From the NCBI GenBank assembly GCA_951406725.2, contig OX597823.1, positions 113,770,001-113,834,000 on the forward strand: a DNA stretch of 64,000 nucleotides. The letters are read 5' to 3'. The DNA comes from Octopus vulgaris (lineage: Eukaryota). Positions 1-64,000 of this stretch are shown piece after piece (the first letter of the stretch is position 1; every line of letters starts with the position of its first letter). The position numbers and the translations under genes were made by a program. The notes under the pieces were generated by a model. It was given only the letters and a program-made list of their open reading frames with translations. It was not told the DNA's origin and did not search any database.

Positions 1-105
1 AGAACAAGTACTAGGCTTACAAAGAATAAGTCCGGGGTCGATGTGTTCGACTAAAGGCGGTGCTACAGCATGGCCACAGTCATATGACTGAAACAAGTAA
101 AAGAG
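1..105 (+). mobile_element. SINE 3' end (octopus-type family)
   Basis: The tail GGCGGTGCT-CAGCATGGCCACAGTCA-ATGACTGAAACAAGTAAAAGAG is shared with 14096-14160, 21230-21295 and 22344-22405 (minus). Confidence 0.75.
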
Positions 106-387
106 AATATATATATATATATATATATTCCTCCTTAATTCCTTGTTCCTCTTTTTATCTCTCTTCTCCCCCTCCTTAATTCCTCTGGCCCTCTTTTCCC
201 CTCTCTTCTCTTCACACGTAACTGACTGACCGACTACTGGCCTTTTGGGTCTGTCAGCGGTCGTGGTAACATCAACCTTTTTTTCTCTGCCCCAAGGCAC
301 ATTCCTAACACGCTAGCTGAATTTAATTCGTCTAAGTCGAAACACGCCTGTTTTCGATGTCCTACTATTGTTGTTGTTGTTGTTGTG

Positions 388-444
<57 letters not shown>

Positions 445-2756
445 GTTTTTACGTATTATTTTTGTATTCATATTCGTGTAACATCGTCCGTTTTTCCGTC
501 CTTGTTTTGTATACATTCGAAGCTTTCTTCCAAGGAATCTAATGCGCTTAGCTTAGTTTTTCCTTGGGGCTGGCCAGATTGGAGCAATCTCAAGATTAAT
601 CATCCGAAATTGCGAGGATGATCCGGTTCTTGACTGAAGAATATCCCGTCCGTGTTTTTTGTATCGTCTTCTAAATGTTTCGCGTTCTTGTCCCAGTTTG
701 TATTTTATATATATATATATATATATAATAATAATAAATATTAGGGAGTAAATCCAAACTTACAGGGAAAAATCAGATTTAGTATTGAATCCAATTTTAT
801 AGTAAAATATTATATTATATTAAATTAGAGATAAAACCACTATTAGGCAAATCATACAATGAAAAACTTAAGCCAATACATAAGATTATTTAATGTATAT
901 TATTTAAATATATAACAAAATTATTAAAAAAATATAATTAATATAACACTACGATCGTATATATATATACATAGATACATTATACATACATATATAGCGG
1001 GCCTATTTCGGTTTTCGTTTACCAAATCTAGTCACAAGGTAATGGTTGACACGGGTGTCTTTATAAGTAAAGAATAATATATATTAATCTATGTCATTAC
1101 TACTTTACTATTCATCGAATGTTTGCATATTCAGATGAAGCTGGAATGTCATTTTACCACATTTTCTCCTATGTATTTCAGCCAGAGGCCGAGGCCACGC
1201 TGGAGCACCGCCTTTACTGCATCCGGGAGTTTTACAGTATTTCTTCTGGTGAAGTAGTGAGTTGGACATTGTTGCTCTTCTTTGTGGCTCCTGCCGCTAT
1301 GTGGGTCCGTCTGGTATTTCAGATGTTTGTATTACAACTAGATGAGCGCTGTAAACTTGGCAAGTGTCCCCTACCTTTGTTTCTACTTGATCAAAACTTC
1401 CCTCTTTTTTAAGATAACCATTGATTAATCTGTCTCATTCTTTCCCTATCTCTCGTCTACTCTCTCTCTCTCTCACTCTCGCAGACACTTTGTTTTTGCT
1501 ATCAATCAAAATCTGCTCTCATGACTTCTCTTCATTTTTTAATGTCACCCTTTTTTGTGTTCCGTAATATCCTTCTGTCCTATCTTTTTATCAATGTTTT
1601 TAATAATCTCTCACTATGTCTTCATGTATGTAACTCTTTGTGGCGTGAATCCTTTGCCCAACCTCTATTCACCTGTTATTCCCTAGAATGCATCACTGTA
1701 ATGCAACTGGTGGTGTCCAACCACCACCAGTTGCACTGCCATTTTCCTTCTTTCCTCTTCTGTTACTCGCACTAATTAGTTCTGTATCATTATTCCAGTT
1801 ATTATAAACCTCATATTTTATTGCTCAGCTCATTGCTGGTTGTCGGCTAACGGTTTCCATCGTAAACGGCCACTTTCCGCTCTACGAATTTATGAAATTC
1901 GCTTCTTTTTAAAACACTTTCTCCCTTTTCTACACCAGAGGCACAGTTTTCTCCTTCAAGCGTAAGAGAAAACGAATGGATTGGAAAATGCGAATCCATC
2001 ATTGCATTTTACGTATTAAAAATTCTAAATATAACGAGAAGCTCAATGACGCTTATGGTCCTAGATTTTGTTTTGCCCCAAAATAAAGTTACTTTTAACA
2101 CTTATTCGTAGGCAAAATAGTGTTGGGATTCAGTCAAGTGAGAGCCACTCCGGTTCTGGTTTCTTTCCTACTTTTAGATAGCAATCGAAATATTTAAATG
2201 AAAAATTGCTTGAATTGTTGAGAAGTTATGTCGATGCTTACAACGGTCACTATAATGTTTGAGATGCTAGAAAAACTGCTGAAGTGCCGGCATCTGCTAA
2301 GAATGAGCACGTTGCTTTTCACAGCTACAATATGTGTGTATCTCTATGATGTATGTGTGGGGGTGATGAGAGAGAGAGAGAGAGAGAGAGGCAGAATGAT
2401 AGAGTAGCATCTTTCTATAAATAGATACACAATGTCTAGAAATAAAGATGGAATATTGGGAACCGAATAAAGATTCACGGAGGGTAAGAAAGAAAGAGAG
2501 AACGAGACGAAGATAAATATGAGTCCGATACGGAGGCAGCAGGAAAGCTTGATTCCGAAAAAGCAGGAAGGAAAGAAAGAAAATGAAAGATTGAAGATTT
2601 CGTGTGTATAAAATTATTGAAGGTATTTTTGAAACTTGACGGTTAGAGCCGTAAAAGCTGTATGTCTTGTCAGTTTTGAAATGCGTATGTATGCAATTAT
2701 GAGATTATGGGAGTATATACGCCATTAAGCCTTACTTTGTATACATTCATATATAA

Positions 2757-2821
<65 letters not shown>

Positions 2822-2919
2822 TAATATTTATATATATATATATATATATATATAGTTATATATATACATATATAATATATATATATATATAGGTACAGGC
2901 AGTTGGACAGACAAACACA

Positions 2920-2956
<37 letters not shown>

Positions 2957-3714
2957 TACACACACACACACACATACACATATATAGTTTCAGATGTTTG
3001 TGCGTGCATGTATTTGACGCATATATGTGTTTTATGCCTACACACCTCACTCGTATATAACAAGTTCTGAAACATTTCTTTACAAAAAGATGAAGAATTA
3101 TATTCTAAATTTGATGCTTAATTCCTTTCCTTCTTCTAACTTTCCTCTCCTTCACCCCCCCCCCCTTCTGTCTATTCATCATTCCTTTTCATTCCTCTCT
3201 TCTCTCTTCCACTTCTCGTTTCTTATTCTTCTCGTAATATTCTCACTATTATTGCTTTCTGCACCATTTTTTTTATGTATTTCACTATCTTTCACTTTTC
3301 TGAGATGCGTTGGATGTATTATTTATTTCTTTTTTATTTTATTTACAAGATGTAAGCTTCATTAAAATTTTAGACCCATTTCAACGGGAAAACAATATAT
3401 TTTATCGAAGCAATGCCAAAAAGACTTTAGAAGAAATTTTCAGATATGGCTTTTATTTTGCATGTAAGATGTGGATAAAAAAAAAAGAACGTAAATTAAT
3501 GCATATTACATTGTATATTTGTCAATAGCAAATGAAAATAAATCCTTGAAGTGAAAGCAAAAGTGATACAAAAATGTAACATAGAAAATAGTGTATGAAT
3601 GAATATTTTAAAAGATTCTTTCAGCAGTCTGTTTTCCTTTGTGCTAAAATAATGAAGATTGCAGCGGAATGCAGAATACATATAAAGAGTAATTCACACG
3701 ACAAACCTTTTTCC

Positions 3715-4132
3715 AAGAACACCAACACCGCTACCACAAATACCAACAACAACAAAAAACCATCATCACCAATAATCACCAGCATCACTACGCCTACAAA
3801 CAGCAACACAGCAACCACCAGCAACAACGACAAGAACAATATTACCACGCCTCACCACACCACTAAAACCACCACGTATAAAACAACTACTACAACAACT
3901 ACTATTATATTAACAGCACAACTACCACCTCTATTGGCACCGACAACAAAAAACAACAGCTTCAATAAGGTCACCAATATTACTATATTTGTTAACAGCA
4001 CCACCAACGACACAGTTGCAACCTCGGTTGTCAAGACCAGGAATAACATCAACAGAAACTCCACCAACAACAAGCAGAAACACCACCAGAAATAACATAA
4101 TACCACCGTAACTACCCCGGCCACTACTACTA
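3715..4132 (+). repeat. Degenerate CAA/CAC/TAC low-complexity tract
   Basis: Read directly from the sequence. Explains the Thr/Asn-rich ORF. Confidence 0.8.
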
Positions 4133-4134
4133 CG

Positions 4135-4243
4135 TGAAGGCAAATGGCCTAGTGGTTAGAGCAGCGGACCCGTGTGTTATATGCTGGGGGAACACACTTC
4201 ATTCACGTTGCTCCAGTTCACTCAACTGTATAAATGAGTTGCG

Positions 4244-4245
<2 letters not shown>
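4135..4245 (+). mobile_element. Short tRNA-headed SINE remnant
   Basis: A-box-like TGGCCTAGTGGTTAGAGC followed by CACTTCATTCACGTTGCTCCAGTTCACTCAACTGTATAAATGAGT. Confidence 0.5.
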
Positions 4246-4274
<29 letters not shown>

Positions 4275-4290
4275 TATACATATATATATA

Positions 4291-4496
4291 TCGCCATGTT
4301 TATTCGCTAGCCTCTGCATGCATTTTTTTCTCTCCTTGTTTCTCTGTGTTTCTTTTCTGTGTATCTTTCTGTTGAAGAGCGTAGGCTCGAAACGTAAAAG
4401 ACTTGTTTTATTTCTATTCCTGAGCGCCATACTAATACAATTGTTTGTTTGTACTCCACCTGCCTTCGTCTTTTGTTTATTTTCATAAAGCTTCCC

Positions 4497-4498
<2 letters not shown>
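4291..4498 (+). mobile_element. Short hammerhead-bearing repeat (Penelope pseudo-LTR-like) between (TA)n tracts
   Basis: Homologous to 27631-27841 and 63175-63340. Contains TCTTT-CTGTTGAA-GAGC-GTAG-GCTC-GAAA-CGTA-AAAGA at 4364-4401. Confidence 0.7.
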
Positions 4499-4540
<42 letters not shown>

Positions 4541-5317
4541 CACTAAATACACGGGCACATATGTGCATGTGTGTATGTTTGTGTGTGTGAGAGAGAGAGA
4601 ATCAGAGAAAGAGAGAGAGAGAGAGAGAGAGTAATAATGTATTGTTTGATGAGGTATAGGAATGCTCAACACTAAAAGAAGCGGACGGATATACAATATA
4701 TACGTAACTTTATCTCGACTTCTGCTTTGAACTATGATCCTCTGAGTTCTGTACAGGGCATATTGCATATATTTATAAATATGTGTCTGTGTATTTGCGT
4801 GCATATGTGTGAGAATGTCGGCAAGCATCTGCGTTGCCATTGTATTTTTCTATGTAGTAAGTAATTCGATATCGTATATAGTTATAAATTACAAAATGTA
4901 TGGAATGGAAACAAACATAATAATTATGCATATGAATTTCCATTCTGAATATCTCTGCTTCAAGGTGGTTTAGTATTTGATAGAAAGGCAGAGAGATATA
5001 GAGAAAGGTGTCTAAGTGCTCTGATAAATTTTTAAATGAATAGAAAAAATTCGGGAAGACTATTTCATCATAATTATGGACGTTAAGTATTGTTGCTAAT
5101 AATGTAACTATTAGTAAAAACCCAATTTTACTTTTAATGACGCCAAGATATTCCAGTGCTATCAAGACGTCGCCACCGCTCCAAGTTTATTGTTATAAAG
5201 TTATAAAGTTAAAAATCGGCGAGGAAACAATAAAAGAAAATTTTTTTTTAATCACAAGATTACAAAAAAAAAAACATTTTAAAAATACCTCAAACACACT
5301 ACTAGTTTTCCTACTAC

Positions 5318-5336
5318 TTCAACAACAACAACAACA

Positions 5337-5401
<65 letters not shown>

Positions 5402-5418
5402 TAATAATAATAATAATA

Positions 5419-5474
<56 letters not shown>

Positions 5475-5550
5475 GATGATGATGATGATGATAATAATAA
5501 TAATAATGATAATAATAATAATGATGATGATGATGATGATAATAATAATG

Positions 5551-5645
<95 letters not shown>

Positions 5646-5649
5646 AAGA
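5318..5649 (+). repeat. Compound trinucleotide microsatellite (CAA)-(CTA)-(ATA/ATG)-(AGA)
   Basis: Read directly from the sequence. Confidence 0.95.
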
Positions 5650-6180
5650 ATTGTTCCTTGTGCAGCTGTAACATCACACGTGATTAAACAATTAAATCTA
5701 AACACAAACTGATGTTCATGACATATACATACGTATATGTATATATGAGTGTATTGACGTGAATATTGTGCGGCTCTACACACACACACAAACACACACA
5801 CATACTCACAGATGCATAGCAATATGTATGCATGTATGTATATATATATATATATATATACGTTCCTATGTGCAGATATATTACATACATATTTCCATTT
5901 AAGAATACAACCCTACACCATAAACATCAATCATTAATGAATACTTCTTCATAAGAGTAAGGAAATGTAAAAATTTTAAAGAAAAGTGCCGCTGCAATGT
6001 CTATTTACTTCTGCCTCTTATTGTTAGCACAGGTTTTCGATTTCACTTGCTGTTGTTTATGTTTTTTTTTAATCATTATTTACATTTATATTTCGCTTAT
6101 CTGCAAAAGAATCAAGCCCGAATGGTATTTACATACAGTCTGTCTGTATGTATATATTAGTCTCTGTATGTATTCAAATA

Positions 6181-6322
6181 TGTGTATATATATATAGATA
6201 TATATATATGTGTGTGTGTATGTGTGTGTGTGTGTGTATGTGTGTGTATGTATATATATATGTATATATGTATATATATACACATATATATATGTGTATA
6301 TATATATGTATATATATATATG

Positions 6323-6383
<61 letters not shown>

Positions 6384-6423
6384 TATAGGTATCTTTCTAT
6401 GCATCAATATACATATGTATATA

Positions 6424-6500
<77 letters not shown>
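6181..6500. repeat. Compound (TA)/(TG)/(AG) microsatellite
   Basis: Read directly. Similar dinucleotide tracts occur at about 2755-2985, 8661-8821, 9351-9561, 14955-15103, 18378-18436, 25895-26035 and 31130-31370. Confidence 0.95.
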
Positions 6501-6503
<3 letters not shown>

Positions 6504-7244
6504 CAATGTCAATATGTATACAACGGTACTCACTTCTTTCAGATAGGTGCGTATTCAATGGAACATTTTGAATGATGGTGTAGGTTTATAATTTAAAGAA
6601 ATAAAATGAAATTTTACATTTACTGAAAGAGAATCGGTGGATTAAAAATTCTTTACACTAGTATCATTTTTTCATTCATTGACGTATGTTTTGTAATACA
6701 TTTGAAAGCATATACTCTTGTGTGTGTAGGTTTCAGCACGTTCATATATTCATAGATATACATGTATGTGTGTTTACGCACATGCCTGTGTGCACATGAA
6801 TCTATGTATGTCGCTATACATGTATTCTTGTAGTTAACGTCTATAAGTTGATCAATATGTCTGCGGTGAATACTTGAATAGCTAGAAATAAATTTCAGAG
6901 TAGTAAAACGATAAAAATTTGTATACTCTAAACATGTACTTGTGATTTCAATCTTCTTTTTTTCTGTTCAGCAACCGTCACTTATTCCAAACAAATATAT
7001 CAGCTATTGTATCAGAATTTTCCAATATTTTGATGTATGTTTCCATATGTAATAAAAATATATATATATTGAAAATATATAAATTGTCTAGTTCCATACT
7101 TGTCTCAGACTTACAGATAAGGAAAAACAAAATTGCCGTAATTTCCGTCTTCTAGCAGTGAGAATTTTAATGCTACTAAGTCACCAAAAATCTTCCTCCT
7201 ATTTTTCGGTTTCTCCTTTTTTGTTCTCATTGAGGAAATTACTC

Positions 7245-7400
7245 ATGTGGTATAAAACGGACAAATATCAAGGAGTGATGTTTGTAGAGGCCACAGCCCA
7301 AGGAGAACTAACCCGTGGATTTAGAAAAGCTCTGAAGGAGACCACACTCAACATTAAAAGTGTTGAAAAGCCAGTGAACTCCGTCAGATAACAACTATGT
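7245..7400 (+). pseudogene. Possible Penelope-like ORF fragment
   Basis: WYKTDKYQGVMFVEATAQGELTRGFRKALKETTLNIKSVEK resembles the RT-to-endonuclease linker of some Penelope-like elements. Recognised by eye only. Confidence 0.4.
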
Positions 7401-8696
7401 AGGACGTACCCCTTATAGCCTACATACACAGATATTGATCTTGGCTCATAATTATCCCTTTCGATTCTTGTTGCAGCAAGAACCAACCAAATCATGCATG
7501 CATGCGTAAAGCTCGTAGTTTAGGCTAACCAAGCCAGAGCATGCACTATCAAAATAACTACATACAGCACTCATTTCTTTGACGTTGAAATCGATTTTCG
7601 GAGCATTTATTGCAATCATGATTAGTTATTGTACGTCGTCTAAGTAAGCATGAAAGCTCAATAGTGTTTATACCTCACATACTGTACTAAGTATCTAAGC
7701 AAATTACTATAGGATAGCAGAACAAATCTATCTGGAATCGAAAAGCATGCGGCCATCAAAGTTCGTCAAGAAACGATTTGAGAATGTGTTGCCATGTCGT
7801 ACTAATTACACTCGTGGGGCAGCTTTTGCTCCCTGAAGCTTTACGTATACACCTTACCTCTAAACGGTGGCAATATCGGGCCCATTAAACGATAGAATGT
7901 CAGTTCGGATTCTCTACTTAAACGTTTCTTCTAATTTGCTACGCAGATCACTATTTACTCCAATTCCCTATTTTTAGTTTTATAATTTGTCCCTCCCGCC
8001 AAACGATGTTTAAATTATTTGCTAACCAAGTTCCTGCAGGCTTTGCATGATTGAAACGTTGACTTTATTTTATCAGAAAATTCACTTCTTGGATATCTTC
8101 TCTTTGGATTCTTTCTAGCTGCAACATGCAATTTACAAAATATTTCAACTCATCATTCTGCACTTGAAATTATAGACAACCGATGTTTTTTTTTTATTCT
8201 ACAAGCTGAGTTAAACAACAAAAATATTAGGATATAATACGTTCTGAGTGATGCAATGTCAACACAACATTTCCAAGCTTGAGTATCTGGACCATGTAAT
8301 CAGCATATTTCAACCTCTTGTAAGAATTTCAGCTTGTTAGCAAGGCTTTGACATAGATCTTGCCAATTGACTGCACTTTAATATAGCGCCACGCATTCCA
8401 GTCTTCCTCGCATATTACAGAGTGTGGCATTCCTCTAACGTTTGTCATTTCGTGTGTAGAATTTCAAATGGTTTATCCACGAGGCTCCGGCGATCCCTGC
8501 TGTACTCTCTCACCACAACTTTCTCTTACTTTCTTCTGTTGGCCTGCCCGCTTAGCCAGCGGGGTGGCGTCACTTGAAGGCTAAAACAATGCGAAGCACA
8601 TTGTGAGCAGCGATGTGTAGCAACATCTGATAGCCTCGTCCGTCAAGGTGATCACGGTGACATATACATACATACATACATACATATATACATATG

Positions 8697-8824
<128 letters not shown>

Positions 8825-9377
8825 TTCTTTGATTATAACATTTTAAATCTATTCTTCAGCATGGCTGCAGTCTAATGACTGACAGAAATAATTGACTAAA
8901 AGAACATATATATCAATATGCTTATACAGATATACATAGAAATGTTCTATCTAAAAAACAGAACTTATCACCCGGTGTAGGAATCGAGTCTACAATTTTA
9001 CAATAATAAGTGCAACACAATAGCCACTAAGCAACCTGTCTCCTCTCTATACGTACATATTTACATTGATTATGTGCCCCTACTTCTTGAAAGTTACAAT
9101 AAATTTAATTGTACTCTCAATATTGAGGCACCTCATCAAGAAATGCTCAATCATTCTTAAAATTACAATAAAATAATAACCTAGATTTAAGTTACACCGG
9201 CCCTCACACGCGTGCGAGCACTGTCATACGCAGGCATATGTGAATTTAATATAGCAGAATGTATATGAGTGTGTGTGTCTTGTGTGTGTCCATGCATGTG
9301 CTTATGTATACAAATATATTTATATAAGCTATGCTGTAACATATAATGATGATACATACATACATACATATATATAT

Positions 9378-9565
<188 letters not shown>

Positions 9566-10442
9566 TCAGGCTGACTGTGTGGACGCTCCGTCTGTTAATC
9601 ACACACAGTGATGTTTCTTTATATGTTAAATCCTCTGACAATTCTGGTTCGTTTGTTCATTGAAACTCTTTCAACAAAATGAATGAGGAAATTATTATAT
9701 TAGACATTTGTATGATATAGCATATGTCTAATTTAGATTGTTATATATAGAAATGGTTAATCAGATTCCCTTAAAGTATCCATCAGTTTAATTCCACAGA
9801 GACACTGCTCTTTCTCGACATACCACAAGGGGATAATTAATGCAAATCTATTATTATTGTTATTGTTGTCAAACAATCTGAAATTAGTAAACGATATTTT
9901 ATGGAAAACATGGCAAACAATGAAATTATCATTATTAAGATTTTGTTTTTTGCTCTTGATATTACTTAACCTCCAACACCCACAAATCGAGCAGGCTTAT
10001 AAAGAAAGGCTTTCCAGCCGTGACCATCATATTTTTGCTCGGTCATAGTAAATTTTGAACGATAGTAAAAACCAATATATTGTCTATTTTTTCTAAAGTA
10101 ATGCTATAAGCTTTAAGGGAGAACTTGCTTCTATTTCTAACACGTTGCGCAACCGCATACATGTTCCTCCTTGGCTTTCATTCGTCGTTGTTTTTACCAA
10201 ATATGTTTTAGCAATACGGCTTCTCTGTTTTCTATAAAGATTGTAAATGTAAAGATCGGTGGAGCACAGTACACATGCGCAACATAACCTATACTTCCTG
10301 TCCTTTACATAACCACATCCCACCACACAGGACAATCTCTCCGTTGTTGAGCTCTCAACTGCATTCTAAACTCTGGCTCACAGGGTTTAAAACACAAGTG
10401 ACTGATATTATTTAAGTTTCTACATCTCTTTGTCTCCCTCTT

Positions 10443-10483
<41 letters not shown>

Positions 10484-13400
10484 ATATATATATATGTATA
10501 TATATAAGAAAAAGGTGAGAGTCAGAATTTTAGATAATTCTTTATAATCACTCATGTTGTTTTTCCCACATTTTTATCGATTTTCCTTCTTCCCGCTTGG
10601 TGTCTTCTTTCCGATGTTGTAATTTTTTATGACTTCGATTGTCACTTCGTTCGGCGATTTCAGCATAGATGACTGCATCAATTGTTTTGACTTTCTCTTC
10701 GTGTCGTACTTTTGGCGACTGGAGAAGAGATATTTCAGCTTCCAGTCGGCATAAAGCTCACTTTCCATGTATCGTCGTTTCTTCTAACGTTTCACGCATT
10801 GTTTCTTTAATAAAAAAAAATTGGAGAACGGATTAGATTTTCTTTTGCTCTGCCAATTTTGGTAGTTGTTGGCTATACTGCTATATCGAATGCTTTTCCA
10901 ATATGCATGTTTACATTGATTTAGAAGCTTGTTCCAGAGTTGTGGTTTCAACAGATTTTACTGTTGTATATCAATTGTTGCTTCTTTCTTGTAAGTTTTT
11001 CTTTTAGATAGCTGTGGTTCAGTGGTTGGTTCCTGTTGCTAGATTATTAAGGAGAGTACCAAATGCATGAATATCATTCACAATTTTATCTCTATTGGTG
11101 AATATTCTGTCAAGTTTTGAGACAAGTAGATTCAACTTACTACATATTACTGTGAGGTGTTCTTCCGTGTTTCTGGTATCTCTCGATTGTGAATTTGATT
11201 GTGATCCATTTATTCTGATGTCTTATACATCCAAATAGATATGTATAGCGTATTTGAAGTGGTGCACAGATACTGTATATTGAGAAAAGGGAGGCAGTAA
11301 GAATTTCCCACGATTTTTATTGATTTTTCTTCTTCCTTCTTGGTGTCTTCTTAATAACCAACAACCCTTACATACTCATCATACCCTATATATAATACTA
11401 CCATTGTACGTTACAACTTCTTTTATTTCTTACAATGTTTTTGTTAGGATGAGAGGCAGTACTCACGACCCGTTACAGGACCTCCCTGATTGGTTTAAGA
11501 AAGAGAGTAAACTATCCCCAAACCGAAAACCTTGTACGAATGCTTCTAACAGTGTGAACTCCCCTAAAGTTTCCAAAGGATTCAGCTGGTGGTGTTGAAC
11601 CGGATAACGAATTAAGTCTATAATCCATATGCGGGATTTGAACTCAGAGCAAATACTCAAGTCATCTTGTTCAACATTCTTAGAATATAGTTAATACACT
11701 GCCTTGGCTAAAAAGAAAATTTTATCACTTCGAGTTTCAATCACAGAACACAGAAAGTCGAGGAAATTTTCCCGAAGATCCCTATCCAACGCTCTGACGT
11801 CTCTAGTGCAACATGATTCCGCAAACTGATTGATAACCGAGTGTTGTAAATCTAAAAACATGTGTCAGTCAAATGTAAAGAATTTTACAAAGTGTATTGA
11901 ACTTTTTAACGACGTATTCAGAGGAGGATTGGTAATCTCTTGGTTGTTCTCAGTCCCTCTGGTTTTAGTGGAAAGAGAGAATCCACGAATAGAAATCTCG
12001 CTTCAATGCTTACAAAAAGAATGTACTCTACTAAAATTGCATAAGGCCAGGCGGCGGTGTTAAACCGAGTTCTGTTTGTCTACTGTCTAAGAGTATAAAT
12101 GATCCTCTCGCCGGCTTCCACACAGTTTCTATCCAAAATTATTCATTCAGTAGGCTTTGGGCGAACCGACGCCACGGACAAGCGCCTTTCTGTGGGATCG
12201 CACTATCTCAACGAATATTGATGAATCTCCATACCATCAGCATTCCAGCAAATGTAGTATAAACCAAGTCTCGAAATTGCCATCGCTCTTCATCGTCTCC
12301 AGGAAAAACCAACTTGCCGTGAACTTTAGAAATGCTCAATGCTACACAAATAATATTACCCTCTATGCTTCGCAAGTTCACGTACCCACGCGTCATCAGC
12401 ATGTGTCCTTGGCACTATATATCTAATTTTCACTGATCCTATAAAAAGAGACGAGATGAACTTCTTCCACTGGGATCAGGTTAAACTTGTCTTCTTCATG
12501 AAAAGAACGCATTTATTTTTTGTACTTAGAAAATATCCACATTTTTCATCATGAGCAGCACTCAAATAGGTCCTTCGACGGAGTATTGAATACAATATCT
12601 CACCCACATGGAGGAAATCACATGCTTAAAATTAAAAAAAATACTTTTTTTTCGTATCTTACACATTAACTACGCTCTTGCGGTCAAAAGTTACTTCAGT
12701 ACCTTGCTGCTAACAACTCACTACAAAGCCCAGTTGAGACTTGCAATGAGTACTACTTCTCTGTCGTGGAAATTATTGATGCTGCATCGAAAGATTTTCT
12801 TTAGTGCATCAAGAAAAAAGAGAAATGTCCGCATTAAGATGATTGAAATTAAGTAACACAAAAACACAGATCAAAATATATTGCTCGTCGTCTTAGTATG
12901 CCCCCTTATATATGCTATAAGTTTTAATGATTATCAGAACTGGCTAACCACCTGCTATCTTCTTGGAAGCACTCAAGACAGTGTTTTTCTTCATCTCATA
13001 TTAGTGTCCTATCCCCAGGTCGCAAGGTAACCTCAACGATTAGGACACCGGGTCAATGGAAATCCCTTCGTGCACATGCTTTCCCCAGAACCGTTACCTC
13101 ACAACTGTTTTAGCGGTAAGATAAATGAAAAATAACATGATTATCTCTAATCTTAAAGGCTCTGAGACTATTATAGACACACTCTCTTTTTCCAAGACAA
13201 ATAAACGAAGGGACAAAAACCTGCATTCAGGCTCCAGTTTGATGAGCTTTCATTTCTTTCCTGCACTTGATCGATTGTATTCCTCTATCATCCCATAATT
13301 CTCTATTGCACACCATCAAATTCCATGCTGGGGCTGAATGCCATAATGCGGAGGGCTGCTTCATTATTCGGAATCCGTTTTAATACAACTTGTTCTGAGT

Positions 13401-13618
13401 TATAAATTCTTCTACTCCTTATTCTGATTAAAGGTGGCTTAATGGGAGTAATGCTTATCAAGGAATCACATAAACTATATGTATGTGTGTGTGCGTGTGT
13501 GTGTCTATGTGCGCGCGTGTGTGTCTCTAAGCTAGCTTAACACACATCACATGTTCATAAAGTGTCTGGAATTGATGACTAATGTCTATCCTAAATAAGC
13601 ACCCTCAAAAATATAATA

Positions 13619-14160
<542 letters not shown>

Positions 14161-14947
14161 ATAAGCGTATAAAAAATGATCGTAGAGTTTACTTATGGTT
14201 ATCTATTTAGAAATCTAGGTGCTTCTGTAACATCTCAATTCTTCGGTCGATGTGGAAACGAAATAGTTTCCCATGAAGCCTATGTTTATTTATCAGTCAA
14301 CCCCAAAAAAGATTTTAAAATAAAGTGACTCGAACACACAAATGCAAAATAGTGGTCACGTTTTAGATCTAAACGAAAATAGAGAAAATGTGTGTTCGTT
14401 GTGTGATTGTCTGACTCACCATCTGTTTATCTAATCATGTATGCCGTTAAAATATAAACAACTTTGGTATAAAACTTACATATAAATTATCTACCTCTAC
14501 ATAATCTTCCTTTTACAATTATTGAATACGCTGCAAACATTGCGAACTCTAATGTTTTCAACATATTTTTCTTTCCTATTCCGGAGACAGCCATAATACT
14601 ACTCAAAATCATTTACTTTAAAGTCAAGTGAACCAACAATTATATTATAGCACTTAGTTTCAAATTGCGCTCCATATACATCAACTTTTACGATATTCAA
14701 AACATTTTGCCATCAAACTATACTCAATATAAATGACAAAATGAATATGTATCTTGACTGTTCTAAATAGATCGATTTTCCTTGATTCAATAAATCTTGA
14801 TTAAAATGTGTAAAGCCCATGGTGATACTTCTGATTTTATTACCAATATAGATGTATGAAATTTGTATGGAGTCTTAGTTTGCGCAGAAACATACACACA
14901 CACAGACATAAGAGCATATATGTATATACATATCTACGTGTATATGT

Positions 14948-15009
<62 letters not shown>

Positions 15010-15022
15010 GTATATATATATA

Positions 15023-15106
<84 letters not shown>

Positions 15107-18100
15107 TGTGTGTATATATGCATGTATACTAGAATATTAAGACCACTTTCATAAAGCAAATATGCATAGTAGGAATTTCAGTACTTTATAGTTAATGCCT
15201 ATTAAACAATTTAAAATCACAGAATGATGTAGACCAGAATTGATTTTGGGGCAGTGTTGTTGAGTGATTATATCTAATGTTAATGGTCTGATGGCCACCC
15301 CGAGTGAGTAATTTCAATTTAGTATCGTAGAAACCACATAAAACATATTTTTTCCCTTTGATTGTAGCTGCTGATGAATCTGAGATCATATCAAGTTGTG
15401 ATAACAAAGTGGAGAATGGATGAAACTGGAAATGAATTACATTGAAAGAGAATCATTAAACCGACACAAGCGATGTTCCCAAATAAAAATTTTAGCATGT
15501 TTTAGTTCAAGATAACTATATTCTATTGATTTCAACGCAAATATATTACACTCCCAGTAATTACACTTCAGAGGGAAAAAAATTTAATGTATTTATGATT
15601 GAAATTATCAGGTTCAGCAATATTCGCTGAACAATGACATGTTATTTTGATAGTATTACTTTTCAGGTGTGACATATCTATTACACCGTTTTTTTAGCCA
15701 AGAATTTCATTTAGAAAGTTCGATTCCAGAGCACGGACAGTACCAAGTATACCAGAGACTTGTAAATTTGGTGGGTAAAAACTAAGAACGCAAGTCGAAT
15801 GAATCTAATTTCTTGGAAGTATTCTTCATCAGTTGCTCGGTTTAACACCAACGTCTTATTCGTGAATGACATTGTTGGAGTCCACTGTGTTGTAAATATC
15901 TAAACCTGGTCTCAGATCTCTGTTTAACAACCTCTGTCCTTGAAGGTCTTGGAGAATGTCATGGGCGTTGCATTTCTTCCTCTGCTAAATAACTAAAGGT
16001 TTAAATGTTCCATATAACTGTAAATTAACACTTGTATTGATCTGAGGACTCACTTTATTGGAACACATCGAAATCTGCGACGATATTCTCTCTGTGAAGT
16101 CTATTGTATGCTTCTAGTGTAAGTTATATATGAAATGTAAATGGTTTGCATTTTGCAGATATAGTTGCCAGCTTAAGAATATCATTTTATATCTATATGA
16201 CTCGGAGTTCAATCCTGGTGCTCGGTATCTTGGACAAATACATTCGCCGCATGCGAGTGAAATTTAATGAATTGAATCTGTGGAAGCTCGCTGAAGGAAG
16301 GGCTACCTCCATTCTTACAACAAATCTCATGGGTCTATGAAAGTGTAATATTCCCTGACCTCTACTGATTATACCAATTCTTACTATTTCTATTACTGTC
16401 TTCAACTCGGTCGAGTCGAATGAAGGGTTACACTTCATGGAGCATCACATACTGCAATGTGTTCCATTACCTGTTCAATGATTATAGGGTTTCAACACGC
16501 TTCCGTTTAAATATTGATAGCGATAATGCCTACATGTACCTACGTGACATTAGTAAATATCTTTATTTCGATTGAACAGCTATTCCTACCTCGATGTATG
16601 ATGCGGACGAATGCATCTGCAACCTGTTATGTCATCATGGGCCTTTCTGCAGCATTTTTTGAAAATTATGCCTTCGTATATTATTTCCGCTACGGGTAAC
16701 CAAGAAAATTTTCCGTTACAAAAAGAATAGCAATATAAAGTGATGGCTTCTCTTCCAAGTGGTTTGGACCACAATGTACAAGTTTCCTTGTTTGCTTATG
16801 CACCACGAAGTTTATAAATATTGCAGATTCCCCTCGAGGGGTAGACAGAGAAACAAAGAGTAACATGATTCAGTAAGTGCGGAGGTGAATATATGAGTGG
16901 ATGTAATGCTGCAGTCTCAAAGGAGTATGGAAATCTTCACTAATATCAAGGCTCTACAAATGTGCCCCTGCCCGTCAGACTTGGAAATTGTTACACAGAA
17001 TCACAAAACGTAGAAAACAGTGGAGAAAAATTGCTCATGAACAGCTAATGCATTTGTCTCGTCCGGCGAGATAAAAAGTCCATTTGAAGAACATTTATTT
17101 ATCATTACAGGTGACACAAAAAATGCTTGTCTTCAAAGATGACTATCGTCATATGAATGGGAGGAATGTAACGAGCTTAGATTTTTCATCAATTAATGGG
17201 TAAATATTCTTCATTTTTATGAACAGGGAACCTTCTGCGGAAGTGCACAATGGAATGAACTTCACAAATGTACGTATATCAGACAGGCACTGGTTTTAAA
17301 CTGAGCAGGGGATTCAGTTTAACCTACAAGTAAATTATAGCAAGATTTCAAATCAGAAAGCAGAAAGGCAGGGCAAATAGTGCAAGGATCAGAATTTCAC
17401 AAATCTGCTACCATTCTTATGATTCACCAAATCTGCCATTCACTGCAAAGGAAAGGGGGAAATGCGAAGTTTCCCTAGGTGGTATCTGAACTGAAAGCGA
17501 AGCAGTTGGAACAAAATTGTTATTGCATTCCATGTGATGCTTAAATGATCCCCCCAAATCACTTGCTGGAAGAATATATTCGGTTGTCCAAACATTACTT
17601 CAGATATGACATCATAACAATTTGAAAAAGTTTACTAAGTTTAAACGTGTTGCAATCGGTAGTGAATGAAAATCATGCACAGCAAAACGGCCAATCAGAT
17701 CAGAATTTCTGAAATACTTAAAATAGAAGAATAAATATTCTAACACAACCATATATTTTCAGTTTCCACAGAAGAACTCTAAATCGACAATTTCAAGTGA
17801 GAAAAATAAACCATGATTTACTTGCTCAGTTACCATCTCATTAAATATTCAACCCAATATCTATAGATTGGGAGATACAAATCAAAAAGTTTGTTTACTT
17901 CAGATCCGTCAATTACAGTTAGGTCTTCGATTATACGTATCATTATAGACTGTTGGGTTAGGGTTATGAACACACATCTTTCTCTTGTTCGTAGACAAGT
18001 AAGTGTTAGGGATGGTATTTAAGGAGAGGCGTGGATACAGTACTCGATCTAAATGCTGTCGGTGATGAAGTAGGAGGTGAAGGATAATTGAGCTAGCGGT

Positions 18101-18376
18101 TAAAGTTGTTAACTATGACGTTACAAGCTGGTCAGTGTTAAACGTTTGCAATACTTTGCACGTATCTCCTGGGAAACGCCAATGAGATATTTTTACTTCT
18201 GGAACACTCGTAACTAGATGCAACATATAAATCACTATTATTGAATGTTATTTATATATGAGATTATCGATGTGTCAGCTGGACGTGCCAACATAGAAGA
18301 AATACTTACACAAGTAGCTTTTGTATACACGCATACACAAATCCGTATAAACGTTCATCCGCATATACGTATATGC

Positions 18377-18439
<63 letters not shown>

Positions 18440-18653
18440 CATAACAACATGGAGAGAGATGGAAAGAAAATGAAAATTAAATGTAGACACCTTCATATGT
18501 GTGCTCATGTTCGAGCGCACCAAAATACGCATGGCTGTATATTGATACAAACACTAGCACACATACACATACACACTTACACAGACACTCAAACACCCAT
18601 GTATATCTTTCTGTCTCTGTTGCTCTATATCTCTATTTGTGTGTCCCCTCTCG

Positions 18654-18695
<42 letters not shown>

Positions 18696-19054
18696 AAAAT
18701 AGAGAAGAAATATAGTGGATACTTGGATAATTTTATTAGTATCACAATGAAAACATGTAATACATATAAGATTTAGAATATCAAGAAACCGAACCAAAAA
18801 AATAATAAACAGAAAAGAATCCTACATATGTTTCGATCCGGGCGTTTGATTTCGATCATTACTATTCAACATATGTTAGATGTAAAACAGCTCCTCGTTA
18901 TGTTCGGATTTCATCAGGGAGTGATGTTTAATATCTAGCGGTGAACAACGAAATTACTAAGATGAGGACTGTATTTTCAAATATTCAAATAGCATAAATA
19001 ATAATTTATCAGGACACCGAATTCATGTGGAGATATATTATCTAATGAAATCTT

Positions 19055-19985
19055 AACCCTGAAGACACTATGCACCTGCAATGTGAGCTAGATGAAATAT
19101 ACAAGTGGGCTGAAAAGCATAGCATGCAGTTTAATGGTGAAAAGTTTCAAGCTTTTTGTTATCAGCATGCAAAACTAAATGCAATACCCTATAAATACAC
19201 TGGACCTGGAGGGATTGCAGTCCCAGAGGCACAGTCAGTACGAGACTTGGGCATTTACATGAGTAATGATGCAACGTTTCATGTGCATGTTGCTAAATTG
19301 GAAATGAAATATAGGCGGCTGACCGGATGGATTCTTAGAACTTTTAGAACAAGAGACCAGGAAACCATGATGGTCCTCTGGAGGACACTTGTCCTAAGCC
19401 ACTTTGACTAATGCTCTCAGCTATGGTCACCAACCAGTGTCAAGTTAATCACAGAACTTGAGGCGATCCAACGAAGCTACACGAAGAAGATAGCTTCTGT
19501 GCAGCATATAAGCTATTGGGAAAGACTCAAGAGATAAAGACTATATTCCTTAGACCGTAGGCGAGAAATATATGCCATAATAAACATCTGGAGGAATCTG
19601 GAAGGACTTGTCCCAAACTTTGGCATCGAGAGTTACACAAATACTAGAACTGAGTGCCACTGCATAGTGACAAGGACACCAAATTTGCCATCAAGATGTA
19701 GGACAAGATACTGTGATAGCCTGGGCTTCAGAGGCTCACAGCTCTTCAATATCCTCCCGAAGGACCTGAGAGACCTGCATGGGGTGGATGTAGGTGTCTT
19801 CAAAATAAAGCTGGACCTCTTCCCTTCAGTGTCTCAGATGAACCAGCTGCATCAAACTTTCTCATGCACCAAATGTCAATTGCTAAAAAGCGTTCGTGAA
19901 GTAAAATCATGTAGCAACACCAAATGGCGGTGCCCCAGCATGGCCACAGCTCGTGAGCTGAAACTAGATGAAATTTAAAAAATAA
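19055..19985 (+). mobile_element. 3' portion of a CR1/L2-group LINE (degenerate RT C-terminus plus 3' tail)
   Basis: LQCELDEIYKWAEKHSMQFNGEKFQ...VRDLGIYMS...GWILRTF...LVLSHFD*CSQLWSP and SLGFRGSQLFNILPKDLR...FKIKLD are typical of the RT thumb and C-terminus in this group. Stops and frameshifts are present. Confidence 0.8.
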
Positions 19986-20365
19986 TAATATTTGGGACAT
20001 AAACATATAAGTGTTATGGGACATAAAGTAGGGGTTTAATTATCTGGGCTTGTAATGGGCTGTTAAGGGTATTGAAGACAAATTGAGAGATGAAATAGAT
20101 TTTTGAGGGGGCAGAACATAAATGATTTGGGAAACAAAAGAGAAAGATAATTCTATATTATGTACTAAAATAACTGTTAATTATTTAGCATTTCGTTCCA
20201 TTATTCAGAGAAAAGTTAGTGTTTACATAATTCGGAGATGAATTAAAATATATATGTGAAGAAAAATAATTAAGAGTATAGAGAGAACAATAGATTTTAT
20301 GAAGAGAAAAATGAAGGAAAGTGACAAAATGGGAGAAAAGTGGGAGAAGAAACACACATACATTT

Positions 20366-20615
20366 TTGCAGCGTGGAAGGTGTTTGTAAGCCATTTAAGA
20401 AACATCCGAGATGCAGCACGGATTTTTGTCAGTGAACAGGTCGCGGTCTTATAGCGACGAAAATATTTTGACAAATTAAACTTAAATGTTGAAGTGAATC
20501 GAACGGCTTTTGTGTGTTTCCTAAATGGCTTACAAACACCTTCCACGCTGCAATTGTTTTCGTTCCAGCATACGATCTCAGATCAAATCACTTGCTATGC
20601 AAGTACATCTCCGTA
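20366..20615. mobile_element. MITE-like element with a 39-bp inverted repeat, probably truncated on the left
   Basis: TTGCAGCGTGGAAGGTGTTTGTAAGCCATTTAAGAAACA (20366-20404) and its near-perfect reverse complement at 20515-20553. Confidence 0.65.
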
Positions 20616-20989
20616 AACATAAATTTTTATGTTGGGAATAAGATATAAAGAGAAGATTAAGAAATAAAGGTGATAAAAGGGAAAAAGTTATTTTATATTG
20701 CGTTCTACGATATTAGTTTTGAATGTAATTCGGAGAAAATTCATAATAACTTTTATTATTTAGTATTTCAATGGACTAAGATATACTTTCCATTGTTCAA
20801 AGAAAAAGAATTTGAAAATTATATATTGCCCTTACTTGTGAGAGGAATTTAGATTTTTATGTGAAATTGTTTTTAAATGTACTAGTTTATAATCTGTTAC
20901 ATTATTCTAAAGTGTAATTGTAATAACTAGTAATCTCCCTTTATTAATTTGATTAGTAAGATTTATAGTTAATATATAAATATATACAT

Positions 20990-21295
20990 GTGGCTATAGC
21001 CCCGGGCCGACCAATGCCTTGTGAGAGGATTTGGTAGACGGAAACTGAAAGAAGCCTGTCGTATATATGTATATATATATATGTATGTGTGTTTGTTTGT
21101 GTGTCTGTGTTTGTCCCCCTAGCATTGCTTGACAACCGATGCTGGTGTGTTTATGTCCCCGTTACTTAGCGAGCTTACTGTGAGGGCTTACAAAAAGAAT
21201 AAGTCCCGGGGTCGAGTTGCTCGATTAAAGGCGGTGCTCCAGCATGGCCGCAGTTAAATGACTGAAACAAGTAAAAGAGTAAAAGAGTAAAGAGT
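20990..21295 (+). mobile_element. SINE, 5'-truncated
   Basis: Same body and tail as 13665-14160. Confidence 0.75.
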
Positions 21296-22343
21296 ATAGA
21301 TTAAAAGTTTCAATAGTTGTTGATACTGGTTTATGAGATTTTAGAAAATAAAAGTTTAAAATTCCTAATAATAGCATTAAAAAATATGGGTTACATGGAA
21401 GAAATATATATATAGGATTATTAAGTAAATTACTGAAAAGCAAAAGGTAATTATGTTGGTTATGAGTGTGTAGAAGTGGAATATATGTATATTTCGTTCA
21501 ACAATGAGATAAATATTATGGATTATTGTATAATATTGGGATTAGATGGTATAATAATTTGAATGTTATAATTTCAAATAGCGAGAGATCTATGGATTAA
21601 ATTTATACTTATACTATGGTATTAATATGCTTTATATGATCATTGTTTTAATAAATAAGCAGGCTAAAAGGGAATTTTAAAATTTGGGTTATATGGGCAT
21701 CCTTAATATAGAAAATTAGAAGTGGTGCATTATTGAATATGCTGCGGAGAGCTAATATATAATTTATAATTTTAATGTTGCTATATATATTGATATGGAG
21801 GAAAAAGTGTTGCAATTGACCAAGAAGAGGATAATATATATGATTGCATTGAATTAAGAATAAATTGATAATAGAATTTGGTATTAAGTTTTAGAATCCA
21901 AATAAAAATTGAACAGTTGTGAGTTAATTAAAATAAGGGAAATATATATAGGAGCTATGGGGTTCTATATGATTAGCAATGAAGGAGATATTATATAGTA
22001 TTTTATTATGATACTATAATTTGGGGATAAAATTTTAAAGTTAATAAAGGAAAAATAATATTGATGGGTTAATAAAGGATTATTGGAATAAAGATGGGGG
22101 TGTTATAATTATGCGTCTAATAAGAAAAAATGCTATTGCGTAATATGCAGATGGTGTCATAAATACTAATTATTCTACTTGAATAATTAGTATTCAAAAG
22201 CAGGATTTTTATTAAAGATGTGATAGGGATGGAATGTATGCACAATAGGAATAGATTATGTCTATATATAATATAATATAGCATGCTAATAACATCCAAT
22301 GCTTTATATGTAATTATTATAATTTAGTGAAATAATATGTACT

Positions 22344-22755
22344 CTCTTTCCTCCTTTACTCTTTTACTTGTTTCAGTCATTTGACTGCGGCTATGCTGGA
22401 GCACCGAATTTAATCGAGCAAATCGACCCCAGGACTTATTCTTTGGAAGCTTAGTACTTATTCTATCGGTTTCTTTTGCCGAACCGCTAGATTACGAGGA
22501 CGTAAACACACCACCATCAGTTATCAAGCGATGTTGGGGGAGGGACAAACACAGACACATAAACATATACACACAAATACATATATACGACGGGCTTCCT
22601 CCAGTTTCCGTCTAACAAATCCACTCACCAGGCTTTGGCCGGCCCGAGGCTATAGTAGAAGACACTTGCCCAAGGTGCTACGCAGTGAGAATGAACCCGG
22701 AACCATGTGGTTGTTAAGCAACCTACTTACCACACAGCCACTCCTGCGCCTGTAG
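22344..22755 (-). mobile_element. SINE, near full length
   Basis: Reverse complement of the same family, from the head (...ACCACACAGCCACTCCTGCGCC) to the tail (CTCTTTTACTTGTTTCAGTCATTTGACTGCGG). Confidence 0.8.
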
Positions 22756-22833
22756 TGAAAAGCAATTAAATAAATTATTAAAAATTATATTTATGTGCAT
22801 GTAAACATTGTTAAATTTGTTCGGATCTATTTT

Positions 22834-23508
22834 TTAAGAGATTGTTCTTAGATAATAGGATGCGATAGTATCGTCTAACCAGATCGAGCATGTCTTGGCT
22901 GGTAATGTGTAGGGTGGAGCATTATTTAGAATTTTCCATCTAATTTTATAAGTTGCACCACTATCTTCAACTTTGTAGATAAATTTACTAAGTCCTGTGT
23001 GATTTCGTTTATTAGTATTTCTAAAAGAGGTTTCATGGTTAGCAATACGAGATCTCACGTAAAACGCTGTGGTGCAAACATAATAGACATATATAGCTTT
23101 GGCTTCAACTTTAGCCTGGTATAGTAGGTTTCTACGTTTACAGTAACTGTTAAATTTAAGATTAACTCTGCAGTCACATAAATCATTTAGATTATTATTA
23201 TGTGTGATTTCTTTACTGCTCTTGTATACTCTAAGTATAATATGCGCGTAATTTTGGGTTATTAGGATAGTATCTGTGTTCCTAGTTGGAGGAAGGATTG
23301 TTTGTATTTGTGTAATACCCATCAAGTTTAAAATTATTAGAAGATATATGCCTAAATAAGTCTTTGGTTATAGAAAATCCGATCCTTATTAATTTATTAT
23401 TAATTATAGTACTGTATTCACCAGAAGAGAAATGTTTATCTATTATGGAACGGATTACTCTTATAAGGTTTGTCCTTATCTGTTTTCCATAAGGTAAGAT
23501 AAGACAAA
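22834..23508 (-). pseudogene. Penelope-type GIY-YIG endonuclease remnant
   Basis: Minus-strand translation CDCR...CKRRNLLYQAKV...SRIANHETSFRN...TGLSKFIY...IRWKILNNAPPY...TCSIWL follows the Penelope-like endonuclease pattern. The upstream segment LPYGKQIRTNLIRVIRSIIDKHF matches the preceding linker. Confidence 0.7.
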
Positions 23509-23883
<375 letters not shown>

Positions 23884-24174
23884 TATTTGCTGAGGCGTTT
23901 ATGGTTGCTACCTGGTTTATGTTTCATATAAAGGAAATGTTTTTTACGTTTTTAGTATTATCTAGTGTAATTTTTTTTTATTTATTCTCTATTAGGATTA
24001 ATGTTGATTGCTATTCGTATTCTTATTATTATTAATACTACTAGTATTATAATTTATGTTATTATTGGAATGATTTTTATTATTTCGATTGTTATGTTTA
24101 TTAATGCTAATTATTGGTTCATTTTTATTTATAAGCTATTCTTCATTTATCTGATTGCCAGAAAGTAAACATCA

Positions 24175-24268
24175 TTCCCTGATGATAATATCGGGTTATA
24201 TTACATCTAAAATCGCTTGAATGGTGATGATTGAAACCTAATGGCCGGATCGAAACATATGTAAGATT
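24175..24268 (+). ncRNA. Type I hammerhead-like motif in Penelope pseudo-LTR (mirror copy 18818-18921, minus strand)
   Basis: CTGATGA at 24179-85, a long stem II region, CGAAAC at 24251-56, palindromic stem III ACATATGT and a GTA site. Stem I is degenerate in this copy. Confidence 0.45.
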
Positions 24269-25889
24269 CCTTTATGTTTAATTCTTTTGCTGATTCGATT
24301 CCTTTACATCTTAAATCTTATACGTATTACTTTTTTACTCGAGATACAAATAAAATTAACCAAATATCCACGGTATTTCTTCTCCATTTTCTTTAATTAA
24401 CTTTACACATTTTTGGAAGTTTATACATATATATTGCGAAACTTTCTCTTAATATATTTGATGACACCAGTTGATATCGGATTTTTCATTTTAAATATCT
24501 CTTACGAGGAAATTCCACCCACAGTATTTAAATATACATATAGTTCATTTGAGTCAGTCTTCTGCTACTGTGAGTTCCGCAAAGTCGATGATCCGTTCTT
24601 TTTAGGTGCCATATTTTTTTATTGTCGTTAGTAATGTTAGCTGGGTGTCACGTTATGGTAATTCAATTACAGCAGTATAATTAAGATATAAGTGTGATTT
24701 GGCTGAACCAGCTTAGAATAACTTAGTATTTGCTTTGGGTGGTTTTGAACTTAAATACAACCGTGGTCAAATTTACCCTTTAGTTTTTCTGTGTTTATAA
24801 ATAGCATTCCTTGCCAGACCTAGGACGATTCTTTGTTTTCGCTCTCCCTCTATCTGAATACTAATTGTTTTTGAGCATTTCGGTCTTGTTAGATTATATT
24901 TTGTTAAATTATATAAAGATTTTTTGACATGCAAATTATGTTAACGGTACATGTATTTGTGGAATACTTAGACACCTACGCGTTAATTTCGTGATTGATA
25001 TTTCATTTGGTAGACCAAATGAGATGGAAAATCCACAATATGTCCCCGAAAAGCAGAGATGAGGCAAATATTTACAATTTACAATGAGAACTGAGATTTT
25101 TAGATGAAGATATATTGATTACTTTGAAGGATTTCATGCATTGGCTAGTACCACCTCAAGGAGATATATAGGTGACTAAGGTGAGAAATTCAATTACCTC
25201 TAATCGTCTGTCTATTAAAATTTTAATGCCATGAATATGAAAATATACCTGGCTATATTTATTTAGTATTTCTCGGTAAAACAAATTAATACAATAGAAT
25301 ATAACATAAAATACTAAACGGAGCAAATGAGGATCGCTTTATGTAATTGGTTAGGCAGGTACTAAGGGAAGACCAATCTACTGTCTAAAATCATAAGCTG
25401 TCTTCTCCAAAACTAGGAAGGATAAACAGGCATAATATCCGACCTACATTATAATTTTTAAAAAATTGGAGCCGCTGGAATGTTATTCCACCAGGGTTCC
25501 TATAACGATTAATCGTCAGTAGCATTAACGAGTAAAGAATATATTCGTATCGTGGAAGGAAATGCATTGGCATATGAATCGGGAAGGATTTACACGGAAG
25601 ATCCATGGTGGTTCTAATAATAGACGTGGCTCTGTGGTAAACACTTAAAGCAAGTGCCCCAGCATGGCCACAGTCAAACATGACTGAAACAGAAGAGACG
25701 CGCTTAAAGGCAAGAGACGCAAGAGGAAGGCGCGAGTCGCCTCTGACACCACACCGGATGTTACATTCGTCTGTAGACACTGCTCACGGACCTGCTTTTC
25801 CCATATCGGACTTGTCAGTTATGAGCGTGCATGCACACGGTGGACAGTCTTCCTAATATTCGTTCGCGAAGCCAAGTCGTAATAATAAT

Positions 25890-26024
<135 letters not shown>

Positions 26025-26775
26025 CATATATATAATACTGCCTGCCTGAGAAGTTACATTTCTCAAAATAAGAAAATAACAAAGCTGATTCGAAGACTAC
26101 AGATGTAAGCCATCACTGGGTTTGTAATAATCTGTAAACTTTTCCAGAAGTTTATCCTTTCAGTATATCTGGGCATGTCTAGGCACGCAGCTATATGCCT
26201 GATGATACGTACATAAAAGAAAATATATAAATCTGCACGTATATACACATACATAGAAACAATATCCTTCATGTTGAAATTCCCATGAAGGAGCCTTGGA
26301 TCTAGGTCATAAACCAACACTTTGTCTGTTGAAAAGAAATCTTTTAAAAAAATGAATAATGGCATTCATAAACATATCTCTGTATATCGTAAATGAGTAT
26401 AACAATTCTGATTTAGTCCGTAATATTCATATTCGAATCCAATTTCTTCTTAGCAAATTTAAAATAAATGCACATTCCGAAAACAAGTGAACAATGTATG
26501 TAATACACACACACACACACACACACACACTTATATATATATAAATATATCTATATATATCTGTATACACACATATATATATATATACGTATGTATTTAT
26601 GCATGCAGGCGTATGTGTGCATGCATATGTGTGCAATATCAATATAGAAATATTTTATGTGTATAATATAAATATACGTTGATGCTATTATATATAGAAA
26701 TATGCAATTTATGGTGTACGAGCACCCACACCCACACACACATTCTTTCTCTCTCTTTCTATGTCTCTCTCTTTC

Positions 26776-26813
<38 letters not shown>

Positions 26814-27577
26814 GGACACACGTATCTATATTATATCTTATATTATATACATACGAACATTCATACCTATATAGAGCAATATGGTTCGGCGATTTGTTTC
26901 ATGCGTATTTCATATTACCTTTTTGAATAGAACAAAAGAATATTGAAATGAAATACAGAAATTTTAACCATGAAACTGTATACTCATCTATGCCATTCAT
27001 TCTCGTACGTATCTTATTTATTTATTTTCTACATTTGATAATACATTCCTTTATCCTTTTGTAAAGTCCCTACAGAGGCTTGATTCTAGAGCTAATATTC
27101 ATACAAAGCCACTATTGTGAACGCATTATTCTAAAACGATTGGTTTTAATAAAATTTACCTGAAAGCATAATTCTTTCAGTTTGTTTTTTTACGTGTAAC
27201 TCAATACATGACAACACTTTTAAATATATTTTCAAGCAATAAATGATAATATTGATAGTGTTTGGAAGTATTATATTTAAAGAAAAACTTTAAATTGGTT
27301 GCATTTACAGGGCAGTTTTTAAAGATATCTATTGGGTGTCTGGACGTGTTTGTTATTTATATTACTCTTTAGCAAGAATAGCATTGCATTGACAGTGACT
27401 TGGAAGTTTCATCAAGATAACCAAATATCCGACTATAATGATGGCTTAGCCTGCTGAAATTTCAAAGTATCAGTTGATGGTGTTTTTGCTAACAAATACG
27501 TGTTCCTACAAAAGCATTGACTAACCATTGAGATGAGCGTAAAATTATTTTTTTTATTATAACTAGTAATAAAAGCA

Positions 27578-27630
<53 letters not shown>

Positions 27631-27632
<2 letters not shown>

Positions 27633-27839
27633 GCCATGAAACACCGTTTGCTCCTACACGCATTTTCTTCTCTCCTTGTTTCTCTCCCCGTTTCTTTTCT
27701 GTGTATCTTTCTGTCGAAGAGCGTAGGCTCGAAACATAAAATACTTGTTCTATTTCTATTCCTGAGCGCCATACTAATACATTTGTTTGTTTGTACTCCA
27801 CCTGCCTTCGTCTTTTGTATATTTTCGTAAACCTTCCCG

Positions 27840-27841
<2 letters not shown>
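27631..27841 (+). mobile_element. Second copy of the short hammerhead-bearing repeat
   Basis: Highly similar to 4291-4498, flanked by (TA)n on both sides, with the motif at 27706-27743. Confidence 0.7.
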
Positions 27842-27884
<43 letters not shown>

Positions 27885-28142
27885 TGCGTGTAAATATATG
27901 TATATATGTATACAGGGTGTCCCTAAAATGCGTTCGTAATTTCAAAAATTCAGTAAAATGTGTATACCTCAGGAGAATTTATTTGAAAACATGGGAAAAC
28001 AAAGTTCTATCCGAAACAGTAAACTTTTCTAAATTCTGAGAGATAATTCATGGACAATCTGTATAAACATATGTATATATAGATGTGTGTATGTGTTTGT
28101 GTGTATGTGTTTGTGTGTACGTGTGTGTGTGTCTGTGTGTGT

Positions 28143-28194
<52 letters not shown>

Positions 28195-28203
28195 ATACAT
28201 AGG

Positions 28204-28810
28204 TACAAGGAGCAGTCAGAACTTATCCGTACTTTCACCCTAATATATATTTATTATTGCCACACTGCCTTCTGCACATGCGTGCTTATAGTTGGTAATA
28301 TTGTGGTCACCTGACCGAAGTTTTAGCCTGATCGCACCATTTTTCTCTGACTTTACAGTGTAAGAATGGCTACTCCACTAACAACGTGCGCCACAGAACA
28401 AAGTGTCATGGTTCTGCCTACCAAATCATCCACGAAGAGCTCACCTTCCATAAAGTCTGTGCAAGATGGGCACCAAGAGAGTTTACAACAGATCACCAGC
28501 GCAAACGTTTTGAGGTCTGCCAACGTGTACTCGATCGCTACAACAATGAGGGCGAGGAAAGTTTGAGCAGAAGAGTCACAGGAGATGAAATGAGGATCCA
28601 TCATTATGATGCAGAATCCAAAAGACAGAGTATGGGATGGAAAAATCCTGCCTTGCCAGCGACAAAGAAATTCAAGATTCAGTATTCCGCAGGAATGGTG
28701 ATGCTTGCTCTTTTTTAAGACTTCAAATGGCCGAAACTGGAAGACTACCTGGAAAAGTGGTGGACGATAAAGGTTGCTGGCCAACAAACTGAAATCAGCA
28801 ATTCCTAATG
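28204..28810 (+). mobile_element. Degenerate mariner transposase fragment
   Basis: ORF 28386-28718 contains KVCARWAPREFT (WVPxEL-like) and VTGDEMRIHHYD, plus a TIR-like start near 28204. No right TIR was found. Confidence 0.8.
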
Positions 28811-29139
28811 AACGCCAAAGCACAAAAAAACACAACGCGAGGACGTGGAACAAATATAGTATTATTGGACATTCATGAAAGAAGGAAAGAAGCAGGGTTT
28901 AACGTTTCGAGCGGAGCTCTTCGTTGGAAACATAGAAGGAAGGATCCAGAGAAGAGAAGACAGAGGGAAAAAAATCGCCAACGGTACACACGCGGTCACA
29001 TTTTGAAACTCTTCGAGTGATTGGCCTTAGCGGGGGGATCCAGCAATATAAACTGTGCCAAACCAGACTGGAACCAGTTACAGTTCAATAGTCTAACCCA
29101 TGCCAGCATGGAAACCGAACTTTCACTGATGATGATGGC

Positions 29140-29208
29140 GATATCCCCTATGGTTGTGGGACAAACACAGACGCACAAACATGCACACACACATACATAC
29201 ATATATGC

Positions 29209-29290
<82 letters not shown>

Positions 29291-29470
29291 CAGTCTTCGT
29301 TCAGTTTCCGTCTACTAGAGATAATCGTAAGGCATATAGTAGAAGACACTTGCTGAAAGTTTCACGCAGTGGGACTGAAACCGGAGCCATTTGACTGGTA
29401 AGCAAGCTACTTACCACACATTCACTCCTGCGCCTATAACTACTCCTGCGCCTATAGCCACTCCTGCGCT
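29140..29470 (-). mobile_element. SINE fragment with internal (TA)n and triplicated head end (ACTCCTGCGCCTATA)
   Basis: Similar to 22530-22755, with three short tandem copies at 29424-29470. Confidence 0.6.
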
Positions 29471-30167
29471 TACATACAGAGAGTGAGAGTGAGGGGGAGA
29501 GAGAGAGAATAATAATGGAAGAGAAAAATATAAATAATGTGGCGAAAGATGAACGTATCTTTAACCTTTTGAGCTTCAGTTCTTTTGAAAGTTGGGTAGA
29601 TACAAGAAAGAAGTGTGTGGGGAAAGATTAACAGACAGAAAGAAAAGTGAAAAGAAACAAAGAGCGGCTCTGGACTATATATCAACATCTATTTATTCAC
29701 ATCCTGTCTTTCATATATATTGTGTAAATATTGGTATATTTCTGCATATTTGATCCATGTATACATACATGTGAGTGTGTGTGTGTATGTGTATGTATCT
29801 ATATATGCATATGTAGATATATAGAGAGATAGATAGGTAGATACATAAATAGATAGATAGATAGACTTAGAGATAGAGCGGGACATGGAGAGAAAGAGAA
29901 GGAGTGAGGGAGAGAGGGAGACAAGAGGTGGAAACATTCAGACATTCAGATGTAAATACGAACTACCTGTACATACAGAATTAAGAACAAAAATGTGAAG
30001 GCTAGACGTTAATAGCAGTACTTTCATATATAAACAAAATTCAGTTCTTTACAAATAAACTAACGTCTAATAGCTATGTAAACAAACATGTATCAAAGAA
30101 CAGGAAATATAGATTGTATAAAATAGTGGAAAATATTTGCTGAGTGATACGATTATGGTGAATGAAT

Positions 30168-30814
30168 AAGGCGGTGAGCTGGCAGCATCGTTAGCACGCT
30201 GGGCGAAATGCGTAGCCGTATTTCGTCTGCCGTTACGTTCTGAGTTCAAATTCCGCTGAGGTCGACCTTGCCTTTCATCCTTTCGGGGTCGATTAAATAA
30301 GTACCTGTTACGCACTGGAGTCGATGTCATCGACTTAATCCATTTGTCTGTCTTTGTTTGTCCCTTCTGTGTTTAGCCCCTTGTGGGTAGTAGAGAAACA
30401 GGTATTTCGTCTGCCGAAGGCGGCGAGCTGGCAGAAGCTTTAGCACGCCGGGCGAAATGCTTAGCGGTATTTCGTCTGCCGTTACGTTCTGAGTTCAAAT
30501 TCCGCCGAGGTCGACTTTCCCTTTCATCCTTTCGGGGTCGATAAATTAAGTTACGCACTGGGGTCGATATAATTGACTTAATCCGTTTGTCTGTCCTTGT
30601 TCGTCCCTTCTGTGTTCAGCCCCTTGTGGGTAGTAAAGAAATAGGTATTTCGTCTGCTGCTACGTTCTGAGTTCAAATTCCGTCGAGGTCGACTTTGTCT
30701 TTCATCCTTTCGGGCTCGATAAATTAAGCACCAGTTGCGTACTGGGGTCGATCTAATCGACTGGCCTCTCCCCCAAAATTCGGGACCCTGTGCCTTGAGT
30801 AGAAAAGAATTATT
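30168..30814 (+). mobile_element. Tandem or nested tRNA-derived SINEs of a second family
   Basis: Two heads (AAGGCGGyGAGCTGGCAG at 30168 and 30417) and three copies of the core GAGTTCAAATTCCG..GAGGTCGAC.TT..CTTTCATCCTTTCGGG.TCGAT, which includes a B-box-like GAGTTCAAATTCC. Confidence 0.8.
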
Positions 30815-31177
30815 GTAAATGAATATTTAATGGATGACTTATAGAAATATAAGAAAAGAAATTTGAGATCATACAGATTAAAAAGTACGATAGATTCCCA
30901 AAATGTTATGCTGCCATCTGAAGAAACAGGCATCAAAGTGTTATTTATTCATTTATTTCACCATTCCGCTGACCAGCCTGCTTCTTCATATCTTCTAAAC
31001 TTTATCTCATGTTAACACCCTTTCACCTATTTTCAATTATTTTTTTCGAAGCTCAACACACTCCATCCACAAAATGAATACAAACCATTGCCATTCATTA
31101 TACAATTTTCCTCCATTTACTCGACACTCTCTCTCGTTCTCTCTTTCTCTCTCTCTCTCCCTCTTTCTCTTTCTCTC

Positions 31178-31267
<90 letters not shown>

Positions 31268-31310
31268 TGCATACAAACACGTATATGAGTGTTTGTGTGT
31301 GTGTGTTTAC

Positions 31311-31373
<63 letters not shown>

Positions 31374-31590
31374 TATGCAGTGCTGAAAAGCTCCTTGCTT
31401 TGGATAAAACAAGGCAGAGGAAGATCAGTTGACTATGATTTTATGGAACTCATTCCCCTCTCCGATCCACAGACTTATGGCAACTTTCCATTCATGTTTT
31501 AAAGCCCGTAAAAGAAGTTAGAGTGTTGGGCCGCCAACGAGATCTTTCGCGATACGTTTAAATCCAGGAACTTTTCAGCTCCCGTGGCAT
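31374..31590. mobile_element. Mariner-derived MITE (degenerate)
   Basis: Inverted ends GCTGAAAAGCTCCT (about 31382) and AGGAACTTTTCAGC (about 31566-31579) lie about 200 bp apart. Confidence 0.5.
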
Positions 31591-31609
31591 ATATATATGT
31601 CCTTTCCTT

Positions 31610-31847
31610 TATTCTTTATTTTACTTGCTTCAGTCATTTGACTCTCTCCATGCTGGATCACCTCATTGAAGGAGTTTAGTCGAACAAATCAATCAAAGGA
31701 CTTATCTTTAAAGCTTAGTACGTATTTCATCGGTCGCTTTTGATTAGCCCCGAAGTTACGGGGACGTAAACATAAGAACACTTCTTTTCAAGTGCGGAAC
31801 AACACTGCCACAAAGACTCACACATAGATACATACACATTCACACAC

Positions 31848-31895
<48 letters not shown>

Positions 31896-32150
31896 TTAAA
31901 TAATATGGGTAAAAATTGGTATTAATTTGATATTAAGCTGTTAGTCATTCCTCTTATGTGTATATATGTACATACGTGGCGGGGGTTTATATATACATGA
32001 CTGTCTCCTTTCAGGTTTTCTTTACCAAGTCCACCCACAAGGCTTTGGTTGGTTGGAGGCTATAGTAAAGGATAATTGCCCAAGTTCAAGCGTATTTGGA
32101 CTAAACCCGGAACCATGTGGTTGAGAGTTGAGCATCTTACCATAGAGCTA
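31610..32150 (-). mobile_element. Diverged SINE of the same family, followed by a plus-strand partial copy at about 32165-32310
   Basis: Tail TTTACTTGCTTCAGTCATTTGACT and head-side AACCCGGAACCATGTGGTTG resemble 22344-22755. Confidence 0.6.
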
Positions 32151-32539
32151 CGCATGTATGTTTGTGTGGTAAGATGGTTGCTACCTCACAATTTCCTGTT
32201 CAGTTCCATTGCAGGGCACCTTTCGAAATTATCTTCTACTATAACGCCAATCTTGCCAGATAGCCGTGAGTGGAACTGGTAGGCAGAAATTAAATGAAGA
32301 CTGTCATATATGCGAGCCCATATGCGTTTGCATGCGCGTGTGTGTATGTACGTGTTACATACATATATACATACATACATGAATACATATATAAATACAT
32401 ATTTTATCATATGTGATAGCATCTCCTTATGACTTTTACACTGTTGGCAAATAGATATATTTTTGATTTAAGAATTGTGTTCTATATGAGATAGCTAAAC
32501 CCTTTTACATTATGTTGCACTCCCTTCCCATATAGGTGT

Positions 32540-32576
<37 letters not shown>

Positions 32577-34077
32577 CCTATGTTCACACAATTAACTGAG
32601 ATTTATAAATCACCTGAAGGCAACAACAGTAAATAATGTTTGTTCCAAAATGAGCCAATTTAAATTTATTGGATTCCATTTCCACCTTTCATTATGAATT
32701 CTACGTCAATAATATTTTACCTTCACGGATCCCATTCAAGAACAACATTTATCTTAATAGGATATGAAAAACAGAAAAATCACTCAAACACAAAACAATA
32801 TAATATTGTTTATTTTAATGTGATATGTTTATAACTTTTTGAAATTGCAATTAGTATTTAACGCAATTATACTTCACTGGGTCAAACGTAATAATTGTCA
32901 TGCTGACATGGAATACAATGGCTATTATCCAGCTTCTCTTAATTTATTGAAAACTTAATTCCAATGATATTGAGTTTGCACGTTCCTTCTTTATTCTTGA
33001 GAAAGTAATATTCCCCATTTCGTTTCTGTTATTATTAAACAATTCAATTCTAATTTCAATAATAATTTAGGCACATTTATTGACTGACATTTCTAAACAA
33101 AATTTATTAATTTACTTTTATCACGCTTGTCGCAGTCACACTAATTTTATTGTACTGGGTTTTCGTATATAATGCCGCTGATGTATAAATATAATACGGA
33201 ACTTTCACGAACTTTGTTTCATTTATTTTTTAAGAAATAGGTAAATATTATTGAATGAAATTATTAAAATATAATCATATCCAGCGAGAGTTAAGTTTAT
33301 TTCAGGAAATTTTAATTGTATTGCACATTTCCTTTCAAAATTTCGAATCATTTCTTGTCGAATAGACACATATATTTCAACAAGAATTCCGAAAGCTCTC
33401 TTTTACTCCCTATATTTATCGAGCGATAGAAAACCATTACTTGATTCTCAGAATATTATAATATACATTTTATATAATATACACTGTCACTATTTCAATA
33501 TACAAATAGTCAAACGATTAGAAGAAATGGGGGTGAGGAACGGATTACGATTTCAAATTTTCGTGCTGCTGACCATAATTAAACGTACATATTGGTGTAT
33601 CAGAATCACTGATGAGTACACCTGACTAATATCATCGACGTAAAATAATTTGTTATGTGAAATTTCTGTGGAATCCAGTTACAGTATTCTATAGGATATA
33701 AAACAAAGGTTCTCTTGCGTAAACGAGTTTTAACTTTTAGACTTCTGGTATGAAGGTATGAAGGTCTCTGAGTTACACACGTTGGAGACAGTAATAAAAC
33801 AATATTATTTAGTTCTCCTTCCTTCATTTTTTAAGCAAACGCTCTTCTCTCTCCCTCCCTCCCCCTCTCTCTCCTTCTCTCTCCCCTTTTCTCCCCTCTC
33901 TTTCTCTCCCTCTATATATATATGTGCGTATATATATATATTAATACACAAATACATATATGCATTCATATATCTATATGTGTGTTTGTGTGTATACATA
34001 TATATGTATGTAATGTATATATGTATAGGTATGTGTCGGGGATTGATTGTATCCACAGAGTAGTGCGAACCAACATA

Positions 34078-34115
<38 letters not shown>

Positions 34116-36159
34116 CGTGTGTGTGAGGGAGAGTGTGTATGTTAGGATAGTTGAATTGCAGTTATGATTCTAATACTATTGAAATCTCTTAATTCCAAAG
34201 CATCTTCCAAATTCCTCATATTTGTAGACACACCAGTATAACTTGTAAATGAATACTCTATTTGTAGAATCAACTTTTAAGTATTCTTCGAAATTATTTG
34301 AACTTTATGTTGTATACTTGCTGCTCTCATTGTTTACAATGTTCAGTTACAGGCTAGCCTGAGCAAGATGACTTGTTTGAAAATGTTGTTGCAGTTGAAA
34401 TTTGGAGCAAGTTGGTTAGCATTTATAAAGTTTCGACGAGCCATTTAGATATCTTTTGCACGTTAGTGCCGTATTATAATTAACGTACACGGAAGGAATG
34501 TAGTCTCTATCATACTTTAATATTGTAAAATGTAAAATAATTGTGTTAGCGTAATAGATGATGCAACCTCTGTTAGGAATAATCTATATTCGTATTAAGG
34601 GTCCTACATGATATCCATTGCTTGAGAGACATTACGTGATAGTTCGTGGGTTCATAATAATAGTAAACGTTTGGATTCCCATTTATGGAGGGAGATGCTG
34701 GAATGAAGAAGGACTGGGTCTGTATTACCCAAGGAAGACAATTAAAGTTAATAGATAGAATTTAATACTGGATATACTTCATCCGAGTTCAAGTACTATG
34801 CTTTGTCAATAACTGCACCCGTTTGCAAAGACACCCATCACATAAATTAAATTTACCTACAAAAACTACATTCAATGTTCTACTTGTCAGCAATTTAGAT
34901 TCATATCATAAATATAAGCGCTCTCTTTTGTGTTTAGACATGCAGCTTCAACAACTAATGCGCATAAAATATTCCTTAAGATTAATGAACGTGAGAAATT
35001 GAATATTTCCCAAAAGGATATAATATGATGAATGCTTCCAAGCGCAAAAACTCACAATGGAGCAATTTTTAATATTAATTCAGTTACTTGACGAAATTTC
35101 CCTATTGTTTCTCATTACTACTACTACTACTACGTAGATTGTTTCTCATTACAAATGCTATGTAGAGTGATGCCTTGCCTTGCCTTGTTTTAGTCACATA
35201 ATTCCTGGATAGAGGAATGGGTGTGCTACTATGATATAAACTTAAGCATTCTGCGTTAGACTTGACGGTGACCAAACATCTCAGAGTGTTCAAAAGCCGA
35301 TTTCTTCCAGTAGAATGTCAGAAACAAAACGATAAAGTGCAGGAAAGAGAAGAATTTACCATCGTACCGTACACGACTGGTATATTGCTTTAAGAACCCC
35401 GACAGCTGTTGCTAAACAATGTTTATGAACCCCTGTCTGCTATGAACTGAATGATTAAAGTACGGGAATTCTCATTGCAAAGATATGTATCTTTCTGCTT
35501 CTCTCATAACTTTGCCAAGTGGCCGCAGAGCATAACATGTATCTCAAGTGGTTGTTTAGCATATGTAATGGCGTAAATTCATGTACTTAAATTCATTCAT
35601 GAAAATCTTTATACATATGAAACATTGTTTAACAGCTTACTCAGAAGAAAAAAGGAAGTTGTAGTTCTTCACCTAAACTTGGCTTCAATGATTCCGACTT
35701 TGAATTATTAAATACCTATTAAATAATTAGTGATGATGGAAGGAACTGATCCAAAACGACATAAAGTGGGATCGACAAGTAAACATGTATTTGCGTAGTG
35801 TACTTCGTCATTTAATAAAGTCTATACTTAAGTGAAATTGTAAAACGAAATCAAATATTTTCAAAAGGAAAATGTATTTTGCGGTGGACATAACGAATGA
35901 TGCTTCAATATGAAGTTAATGATTAAAGAAATACCTAAATATAATAGAGAAAATGAAAGTTTCCTTTTGTGGAAGGAAGCAAACAAATTATTTGAAGACT
36001 TGCTTTAAAATTTATTAAATGGTATATGTAAAAATATGTTCATGGATAAATGGAAATATTAGCTTTCGACTATGCAAATTATCTTCTAAAACTCTGCTTT
36101 TTCCGAATGAAAACAGTTCTCAATTTTCTCCCTTTTCCCTTTTTTATCTATCTATTTTC

Positions 36160-36194
<35 letters not shown>

Positions 36195-37131
36195 TTTTGC
36201 CAAACAAATTTCTGGGATGATAGGAGTCACCATGTTTAACCATTCGTATTCTAGATGTATTGTTTTGTAAATTGGCTTTCTTCTTTCACGGCGGATTCTG
36301 GATAACTCGATTGCTCTGATTCTCTAGAGCAAACACAAGAATAGAATAGTTAGGTAACTAGTCGCTCCAAACTTGAGCAATCAATTATCGTTGGCAAAGT
36401 ACGAAACACTTACATAAGACCAATGCTACAGGTCCTGATGACACATCTTTTGTCAGTGTCATAATTTATCTATGTTTTCCGCTTAACGAAAGAAAACGCT
36501 TTAGTCGGAGGACACAACTTTTGACGGAAGTCGTTTTATCTTCTGAATTCGTCTTCAAGCTAGCGTCCAAATAAAGTATTGTAGCTTTGTTCTGTGAACG
36601 GCAAGCACAGTTCAGATCAATTTACCTTTGCCATCGCATGAGAATAGTCACTTCCTTTGTCTTTTTCAAATCCTCATGTGCTATTCCTAACAAATGACTT
36701 GGAGGAATATTATCATTTCGACTTGAGTATTGCTAGTGATCATAGCATCTCGGCAAATGTATTTCAGAAGCTGAGAAAACATTAAGATTTGCTCACTGAA
36801 ATCGAAAAATTGTGGTATTTCAAAGCGGTTACAATACCACTGATAGTACGAGCACTATCAAAAATGAAATTGAAATTGATTTGCGAATGTTCCCTAGCCT
36901 ACCATTCTTGCAAGTAGTGCAAAATATTGATTTGAATTGGTACAATGAGAGGAGCGGTGGCGACGTCGGAACGATTCCTGTCTCTATATTTTAGTTGTTT
37001 TTTTTTCTCATTTAACAATAAACAATCTGGTGTGTTTAGTTAAATGGCATACCGATGTATGAAGTGAGATTCTTTGCAATAAGACTCGGGAAGGGATTCG
37101 TCAACAAATGGAAACAAAGTTGAAAGAAGAA

Positions 37132-37132
37132 A

Positions 37133-37176
<44 letters not shown>

Positions 37177-37189
37177 ATAATAATACTAC

Positions 37190-37267
<78 letters not shown>

Positions 37268-37268
37268 A

Positions 37269-37334
<66 letters not shown>

Positions 37335-38074
37335 ACAAAGTCCAGTATGCCCATCATGACTACCCGTCGCATAAGGGTACACCATGCACATGCATCACAA
37401 CCATATGTGCGCGACATGGTGATCTCATATCAAGATAAACAGCACATGACCCTGCTGGTGGGGCTTAGTTAGAATTTTCTTCTGGTCGAATAACCCATCC
37501 CACTCAAAAGATCCCTGAATAAGGATTGTGTAAGGATGTTGAACGAACCACACATGTTTCCAAAAGTGAATTATCCAAACCTCCAAGAATTCCTTTCAAC
37601 ACATGGCTATGATGTTCCCCCACTACTTCTGCTGGTGATCAGAGATGCACATATCGTCAGCCACTAAGGGACATGCTCAACTGGTTAATGTCAAACAACT
37701 GACAAGCAAATTTGTTGTATTGAGCAGAATATTTGCTGTAGCCCATCTTTTATACCAATACAACAATGTACATGATGACACTTCCAATCAGTTAAGATCA
37801 GAAGCCATGAGATCCACTGTCTATCATCCACTGTCTATCATCATTATCATCATCATCATCATTATTATTATAATAATTATTATTATTATTGTTGTTATTA
37901 TTATTTTTATTATTATTATGATCATTATTATTATTATTGTTGTTATTGTTAATGTTATTGTTATTATTATTATTATTGTTATTGTTATTGTTATTATTAT
38001 TATTGTCATTGCTATTATTATTATTATTATTATTATTATTGTTGTTGTTGTTGTTGTTCTTGTTATTGTTGTTA
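37132..38074. repeat. Two trinucleotide tracts, (CTA/ATA/ATG) 37132-37334 and (ATC/ATT/GTT) 37836-38074, flanking a 500-bp unclassified segment
   Basis: Read directly. The two tracts are in opposite orientation. Confidence 0.85.
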
Positions 38075-38717
38075 TAGCGAGTGGTCCCTTAAATTTGCTA
38101 TTGCCATAGAGCACATGACTATAACGTCTATTGAAATTTATTTGTATATTGATTGGATTACGACGAAAATAGTTATCTTGTGTGTCTGTTTTATTGATAT
38201 ATACGCCAACATTCACAAGCTAAAGCCTTCACCAGCTAATCACACCTGTTATCCTGAAAACATTCAAGTTAGTCTCGTTTGTATTCTATAAGAAGTTCAG
38301 AATATTCTATTATCCACACAATATAATTAGAAATTAACGCAAATCTATTGTATCATAAAATGTTCTAATTTTGATACATAATTTATATAAATTATATTTC
38401 TTGTTTACAAATAACATTGTGTTACTGTCATTATTTAATTGGGAATAGATATAACTGTTTCCAACATACTCTTGATTCAAAATATTCAGTATAATAAATA
38501 TATTCAAATACATATTAAGCAAATTCTTTCGGTAACTTCCTATTTCATTACTTTTCTACATTTTAAAACCACTGGGGATTCCATATCTAATTTAATATTT
38601 TTTAAATAGTAAATGGAGTGGTTTTGTGGGGATCTGTAAAGTTTTAAGGTGAATAACCGGTGAGGATCGTGTGCTGCAATGAAAAGCTTTATAGAACATT
38701 AAAATACACTGAAAATA

Positions 38718-39280
38718 TTGGATTGTCCGTAAAGTTCGTGCCGATTTGTAGTAGCTTACTTTTCGACTTATTTTAGAACATGCTTGAGTCCATAAAATAT
38801 TTGACTATACCTCAATTTAGAGCACAGTTTAAGCTATCTTTTCGTGGAAGATGTTTTAAGTTCCTATAGTCTGTGTTAATTTTGTAACTCTTTAAAATGA
38901 AAGATAAGAAAGTTCATTTTCGGCACTTGATGTTTTGCGAACTAGAAAAAAATTACTGCAGCTCGGCTGGGATGTGTTACCCCACGCTCCATATTCACCA
39001 GATATTGCTCCTTCAGATTTCCACTTATTCAGGTCTCTACAGAATAGTCTTAATGGTAAAAATTTCAATTCCTTGGATGAGGTAAAAAGATACCTTGATG
39101 AATTCTTTGCCATGAAACCACCTGAATTCTGGGAAGAGGCTATTTTCAAGTTAAAGGAAAGATGGAGACGCATTGTGCAACAAAATAGTTCATATTTGGT
39201 TGATTAAAAATGTAATGGCAAGTATTTATTGACCTGTTTCTTTCCTTTAAAAATCGGCATGAACTTTCCGGACAACCCAA
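38718..39280 (+). mobile_element. Internally deleted mariner transposon with both TIRs
   Basis: TIRs TTGGATTGTCCGTAAAGTTCGTGCCGATTT and AAATCGGCATGAACTTTCCGGACAACCCAA, with TA on both sides. The transposase start MKDKKVHFRHLM is fused to the C-terminal HAPYSPDIAPSDFHLF. Confidence 0.9.
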
Positions 39281-39689
39281 TATAGTCACCTACCTTATTA
39301 CAAAACAGCACATTTTCTTTTGCGAACGTGAAGCATATATCTATTAATTTTATTACTAATTGTTCATAGAAAAATCGAAGATTCCGCTTGATCACTGTCA
39401 TCAGACTTCTCGTTTACTTTGGTCTGTTGTTGATTTATTTAGTATTTTAGAGATTATGCTTTTGCTAGGTGAAGTAATGCAAATGAGAATTATGTGATGT
39501 GTGGGTAGAGAGGGAAATTAGCCGTACACACACACACCACGCGCGCGCGAACATATATACACAGATAGATAGACAGACAGCCGGATGGACGGATGGATGG
39601 TTAAAAGCATGTATGGATGCATGAATAGACAGACAGACAAAAAGATGAATATATATTTATATATATATATACAGAGAGATAGATATATT

Positions 39690-39737
<48 letters not shown>

Positions 39738-39770
39738 CATACATACATACATACATACATACATACATAG
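39690..39770. repeat. (GATA)n(CATA)n tetranucleotide repeat
   Basis: Read directly. A further (CATA)n tract lies at 42450-42716. Confidence 0.9.
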
Positions 39771-41130
39771 ATGATATGATATGAGCACAGAATCTTGTCT
39801 GGTGCAGCATTTTTACGTGCATCTGAGATTACATGGTTGTTCAATACATTTATCCATATAATACACAAACTTCTGTAGGTTCCTTTGTCACAATACATAA
39901 AACAAATTCATAGTGGTTAACTTAATGCCCATTTCATGAGGTACCAGTTAATGGACCTCTGCCGTCCATAATTCCCTGAAAGCTTGACTTTCTCAAAGAA
40001 CTTTACAGAAGGAAAACGGGTGTACCACAAATGTACCAGTTTTTCTATATTGATGAAATTGGTATTTTGATAAGTTTCATTTTCAAAATCTTTAATTTGC
40101 GTCTGTGTTTAAGGATGACTGAAGAATGATATCATTTGATTATGGGAATGTAATCTTTAGGAAGACCAACGAAGGAATTACATGGGAAAAACTCTAGAAA
40201 TAAAATGGAATCGCGTTGTAAATCAAATGTAACAGAAAAATCACATCAGAACATATTGTAATTGTAAAATGAATCTTCTAATCGTAAAAAATTTTTAACA
40301 ATGTCCATTACTAGGCAACATAGCTTTGTCATTCTCATGATATTCGATGCATTTTTCCCGTGAATATTTAGAAGTTATCCCAAACTATGTGCAACATATA
40401 TGTATAACGTCACCTCTTCCGGCCTGCTCAGATTGTGAACTTCATATAGTAGGTAGACAAGTCTTGAAGAGGCACCAAAAGTCTGATTCCATTTAGGAAA
40501 ACGCAGTTTCAGTTCTGTGCTACTTACGACAGTATCTTTGTCTTAACTCTTGATATATAATCTAAAGTTACATCAGATATATTTCCGTTTTAAAAGTACA
40601 CTGTACGAGTGTATCAATGGCTTTCCTGTTAATTTTATTTATATATTCAATGGCTTTAATGCTATAAATTCTGAAATTTAATTCAACTGATATACGATAC
40701 ATATTATGTTTTCTCTACGACGACTACGTCTAGCAATGGGAGGGCGATAGACCAGTAATATGTACATGACTTCATTTGTGACAATAAAATATACTGAATT
40801 ATGATGCTTAAAAGAAAAAATAAAAGTATTTATGTTATTAATAATTCAGTAATTTTCCGCTCATTTCAATACGTTCCAGGTGGATTTATATTTAATTATA
40901 AATTTCTAAAGCTAAATGTAAATGTTTCTTCAGAGCAAAAACAAGAAATTTAATTTAAAATTAAAATAAATAAAAGTAAAGACAACAGTAGAATATACGT
41001 TATTTTAATACAAAAAAATTTATTCAGTGATTTTTCTATTCACAACATTTCTATTTATAGTAACGTAAGTATTCCAGAGTCTTATGATATTGGAAAGTAG
41101 CATGAGGTCATTCGGTTCTACTTATTGATA

Positions 41131-41732
41131 GCACACTAATTAAACCCTTTTTTTTGAATGAGATCGATAAATGCTAGAAATAACATACTGCTACACGCAA
41201 AGAACACGATCTTAGTCGACAAGAACATTTCCTTCAGAATCACCTTATAGAGGTTAAAACGAAATGTTTCAATTACTATGATGTTCTTTTCTCCATTACA
41301 GAAAGATGTAGTCGAAGTATAAGAGTGAGCGTTTTTAGTAGGTTAATGATATGAAGGTAAAATAGTGCGGGATATAAATCTGAAAAGTAGAGTGGGTCTA
41401 AGTTGAAAGCGTTTGACGTAATGTTTGTTCGATCACACAGCCTGGTTGCGCGATCTATTGGTTTAATTGTAAGTGGCATAGTTACAGGTGTTGCTCTTTT
41501 GGAAATGGACAGATTTTAGTGTCTTTCAAGTAATCGTAGTATTTCTCTGGACAAAATGGGATATTAAAACTGGGGAACGGGTAGGGGATAGCTGTGGATA
41601 ACCTTGTTTATGGTAATGGAAAAGAACTCTATGTACATGTCATCATTTGTGACAATAAAATATACCGTGTGTAGCAGCATGTTATTTCTAGCATTTATCG
41701 ATCTCATTCAAAAAAGGGTTTAATTAGCGTGC
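41131..41732. repeat. Inverted repeat of about 67 bp (41131-41198 vs 41667-41732)
   Basis: CTAATTAAACCCTTTTTT..GAATGAGATCGATAAATGCTAGAAATAACAT.CTGCTACAC and its reverse complement. Confidence 0.85.
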
Positions 41733-44336
41733 AGAGTAGGCGGTTTTGATCGCGGGATTGAAATGGAATGAATTTTATTGCCTTTGTTTCCTTTTACCTT
41801 TTCTTTTTCTTTTATTACATTCCTTTCCTTCTAACCATTCTTTTCCTCAAGTACGTATGGTACTCTTCCATGTTCACATGTGGGTATGGGAGATTACCAT
41901 ACCAACATTTCAATCTGGAGTCTGCTCTTCTCCTTCATTATAAAAGTAGGACGTGTATAGGCTGTGAAATGCTTCTTTTGTTATTGTAGCTATCATTGCT
42001 GTCTATGGCTTTATTGGCCCTACACAAATGAAGTTTGAATAACACCATTCTTGGTCTAAATGTACGAGGTTTTAATATTTTTAGACATCATGTAACTTGG
42101 TTTATATCAACCAACGTTTGATAAGATGTGGTTTAAGAGACATATGGTTTCTATTTTCAGCAAATAGAACGGTGTCTTGGAAGATCTGGCGTGTAAAAGA
42201 TCTGCTTATAAACCAGTCAGGAATTAGGTTAGCATCTTGCTTGTTAACGTAATCACCAAATTTGTATTTATAACAGTTCGTCCTTAATTGTGTGATATAT
42301 GTTACATGCAAGTAGCGTACATAAGAAAAAAACCCTACTAACTTTTAATATTACAAAACCTAAATATGGGTCAAGTAGAAATAAGAATGGAGACACAATT
42401 TTTTTCTATACTGTTGAACTGCGGAAAATGAAGGGGTTTCTTGATTCGCACATACATACGGACATGGATACATGCATACATACATACATACATACATACA
42501 TACATACATACATACATACATACATACATACATGCATACATACATACATACATACAAACATGCATACAAATATACATACACACACATATATATATACTTA
42601 TATAAGTACATACATACATACCTACCTACATACATACCTACATCCATACGTGCATACATACATACGTACGTAAATAAGTGCATGCATGCATACATACATA
42701 CATACATACATACATACGGAGATATGGCTGAGCATGTGTATGTTTGTATGTACATATATAAGCGTATATGTATGTGTGTTTTTATGTTTCTCTGTGAGCG
42801 TACCTATGTGTATCTTACTTTTAACTGAATGTTATATTATCGGAATTTACACATATTGGATGTTTTAATAAATATTGATATACTCTAAAACCCCGGCATT
42901 GAACACACAAAGGATCGCTGTTGTACTTAAAGCAAATGACATTTACGAGCGATGTGAGGCAAGTGGAATAAGATATGGTTAAACTTCTGGTTATCTCGTT
43001 AGGTTTCAAGCAGACATAATGGTCAGAAATGGCAATAAAACGGCGTGAGGAATGTTTCAATGATTAGTAGAGCGTGGAATTAAAGTAGATTTGATTTTAT
43101 ATCAGAGGCTTGAACAGTCGCGTTGTTGTAGCCATTATACGACTTGCCATATGGGGATTTAGTAGTTAAGTGAAGAAGTATATCGTAAAAGTATTTCAGA
43201 GGTTTACTCACAGGAATTAATAAAACCATCTCTATCGTTCTGTTATCATATGTGCGCACGGAAGAGGTGTTCTATAAAAAAAAAATTGAATGAAATTTAT
43301 TTACTAATGTAAAAGAAAAAGTTACGTATTACACGGTACATTAAAATGTCTGAGCTGAGATTGTTACATATTTGTATAAATGATTTTCGCAAAGTAAGAT
43401 GTAATATGAAGAATATAAACAATATTGATAACAAAAGTTTTTGGCCGGTCGATTAGAAAAAAAAATTAAAGTTATAAATCTGTTACTTTATTTAGTTATA
43501 TTGTGAGAGATCGCAGATATGATCGATTAAATACAAATAATTTTAATTATTAAGATATTCACAAGACGTTTATTTCTCCGTGAAATAATGCTAAGATATC
43601 AATAAAAGCACTAAAATAAAAATGAAGATTTACCTGAAAAGATATCACCATAGATTGGATGAAATCTATTGAAAATATGTCATCGTATTACCGTCGGAAA
43701 AATTGAAATGATAATATTATATGATCAGAAATGTATTTTATATTCACAGAACACAATTCCATCCGAAACTTGCACCAAATATAGATCATTCGCATCAGTG
43801 AACAATGAATATAATACATAGAAATACATGAATAAATATATGAAACTAGTTTTATATTGATATAGAATAGTTTTGAATATTTTATTACAATAACAAATCT
43901 TGACTTCGGGATTTAATCAACGAATGAAGACCACTTTCCTCTATTTAATAACACATATATGTTTGTTATAAGCAATAAGATAACTGAATTTCAGTGAACA
44001 ATATGTCGTTAGATTTGATACGCTCCAAGCAATATTGTCGATTTCTTGTGTATAGCAATATACTAAAAACAAGTTCACTGATTTTATACACACACACATG
44101 CACACTCACATATACATATATATACACACACATACACAAATGCATACACACGTATATGTGTGTGTATATATATGTAACTATCTCCATCTTCTCTCTATCT
44201 CTCCCCACATATTTCAATATATATTTATATACACATATGCATACATAACACATACACAAATATAAGTGAGGTGGTGAGAGATAGAGGGAAATAGAGATAG
44301 TTACGTATACACAAAGACACATACAGATGTGTGTGT

Positions 44337-44386
<50 letters not shown>

Positions 44387-45324
44387 GCGCGCGCGTGTAT
44401 GTGTGCATTTCCCTTTTTTATTTCTTCTACCTGATTTATGATGTGAAGATGTTGAAATACGATGAATCATAAGAGGATTTCGTTTTGCCCATAAATAACA
44501 GAAGCGCTGGTTCTATTATTCATTTTTATTATTATTATTAATCCCTTTATTAACCAATCTACTACTAGATTGTTTGTTTAATCATTTGAATAATCAGTCA
44601 AGCAGCTATTTTGTTAGCTTCCTTTCAGCGAGTGTATATGTGTGCGTGGGTGTTTATTCATCGGGATATAAGTTACGTTTTGTCGCTTCCTTTATTTTTC
44701 TTTCTTTTGTGTTCATTTAGAAAGATTGAATTTCAATTTTTTCGACCGTCTGTCATTTTGACTTATACATTTATATACCAAGAGAATAAAGCTACTATGT
44801 ACAGGTTTACTTATTCACACATGGCCACAAATGTTTATAACATTAAAGATACATAAACATGTATTACATGTCTATAATCATATATATACATATATAAACA
44901 TGTATGCATTTGAGCAGACGTTCATACACACGGACATATATTTATAAGAATGCATATATTCAAATATGCATATGTGAACTTATAGTTAAGTATTAAGACA
45001 CATACGTACGTATGCGTATCTCTAACGATATAAACATACTTAGTTGTGTGAAGCAACCACACATACACGCATAAACGCAAATACACATAAATGAATAAAT
45101 GTACGTATATATGATTACCTACTAGGACAACAAGATAGGCATGGAACAACGAGGGCATTTGAAGTATATTATTGTTTATGTCAACAAAAGGAGTTAGTTG
45201 AATTAACTTGTTAGTTAATATGTTTATTAGTTGGTTAGTTGACAGCTAATAATAAGTAAAATAAAAAAAAAGGACACGAAATTTTTGTTGGCAAAATATT
45301 TTCCCCAAGATATATGTATATATA

Positions 45325-45546
45325 TTTCTTTATTACCCACAAGGGGATAAGCATAGAGGGGACAAACAAGGACAGACAAAGATATTAAGTCGATTATATC
45401 GCCCCCAGTGCGTAACTGGTACTTAATTTATCGATCCCGAAAGGATGAATGGCAAAGTCGACCTCGGTGGAATTTGAAATCAGAACATAACAGCAGACGA
45501 AATACGGGTACGCATTTCGCCCGCCGTGCTAACGTTTCTGCCAGCT
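45325..45546 (-). mobile_element. SINE of the 30168-30814 family
   Basis: Reverse-complement similarity: CCCGAAAGGATGAA.GGCAAAGTCGACCTCGG and GCTAACG.TTCTGCCAGCT. Confidence 0.75.
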
Positions 45547-45576
45547 TGATGTCTTAGATATATGTATATATGTAAA

Positions 45577-45640
<64 letters not shown>

Positions 45641-45958
45641 TGTGTGTGTGTGTGTGGAAGGGTTTTAGGTGGATGGGTGTGCCTGCGCGTGTCATGTGTG
45701 TATGCAAATATGTAGTGAAAAACAAAAAAAAATTGTTTTAGAGCTTTATCATTGATAAAGCAGAGTATTTATATTTTTGGAACCATTCTACCGGTTTCAG
45801 CCATATTGGAAAAACGGATTTAATCATGCTGAAATAAAAAGGTAAATGTATTTCAATACAAAAACTTAGGTCGAACTCACGTGATGTAAATTCTAGCAGT
45901 TGATGTTTTTCTCCCAAAAGTCCCGTGATGCTGGTTTCTTCTGAATGATCCTGGATCA

Positions 45959-46029
<71 letters not shown>

Positions 46030-46092
46030 ATTATAGTAGTAGTACTAGTAGTACTAGTAGTAGTAGTAGTACTAGTAGTAGTTCAAGTAGTA
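45959..46092. repeat. (TAG)n microsatellite
   Basis: Read directly from the sequence. Confidence 0.95.
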
Positions 46093-46737
46093 ACAGTTGT
46101 CCATTCTCATTAAGGAGTGGTTACGTATTGTAGCAGCAGAAGAACTTCACAATTTAATTTCGCTCTCATTATCTAAACAATTCCTTTATCTTGGCTAAGT
46201 ATTAATGGAAGAATCATTAAGTAAATGCACATGAGGCTACATAGGTTGGTAGGTAAATATAGAATTGTTACAGAATTAGGAACTACTATACGGCATCTGT
46301 ATGGCAAGCAATAGACTTTTGATATATGAATCATTAAGAAAGCTAAGTTGAAATACAAGAATTGCTCGCACTCATCATTGTTAATAAGTTGAAATACAAA
46401 AATTTCTAGTTAAAGTTACTTGAGGTATTTCCTGAATCAATAAAACATCGAGCTGTACAAAACAAATCGTATAAACCCGATGTAGGGTAAATTAGGTAAC
46501 AAATCTAAGAGACGTACTAGTTGACGCATGCATGAGATATTTTTAGATATAGCGCTTGGGACATACTATACCCTTGTCTCGTAGCCGAGCACAATTTCTC
46601 CTCACACATGCGCTACTTTAATATGAGACGCACGAGTTTGCATGCTACAGTATAGGCATAATTATTTCTAGCATTTGCAGCAAATGTACTAAATATGTTT
46701 TACTAGGAATCAGTCAAATTCATGCAGAGAAAGTATA

Positions 46738-47134
46738 TCTTTATATATAAAAGAGAAGTTGTGTGTCTGTCTCCTTCTATTTAGATTCCTAACTACTCCC
46801 AGATTTTGCAGTGCAGTTTAACCAAAAGCGGGTATCTTATAGTCGTCATTCATATCGAGCCCTTCTGGGTATTAGCGCGCGTCTACGATGAGTCTAGGAT
46901 TAAAAAAAAATTTACCATCAATTTTTTCCATTTTAATGCATTTTGTCGCTATTATATAAAGGAAGTAACTCTCTAAAAATGTCTACGATGAGTCAACGAT
47001 TTAAAAAAAAATTTACAATCATTTTTTTCCATTTTTAGTGCATTTTTTTGGCTATTTTTTGGCTATAACTCTCTAAAAATGCTTATATAGTTACTTCCCT
47101 TACAAACCCGAGCAACGCCGGGCGATACTGCTAG
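46738..47134 (+). mobile_element. Non-autonomous Helitron (about 397 bp)
   Basis: Starts with TC(TTTATATATAAAA) after an A and ends with CTAG before a T. Subterminal hairpin CCCGAGCAACGCCGGG at 47107-47122. Internal tandem duplication of about 100 bp (46881-47080). Confidence 0.85.
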
Positions 47135-47875
47135 TCCAGTTATATTACTGTATTGAACTGGTAAATTACTGGATGTTACTTTCACCAATAACAGAGAAAG
47201 AAGAAATGCCTTCTTTAAGAGAAATTTAAAAGGAAAACTATGAAATACAATAGTACTAACTGCTTTTTCTTTGTTGTTCTGTTCAAACATAATAACAAGC
47301 GCTGTAATGAAGAAAAAGACCGAAAGAAACCTGAAGATTTTCTTAAACTTTTCAATATCCCAACTATTTCTATAATTGCGGAGTACAATAAAATTTCATG
47401 AATCGACCCAAAGAATTCCATTTTATTTTAATATCTATTTTGTTGAAATAATCATTTATTTTTACTGTTTGAAAACTAGAAAAATATTTACTTCTTGAAG
47501 CGCAACTAGAGATAAAACAAGCCAGAAAGAAAAAAAAATCATTATTTCCTTGTTTCACATCACTGGCAAATATCTTAGAGAATTTCCCATAGGTTTTAGG
47601 AAGTTATAAACAGAGTACCCATCACCAGGTGAGGAAAAAACTCCACAACACCGGTTTAACGTAATGCGTTCGTAAAACATGGATAGCCGTAGTGAAAGGG
47701 AGAAAAAGAGGGAGAAAGAATTGGAGGAAGATAGGGAGAGAAATCTAGGTATGATAGCTAAAGCGAGTAACGAATGAGATGTACAGACAAAAAAGATGGA
47801 ATTTATATAGTCGTGCACTGGCAATTTTAAATTCTTAAAGTATTTTTTTAATCAGAAAACAACGGAGACACACAG

Positions 47876-47931
<56 letters not shown>

Positions 47932-48278
47932 TTATAGCGTGATTTCACTTCACTACCGAGCGCAGCTCTGTGTACCTTGGGTTTGTGCTGTGGTTTGGTG
48001 TGATGCTTTTATGGTTACTGTATGGAAAGTGTTCTGCGTAGGATGTGTGCAGTGCCCAGTACTGCAATTTTCTGTATGTTATATGTATTTGTAAGTCCTG
48101 ATGTTTTTGTTATGTATTTGTCTGAATATTTTTTTATCATAGCTAATGCGCCTACTATGATAGGAATTGTTTCTGGTTTTAGATTCCACACTCGAGTTAC
48201 CTCTATTTCCAAGTCTTTGTATTTTGAAAGTTTGTCCCTTTCTTTTAGAGAAACGTTGTTATCTGCTGGTATTGATAC
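47932..48278 (-). mobile_element. 3' fragment of a third R4/Dong-like family (copy C)
   Basis: ORF 48015-48212 (EIEVTRVWNLKPETIPIIVGALAMI...QKIAVLGTAHILRRTLS) aligns with the C-termini of copies A and B. Its 3' end runs directly into (TAA)n on the minus strand (47878-47931). Confidence 0.85.
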
Positions 48279-48304
48279 TTAAATTAGAAAGCATTTTAAA
48301 ATTT

Positions 48305-48311
48305 TATTATA

Positions 48312-48376
<65 letters not shown>

Positions 48377-48379
48377 CAT

Positions 48380-48462
<83 letters not shown>

Positions 48463-48571
48463 TGTTGCTTACAAATAACACAACGAGAAATAATAGCAAT
48501 GCATGTACCCAAAATGTAGTAAGCTGCACTTGTAGATGTAATAAAAGCCTAAAGATGATCAACTAAATAAC

Positions 48572-48625
<54 letters not shown>

Positions 48626-48641
48626 AATAATAACAATAATA

Positions 48642-48672
<31 letters not shown>

Positions 48673-48777
48673 TAATAATGATAACAATAATAATGATAAT
48701 AATAATAATGATAATAACGATGACGACAACGACGACGATGATGGCGATGATGATGATGATGATGATGATGATTAAAT

Positions 48778-48808
<31 letters not shown>

Positions 48809-48890
48809 AAGAACAACAACAACAACAACAAAAACAACAACTACACCCTTAAGAACAATAAGAAACACATCAACAAGTTCAACAACAATG
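48305..48890. repeat. Trinucleotide tracts (TTA)(TAG) 48305-48461 and (ATA/ATG/ACG/AGA/ACA) 48565-48890
   Basis: Read directly from the sequence. Confidence 0.9.
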
Positions 48891-49620
48891 AGATTAATTG
48901 CATCATTAATATAGTTTTAGAGATTATATTTAAAGCAAGTGAATGGCGATGGATGTTCCAGTAGCTGTCCTGGTGAATAGAAGGATTTGGTATAGTAATT
49001 GGAATGATATTTCTTTACAGCGAATCTTCAAAATTCCTCTTTACGCTTCTTTGGTATTTTTCTTTGAAGCTACCTTAAAACTATAAGCTCAGAGCTCTAC
49101 CTCTTACAGAACAGATTTAACTATATTCATTCACTAGTTATTTGAAACCTAAATTTAGTTTCGAATGAGATATAAATAGTACATGTAAAAATAATTTTGT
49201 AATTACGCGGGAAGAAAGAATTAGGTTCAGAGTTCGGTGAGTTTAGCTCCATTGCGTTTAGGGATTGTTTGTAATTATCGTGCAATTGTCCGAATTTATA
49301 GCTAGGCATCAATTGTCCCCTTCCACTTCTTCCGTGTATGTAACATAAATACATCTTCAGTTTCGTTTCTATTTCACGATTTAGCCCTGTTTTATCTTTC
49401 AGTTTTATAGCTACAACGTTCGTTGAATATCGATTTAGGTTGCTGTAGTTAAGATTATGCTGGAATCTACCAGTTTTAGAATTCTTTGGGCTCTCTTTTC
49501 TTACAATGCATTCACTGTAATGCCATAAGAATATATATGTATATATATATGTATATATGCAGACACACACACACACACACATATATACATATAATAATAA
49601 TAATAATGATAATAATAATG

Positions 49621-49717
<97 letters not shown>

Positions 49718-49718
<1 letters not shown>

Positions 49719-52700
49719 GAAAAAACGAAAAAACGAAGAGAGGATTGAAAGAGTTAGTATAAGTGATAGGCAAAGTGAAATACGCCCTGAACCAATCATA
49801 AACACTAAGACAGATGAGCATCAAATAGATAAAGAAAGTCATACAAATATTGACCCAACAGAACTACATGAGCTAAAAAATCAAATCATGATTGAATGGC
49901 TGAAAATTAAAGAAACCAGCATGGATGAGCGTGATACACTTCCTAAAATCCGCAACTCTAACCAAAACATGAAAATAATTGGTAAAATCCGGCTTGCACT
50001 TAAGGATATAATTTCAGTTAATGATGTTGATATCACAAACCTCAACCACCTATACTATGCATCCGCGAAAATCTCAACGATCCTATGTGGTGTAAAGATT
50101 AGAAAACGGCAACAGTCCCACAAAAAGCCTTCTTGGCAAGAGCGTCTGCAACAACAAATTAAAATATTTAGATCTGACATTGAATATTTGAAAAACCTTA
50201 AGGCTCACAAGATTACCAAACCTACAAAAACCCAAAAATTACTGAAAAAATACAATATGAAAACTATACTTGATATTGATGCCACCATAGAAACCATCAA
50301 ACAAAAGGTATCTGCCAAAGCTGCCCGCATAGCGAGGTATGAAAAGCGTGTTAGATTTTTCAAGGACAACAACATGTTCAAAAATAACACCAAGAATTTT
50401 TACAGGAAGATAGGAAAAACAGCGTTTACTGCAGGGTCTGTACCATCAAAAGAAGAAGTGCAGAGATTTTGGAATAAAATCTGGGCAGAAGAAAAAACAC
50501 ACAACGAAAAGGCCCCCTGGATTGACAGAATATCTACAGAACTGGACCCCTTAGAAGAGCAAAAGTGGGAGGGTGTCAAGGTAGAAGATATAAGATCTGC
50601 TCTCAGGAGGTCAAGCAAATGGAAGTCTCCAGGAAAGGATAAAATTCCTAACTTCTGGCTGAATGCCTTCCCAGAGAGCCATGAACTGCTAACAGAACTG
50701 TACAATGATGTTTTGCAACACCCTAGTAGGATGCCTCCTTGGCTAGTTAATGGGTTAACATTCCTGCTTCCAAAAAGTGAAGAAACAAATGAACCAAAAA
50801 ACTATAGACCCATAACCTGCTTAACAACTATGTACAAAACACTAACATCTGTCCTGACGGAATATACCTATAGTTTTTTAACAGACAGCAGCATATTCCC
50901 TAATGAACAGAAAGGATGTAAACGTGGATCCTACGGCTGTAAAGACCAACTACTCATCAATAATATGATCTTAGAAGATTGTCACAAACGACACAAAAAC
51001 TTATCAATAGCCTGGATAGACTATAAAAAGGCTTTTGATAGCCTACCACATAGCTGGATTAGGAAATGCCTTGAAATGTATAAGATAGCACCAACTCTGC
51101 GAAACTTCTTGACTGTAAGTATGAGATCATGGAGAACCACACTAACTCTGAACAGTGACAGTGAATCCCTAAATGCTGGTGATGTAAAAATTTCGTGTGG
51201 CATTTTCCAGGGTGACTCACTGTCACCACTCCTCTTTTGTTTATCCTTAATACCTCTCTCAAAGCTGCTCAATGACGCGCAGTACGGGTATAAAATGTTT
51301 GATAAAAATATAAATCATCTCGTTTACATGGATGATTTAAAGCTTTTTGCAAAAAATGATCAACAACTCAAGGGCTTACTAGCGATAGTCAAACAATTCA
51401 GTGACGACATCAGAATGCAATTCGGCCTCGATAAATGTGCAAAGGCTACCTTTATCAAAGGAAAAATGACAGAAACATCTAACGTTAACCTTGACCAACA
51501 GAATGTCATAAAAGAACTAGACCCAGCGGAGAGCTACAAGTACCTAGGGATAATTGAAGGGAACGGAATAAGGCATTCAGAGATGAAGGAAAGGATCAGG
51601 AGAGAATGCTATCGAAGAGTGAGAGCAATACTCAAGACAGAGCTGAATGCAAGAAACAGGATCGAAGCAATCAATGCATTAGCTATACCAGTCGTGACTT
51701 ACAGTTTCAATATTGTTAACTGGTCAATTACTGAAATATGTCAGCTCGACAGAAAAATAAGGAAACTGTTGACAATGCATAGAATGCACCACCCTAAGGC
51801 AGATACAGAACGACTCTATCTGCCAAGAAAAGAGGGAGGCCGTGGTCTTTTGCAACTGGCAATAACAATGAAGATTGCTACAATTGGCCTAGACACCTAC
51901 CTGAAAAACTCTGAGGACTGGATGCTAAAACTTGTCTCAAAACATGAAAACAAGAAAGCATCATACTCAGTCACAAAACAGGCAAAGGAATATCTAAGTG
52001 AATTCCGAATACAACCAATTTCGGAATTAGAGATAGATATACAAGAAACAAGCACAGAAAAAGCTAGGCGCATGAAAACCCGTGCCAAAACTGCGGCCTT
52101 AGATATTCTGAATAATAAATGGCAAGAAAAACCTCTCTATGGCAAATACCCAAAGAGAGCGAATAATGCAGATATCGACAAAGCCCTGACCCATCAATGG
52201 CTAATGGCCTCTGGCTTAAAATCTGAAACAGAGGGGTTTATCATAGCAGCTCAAGATCAATGCCTACCAACAAGAAACTACCAGGCCAACATATTAAAGA
52301 TCAGAAGCAGTCCAACGTGTCGTGTATGCAAGCAACAAAATGAAACCATTGACCATGTGGTCTCCAAGTGCAGTCTTCTAGCGCCTACAGAGTATCTCAA
52401 CAGGCACGATAGAGCTGCACAATATATTCACTGGGTAATCTGTAAAAACCTGGATTTGCCCCATGAAAAAAACTGGTGGGAACACAAACCACCCCCAGTG
52501 CTTGAAAATGACCACATCTCACTCCTCTGGAACTTCACCATTCAAACTGACAGGAAGATAGATGCAAATAGGCCAGACATCATATTGAAAAACTTCAAAC
52601 AAAGAACATGCCTCCTCATTGATATGACTGTCCCAATCGATATAAACGTATCTGTCAAGACCTACCAAAAACTGAGCAAATATAAAGATCTTGAAATAGA

Positions 52701-53107
52701 AATCAGCAAAATGTGGAAGCTGAAGACTAAAACAATACCTGTTGTCATAGGTGCCCTGGGAATGATAGCAAAAGGGGCTGATAGCTACCTAACTCAGATA
52801 CCAGGAAACCCAAAAATGGCAGAAGTTCAAAAGATAGTGCTCATGGGAACTGCTCATATCCTACGCAAAATACTCTCTATGTAATCTCAAGGTTTAAAAC
52901 AAACATAATTTTCGGTTTAAAAAAAAAAAAAAAAAAAAAAAACCTTTTTTTTTTTTTAGACATTCATTAGTACAACATCCCCACCCCCCAAATATATGGC
53001 ACACTAGGCATAACAACAACATGAACTTCCAACCCTGTTGTCTCTTGAGGTCTCTGGGTGAGACTTGGAGCCAACTTCTACAAATATAAAGCAAAAGTCA
53101 AACATAG
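49718..53107 (+). mobile_element. R4/Dong-like RLE non-LTR retrotransposon, copy A (5'-truncated), inserted in (TAA)n
   Basis: Flanked by (TAA)n at about 49590-49717 and 53108-53218. Uninterrupted RT-RLE ORF to 52884, then a 3' UTR of about 220 bp. (TAA)n targeting is the known behaviour of Dong elements. Confidence 0.9.
49888..52884 (+). CDS. Reverse transcriptase + CCHC finger + restriction-like endonuclease of Dong-like copy A
   Basis: RT motifs KSPGKD, NYRPITCL, WIDYKKAFDSLPH, GIFQGDSLSP, YMDDLKL, YKYLG. CCHC finger CRVC...HVVSKC. RLE motifs RHD, NRPDII, LIDMTVP, KLSKY. The first internal ATG is 49888. The track's extension to 49486 is translated microsatellite, and the native N-terminus is missing. 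Confidence 0.9.
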   Translation: MIEWLKIKETSMDERDTLPKIRNSNQNMKIIGKIRLALKDIISVNDVDITNLNHLYYASAKISTILCGVKIRKRQQSHKKPSWQERLQQQIKIFRSDIEYLKNLKAHKITKPTKTQKLLKKYNMKTILDIDATIETIKQKVSAKAARIARYEKRVRFFKDNNMFKNNTKNFYRKIGKTAFTAGSVPSKEEVQRFWNKIWAEEKTHNEKAPWIDRISTELDPLEEQKWEGVKVEDIRSALRRSSKWKSPGKDKIPNFWLNAFPESHELLTELYNDVLQHPSRMPPWLVNGLTFLLPKSEETNEPKNYRPITCLTTMYKTLTSVLTEYTYSFLTDSSIFPNEQKGCKRGSYGCKDQLLINNMILEDCHKRHKNLSIAWIDYKKAFDSLPHSWIRKCLEMYKIAPTLRNFLTVSMRSWRTTLTLNSDSESLNAGDVKISCGIFQGDSLSPLLFCLSLIPLSKLLNDAQYGYKMFDKNINHLVYMDDLKLFAKNDQQLKGLLAIVKQFSDDIRMQFGLDKCAKATFIKGKMTETSNVNLDQQNVIKELDPAESYKYLGIIEGNGIRHSEMKERIRRECYRRVRAILKTELNARNRIEAINALAIPVVTYSFNIVNWSITEICQLDRKIRKLLTMHRMHHPKADTERLYLPRKEGGRGLLQLAITMKIATIGLDTYLKNSEDWMLKLVSKHENKKASYSVTKQAKEYLSEFRIQPISELEIDIQETSTEKARRMKTRAKTAALDILNNKWQEKPLYGKYPKRANNADIDKALTHQWLMASGLKSETEGFIIAAQDQCLPTRNYQANILKIRSSPTCRVCKQQNETIDHVVSKCSLLAPTEYLNRHDRAAQYIHWVICKNLDLPHEKNWWEHKPPPVLENDHISLLWNFTIQTDRKIDANRPDIILKNFKQRTCLLIDMTVPIDINVSVKTYQKLSKYKDLEIEISKMWKLKTKTIPVVIGALGMIAKGADSYLTQIPGNPKMAEVQKIVLMGTAHILRKILSM

Positions 53108-53144
53108 AATAATAACAATAATAATAACAATGATAATAATAATA

Positions 53145-53205
<61 letters not shown>

Positions 53206-53416
53206 CAATAATAATAATCGAGAAGAGTATAAAGAAGTAATATACGCTTATTGCTATGCATTAGGTAGGCCATCTCAAGAGAGACACACCGCAAACTCTT
53301 ACAGTATATGGAGAACACGGAATCAAGACAGTAGGCCCTATTTGGACGAGAACAAATTAGCAAATGTGAGGAGAGATATCCTTAGAAATAACAGACTCAC
53401 AGACAGTGAAATAAGC

Positions 53417-55088
53417 GCTTGGGACGAGTATACGCTGGAACATTGTCAGATAGAAGTCGTGGGATTGAAATTATGAAACAGGCCGAGGCTGGGTTATCAG
53501 CGATTGATGTTTCGAAGTTACCAGGTAAATATAAAATTTGGTGCTTGCAGTTCGGCCTGTACCCGCGACTTGCGTGGCCACTTTTAATATACGAAGTAGC
53601 ATTGTCACGAGTTGAAAAGATCGAACAAAAATGTAATGTGTTCATTAGAAAGTGGCTAGGTCTACCTCGTATGTTGAACAGCTCAGCTCTTTATCGTAAA
53701 AGAGGTTCGTTGCAGTTACCAATAGCATCAATAGTCGAAATATATAAGTTGGGGAAGATACGGACGGTCATGATGCTGAGAGAATCGAAGGATATGGAAA
53801 TCAGGCGTAACCCACCAGAGGTGAAAACAGCCAGGAAGTGGAAAGCAGAAGCAGAAACTGACAACATCTTGTCTTCTCTTACACACAGAGATATGGTGGG
53901 AGCAACGCAGAACCATCGGAAAGGATTTGGTTTTGGCGCGGATCAGTTCAGACCGTTTGCAAGCATGATGCCGTTTGAACGCAGATCTGTTGTTAGCAAC
54001 AGCGTCAAAACAAGAGAAGCAGAGAGAAGAGAGCTTCATTTGATCCGATGTGTTCATCAAGGTCAGATGACGAGATGGGAAGAACATGTTGTTGAGAGGA
54101 AGATAAGTTGGGATGAGATGTGGAAGTGGACAACATCTCGGCTGAGTTTCCTGATTCGTTCATCTTATGATGTTTTGCCATCACCTACGAATCTAGTAAG
54201 ATGGAACGTCTTAGAGAATGACGTCTGCAAATGTGGAAAAGTCGGTACACTAAAACATATTCTTTCCAACTGTTCGTTAGCATTGAACAGGTACACATGG
54301 AGGCACAACTTGGTCCTTAAGGTTATCTTCAATGCTATAAAGAATCAAATTCATCTCAACAACACTGAGGAAAAATCGTTAAAAGTACCATCAAGAGAGT
54401 TCATTACCTTCGTGCGACCAGGTCAGCAGATCCGTTTCAAGAAGAAGACCAAGAAACTTCCTGAGAAAAATGAAAAGTGGAACGACTATTGGGAGGTAAC
54501 TGCAGATTTACCTGGGTGCCAGGTTTTCTTTCCCATCCCAGTTTCGAAAAAACCAGATATTTTGATGTGGTGTGAAAGAAAGAAAGTTTTAAATATAGTC
54601 GAGCTAACGGTTCCTCACGAAGATAATATGGACGCCGCTCGAGCTCGAAAATTAAACCGTTATGAAAACCTCCTCGAGGAATATGAAGACGCAGGCTGGA
54701 AAGCGGAACATTTTCCTATCGAAGTCGGATGTAGAGGGTTTGTAGGACACAGCGTGAGACGACTGTTGTTATCGTTAGGCCTAACTCATCGTAAAGTCAA
54801 TACCACCATGACTGATATCCAATCTACAGTGGAGAAGGCTAGCCACTGGATTTGGTTAAAAAGAGACGATGAGCGATGGCTAGAAGTATATTGAGTTCAT
54901 CATAACCAGCTGATCTAGCAAGCGGGGCCTCATATCAGTGAGGGGGCCGGTGCGCATTGATGCCGTCGAGAGGTAGGCCCCGAAACGGCGCGCATTCTCT
55001 CCTGATGACCCCATACACTTGCTAGCTTCCGATATACGGAGCTTTTAACTGGTAGCACTTGCATGTGCAAGTTGTTTGCAAGATATCT
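53417..55088 (+). mobile_element. HERO-like element copy 1, 5'-truncated, head-to-tail with copy 2
   Basis: Matches 57154-58826 at offset 3737/3738. I saw only two differences: G/T at 53462 vs 57199 (Gly/Val) and G5 vs G6 in the 3' UTR. It encodes the C-terminal 491 aa (53419-54894). Confidence 0.9.
54904..55072 (+). ncRNA. Structured 3' UTR of the HERO-like element with hammerhead-core motifs (second copy about 58641-58810)
   Basis: GCCGTC (54962-67) pairs with GAAACGGC (54982-89). GAGAG (54968-72) pairs with CTCTC (54997-55001), which is followed by CTGATGA (55002-08). GGGGCCT pairs with AGGCCCC, and CTAGCAAG with CTTGCTAG. Catalytic activity is not shown. Confidence 0.45.
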
Positions 55089-55116
55089 AAGACCTTGTGG
55101 TAGGTAACCACTGACA

Positions 55117-55212
55117 AACCGGAAAGACGGTTAGGCATCTTGGAAAGACAAGAGGACTGCTCGGAAAGACCAGCGGACAATAGGAAAGACTATCGACACC
55201 AGGAAAGACTGG
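55117..55212 (+). other. Array of five stem-loops with invariant GAAAGA loop in the HERO-like 5' leader
   Basis: AACCG-GAAAGA-CGGTT, TCTTG-GAAAGA-CAAGA, CTGCTCG-GAAAGA-CCAGCGG, ATAG-GAAAGA-CTAT and CCAG-GAAAGA-CTGG, read directly from the sequence. Confidence 0.85.
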
Positions 55213-58200
55213 CGGAGGCTACGGACTTACGATCCTCGCCTCTGTATTCTATTGTAACAGACATAACAGGAAAAGACAGCCCCATGATTGACCGAGAGGG
55301 GGGAGTCGAGAATCAATCAAACCCAGTCAGCACGGAAACGACCTTTGAAACGAACATGATTATTCATTCGAACAGCGGACGAAATGCAAACAACTTTGGA
55401 TGCAAGCTGTGCTATAGAACCTTTGCAACTGAGAGAGGCTTGAAGATACATCAGGGAAAGACTTGTGAGAAGAGGACAGAGCAGTGTGGATCGTCAGATC
55501 GTAAAACACGTGGCAAATCATCCCCGGACTCAAACCACAGCGGATCGATAAATGCTACAGCACAGAACTCTTCACGTGAAGAAACTACAAGTCATGACAC
55601 TGGTGCATCGGATAATACTCAGAGGAAACCGAGGGTTTTGTGGCCTGCTGCTAATGAGAAAGTAAAATATAAAGAGTTTGAAAACAAGGTTTGTCGGACT
55701 CTTTATAAAATGACAGGCTCTACAGTGGAAAAACTGGGAAAATTATCAAGCTCAATATACGATGTAGCAAGAGATTTATTTGGAATAAAAGAGAATATAC
55801 GACTAGAGAAAGGAAAGTGTGGACCAAGCAGGAGGATCAGAAAAATGCAGCAGTTGAGGAAGGAAAAGTCCGACTTAAGAAAGAGATGGAGATGTGCTGC
55901 ACTAGATGAGAAACCTGGCCTTGTGTTGCTGTATAACGATTTGAAGAGGAAATGTCGTTATGTGCAACGACATATTCGCCGATATGAGCGTCGAAAAGAA
56001 AGTAAAAGGACTCGAGGGCAGTTTGTGAAGGACCCGTACGGGTTTACTAAGAAGCTGTTCACTGAGCCGAAGAGTGGTACTTTATCATGCACTAAAGAAG
56101 AATTGGATGCTCATATCAAGGAAACCTACAGCGATCCGCACCGTAATCAGCCGCTGCCATCTCTACATGGGCTAAATCATCTCTCAGGACCTGATATCGA
56201 ATTCCAGATTGGGGACATCAGGGAGAGAGAGGTGAATGACTTCGTAAGAAAAGCTAGAGCGAAGAGTGCCCCAGGAGGTGATGGCGTCTCATATAAAGTT
56301 TACAAATACTGCAATCGTCTGCGAAAGAAGCTCTTCGTCCTAATCCGACAACTGTGGCGCGAGGAGACTATAGTAGAGGATTGGTGTAAGGCAGAAGGTA
56401 TATACCTGCCGAAAGAGGCCAATGCAAAGACCATAAAACAGTTTAGGCCGATATCCTTATTGAATGTGGAAGGCAAGATCTTTATGGGAATTCTGTCGAG
56501 GAGAACAGTGACATATTTACAGAGTAACGGATATGTTGATGAATCTGTTCAAAAGGCCGGAATCCCCGGGATCCCTGGATGCGTTGAACACTGTTTTTCG
56601 ATTTGGAAAGCGATTCAGGATGCCAAACAGAACAAGAAAAGTCTGAACGTGGTATGGCTCGACCTAGCTAACGCGTATGGTTCAGTGCCACACAAATTAC
56701 TAATAACAGCCATGGACCACTTCCACATTCCTGACAAAGTGATCAAAATAATGAGGATGTACTATGAAAGTTTCGAAATGAGGTTTACAACTGGAAGTTT
56801 TACAACAAATTGGCACCGATTGGAGGTTGGCATTGCTGCTGGCTGTACAATATCTGTCACGTGGTTTATCTTAGTCATGGAGTTGATTTTGAAAGGTGTA
56901 GATTTTTCGGAACAAATCGCCCATGTACAATCGCCTAAGAAAGCCTTCATGGATGACGTGACACTTCTAGCTACAGATAAACAAATCATGCAGAATGCCC
57001 TTTTGAGATTAGACGAACGTGTACGGTGGTCAAGGATGCGATTTAGAGCAAAAAAGTCGCGTAGTCTGACATTTGTTAAGGGAGTGCAGAAAGAATTTAA
57101 ATTTCGAATATCGGAAGAAAGCATTCCAACAGTCAAGGAAGAGCCCGTCAAGAGCTTGGGACGAGTATACGCTGGAACATTGTCAGATAGAAGTCGTGTG
57201 ATTGAAATTATGAAACAGGCCGAGGCTGGGTTATCAGCGATTGATGTTTCGAAGTTACCAGGTAAATATAAAATTTGGTGCTTGCAGTTCGGCCTGTACC
57301 CGCGACTTGCGTGGCCACTTTTAATATACGAAGTAGCATTGTCACGAGTTGAAAAGATCGAACAAAAATGTAATGTGTTCATTAGAAAGTGGCTAGGTCT
57401 ACCTCGTATGTTGAACAGCTCAGCTCTTTATCGTAAAAGAGGTTCGTTGCAGTTACCAATAGCATCAATAGTCGAAATATATAAGTTGGGGAAGATACGG
57501 ACGGTCATGATGCTGAGAGAATCGAAGGATATGGAAATCAGGCGTAACCCACCAGAGGTGAAAACAGCCAGGAAGTGGAAAGCAGAAGCAGAAACTGACA
57601 ACATCTTGTCTTCTCTTACACACAGAGATATGGTGGGAGCAACGCAGAACCATCGGAAAGGATTTGGTTTTGGCGCGGATCAGTTCAGACCGTTTGCAAG
57701 CATGATGCCGTTTGAACGCAGATCTGTTGTTAGCAACAGCGTCAAAACAAGAGAAGCAGAGAGAAGAGAGCTTCATTTGATCCGATGTGTTCATCAAGGT
57801 CAGATGACGAGATGGGAAGAACATGTTGTTGAGAGGAAGATAAGTTGGGATGAGATGTGGAAGTGGACAACATCTCGGCTGAGTTTCCTGATTCGTTCAT
57901 CTTATGATGTTTTGCCATCACCTACGAATCTAGTAAGATGGAACGTCTTAGAGAATGACGTCTGCAAATGTGGAAAAGTCGGTACACTAAAACATATTCT
58001 TTCCAACTGTTCGTTAGCATTGAACAGGTACACATGGAGGCACAACTTGGTCCTTAAGGTTATCTTCAATGCTATAAAGAATCAAATTCATCTCAACAAC
58101 ACTGAGGAAAAATCGTTAAAAGTACCATCAAGAGAGTTCATTACCTTCGTGCGACCAGGTCAGCAGATCCGTTTCAAGAAGAAGACCAAGAAACTTCCTG

Positions 58201-58631
58201 AGAAAAATGAAAAGTGGAACGACTATTGGGAGGTAACTGCAGATTTACCTGGGTGCCAGGTTTTCTTTCCCATCCCAGTTTCGAAAAAACCAGATATTTT
58301 GATGTGGTGTGAAAGAAAGAAAGTTTTAAATATAGTCGAGCTAACGGTTCCTCACGAAGATAATATGGACGCCGCTCGAGCTCGAAAATTAAACCGTTAT
58401 GAAAACCTCCTCGAGGAATATGAAGACGCAGGCTGGAAAGCGGAACATTTTCCTATCGAAGTCGGATGTAGAGGGTTTGTAGGACACAGCGTGAGACGAC
58501 TGTTGTTATCGTTAGGCCTAACTCATCGTAAAGTCAATACCACCATGACTGATATCCAATCTACAGTGGAGAAGGCTAGCCACTGGATTTGGTTAAAAAG
58601 AGACGATGAGCGATGGCTAGAAGTATATTGA
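55140..58631 (+). CDS. Zn-finger/RT/CCHC/RLE protein of the HERO-like element (1163 aa from TTG; first ATG 55284)
   Basis: CKLCYRTFATERGLKIHQGKTC zinc finger. RT motifs SAPGGDGV, FRPISLLNVEGKIF, WLDLANAYGSVPH, AFMDDVT. CKC...HILSNC. RLE motifs WRHN, KPDIL, VELTVP, ARKLNRY, PIEVGCRG. No stops. Confidence 0.9.
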   Translation: MERQEDCSERPADNRKDYRHQERLAEATDLRSSPLYSIVTDITGKDSPMIDREGGVENQSNPVSTETTFETNMIIHSNSGRNANNFGCKLCYRTFATERGLKIHQGKTCEKRTEQCGSSDRKTRGKSSPDSNHSGSINATAQNSSREETTSHDTGASDNTQRKPRVLWPAANEKVKYKEFENKVCRTLYKMTGSTVEKLGKLSSSIYDVARDLFGIKENIRLEKGKCGPSRRIRKMQQLRKEKSDLRKRWRCAALDEKPGLVLLYNDLKRKCRYVQRHIRRYERRKESKRTRGQFVKDPYGFTKKLFTEPKSGTLSCTKEELDAHIKETYSDPHRNQPLPSLHGLNHLSGPDIEFQIGDIREREVNDFVRKARAKSAPGGDGVSYKVYKYCNRLRKKLFVLIRQLWREETIVEDWCKAEGIYLPKEANAKTIKQFRPISLLNVEGKIFMGILSRRTVTYLQSNGYVDESVQKAGIPGIPGCVEHCFSIWKAIQDAKQNKKSLNVVWLDLANAYGSVPHKLLITAMDHFHIPDKVIKIMRMYYESFEMRFTTGSFTTNWHRLEVGIAAGCTISVTWFILVMELILKGVDFSEQIAHVQSPKKAFMDDVTLLATDKQIMQNALLRLDERVRWSRMRFRAKKSRSLTFVKGVQKEFKFRISEESIPTVKEEPVKSLGRVYAGTLSDRSRVIEIMKQAEAGLSAIDVSKLPGKYKIWCLQFGLYPRLAWPLLIYEVALSRVEKIEQKCNVFIRKWLGLPRMLNSSALYRKRGSLQLPIASIVEIYKLGKIRTVMMLRESKDMEIRRNPPEVKTARKWKAEAETDNILSSLTHRDMVGATQNHRKGFGFGADQFRPFASMMPFERRSVVSNSVKTREAERRELHLIRCVHQGQMTRWEEHVVERKISWDEMWKWTTSRLSFLIRSSYDVLPSPTNLVRWNVLENDVCKCGKVGTLKHILSNCSLALNRYTWRHNLVLKVIFNAIKNQIHLNNTEEKSLKVPSREFITFVRPGQQIRFKKKTKKLPEKNEKWNDYWEVTADLPGCQVFFPIPVSKKPDILMWCERKKVLNIVELTVPHEDNMDAARARKLNRYENLLEEYEDAGWKAEHFPIEVGCRGFVGHSVRRLLLSLGLTHRKVNTTMTDIQSTVEKASHWIWLKRDDERWLEVY

Positions 58632-58829
58632 GTTCATCATAACCAGCTGATCTAGCAAGCGGGGCCTCATATCAGTGAGGGGGGCCGGTGCGCATTGATG
58701 CCGTCGAGAGGTAGGCCCCGAAACGGCGCGCATTCTCTCCTGATGACCCCATACACTTGCTAGCTTCCGATATACGGAGCTTTTAACTGGTAGCACTTGC
58801 ATGTGCAAGTTGTTTGCAAGATATCTAAG

Positions 58830-61800
58830 ACACAAAGGAAATGAAGAATCAGATGAACAGTATAGCCCGCCACGAGGCTTAATTGAAAGACTGCCATCTG
58901 ACCAAAGTACGCAAAGGCTTGAAGATACAAGAAATTCTATTGTGCCTGTTAAGGATAGCCAGGAAAACGAAAAAACAACAGTAACTGAAGATCTCGCATT
59001 TGCTGAAGAACACAGAGAGTCTATGGCAGAAATGAGGCAGAAAATCCTGAATACGCTTGAAGTCGTAAGACATACAAGTATGAATGATAGAGAACCACTT
59101 CATAAACTCTCAAATACAAACCAAAATAAAAAACAAATCCAAATTGGCAACTATGTAACAAATGAAATAATACGAGAATTAAAACCTGATTTTACTGAGT
59201 TAAATGAAATTATTTACGCTTCTGCTAGGGCAATTGAAACCAGCTGTATGCCCCCGAAAAAACAAAGAAAACAAAACCTGGGAAGAAATCAAACCTGGAG
59301 AAGTAAAATTGAAAAAGAGATTGAATTTATGAGAGGGGAAATATCAATATTAAATGAACTAATATGTGGAAATGATGTAAGATCCAGAACAGGAAGAAAG
59401 ATGACGAGAAAATTTGGATCCTCACCAAGAGAAGAACTGATATCAATAAAAGAAACGCTGAAACAAAAAGTCCAAGCAAAAGCCCAAAGAATACGAAGAT
59501 TTGAGAAGAGAAACAAGTTTTACAAGCAAAATAAGCTGTTCACATCCAATGCCAAAAAATTCTACAGAGAAATAGGGAAGGAGAAAGTAACCGTTAAAGA
59601 CCCCCCTCCCAAGGAAGAAGTTAAAAACTTTTGGAAAAGGATTTGGAGTGACAAGAAGACGTACAACATAAATGCAGACTGGATTATACAAACTGAAGGA
59701 TCCTACCAAAATTTACAACAACAAGCATGGGAAGACATCACAATAGCAGACCTAAGAAAGGCACTCACAAAGGCCCATAATTGGAAATCCCCCGGTAAAG
59801 ATAAGGTGCCGAATTTCTGGCTCGCATCGCTCCCATGTGCACACGGTAAGCTAGTTCAGCTGCTCAATGGAATTATGAGAGACCCAAAGAAAACACCTGA
59901 ATGGTTAGCAAGTGGCATTACTTACCTACTCCCAAAGAATAACGAAACCAACCTTCCAAAAAACTATCGGCCTATAACCTGTCTATCCACCACGTATAAA
60001 ATCCTAACATCTATCCTGGCGGAGAAAACATATGCATTCATGGAGAAGAACGATATTTTCCCCATTGAACAAAAAGGGTGCCGCCGAGGCTCTTACGGAA
60101 GCAAAGATCAACTGCTAATCAATCGTATGATCCTTGAGAACTGTCACAACAAGCGCAGAAATATCAGCACCGCATGGATTGACTATAAAAAGGCCTTCGA
60201 CAGTATACTGCATCCATGGATCTTGAGATCGCTGGACATCTTCAAAATTTCCCCTGTGATTTCAAACTTCCTGAAGCACAATATGTCGTTGTGGAATACG
60301 AATCTCCAATTATACCACTCTAATGGAGTACTTGCCTCAGAAAATATAAACATCAACTGTGGAATTTTTCAAGGTGACTCACTTTCACCTTTAATATTCT
60401 GCATAGCCCTAATACCCCTTACAAGTGAATTAAACAGAACAGGGTATGGGTATAAAATTGCCAATAAAAAAATAAGCCATCTATTTTATATGGATGACTT
60501 AAAACTTTATGGTAAAGACAATAATGAACTCGAAGGGCTATTGCGCACCGTGAAAGCATTCAGCGATGACATCGGGATGGAGTTTGGACTTGAGAAGTGT
60601 GCCAAGGCCACTTTCCAGAAAGGGAAAGTGAAGAAAATTCAGTCGTGTTAGATGTTGACACAGTCATAAGAGAGCTTGAGCAAGAACAAACATACAAATA
60701 TTTAGGGATAAATGAAGGCTCTGTTATTCAGCATGCAAGCATGAAAGAGAAAATCAGGAATGAATGTTATAGGAGAGTTCGTGCAGTCCTGAAATCTGAA
60801 CTAAATGCACGTAACAAGGTGTTAGCTATAAATTCCTTAGCAGTTCCAGTTGTTACTTATAGCTACAATGTGTTGAACTGGAATATGAGTGAAGTAAAGA
60901 ATATGGATACGCAAGCTGCTGAGTTGTAATAGGATGCACCACCCAAAGGCAGACGTAGATCGCCTTTACCTTCCCAGAGCCCAAGGAGGTCGAGGCCTGA
61001 TCCAATTTGAACTAGCTTACAAAACAACCACAATTGGACTGGCCAAATATCTCGAAATATCGAATGACTGGATGCTGAAGCTCGTGGAAAATCACGAGAG
61101 ACGAAAGAAGATTCATTCTATCATAAAGGAAAGCAAAAAATTTGCTATTGATCTCGTGCAGGATACCCAAACTGAACAACCCGAGGGAAGTACGGCAACT
61201 ATTGTTGCAAAGAAGGTGAAAATGATGGCAATGAAAAAAGCGCACGAGCAATTGGCTGATAGGTGGGAGGAGAAACCTCTGCACGGCAAATATGTGACCC
61301 GCAGCAAACAAGCTGATGTTGACCAGAAGCAAACCCATCAGTGGCTACGGAGCTCAGGGATAAAAGCAGAGAGCGAAGGTTTCATCCTGGCTGCTCAAGA
61401 TCAAAGCCTATTAACCCGGAACTACCAGGCCAATGTGATGAAAAATGGAGCAGACCCAAAATGCCGATTCTGCAACGACATGATTGAAACAGTGGACCAC
61501 CTAATCTCTGGATGTAAAGTCTTAGCACCAGTGGAGTATAAATTAAGACATGACAGAGTTGGCCAATATCTCCACTGGCTAATAAGTCGGCATTACAATA
61601 TCAAAACTGCCGACAAGTGGTATAATCACCACCCTGAGGCTGTAACTGAAGGAGAAAATGTAACCATTCTGTGGGACTTTCCAGTACATACAGACCGAAC
61701 CATCAAGGCCAATAAACCAGATATTGTTGTGAAAGACCAAAACAATAAAGTTTGCTTATTGATCGACATTATCATCCCCTGTGATCATAATATCTCAGCG

Positions 61801-62028
61801 AAAGAGTTTGACAAGCTCAGAAAATATAAAGACCTACTCATTGAAATTGAGAAAATGTGGCATCTCAAGGCGGTTACAATACCAGTGATCGTAGGAGCAC
61901 TAGGAATGATCAAGAAGGGAACCGAAAATTATATGAGAATGATTCCTGGCTTACCATCCCTGCAAGAAGTGCAAAAGATTGTCTTAACTGGTACATCACA
62001 CGTATTGAGAAGAGCATTGTCGATGTGA
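58830..62028 (+). pseudogene. Frameshifted RT-RLE ORF of Dong-like copy B
   Basis: Three consecutive ORF pieces (58801-60651, 60597-60929, 60934-62028) are collinear with copy A. Motifs include GIFQGDSLSP, FYMDDLKL, CRFC...HLISGC, RHD and NKPDIV. Frameshifts lie near 60620-60650 and 60905-60930. Confidence 0.88.
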
Positions 62029-62199
62029 GAACTGTTGCTGCTCATGTATTTTAATTTAACTTTAAAAAAAAAAAAAAATGAACGAACTACTGAGTTTGGT
62101 TTAATGGCCTACCAATGTATACTATGAGTTTCTTCGCCCTAGGAGTCGGGAAGACACTCGGCAAGAAATGGAAGCAAATTTGAAAGAAGAAGAAAAAAA

Positions 62200-62274
<75 letters not shown>

Positions 62275-62359
62275 CTATGATGGAATTTATAGATATCTAA
62301 TACATTACTACGTACGCTTATACACGAATTTAAAAGATGTATATATATATATATATATA

Positions 62360-62589
62360 TAATTAATTAATAAGGGTGAGAGAATTATATACTAATCTAA
62401 TAGTATACCTATTCAACACCAAGTGAGCCACATAGTGACCACTCTCTTATATTTATTTTTGTATAAAATATTATAATATGTTATAAAATATTATAATAAT
62501 CCAGGTTTCTCGGGGCACTGCGCCACTTGGTGTTGAATAGGTATACTATTAAATTAGTATCTATTTCTCTCACCCTTATTAATTAATTA
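62360..62589. repeat. Inverted repeat of about 65 bp (62360-62425 vs 62524-62589)
   Basis: TAATTAATTAATAAGGGTGAGAGAA...GTATACCTATTCAACACCAAGTG and its reverse complement, with a few mismatches. Confidence 0.85.
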
Positions 62590-63174
62590 TAATTATGCTG
62601 CATTTATTTCTAAATGTAGTATCTGTTTCCGTGAAAGTTTGGCGCGCTGTTGGTAGGGGCATTTGAATTATAACGTCGGATGTAATCAATTGAACCACAC
62701 GTGTATTTATCGTTATGGTAAAATCTGGCGTGTGATTGAGTGGATTTCATCCAGATAGTTTTGGCTGAGGAGCTACAAGTGAGTTATTGTGAGTAAAATT
62801 ACATTTAATTCATTAATAGCGAAACAATTGTCCCAAAATAATCTGTATTTTTGTTATTTTTTATTTGCCCTGTTCGTGTGAGCTAACAATCGTACTGACT
62901 TTCATGGGAAACATGTATTTTTGTGGTTGAAACCTATTGGATCTATTACTAGTGCTAGAGTGAGCAACATAGTGACCACTCTCTTATATTTATTTATATA
63001 TATATATATATATTAGAAAAAATGAGGTGATCAGATCGGATGGTTCATATTTGTAGATATTTATTTATATATTACATTTTTTTCATATATATCATATCAT
63101 TCAGATCATATCATTCGGATTACACATCGCTTTTCGAATTAGACGCAACACCTATTATATATTTATATATATAT

Positions 63175-63340
63175 TTTTTTCTCTTTTTTCTCTCCTTGTT
63201 TTTTTCTGTTTCCCTTTCTGTTGACGAGCGTAGGCTCGAAACGTAAAATACTTCTTCAATTCCTGAGCGTTATACTAATACATCTGTTTGTTTTGTACAC
63301 CACCTGTCTTCGTCTTTTGTTTTTTCGTGAATTCTCCCTA
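63175..63340 (+). mobile_element. Third copy of the short hammerhead-bearing repeat
   Basis: Similar to 4291-4498, with the motif at 63213-63250 and TA-rich flanks. Confidence 0.65.
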
Positions 63341-64000
63341 TATACATATATATATATTTACATACTACATTATTCTTCCTCGCACCCTTAATTTACTGGT
63401 TTATTTTCTTTACTTACATACTGCCTGTAACGGTCTTAACTTTTACCTGTCATTCGAATATAATCGACCAATTGTAGAGAAGGACAGACTTTGGTCAATT
63501 TCATTGCAGACAACAGATGTTGGCCTCTGCAATATTTCAGTAAGTACACCATTATAAGAATCCGACGGTTTTGTTTTTGGATAAATATTAACTAGCCCTA
63601 TTTACGATATCATAAGTACTATTCTTTTTCTACACATATTGGTAATTCTTGTCTTATTTTAGTACTAACTTCATTTCAATACTATTCAAACACCCTGGGT
63701 CCCCTTTGTATAGAAATGACCGGTAAATATTTCCCTAGAACACTACTGGTTCACTCATTTGCCTATCGACTTCAAAACTCCACGCTGCCCGATACTATGG
63801 TTTTAATATATTGAGCCTCTTGGTTCCTTCTTCAGGCCCAGTTCTTTCCAATTCGCTCTTTCTTTTGTTTATTTTCTTTGTGAATTTGTATTCACTCTGC
63901 TGAAGCTCCATATACTAGATCGAATGTGCTATGAAAATGACGAATATTATTTTCGGAATTTCTTTCGCAAGCACCGACTAACATTGGAAGCGGAAACGGC

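Follow-up and report, generated by a model that had tools for sequence, protein, structure and literature searches.

What does the word TAAGAC mean at a locus where one LINE has inserted into another? In the window, a stretch of 64,000 nucleotides from contig OX597823.1 of Octopus vulgaris, a HERO-like non-LTR retrotransposon interrupts an R4/Dong-like LINE. TAAGAC stands at both 3′ junctions of the element (55088-55093 and 58826-58831), with GATATC before each. The left flank reads GAAATAAG-C, and AAGAC recurs in the loops of five 5′ hairpins (at 55124, 55145, 55166, 55186 and 55205). The initial annotation, which had recorded these words correctly, proposed either an endonuclease that prefers (T/A)AAGAC, the element carrying its own target at its 5′ end, or an RNA 3′ end that anneals to the target. 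The features concerned are the following, in window coordinates.

53219-53418, + strand: left piece of the host R4/Dong-like LINE, a 5′-truncated copy after an AAT microsatellite (97-98% identity to other host copies over 200 bp)
53417-53418, + strand: GC, a 2-bp 5′ microhomology common to the host and the HERO-like element (host-copy alignment)
53417-55087, + strand: 3′ fragment lying upstream, covering unit positions 2067-3738 of the element (one substitution and one indel against the downstream unit, the host C being left out of the comparison)
55088-58825, + strand: one full unit of the HERO-like RLE non-LTR retrotransposon, 3738 bp
55088-55093, + strand: TAAGAC inside the head-to-tail junction, element sequence (junction in 16/16 copies with an exact 5′ end)
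55104-58631, + strand: single ORF, 1175 aa stop to stop (Pfam RVT_1, E 5.7e-19)
55117-55212, + strand: five hairpins with GAAAGA loops, the third with a bulged stem (loop type in 16/36 relatives)
58822-58825, + strand: TATC, the last element-only bases and putative zone of internal RT start (3′-flank analyses)
58826-58831, + strand: TAAGAC, a 6-bp 3′ microhomology in the empty target and the element junction (27/29 host copies)
58826-62028, + strand: right piece of the host R4/Dong-like LINE (frames 58747-60651 and 60898-62028)

The host was named R4/Dong in the initial annotation from a reading of the sequence alone. The empty site was determined by comparison with 29 other copies of this LINE. 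All 28 copies that span the site read SEI-SAIKHATENDINI-RHK and are 39 bp longer than the join proposed earlier; the initial annotation had itself named extra sequence between SEI and RHK as what would overturn its reconstruction. The open frame LTDSEI-RHKGNEE across that join does exist, but it carries no weight because roughly one in three of the tested joins is open (30 printed out of 90). Compared with the true empty site, 32 bp of target were deleted between 53418 and 58826, a possibility against which the initial annotation had cautioned. The supposed 4-bp TAAG duplication disappears, since the two TAAG words occupy different host positions, and the "extra C" belongs to the host sequence, which runs to 53418. 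TAAGAC lies directly to the right of the deletion in 27 of the 29 host copies and is therefore common to target and element. Thus TAAGAC was in the empty site as claimed, although the site had been wrongly rebuilt, and the word at 58826-58831 is a real 6-bp microhomology of the element with its target.

The 3′ ends of genomic copies were then surveyed. The 42 matches comprised 19 head-to-tail junctions and 23 dispersed ends whose match runs through TAAG. Four of the 42 have TAAGAC with non-element DNA after it, whereas a comparable filter gives about 749 3′ ends; in an unbiased sample of the first 30, none of 29 does. In 100 flanks tallied by hand, the match of the 3′ end to the junction sequence was graded, 84/94, 41/84, 26/41 and 22/26 at positions 3 to 6, and at each of these positions it far exceeds chance. 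The 3′ ends are ragged, which rules out TAAGAC as a fixed terminus of the element; its rarity at dispersed ends and the graded match rule it out as a target motif. No fixed target was seen at the 3′ junction in the flank survey of element copies. TAAGAC is no landing code but belongs to the element itself, as the sequence of its head-to-tail junction.

The target is visible for about nine insertions only. Long matches were seen among these at the present locus (6 nt) and at locus L110 (4-5 nt); at L261 TAAG lies inside a 25-bp TSD and at L276 AGA lies inside a 36-bp TSD, so that these matches are common to the target. Microhomology of 0-2 nt at L015, L059, L017, L006 and L278 counts against obligate pairing, and pairing is therefore not obligatory. 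A junction match of at least 6 nt was found in 5/15 long copies and 5/22 short copies. Since long and short copies are alike in this respect, junction sequence is needed downstream of a full unit. Support thus goes to the homology priming suggested earlier, although the RNA 3′ end is likely not what pairs; pairing would involve the stretch after an internal start, which is also the head-to-tail junction. TSDs are rare (five non-simple ones among 99 insertions in an exact scan, plus L276), and the 5′ joint is mostly resolved without duplication, with the 32-bp deletion at this locus. When an empty paralogue of L259 was sought, only L259 itself was returned.

Full-length copies have the form of a 3′ fragment followed by one unit. 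In all 16 copies with the exact 5′ 24-mer, an upstream 3′ piece is joined by the junction sequence, which is exactly TAAGACCTTGT in 13 and carries substitutions in three. The earlier idea of self-targeting at the 5′ end thus meets an upstream 3′ piece at every exact 5′ end, and the flank survey does not support it. Across 19 tandem loci and this locus the fragment measures 25-1975 bp, and two full units were found at none of them. The element is a partial tandem with a pseudo-LTR. Thirty near-full copies start at scattered unit positions from 35 to 545, and three more cross the junction. No 5′ end defined against host DNA was found among the 16 copies with an exact 5′ end or among 33 further 5′ ends, and the copies examined show no pile-up at a transcription start.

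Fragments resemble the unit that follows them. A fragment and its own downstream unit agreed at 38 of 63 shared minor alleles, while 5000 permutations gave 0.11 and none of them reached the observed value. The L118 fragment has 2/973 differences from its own unit and at least 11 from others. The 25 discordant cases, mostly C>T/G>A, count against a circular template; those of the C>T/G>A type probably reflect subsequent decay. Similarity within loci could be raised further by local gene conversion.

A hammerhead-like fold was predicted in the 3′ UTR, and at this locus it is present twice.

54915-55025, + strand: fold copy 1, predicted cut 54967^54968
58652-58763, + strand: fold copy 2, predicted cut 58705^58706 at GUC^G
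58699-58705, + strand: stem III strand and site of copy 2
58706-58711, + strand: stem I strand of copy 2
58714-58728, + strand: GAAA block of copy 2
58734-58746, + strand: CUGAUGA block of copy 2
58652-58664 and about 58679-58686, + strand: segments with which the split stem II of copy 2 pairs

The two predicted cuts are 3738 nt apart, and two fold copies lie one unit apart wherever the upstream fragment exceeds about 175 bp. With a scan that requires 4 bp each in stems I and III, the fold was found in 32 of 46 UTRs, distant relatives included, and in 0/46 reverse complements; the 14 UTRs with no match count against it. Matches numbered 38 outside ORFs and one in 208 kb of ORF. All 28 distinct cores have U-H and A15.1, neither imposed by the scan, with UA at the site in 12, UC in 10, UU in six and UG in none. 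They share the block order S-G-C with CUGAnGA, GAAA and a U-H site, as in type-SGC hammerheads, and stems I and III, of which the scan demands 4 bp each, are kept while their sequence varies. At least three direct stem II pairs between the G and C blocks were seen in 0/28 cores, so the type-SGC ribozymes already tested are no guide to the activity of this fold. For stem IIb the partner has only 4-7 bp and is seldom better than shuffled controls individually. Rfam gave no match over 54800-55500 up to E 10, and the pseudoknotted core was not recovered by minimum-energy folding (z −1.76). We describe the fold as a predicted self-cutting RNA whose hammerhead core has its blocks in the rarely seen order S-G-C and its stem II split.

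According to the accessible text on type-SGC hammerheads and HRIMA-1 (Eckert et al. 2023, PMC10085705), these share with our fold the order site-GAAA-CUGAnGA, the core letters, covarying stems I and III and two pseudoknots. Our fold differs from those described there in its split stem II, both strands of which pair with an upstream strand carrying an inserted hairpin. The main text of that paper names no retrotransposon host, though its supplements could (PMC10085705).

A probable trace of the predicted cut is seen in the genome. Short copies start exactly there at 16 loci, with T before the cut in 14. In a hand tally, 10 5′ ends fell at the predicted cut and 17 across the 26 positions that follow (Poisson 2e-9). 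From this pile-up we infer an RNA of unit length cut by the ribozyme. None of 106 counted copies that cross the predicted cut has an indel at it; the clean crossing in most copies fits an uncut precursor as well as a ligated circle.

We put at about 0.65 the probability of a model in which a ribozyme cuts out an RNA of unit length, this RNA likely becomes circular, and copying begins internally, primed by microhomology, and proceeds past one lap. A read-through transcript would be cut at both fold copies to give a 3738-nt RNA, whose ends would be ligated by the ribozyme itself or by a host enzyme. The protein would nick DNA with no fixed target. cDNA synthesis would begin at GA(C/U)A-UCUA, which lies some 115-120 nt downstream of the cut, and the primer would pair over 0-6 nt with the following UCUAAGAC. 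Most copies stop early, presumably by arrest of synthesis; a few would continue through the 5′ UTR and across the junction without pausing and would then copy some of the 3′ end a second time, as the pattern of copies suggests. If the RNA were unligated, synthesis would end by run-off at the cut, and the resulting insertion would measure 116-126 bp. The 5′ joint, as described above, is mostly closed without duplication. The wider proposal, which we hold only slightly better than even, is that HERO-like LINEs are autonomous rolling-circle retrotransposons in which the predicted split-stem-II, non-circularly permuted hammerhead cuts and closes the unit circle, while an R2-type RT starts inside and the bases after the start guide pairing to nicked DNA.

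Three other explanations were weighed against this. In a linear route of the Penelope type, uncut read-through RNA from a partial-tandem master would be the template, with an internal start, occasional or later ribozyme cutting and no circle. The clean crossing of the predicted cut suits it, a locus with the 1975-bp fragment could be master for shorter fragments, and there is a precedent in PAc as far as the available text goes (PMC11167929). Fragments could then only shrink and form a lineage of their own, but across subfamilies each fragment agrees with the unit that follows it. Nor do the 5′ ends pile up at a transcription start, the 3′ ends of long copies match the junction where a linear parent would have host DNA, and two-unit arrays are absent among the loci examined. 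We regard this route as unlikely.

A ribozyme-cut linear unit RNA held end to end, on which the RT jumps at the cut from the 5′ to the 3′ end of one molecule with no covalent circle, would account equally for the pile-up, the allele concordance and the junction match. It has a precedent in the template jumping of the R2 RT. R2-type jumps, however, usually add or lose bases, unlike the 106/106 counted crossings free of an indel at the cut, and this explanation seems to us distinctly improbable. A nuclease preferring (T/A)AAGAC, with insertion in front of the element's own 5′ end, draws on the TAAGAC in this empty site and on its frequency among dispersed ends, which is above chance. But TAAGAC with non-element DNA occurs in only about 4 of 730 dispersed copies (∼0.5%) and the match is graded; there is no full-length copy lacking an upstream fragment that could act as target, private alleles are common to fragments and their own unit, and the junctions are identical, not ragged. 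The flank survey refutes this preference, and we give it next to no credence.

The ORF bears on the relationships of the element. We take it, from motifs assigned by eye, to have an N-terminal Cys/His finger, a C-terminal CCHC knuckle and a PD-(D/E)xK-like nuclease. One ORF with RT, CCHC knuckle and C-terminal RLE (motifs by eye) is the layout of the HERO clade; the label, a provisional one, comes from the earlier reading, and no named HERO sequence is among the 120 listed homologues. Its closest PDB sequence match is the R2 protein, and its best PDB matches are R2 and L1. Pfam gives RVT_1 alone, with neither of the PLE hallmarks, a GIY-YIG nuclease and a telomerase-like RT. Hairpins with a G(A/G)(A/T)AG(A/T) loop stand upstream of the ORF in 16/36 relatives and 0/36 reverse complements, which points to an RNA element and not a DNA target; the five 5′ hairpins are likely RNA recognition elements.

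Non-LTR elements are generally held to copy linear RNA from its 3′ end. A report of 2003 attributed to Bouneau et al. is said to describe a tandem arrangement for Zebulon of Tetraodon, of the HERO clade. In the main texts of the open-access literature searched, we found no description of a ribozyme, a circular route or internal priming in HERO elements. Many HERO families lack target specificity, according to the accessible part of PMC4640811. Site-specific R2 shares with our element the protein architecture and target deletion on insertion, and differs in its fixed target, 5′ HDV-like ribozyme and linear template with a defined 5′ end. Neither a fixed target nor a defined 5′ end, the marks of sequence-specific RLE elements (R2, R4/Dong, NeSL, Utopia), was found here. 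In R2, pairing of RNA or cDNA with the target aids priming, as the available portions of two papers state (PMC13580325, PMC7650587).

In the available text, Penelope-like elements such as PAc of Anolis share partial tandems headed by a truncated 3′ copy, a hammerhead within the repeated segment and an internal RT start, and differ in their GIY-YIG nuclease, telomerase-like RT and canonical hammerheads (Frangieh et al. 2024, PMC11167929; Craig et al. 2021, PMC8557442). The present element, unlike these, has an R2-group RT, a C-terminal RLE, graded microhomology and a genomic pile-up at the predicted cut. As the accessible text of PMC11167929 describes, the internal start of PAc lacks homology to the DNA that is cut, and reads ending at the ribozyme site are absent; uncut RNA was the dominant PLE substrate in vitro and ribozyme mutants inserted normally, which counts against the circular model. 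Non-LTR retrozymes share hammerhead-bounded units, a proposed circular RNA and rolling-circle copying, and are, in the text available, small, non-autonomous and PLE-linked with type I hammerheads, whereas our element is autonomous and 3.7 kb long (PMC7229834, 10.64898/2026.07.22.740005). Its 1175-aa open frame sets it apart from the non-autonomous, non-coding unit by which retrozymes are defined.

If the circular reading is true, internal priming on a circle made by a ribozyme, in a widespread RLE lineage, would link the biology of LINEs, Penelope elements and retrozymes, the non-circularly permuted hammerhead would have a natural eukaryotic role, and an R2-like writer would accept circular templates. 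The consensus boundaries of such families would then be circular permutations, and seeming "target motifs" at their termini can be artefactual, as TAAGAC is at this locus. Because the predicted cut, the start zone and the pairing bases are specified to the single base, the model lends itself to direct testing.

Contigs of three of four runs join 58831 to 55094. The RNA origin of these runs is guessed, and the joins cannot separate a circle from read-through because the junction also exists in DNA. L126 was checked as a tandem and is not one, and the repeats of L160 and L164 are unrelated microsatellite-type sequence or have no clear assignment. Intra-ORF terminal repeats in short metagenome contigs (L182, L197, L204, L208 and L220) were given zero weight as possible assembly wrap-arounds. 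A layout like that described here was seen in a second family of the Octopus vulgaris genome and in metagenome relatives.

An R4/Dong-like LINE in the window was interrupted by a 5.4-kb insertion, which consists of two pieces of one element.

53417-55087: 3′ fragment of the element (1671 bp), upstream part of the insertion
55088-58825: one complete unit (3738 bp), carrying a 1175-aa RT/RLE frame

The protein of the element belongs to the R2 group, and HERO is a putative label. A 23-mer from the 3′ end of the element has 1031 exact matches in the 2.8-Gb genome. A second, distinct R4/Dong-like LINE with a 1134-aa stop-to-stop frame is located just upstream (49480-52884), after an AAT microsatellite, and is ~71% alike to the interrupted host in places.

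The insertion site was spanned by 28 of 29 other host copies, all 28 of which read SEI-SAIKHATENDINI-RHK, and TAAGAC lay directly right of the site in 27 of the 29 compared. According to these uninterrupted copies, host sequence reaches 53418, the GC at the left joint is a 2-bp 5′ microhomology, and the insertion cost the host 32 bp without any duplication. TAAGAC at 58826 is common to target and element. The initial annotation had reconstructed an empty site with a 4-bp TAAG duplication and an extra C; the 28 spanning host copies contradict that site and the duplication, and the C is host sequence. Its join gave a workable sequence because ATAAG occurs twice in the host, 39 bp apart. Its observations of TAAGAC after GATATC at both 3′ joints and of AAGAC within the five 5′ hairpin loops were confirmed. 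The finding was half wrong as worded, yet it points to the signature that priming leaves in an unusual copying route.

TAAGAC was found at none of 29 dispersed 3′ ends (first 30 copies on contig C1). Genome-wide, 42 ends matched through TAAG (A/T filter, hand count), 19 of them head-to-tail junctions and 23 dispersed; only 4 of these 23 carried TAAGAC, against ~749 ends under a similar filter. TAAGAC is almost certainly not a target motif, and the proposed endonuclease preference for (T/A)AAGAC is not upheld. Instead, the 3′ flanks matched the junction sequence (C/T)ATCTAAGAC over graded lengths. Among 100 listed flanks tallied by hand, matches of 0 to 9 nt numbered 1, 1, 10, 43, 15, 4, 11, 6, 4 and 1, respectively, plus 4 junctions; the match was strongly above chance at positions 3-6 and weakly so at 7-8. 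At visible targets, element-only bases stop 0-6 nt past GCAAGA and the remainder is common to the target (6 nt in the window, 4-5 in L110, 4 in L261, 3 in L276, 1-2 in L006, 1 in L017 and L278, 0 in L015 and L059; those lengths that rest on paralogues are rough). These flanks suggest that synthesis begins inside the RNA at variable positions, microhomology to the bases next after the start being optional; an internal, microhomology-assisted start of reverse transcription is quite likely. Homology-primed insertion, the other option of the initial annotation, agrees with the graded match and the bases shared with visible targets, but the start appears internal and the pairing optional. A sizeable minority of insertions lie in (TA)n microsatellites (e.g. 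L022, L024, L033, L053, L132), which match the T-subfamily start zone ATAT; nuclease bias or pairing could each underlie that.

The element's own 3′ end precedes all 16 matches to the 5′-end 24-mer, a query blind to upstream sequence. Nineteen of 20 fetched candidate loci were tandems, with fragments (the window's included) of 25-1975 bp; two full units were found in none of the 19 or the window. In 32 further loci, chosen from a protein search with known tandems excluded, 30 5′ ends were dispersed over unit positions 35-545 and 3 ran across the junction. Of 63 shared minor alleles, 38 agreed between a fragment and its own downstream unit; permutation gave a mean of 0.11, and 0/5000 runs reached the observed count. 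Fragment and unit had private alleles in common in 5 of 18 loci, those with long overlaps, L124 excepted. No distinct "upstream"-allele lineage was found among the tandem loci, only C>T/G>A-type changes. Upstream 3′ pieces together with this agreement are the trace expected if copying of a single template continued past its first round.

Six tandem loci (L116, L119, L121, L123, L125, L112) have large internal deletions joining unit ~270-1210 to 3110-3440, which might reflect smaller, non-autonomous circles or skipping by the RT. At two independent loci, L113 and L119 (also L064, L073), upstream fragments share one starting base, unit 3714 (58801 in the window), which lies in the loop of a CACTTGC/GCAAGT hairpin; an RT pause there is possible. 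L130 (G000:C11:84627800-84637700) is complex: a 1.76-kb piece in inverted orientation is joined to a near-full copy, and another 5′ piece is also present.

The 3′ UTR contains a hammerhead-like core whose blocks are arranged as site, GAAA, CUGAnGA. Scanning recovered this core in 32 of 46 UTR windows (the window, a second family and metagenome relatives at ~32-60% protein identity, some rows duplicated) and in 0 of 46 reverse complements. With the site unforced, U-H and A15.1 were present in 28/28 distinct cores and C before GAAA in 27/28. In whole-locus controls, 208 kb of ORF held 1 match and 345 kb of reverse complement held 0, against 38 matches outside the ORFs. The block order is that of the type SGC hammerhead of Eckert et al. 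(PMC10085705), but in this fold stem II is divided over two strands that lie upstream and flank a hairpin. Rfam gave no match for the fold (54800-55500, up to E 10). At L277 (G000:C9:42489500-42495500, reverse strand ~2932-3910), the 3′ UTR of an old (~80%) element copy, with a decayed core, is repeated seven times head to tail at a period of 140 bp, the repeats being 98% alike; the array probably arose by local amplification once the element had inserted.

The 5′ ends of truncated copies form a pile-up at the predicted cut, unit position 3619: 10 start exactly there, against ~11 over 15 upstream and 17 over 26 downstream positions (hand tallies among the matches listed, 100 of 115, ambiguous and internally deleted rows excluded). 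In 15 of 19 loci fetched for starts at or near the cut, 3619 was the exact alignment start, with a 16th by the pile-up tally. T precedes the cut in 14 of these 16 (P ~1e-4), which R2 behavior would lead one to expect if the enzyme runs off a real RNA end and adds A. A structure pause is an unlikely cause, because the partner strands would already be copied by that base. No indel occurred at the cut in 106/106 counted crossing copies, some possibly counted twice. From these genomic starts, the putative ribozyme very probably cuts in vivo.

From the start site, a cut linear unit would allow only ~120 nt of cDNA, so copying in full would require that the RNA stay uncut, be ligated into a circle or be crossed by a clean jump. 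TAAGAC is informative in this choice, because the window insertion contains the full unit and its 3′ end nevertheless agrees with the junction sequence over 10 nt; in general, such a match is as frequent in long copies as in short ones. Uncut precursor RNA is an unlikely template: a linear parent would have host DNA past its 3′ end unless it happened to have an uncommonly long match or comprised two units, and no such parent was found among the loci examined. The main caution comes from PAc, a Penelope-like element of Anolis, for which uncut RNA sufficed and whose start site had no homology to its target (PMC11167929). An end-to-end jump of the RT on the cut linear unit is less likely still. 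We favor a ribozyme-cut, ligated RNA circle as the candidate template (probability about 0.65).

Penelope-like elements and retrozymes are closest to this element in working mode, though it belongs to neither. The HERO-clade element Zebulon of Tetraodon is reportedly arranged in tandem; a description of the split-stem-II fold or a circular route in HERO elements was not found in the literature searched. The second family in the same genome (L163, L165; ~46% protein identity) and the metagenome relatives L183, L205 and L212-L214 are laid out in the same way and differ in junction sequence, and in L213 a 1680-bp fragment is 99.94% identical to its own unit. Sixteen of 36 relatives have GAAAGA-type hairpins 5′ of the ORF. 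In metagenome contig L206, two different HERO-like elements (~71% alike) stand in tandem, each with a ribozyme-like fold.

What the first reader, a model, noticed from the sequence alone, without database searches (positions are those of the whole stretch)
55097..55240. Five tandem hairpins with invariant G-GAAAGA-C loop but different, covarying stems at the 5' end of a HERO-like retrotransposon
Seen: GGAAAGAC occurs at 55121, 55142, 55163, 55183 and 55202, with spacings of 21, 21, 20 and 19. These are not all multiples of 3, so this is not a protein repeat. Each copy has its own inverted flanks: AACCG/CGGTT, TCTTG/CAAGA, CTGCTCG/CCAGCGG (one C-C mismatch, one G-U), ATAG/CTAT and CCAG/CTGG. 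The spacers are unrelated in sequence yet all pair, which simple tandem duplication would not produce. Further hairpins flank the array (GTGGT-AGGTA-ACCAC at 55097-55111; GGCGGAGG...CCTCGCC at about 55211-55240). Inference: this is a selected multivalent RNA module resembling boxB- or CsrA-site-type arrays. It might load several copies of the element's protein or a host factor, start translation without a cap or AUG (the frame is open from 55104 but the first ATG is 55284), or assist 5' integration. I do not know of such an array described for RLE elements.
Basis: partly seen in the sequence, partly recalled or inferred. Interest (0 to 1): 0.9.

Follow-up and report, generated by a model that had tools for sequence, protein, structure and literature searches.

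The report
Conserved RNA comb in HERO-like retrotransposons
Five tiny hairpins with the same loop but different stems form an ancient, conserved RNA 'comb' in a family of jumping genes; it likely marks where the element's own enzyme starts copying a predicted circular RNA, and it sits between a rewired hammerhead-type self-cutting motif (activity untested) and a predicted tRNA-mimic start signal of a kind otherwise described from viruses.

Summary
The array is real and selected. Relatives down to 26% protein identity carry 2-6 such hairpins. Of 99 stem positions scored next to loop words chosen without regard to pairing, 97 pair (shuffle mean 53). It is not a simple 5' end. Copies that hold it are partial tandems, preceded by the element's own 3' end through one invariant junction. 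Insertion 3' ends (where reverse transcription starts) lie just 5' of the comb in every lineage checked, while the distance to the ribozyme and to the ORF varies. Upstream lies a rewired hammerhead motif, a further permutation of type SGC, found in 27 of 43 relatives. Downstream, a 7-nt anticodon-like loop pairs with an in-frame non-AUG codon, with double changes on three branches, like the dicistrovirus IGR-IRES PKI domain. Best reading: ribozyme cleavage and ligation give a circular RNA, and the comb docks the element's protein and fixes the internal start site (0.45). The main rival is a ribosome-recruiting domain (0.3). No RNA-level or biochemical evidence was available. Rfam and literature searches found no description.

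The parts
53413..55094 (+). Upstream partial copy (3' 1.68 kb of the same element), making the insertion a 1.45-mer partial tandem
   Evidence: 99.8% identical to 57150-58831, 3 differences in 1673 columns
54922..55012 (+). Rewired hammerhead motif, upstream copy: stem II 5' strand 54943-48, predicted cut after 54967, GAAA 54982-85, CUGAUGA 55002-08
   Evidence: Strand order and covarying stems in 35 parsed loci; 27 of 43 relatives with enough 3' sequence, 0 of 84 reverse strands; coordinates; cleavage not tested
55078..55096 (+). Window in which reverse transcription is inferred to start (equivalent of the insertion 3' ends 58816-58827, rarely 4-7 nt further)
   Evidence: 29 of 29 terminal ends in 30 unselected loci; 8 terminal copies run on 4-7 nt into the junction, none into the first hairpin
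55097..55111 (+). H0, first hairpin of the comb, variable loop
   Evidence: Sequence; a similar hairpin with a changed loop in family B and most relatives; pair probability about 0.3
55117..55132 (+). Comb hairpin 1, loop 55122-27
55138..55153 (+). Comb hairpin 2, loop 55143-48
55157..55176 (+). Comb hairpin 3, loop 55164-69; the C.C mismatch is a recent change (C-G in 16, C.C in 17 of 45 copies)
55180..55193 (+). Comb hairpin 4, loop 55184-89 (weak stem; A-U/G.U variation among copies)
55199..55212 (+). Comb hairpin 5, loop 55203-08
55223..55235 (+). Anticodon-stem-loop mimic (7-nt loop 55226-32, 'anticodon' 55228-30)
   Evidence: Pairs with the codon 25-27 nt before the downstream pseudoknot in 12 of 14 auto-scored leaders; double changes on three branches
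55254..55259 (+). Paired codon mimic (GTA) and predicted first decoded codon (ACA), in frame with the ORF
   Evidence: GTA in 42 of 45 family copies
55280..55319 (+). Conserved H-type pseudoknot with an inner GNRA hairpin, 26 nt after the codon mimic
   Evidence: Compensatory S2 strands seen by eye in family B and many relatives; function not addressed
55254..58631 (+). Single ORF: zinc finger, reverse transcriptase, CCHC, restriction-like endonuclease
   Evidence: best solved-structure matches are R2 and LINE-1 proteins
58659..58750 (+). Second copy of the rewired hammerhead (predicted cut after 58705; cut-to-cut unit 3738 nt)
58816..58831 (+). 3' end of the insertion; this copy runs 4 nt into the junction sequence

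Best explanation
The five hairpins are a conserved RNA comb of a HERO-like retrotransposon that likely docks the element's own protein and would fix where reverse transcription starts on a predicted circular RNA template. Proposed cycle. (1) A partial-tandem insertion carries two rewired hammerheads one unit apart (layout shown; cleavage inferred). (2) Cleavage at both releases a 3738-nt monomer that is ligated to a circle (inferred). (3) The uncapped RNA is translated from a non-AUG codon set by the anticodon-like loop pairing with the codon at 55254 (pairing shown by covariation; initiation inferred). (4) A circle has no 3' end, so the start must be marked internally: protein bound to the comb places the cut target DNA on the single-stranded 5-20 nt just 5' of the comb's first helix (coincidence of position shown; binding inferred). 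(5) Synthesis mostly stops early; the roughly 2% of copies that go full circle run on through the junction and rebuild a partial tandem with two ribozymes (counts and layout shown).
For: Selection on structure: 97 of 99 stem positions pair, shuffle mean 53, maximum 72 in 10,000. In family A, 0 of 30 loop sites carry lineage-shared changes against 17 of 80 sites of the coding N-terminus. Position: insertion 3' ends lie 5-20 nt before the first helix in family A (29 of 29), just before unit 1 in family B, and 6-16 nt before it in L118, L119, L102/L116 against L103, L130 and L136/L137. In L130 the ribozyme is about 470 nt upstream and the ORF frame opens at least 165 nt downstream, so the comb follows the start of reverse transcription, not the ribozyme or the start codon. 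The translation module varies (anticodon mimic; long leader in L130/135/136; plain AUG in L216) while the comb stays. Continuous template: one invariant junction (24 matches; no indel at it); 16 of 21 array-bearing insertions extend upstream through the cut site and none starts within 20 nt of it; 29 variants private to a locus stand in both halves in 7 of 19 loci; 8 terminal copies end 4-7 nt inside the junction sequence against 18 for the 23 comparable 4-mers together. 1084 3'-UTR words against 24 junctions.
Against: No RNA evidence for cleavage, a circle or binding. Adjacency of the comb to the 3' end is also expected if the comb is simply the first module of the unit. The loop has stayed nearly fixed down to 26% protein identity, which fits a conserved host partner better than a fast-evolving element protein. 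In the core lineage the anticodon loop sits a fixed 22-29 nt after the last comb loop, and in L216 an AUG follows the comb directly, both of which fit a translation role. Private variants shared by both halves are also expected from a long read-through transcript of one tandem source locus. Four of the 8 run-on ends could be slippage repeats of the element's own last bases. The young subfamily tolerates a C.C mismatch in hairpin 3. The shuffle does not correct for relatedness. 16 of 43 relatives gave no hammerhead parse.
Confidence: 0.45

Rival explanations
1. The comb is the ribosome- or initiation-factor-recruiting domain of a cap-independent, IGR-IRES-like start signal. It would do the job of the PKII/PKIII domain, while the anticodon-like loop and codon at 55226-55256 set the frame. 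It may have this role in addition to the role in reverse transcription.
For: Fixed 22-29 nt spacing from the last loop to the anticodon loop; anticodon:codon covariation and in-frame position; no conserved AUG; AUG directly after the comb in L216; loop conserved across very distant elements, as expected for a conserved host target; a ribozyme-cut RNA has no cap.
Against: In L130/L135/L136 the GA-loop hairpins are separated from the ORF by a further structured leader of at least 165 nt but still flank the 3' end. No PKII/PKIII-like fold was recognised, and Rfam gives no IRES match.
Confidence: 0.3
2. The template is linear (an uncleaved read-through multimer, or end-to-end template jumps as known for R2 RT, recalled), and the comb is a 5' protein-binding module like the R2 5' RNA element, used for second-strand steps or RNP packaging rather than for placing the start.
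For: Shared private variants fit one tandem source locus too; partial tandems are common in Penelope-like elements without a shown circle (10.1101/2021.04.23.441226, passages).
Against: The junction is invariant, which end-to-end jumps with ragged 3' ends would not give. The ribozyme core is conserved and covaries, so it likely cleaves. Extensions of 1.7-2 kb persist in young copies, and no two-unit source locus was seen among the 40 stretches fetched.
Confidence: 0.12
3. The comb binds a host RNA-binding protein or carries m6A marks (DRACH words in linkers and loop ends) that stabilise, export or help translate the uncapped RNA.
For: 8 DRACH words in 104 nt against 65 in 3298 nt of ORF; m6A-driven translation of circular RNA is known (recalled).
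Against: The methylatable A is replaced by G in 6 of the 49 linkers found (49 of 52 units), and the last loop base varies in 12 of 52 units; rigid stems and spacing are not needed for DRACH methylation.
Confidence: 0.1
4. A neutral minisatellite, a protein repeat, or a DNA-level array of transcription-factor sites.
For: Ordinary tandem repeats with the same 8-mer exist in this genome.
Against: Those repeats have identical units. Here 16 different 5' arms keep their pairing, spacing is 19-21 nt, and in-frame stops occur in relatives.
Confidence: 0.03

Closest known systems
HERO clade of restriction-like-endonuclease non-LTR retrotransposons (PMC4640811, PMC3636483, PMC9004415; passages)
   Same: Single ORF with RT followed by RLE; no fixed target site; relatives in lancelet, fish and a sea hare.
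   Different: The passages read say nothing of ribozymes, partial tandems, hairpin arrays or start signals in HERO; no reference HERO sequence was available for a tree.
Type-SGC hammerhead ribozymes (HRIMA-1; Eckert et al. 2023, PMC10085705, parts 3-5 of 8 read, supplement searched by keyword)
   Same: Strand order cleavage site - GAAA - CUGAnGA, short link from stem I to stem II, and a helix joining the far ends of stems I and II. L216 carries a plain type-SGC motif.
   Different: Here the 5' strand of stem II is moved to the front, so 'block C', which that paper assumes cannot be interrupted, is opened between A9 and G10.1. That paper found no type-SGC RNA in genomes of known organisms; here it is in a retrotransposon.
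Dicistrovirus IGR IRES (type 6), PKI domain (PMC3517527, PMC12221177; passages)
   Same: A hairpin loop shaped like an anticodon loop pairs with a downstream codon (3 pairs, up to 5) in frame with a Met-less ORF; three pairs suffice in CrPV.
   Different: No PKII/PKIII domain and no Rfam match; upstream lies the comb instead; a further pseudoknot follows 26 nt downstream; found in a chromosomal retroelement.
Penelope-like elements and retrozymes (10.1101/2021.04.23.441226 and 10.64898/2026.07.22.740005; passages)
   Same: Partial-tandem insertions with hammerheads in the repeated part; circular RNAs are reported for retrozymes.
   Different: Different RT class and endonuclease; this element is autonomous; its hammerhead is not type I or III; the comb and anticodon mimic are not described there.
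R2 5' RNA (HDV-like ribozyme, Met-independent translation; PMC13580325 passages, rest recalled)
   Same: Sister group, ribozyme-processed uncapped RNA, no obligate AUG.
   Different: The R2 ribozyme makes the 5' end of a linear template; here 5' ends pass through the cut site.
Arrays of protein-binding hairpins: lambda boxB, CsrB/CsrA sites, MAT2A 3'UTR hairpins (all recalled)
   Same: Repeated fixed loop on exchangeable stems.
   Different: Different loop word, contiguous hairpins separated by one purine, partner unknown.

Membership tests
HERO clade | Single ORF, RT followed by PD-(D/E)xK-type endonuclease | tested here: met
   the endonuclease motif was read from the sequence, Pfam names only the RT
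HERO clade | RT phylogeny groups with named HERO references | not testable with these tools
   No reference HERO sequence held; the tree only shows grouping with lancelet, fish and sea-hare proteins
HERO clade | Mostly not site-specific, some in microsatellites | tested here: met
   Varied flanks, many TA-rich, mostly no duplication of target
Hammerhead ribozyme | CUGANGA, GAAA, NUH site, stems I and III | tested here: met
   35 parsed loci, triplets GUC 12, GUA 12, GUU 9, AUA 2; 20 different stem I and 14 different stem III strands; 0 of 84 reverse strands
Hammerhead ribozyme | Stem II begins directly after CUGANGA | tested here: not met
   The base after CUGANGA cannot pair with the base before GAAA in 34 of 35; an upstream strand pairs instead, 17 different strands
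Hammerhead ribozyme | Self-cleavage at the predicted site | not testable with these tools
   needs an in vitro assay
Type-SGC hammerhead | S-G-C block order and helix between the ends of stems I and II | tested here: met
   (helix of 4-8 pairs in 30 of 35 parses)
Type-SGC hammerhead | Intact block C | tested here: not met
   Opened in the window's lineage; intact in L216, read by eye
Type 6 (IGR) IRES | Anticodon:codon mimic directly before a non-AUG first codon, in frame | tested here: met
   12 of 14 auto-scored; of 20 by eye 16 Watson-Crick, 1 wobble, 2 with one mismatch, 1 not found; rule made after seeing the data
Type 6 (IGR) IRES | PKII/PKIII ribosome-binding domain; match to the Rfam model | tested here: not met
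   No Rfam IRES match; the comb stands in that place
Type 6 (IGR) IRES | Factor-independent 80S assembly and initiation | not testable with these tools
   needs toeprinting or reconstitution
Retrozyme-type circular RNA element | Two ribozymes flanking one unit | tested here: met
   16 of 21 array-bearing insertions extend far enough to hold both
Retrozyme-type circular RNA element | Non-autonomous, non-coding | tested here: not met
   Encodes an intact RT-endonuclease ORF
Retrozyme-type circular RNA element | Circular RNA detected | not testable with these tools
   Only assembled contigs of uncertain RNA origin were available
boxB / CsrA-site arrays | Fixed loop on exchangeable stems, repeated | tested here: met
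boxB / CsrA-site arrays | Known loop consensus and cognate protein | not tested
   Consensus words recalled only; they differ from GAR(N)AGN

The most novel reading that the evidence does not exclude
A whole ancient lineage of autonomous LINE-type retrotransposons replicates through a circular RNA. A hammerhead of a permutation not yet described makes the circle, a tRNA-mimic pseudoknot starts translation without AUG as viral IGR IRESs do, and a comb of GAAAGA hairpins replaces the missing 3' end by fixing an internal start for target-primed reverse transcription, which rolls past one unit to rebuild the two ribozymes.
Probability: 0.35. Interest if true: 0.96.

Novelty: new variant of a known kind. 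Interest (0 to 1): 0.86.

Why it matters
How R2-group retrotransposon proteins are made without a methionine start is stated to be unknown (PMC13580325, passage), and IGR-type IRESs in non-LTR elements have been floated only as speculation (PMC3894237, passage). This leader gives a precise, mutable prediction: three base pairs that set the frame. A natural hammerhead opened between A9 and G10.1 breaks a stated assumption about which permutations are possible. An internal, structure-defined start on a circular template would be a different mode of target-primed reverse transcription, relevant to the origin of retrozymes and Penelope-type partial tandems and to all-RNA gene-insertion tools built on these proteins. 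The comb itself is a small, repeated, easily assayed motif with no Rfam family.

Tried and rejected
Rfam: no relevant match for the array, the 3' UTR or 12 relatives. Other genomic arrays of the 8-mer (5 fetched) are ordinary minisatellites or chance clusters. An HDV-like ribozyme reading of 55211-55250 and of the pseudoknot at 55280 was rejected by eye: no P1.1, P4 or conserved catalytic C. Coding through the array was rejected. A pile-up of 5' ends at the cut site or at the first hairpin was looked for and not found. Target-site duplications are mostly absent. Sequencing runs: no RNA holder listed; contigs from runs only guessed to be RNA cover the junction and array, which is no evidence on expression or circles. 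Viral contigs gave 1 distant locus; prokaryote assemblies gave 11 loci, of which L216 was informative. The first automatic leader parses mis-anchored several loci and were redone; the script returned nothing. In one search, 5 of 20 leaders had no anchor and 2 (L118, L119) were mis-anchored, so the 33 loop words come from the other 13 leaders. An anticodon-like pairing in the distant L130/135/136 group fits 2 of 3 by eye and is left open. Ten literature searches found no description of the array, or of a hammerhead or IRES in HERO elements. Repbase Reports, most subscription papers and bioRxiv supplements could not be seen, and the 2009 classification paper was not held under the id tried. Earlier scan findings: nothing on this element.
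Full report
Observation. Seven matches occur in the window against 1.1 expected. Folding supports hairpins 1, 2, 3 and 5 strongly and hairpins 4 and H0 weakly. Rfam has no relevant match.

Setting. The window holds a 1.45-mer of one element (53413-58831) inside an R4/Dong-like element (that label is my reading of the protein, from memory). The ORF encodes a zinc finger, an RT, a CCHC motif and a restriction-like endonuclease. The genome has 1084 exact copies of a 20-nt 3'-UTR word but only 24 head-to-tail junctions, so most copies are short 3' fragments. Of the 30 loci from the first search, 24 reach upstream of the first hairpin and continue into the element's own 3' sequence (one, L023, for only 14 nt), and 6 are truncated inside the array. 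In the 20 array-bearing loci fetched whole (picked from hits that begin at or near the junction) plus the window, the upstream piece is 31 to 1981 nt long; 16 of 21 run through the predicted ribozyme cut and none starts near it. The junction shows no indel. Variants private to one locus stand in both halves 29 times in 7 of 19 loci, against 190 in one half only, so both halves come from one source lineage. Target duplications are mostly absent.

The comb is conserved. A second family in this genome (about 50-58% protein identity) has the same layout with four hairpins of other stem sequence, and a third, decayed family has one too. Among 72 metagenome loci, 18 leaders at 37-58% identity carry 3-6 units. 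The distant L130/L135/L136 group has two GA-type hairpins, and L216 at 26% has four or five. The loop reads G-A-R-(N)-A-G-N (GAAAGA in 23 of 52 units), closed by G-C in 39 of 52; spacing is 19-21 nt in 34 of 38 intervals; a GRC word lies 7-9 nt before the loop in 49 of 52 (the first and the A-G positions of the loop were fixed by the search rule). Read another way, contiguous hairpins are separated by a single purine. For an unbiased test I took all 33 loop words closed by G-C in the anchored arrays, regardless of stem: 97 of 99 next pairs form (89 Watson-Crick), against 53 +/- 4.5, maximum 72, in 10,000 shuffles of 3' arms, with 16 different 5' arms (7 of 20 leaders did not contribute; relatedness not corrected). 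The same word elsewhere in the contigs has a 4-pair stem in 7 of 37 cases, against 23 of 30 in leaders (whose leader set was partly mis-anchored). Within family A, lineage-shared changes hit 0 of 30 loop sites and 3 of 40 stem sites, but 8 of 20 spacer sites and 17 of 80 sites of the coding N-terminus. Against perfect constraint: the young subfamily has a C.C mismatch where older copies pair.

Upstream: a rewired hammerhead. The 3' UTR holds a cleavage triplet, GAAA and CUGAUGA in the order of type SGC (PMC10085705, parts 3-5 read), but the base after CUGANGA cannot pair with the base before GAAA in 34 of 35 parses; instead a strand upstream of the whole motif pairs there, with 17 different sequences (three pairs of rows are near-duplicates, and the parse selects for pairing). 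The motif is found in 27 of 43 relatives that have at least 250 nt after the ORF and on 0 of 84 reverse strands. L216 has a plain type-SGC motif, which suggests that the window's form is an SGC ribozyme opened between A9 and G10.1. That a one-base insertion at this place is tolerated in a viroid hammerhead is recalled, not checked. Cleavage is untested.

Downstream: a tRNA-like start. After the last unit comes a short stem with a 7-nt loop shaped like an anticodon loop. Its middle three bases are complementary to the codon 25-27 nt before a conserved downstream pseudoknot in 12 of 14 automatically scored leaders, with at most 1 match at any other offset from 15 to 39 (rule made after seeing the data). 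By eye, of 20 leaders 16 are Watson-Crick, 1 wobble, 2 have one mismatch and 1 shows no such loop. The common pair AGC:GCU is replaced by UAC:GUA (window), UGC:GCA (family B and L115) and AGU:ACU (L117 and L119) on three separate branches. The codon is in frame with the ORF in intact copies, is almost always followed by a Thr codon, and no AUG is conserved. This matches the anatomy of the PKI domain of dicistrovirus IGR IRESs, where three pairs suffice (PMC3517527, PMC12221177; passages), but there is no PKII/PKIII domain and no Rfam match: it likely works like PKI without being a member of type 6.

What the comb tracks. Terminal 3' ends fall in a 12-nt window 8-19 nt before H0 in 29 of 29 unselected family A copies (two rows are probably one duplicated insertion). 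Eight terminal copies run 4-7 nt further, up to the foot of H0 and not into it, against 18 for the 23 comparable 4-mers together (four of the eight could be slippage repeats). In family B ends lie just before unit 1, and in L118, L119, L102/L116 against L103, L130 and L136/L137 6-16 nt before the first hairpin or unit. The distance to the ribozyme ranges from about 80 to 470 nt and the start module differs between lineages, so the start of reverse transcription is the most constant neighbour of the comb.

Mechanism. Shown: layout, covariation of the three modules, position of ends. Inferred: cleavage, ligation to a circle, non-AUG initiation, protein binding. A conserved ribozyme whose cut site is nevertheless crossed by most long copies is most simply explained by a ligated circle. 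A circle needs an internal start mark, and the comb is the only module seen at that spot in all lineages with a mapped end. I give this 0.45, a translation role 0.3 (the two may coexist), a linear-template model 0.12, host binding or m6A 0.1 and a neutral repeat 0.03.

Novelty. Each ingredient has a precedent: hammerheads with partial tandems in Penelope-like elements and retrozymes (passages), type-SGC ribozymes, viral PKI domains, and arrays of binding hairpins (recalled). Ten searches and a keyword search of the SGC paper's supplement found none of them described for HERO or other RLE elements; Repbase Reports and most subscription papers were not searchable. HERO membership is consistent with domain order, target behaviour and host range (passages) but was not tested against named references. 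PMC13725137 was seen as abstract and outline only; PMC7650587, PMC13580325 and PMC3894237 as passages.

Verdict. Interest 0.86.

Noticed in passing
window 55298-55303: The G run in the pseudoknot is one base shorter in 7 of the 11 youngest copies but in only 2 of 34 older ones; this shifts the frame from the predicted start. It may be a homopolymer error of the assembly or a defective variant spread in trans.
   Followed up: partly
L179, L183, L185, L190, L192, L026, L072, L079 (unit positions about 670-840 joined to 3100-3420): Many array-bearing copies have independent internal deletions with similar break regions, leaving mini-elements of about 1.1-1.4 kb.
   Followed up: no
L130:270-290, L135:375-395, L136:290-310 (approximate): The distant group has a long structured leader with a hairpin whose loop reads UAUUUA on covarying stems, reminiscent of the IGR-IRES SLIV loop; no Rfam match.
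   Followed up: partly
L216:1150-1260 and 1440-1580 (approximate): A distant RLE element (26% identity) in a prokaryote-labelled assembly, probably a eukaryotic contaminant, carries a plain type-SGC hammerhead in DNA, a comb and an AUG start.
   Followed up: partly
window 49718-53100, 53220-53412, 58828-62200: Two different R4/Dong-like elements bounded by TAA microsatellites; the HERO-like insertion interrupts the second.
   Followed up: no
window 55280-55319: A conserved pseudoknot 26 nt after the codon mimic, inside the coding region; its role is unexplained.
   Followed up: partly
L061, L062, L064, L065: Unrelated minisatellites with the same 8-mer, some able to form hairpins.
   Followed up: yes
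window 55025-55045 (approximate) and homologues in L103, L104, L116, L132, L150, family B: A small hairpin after the ribozyme is conserved only in the closer (about 50% identity or more) group.
   Followed up: no
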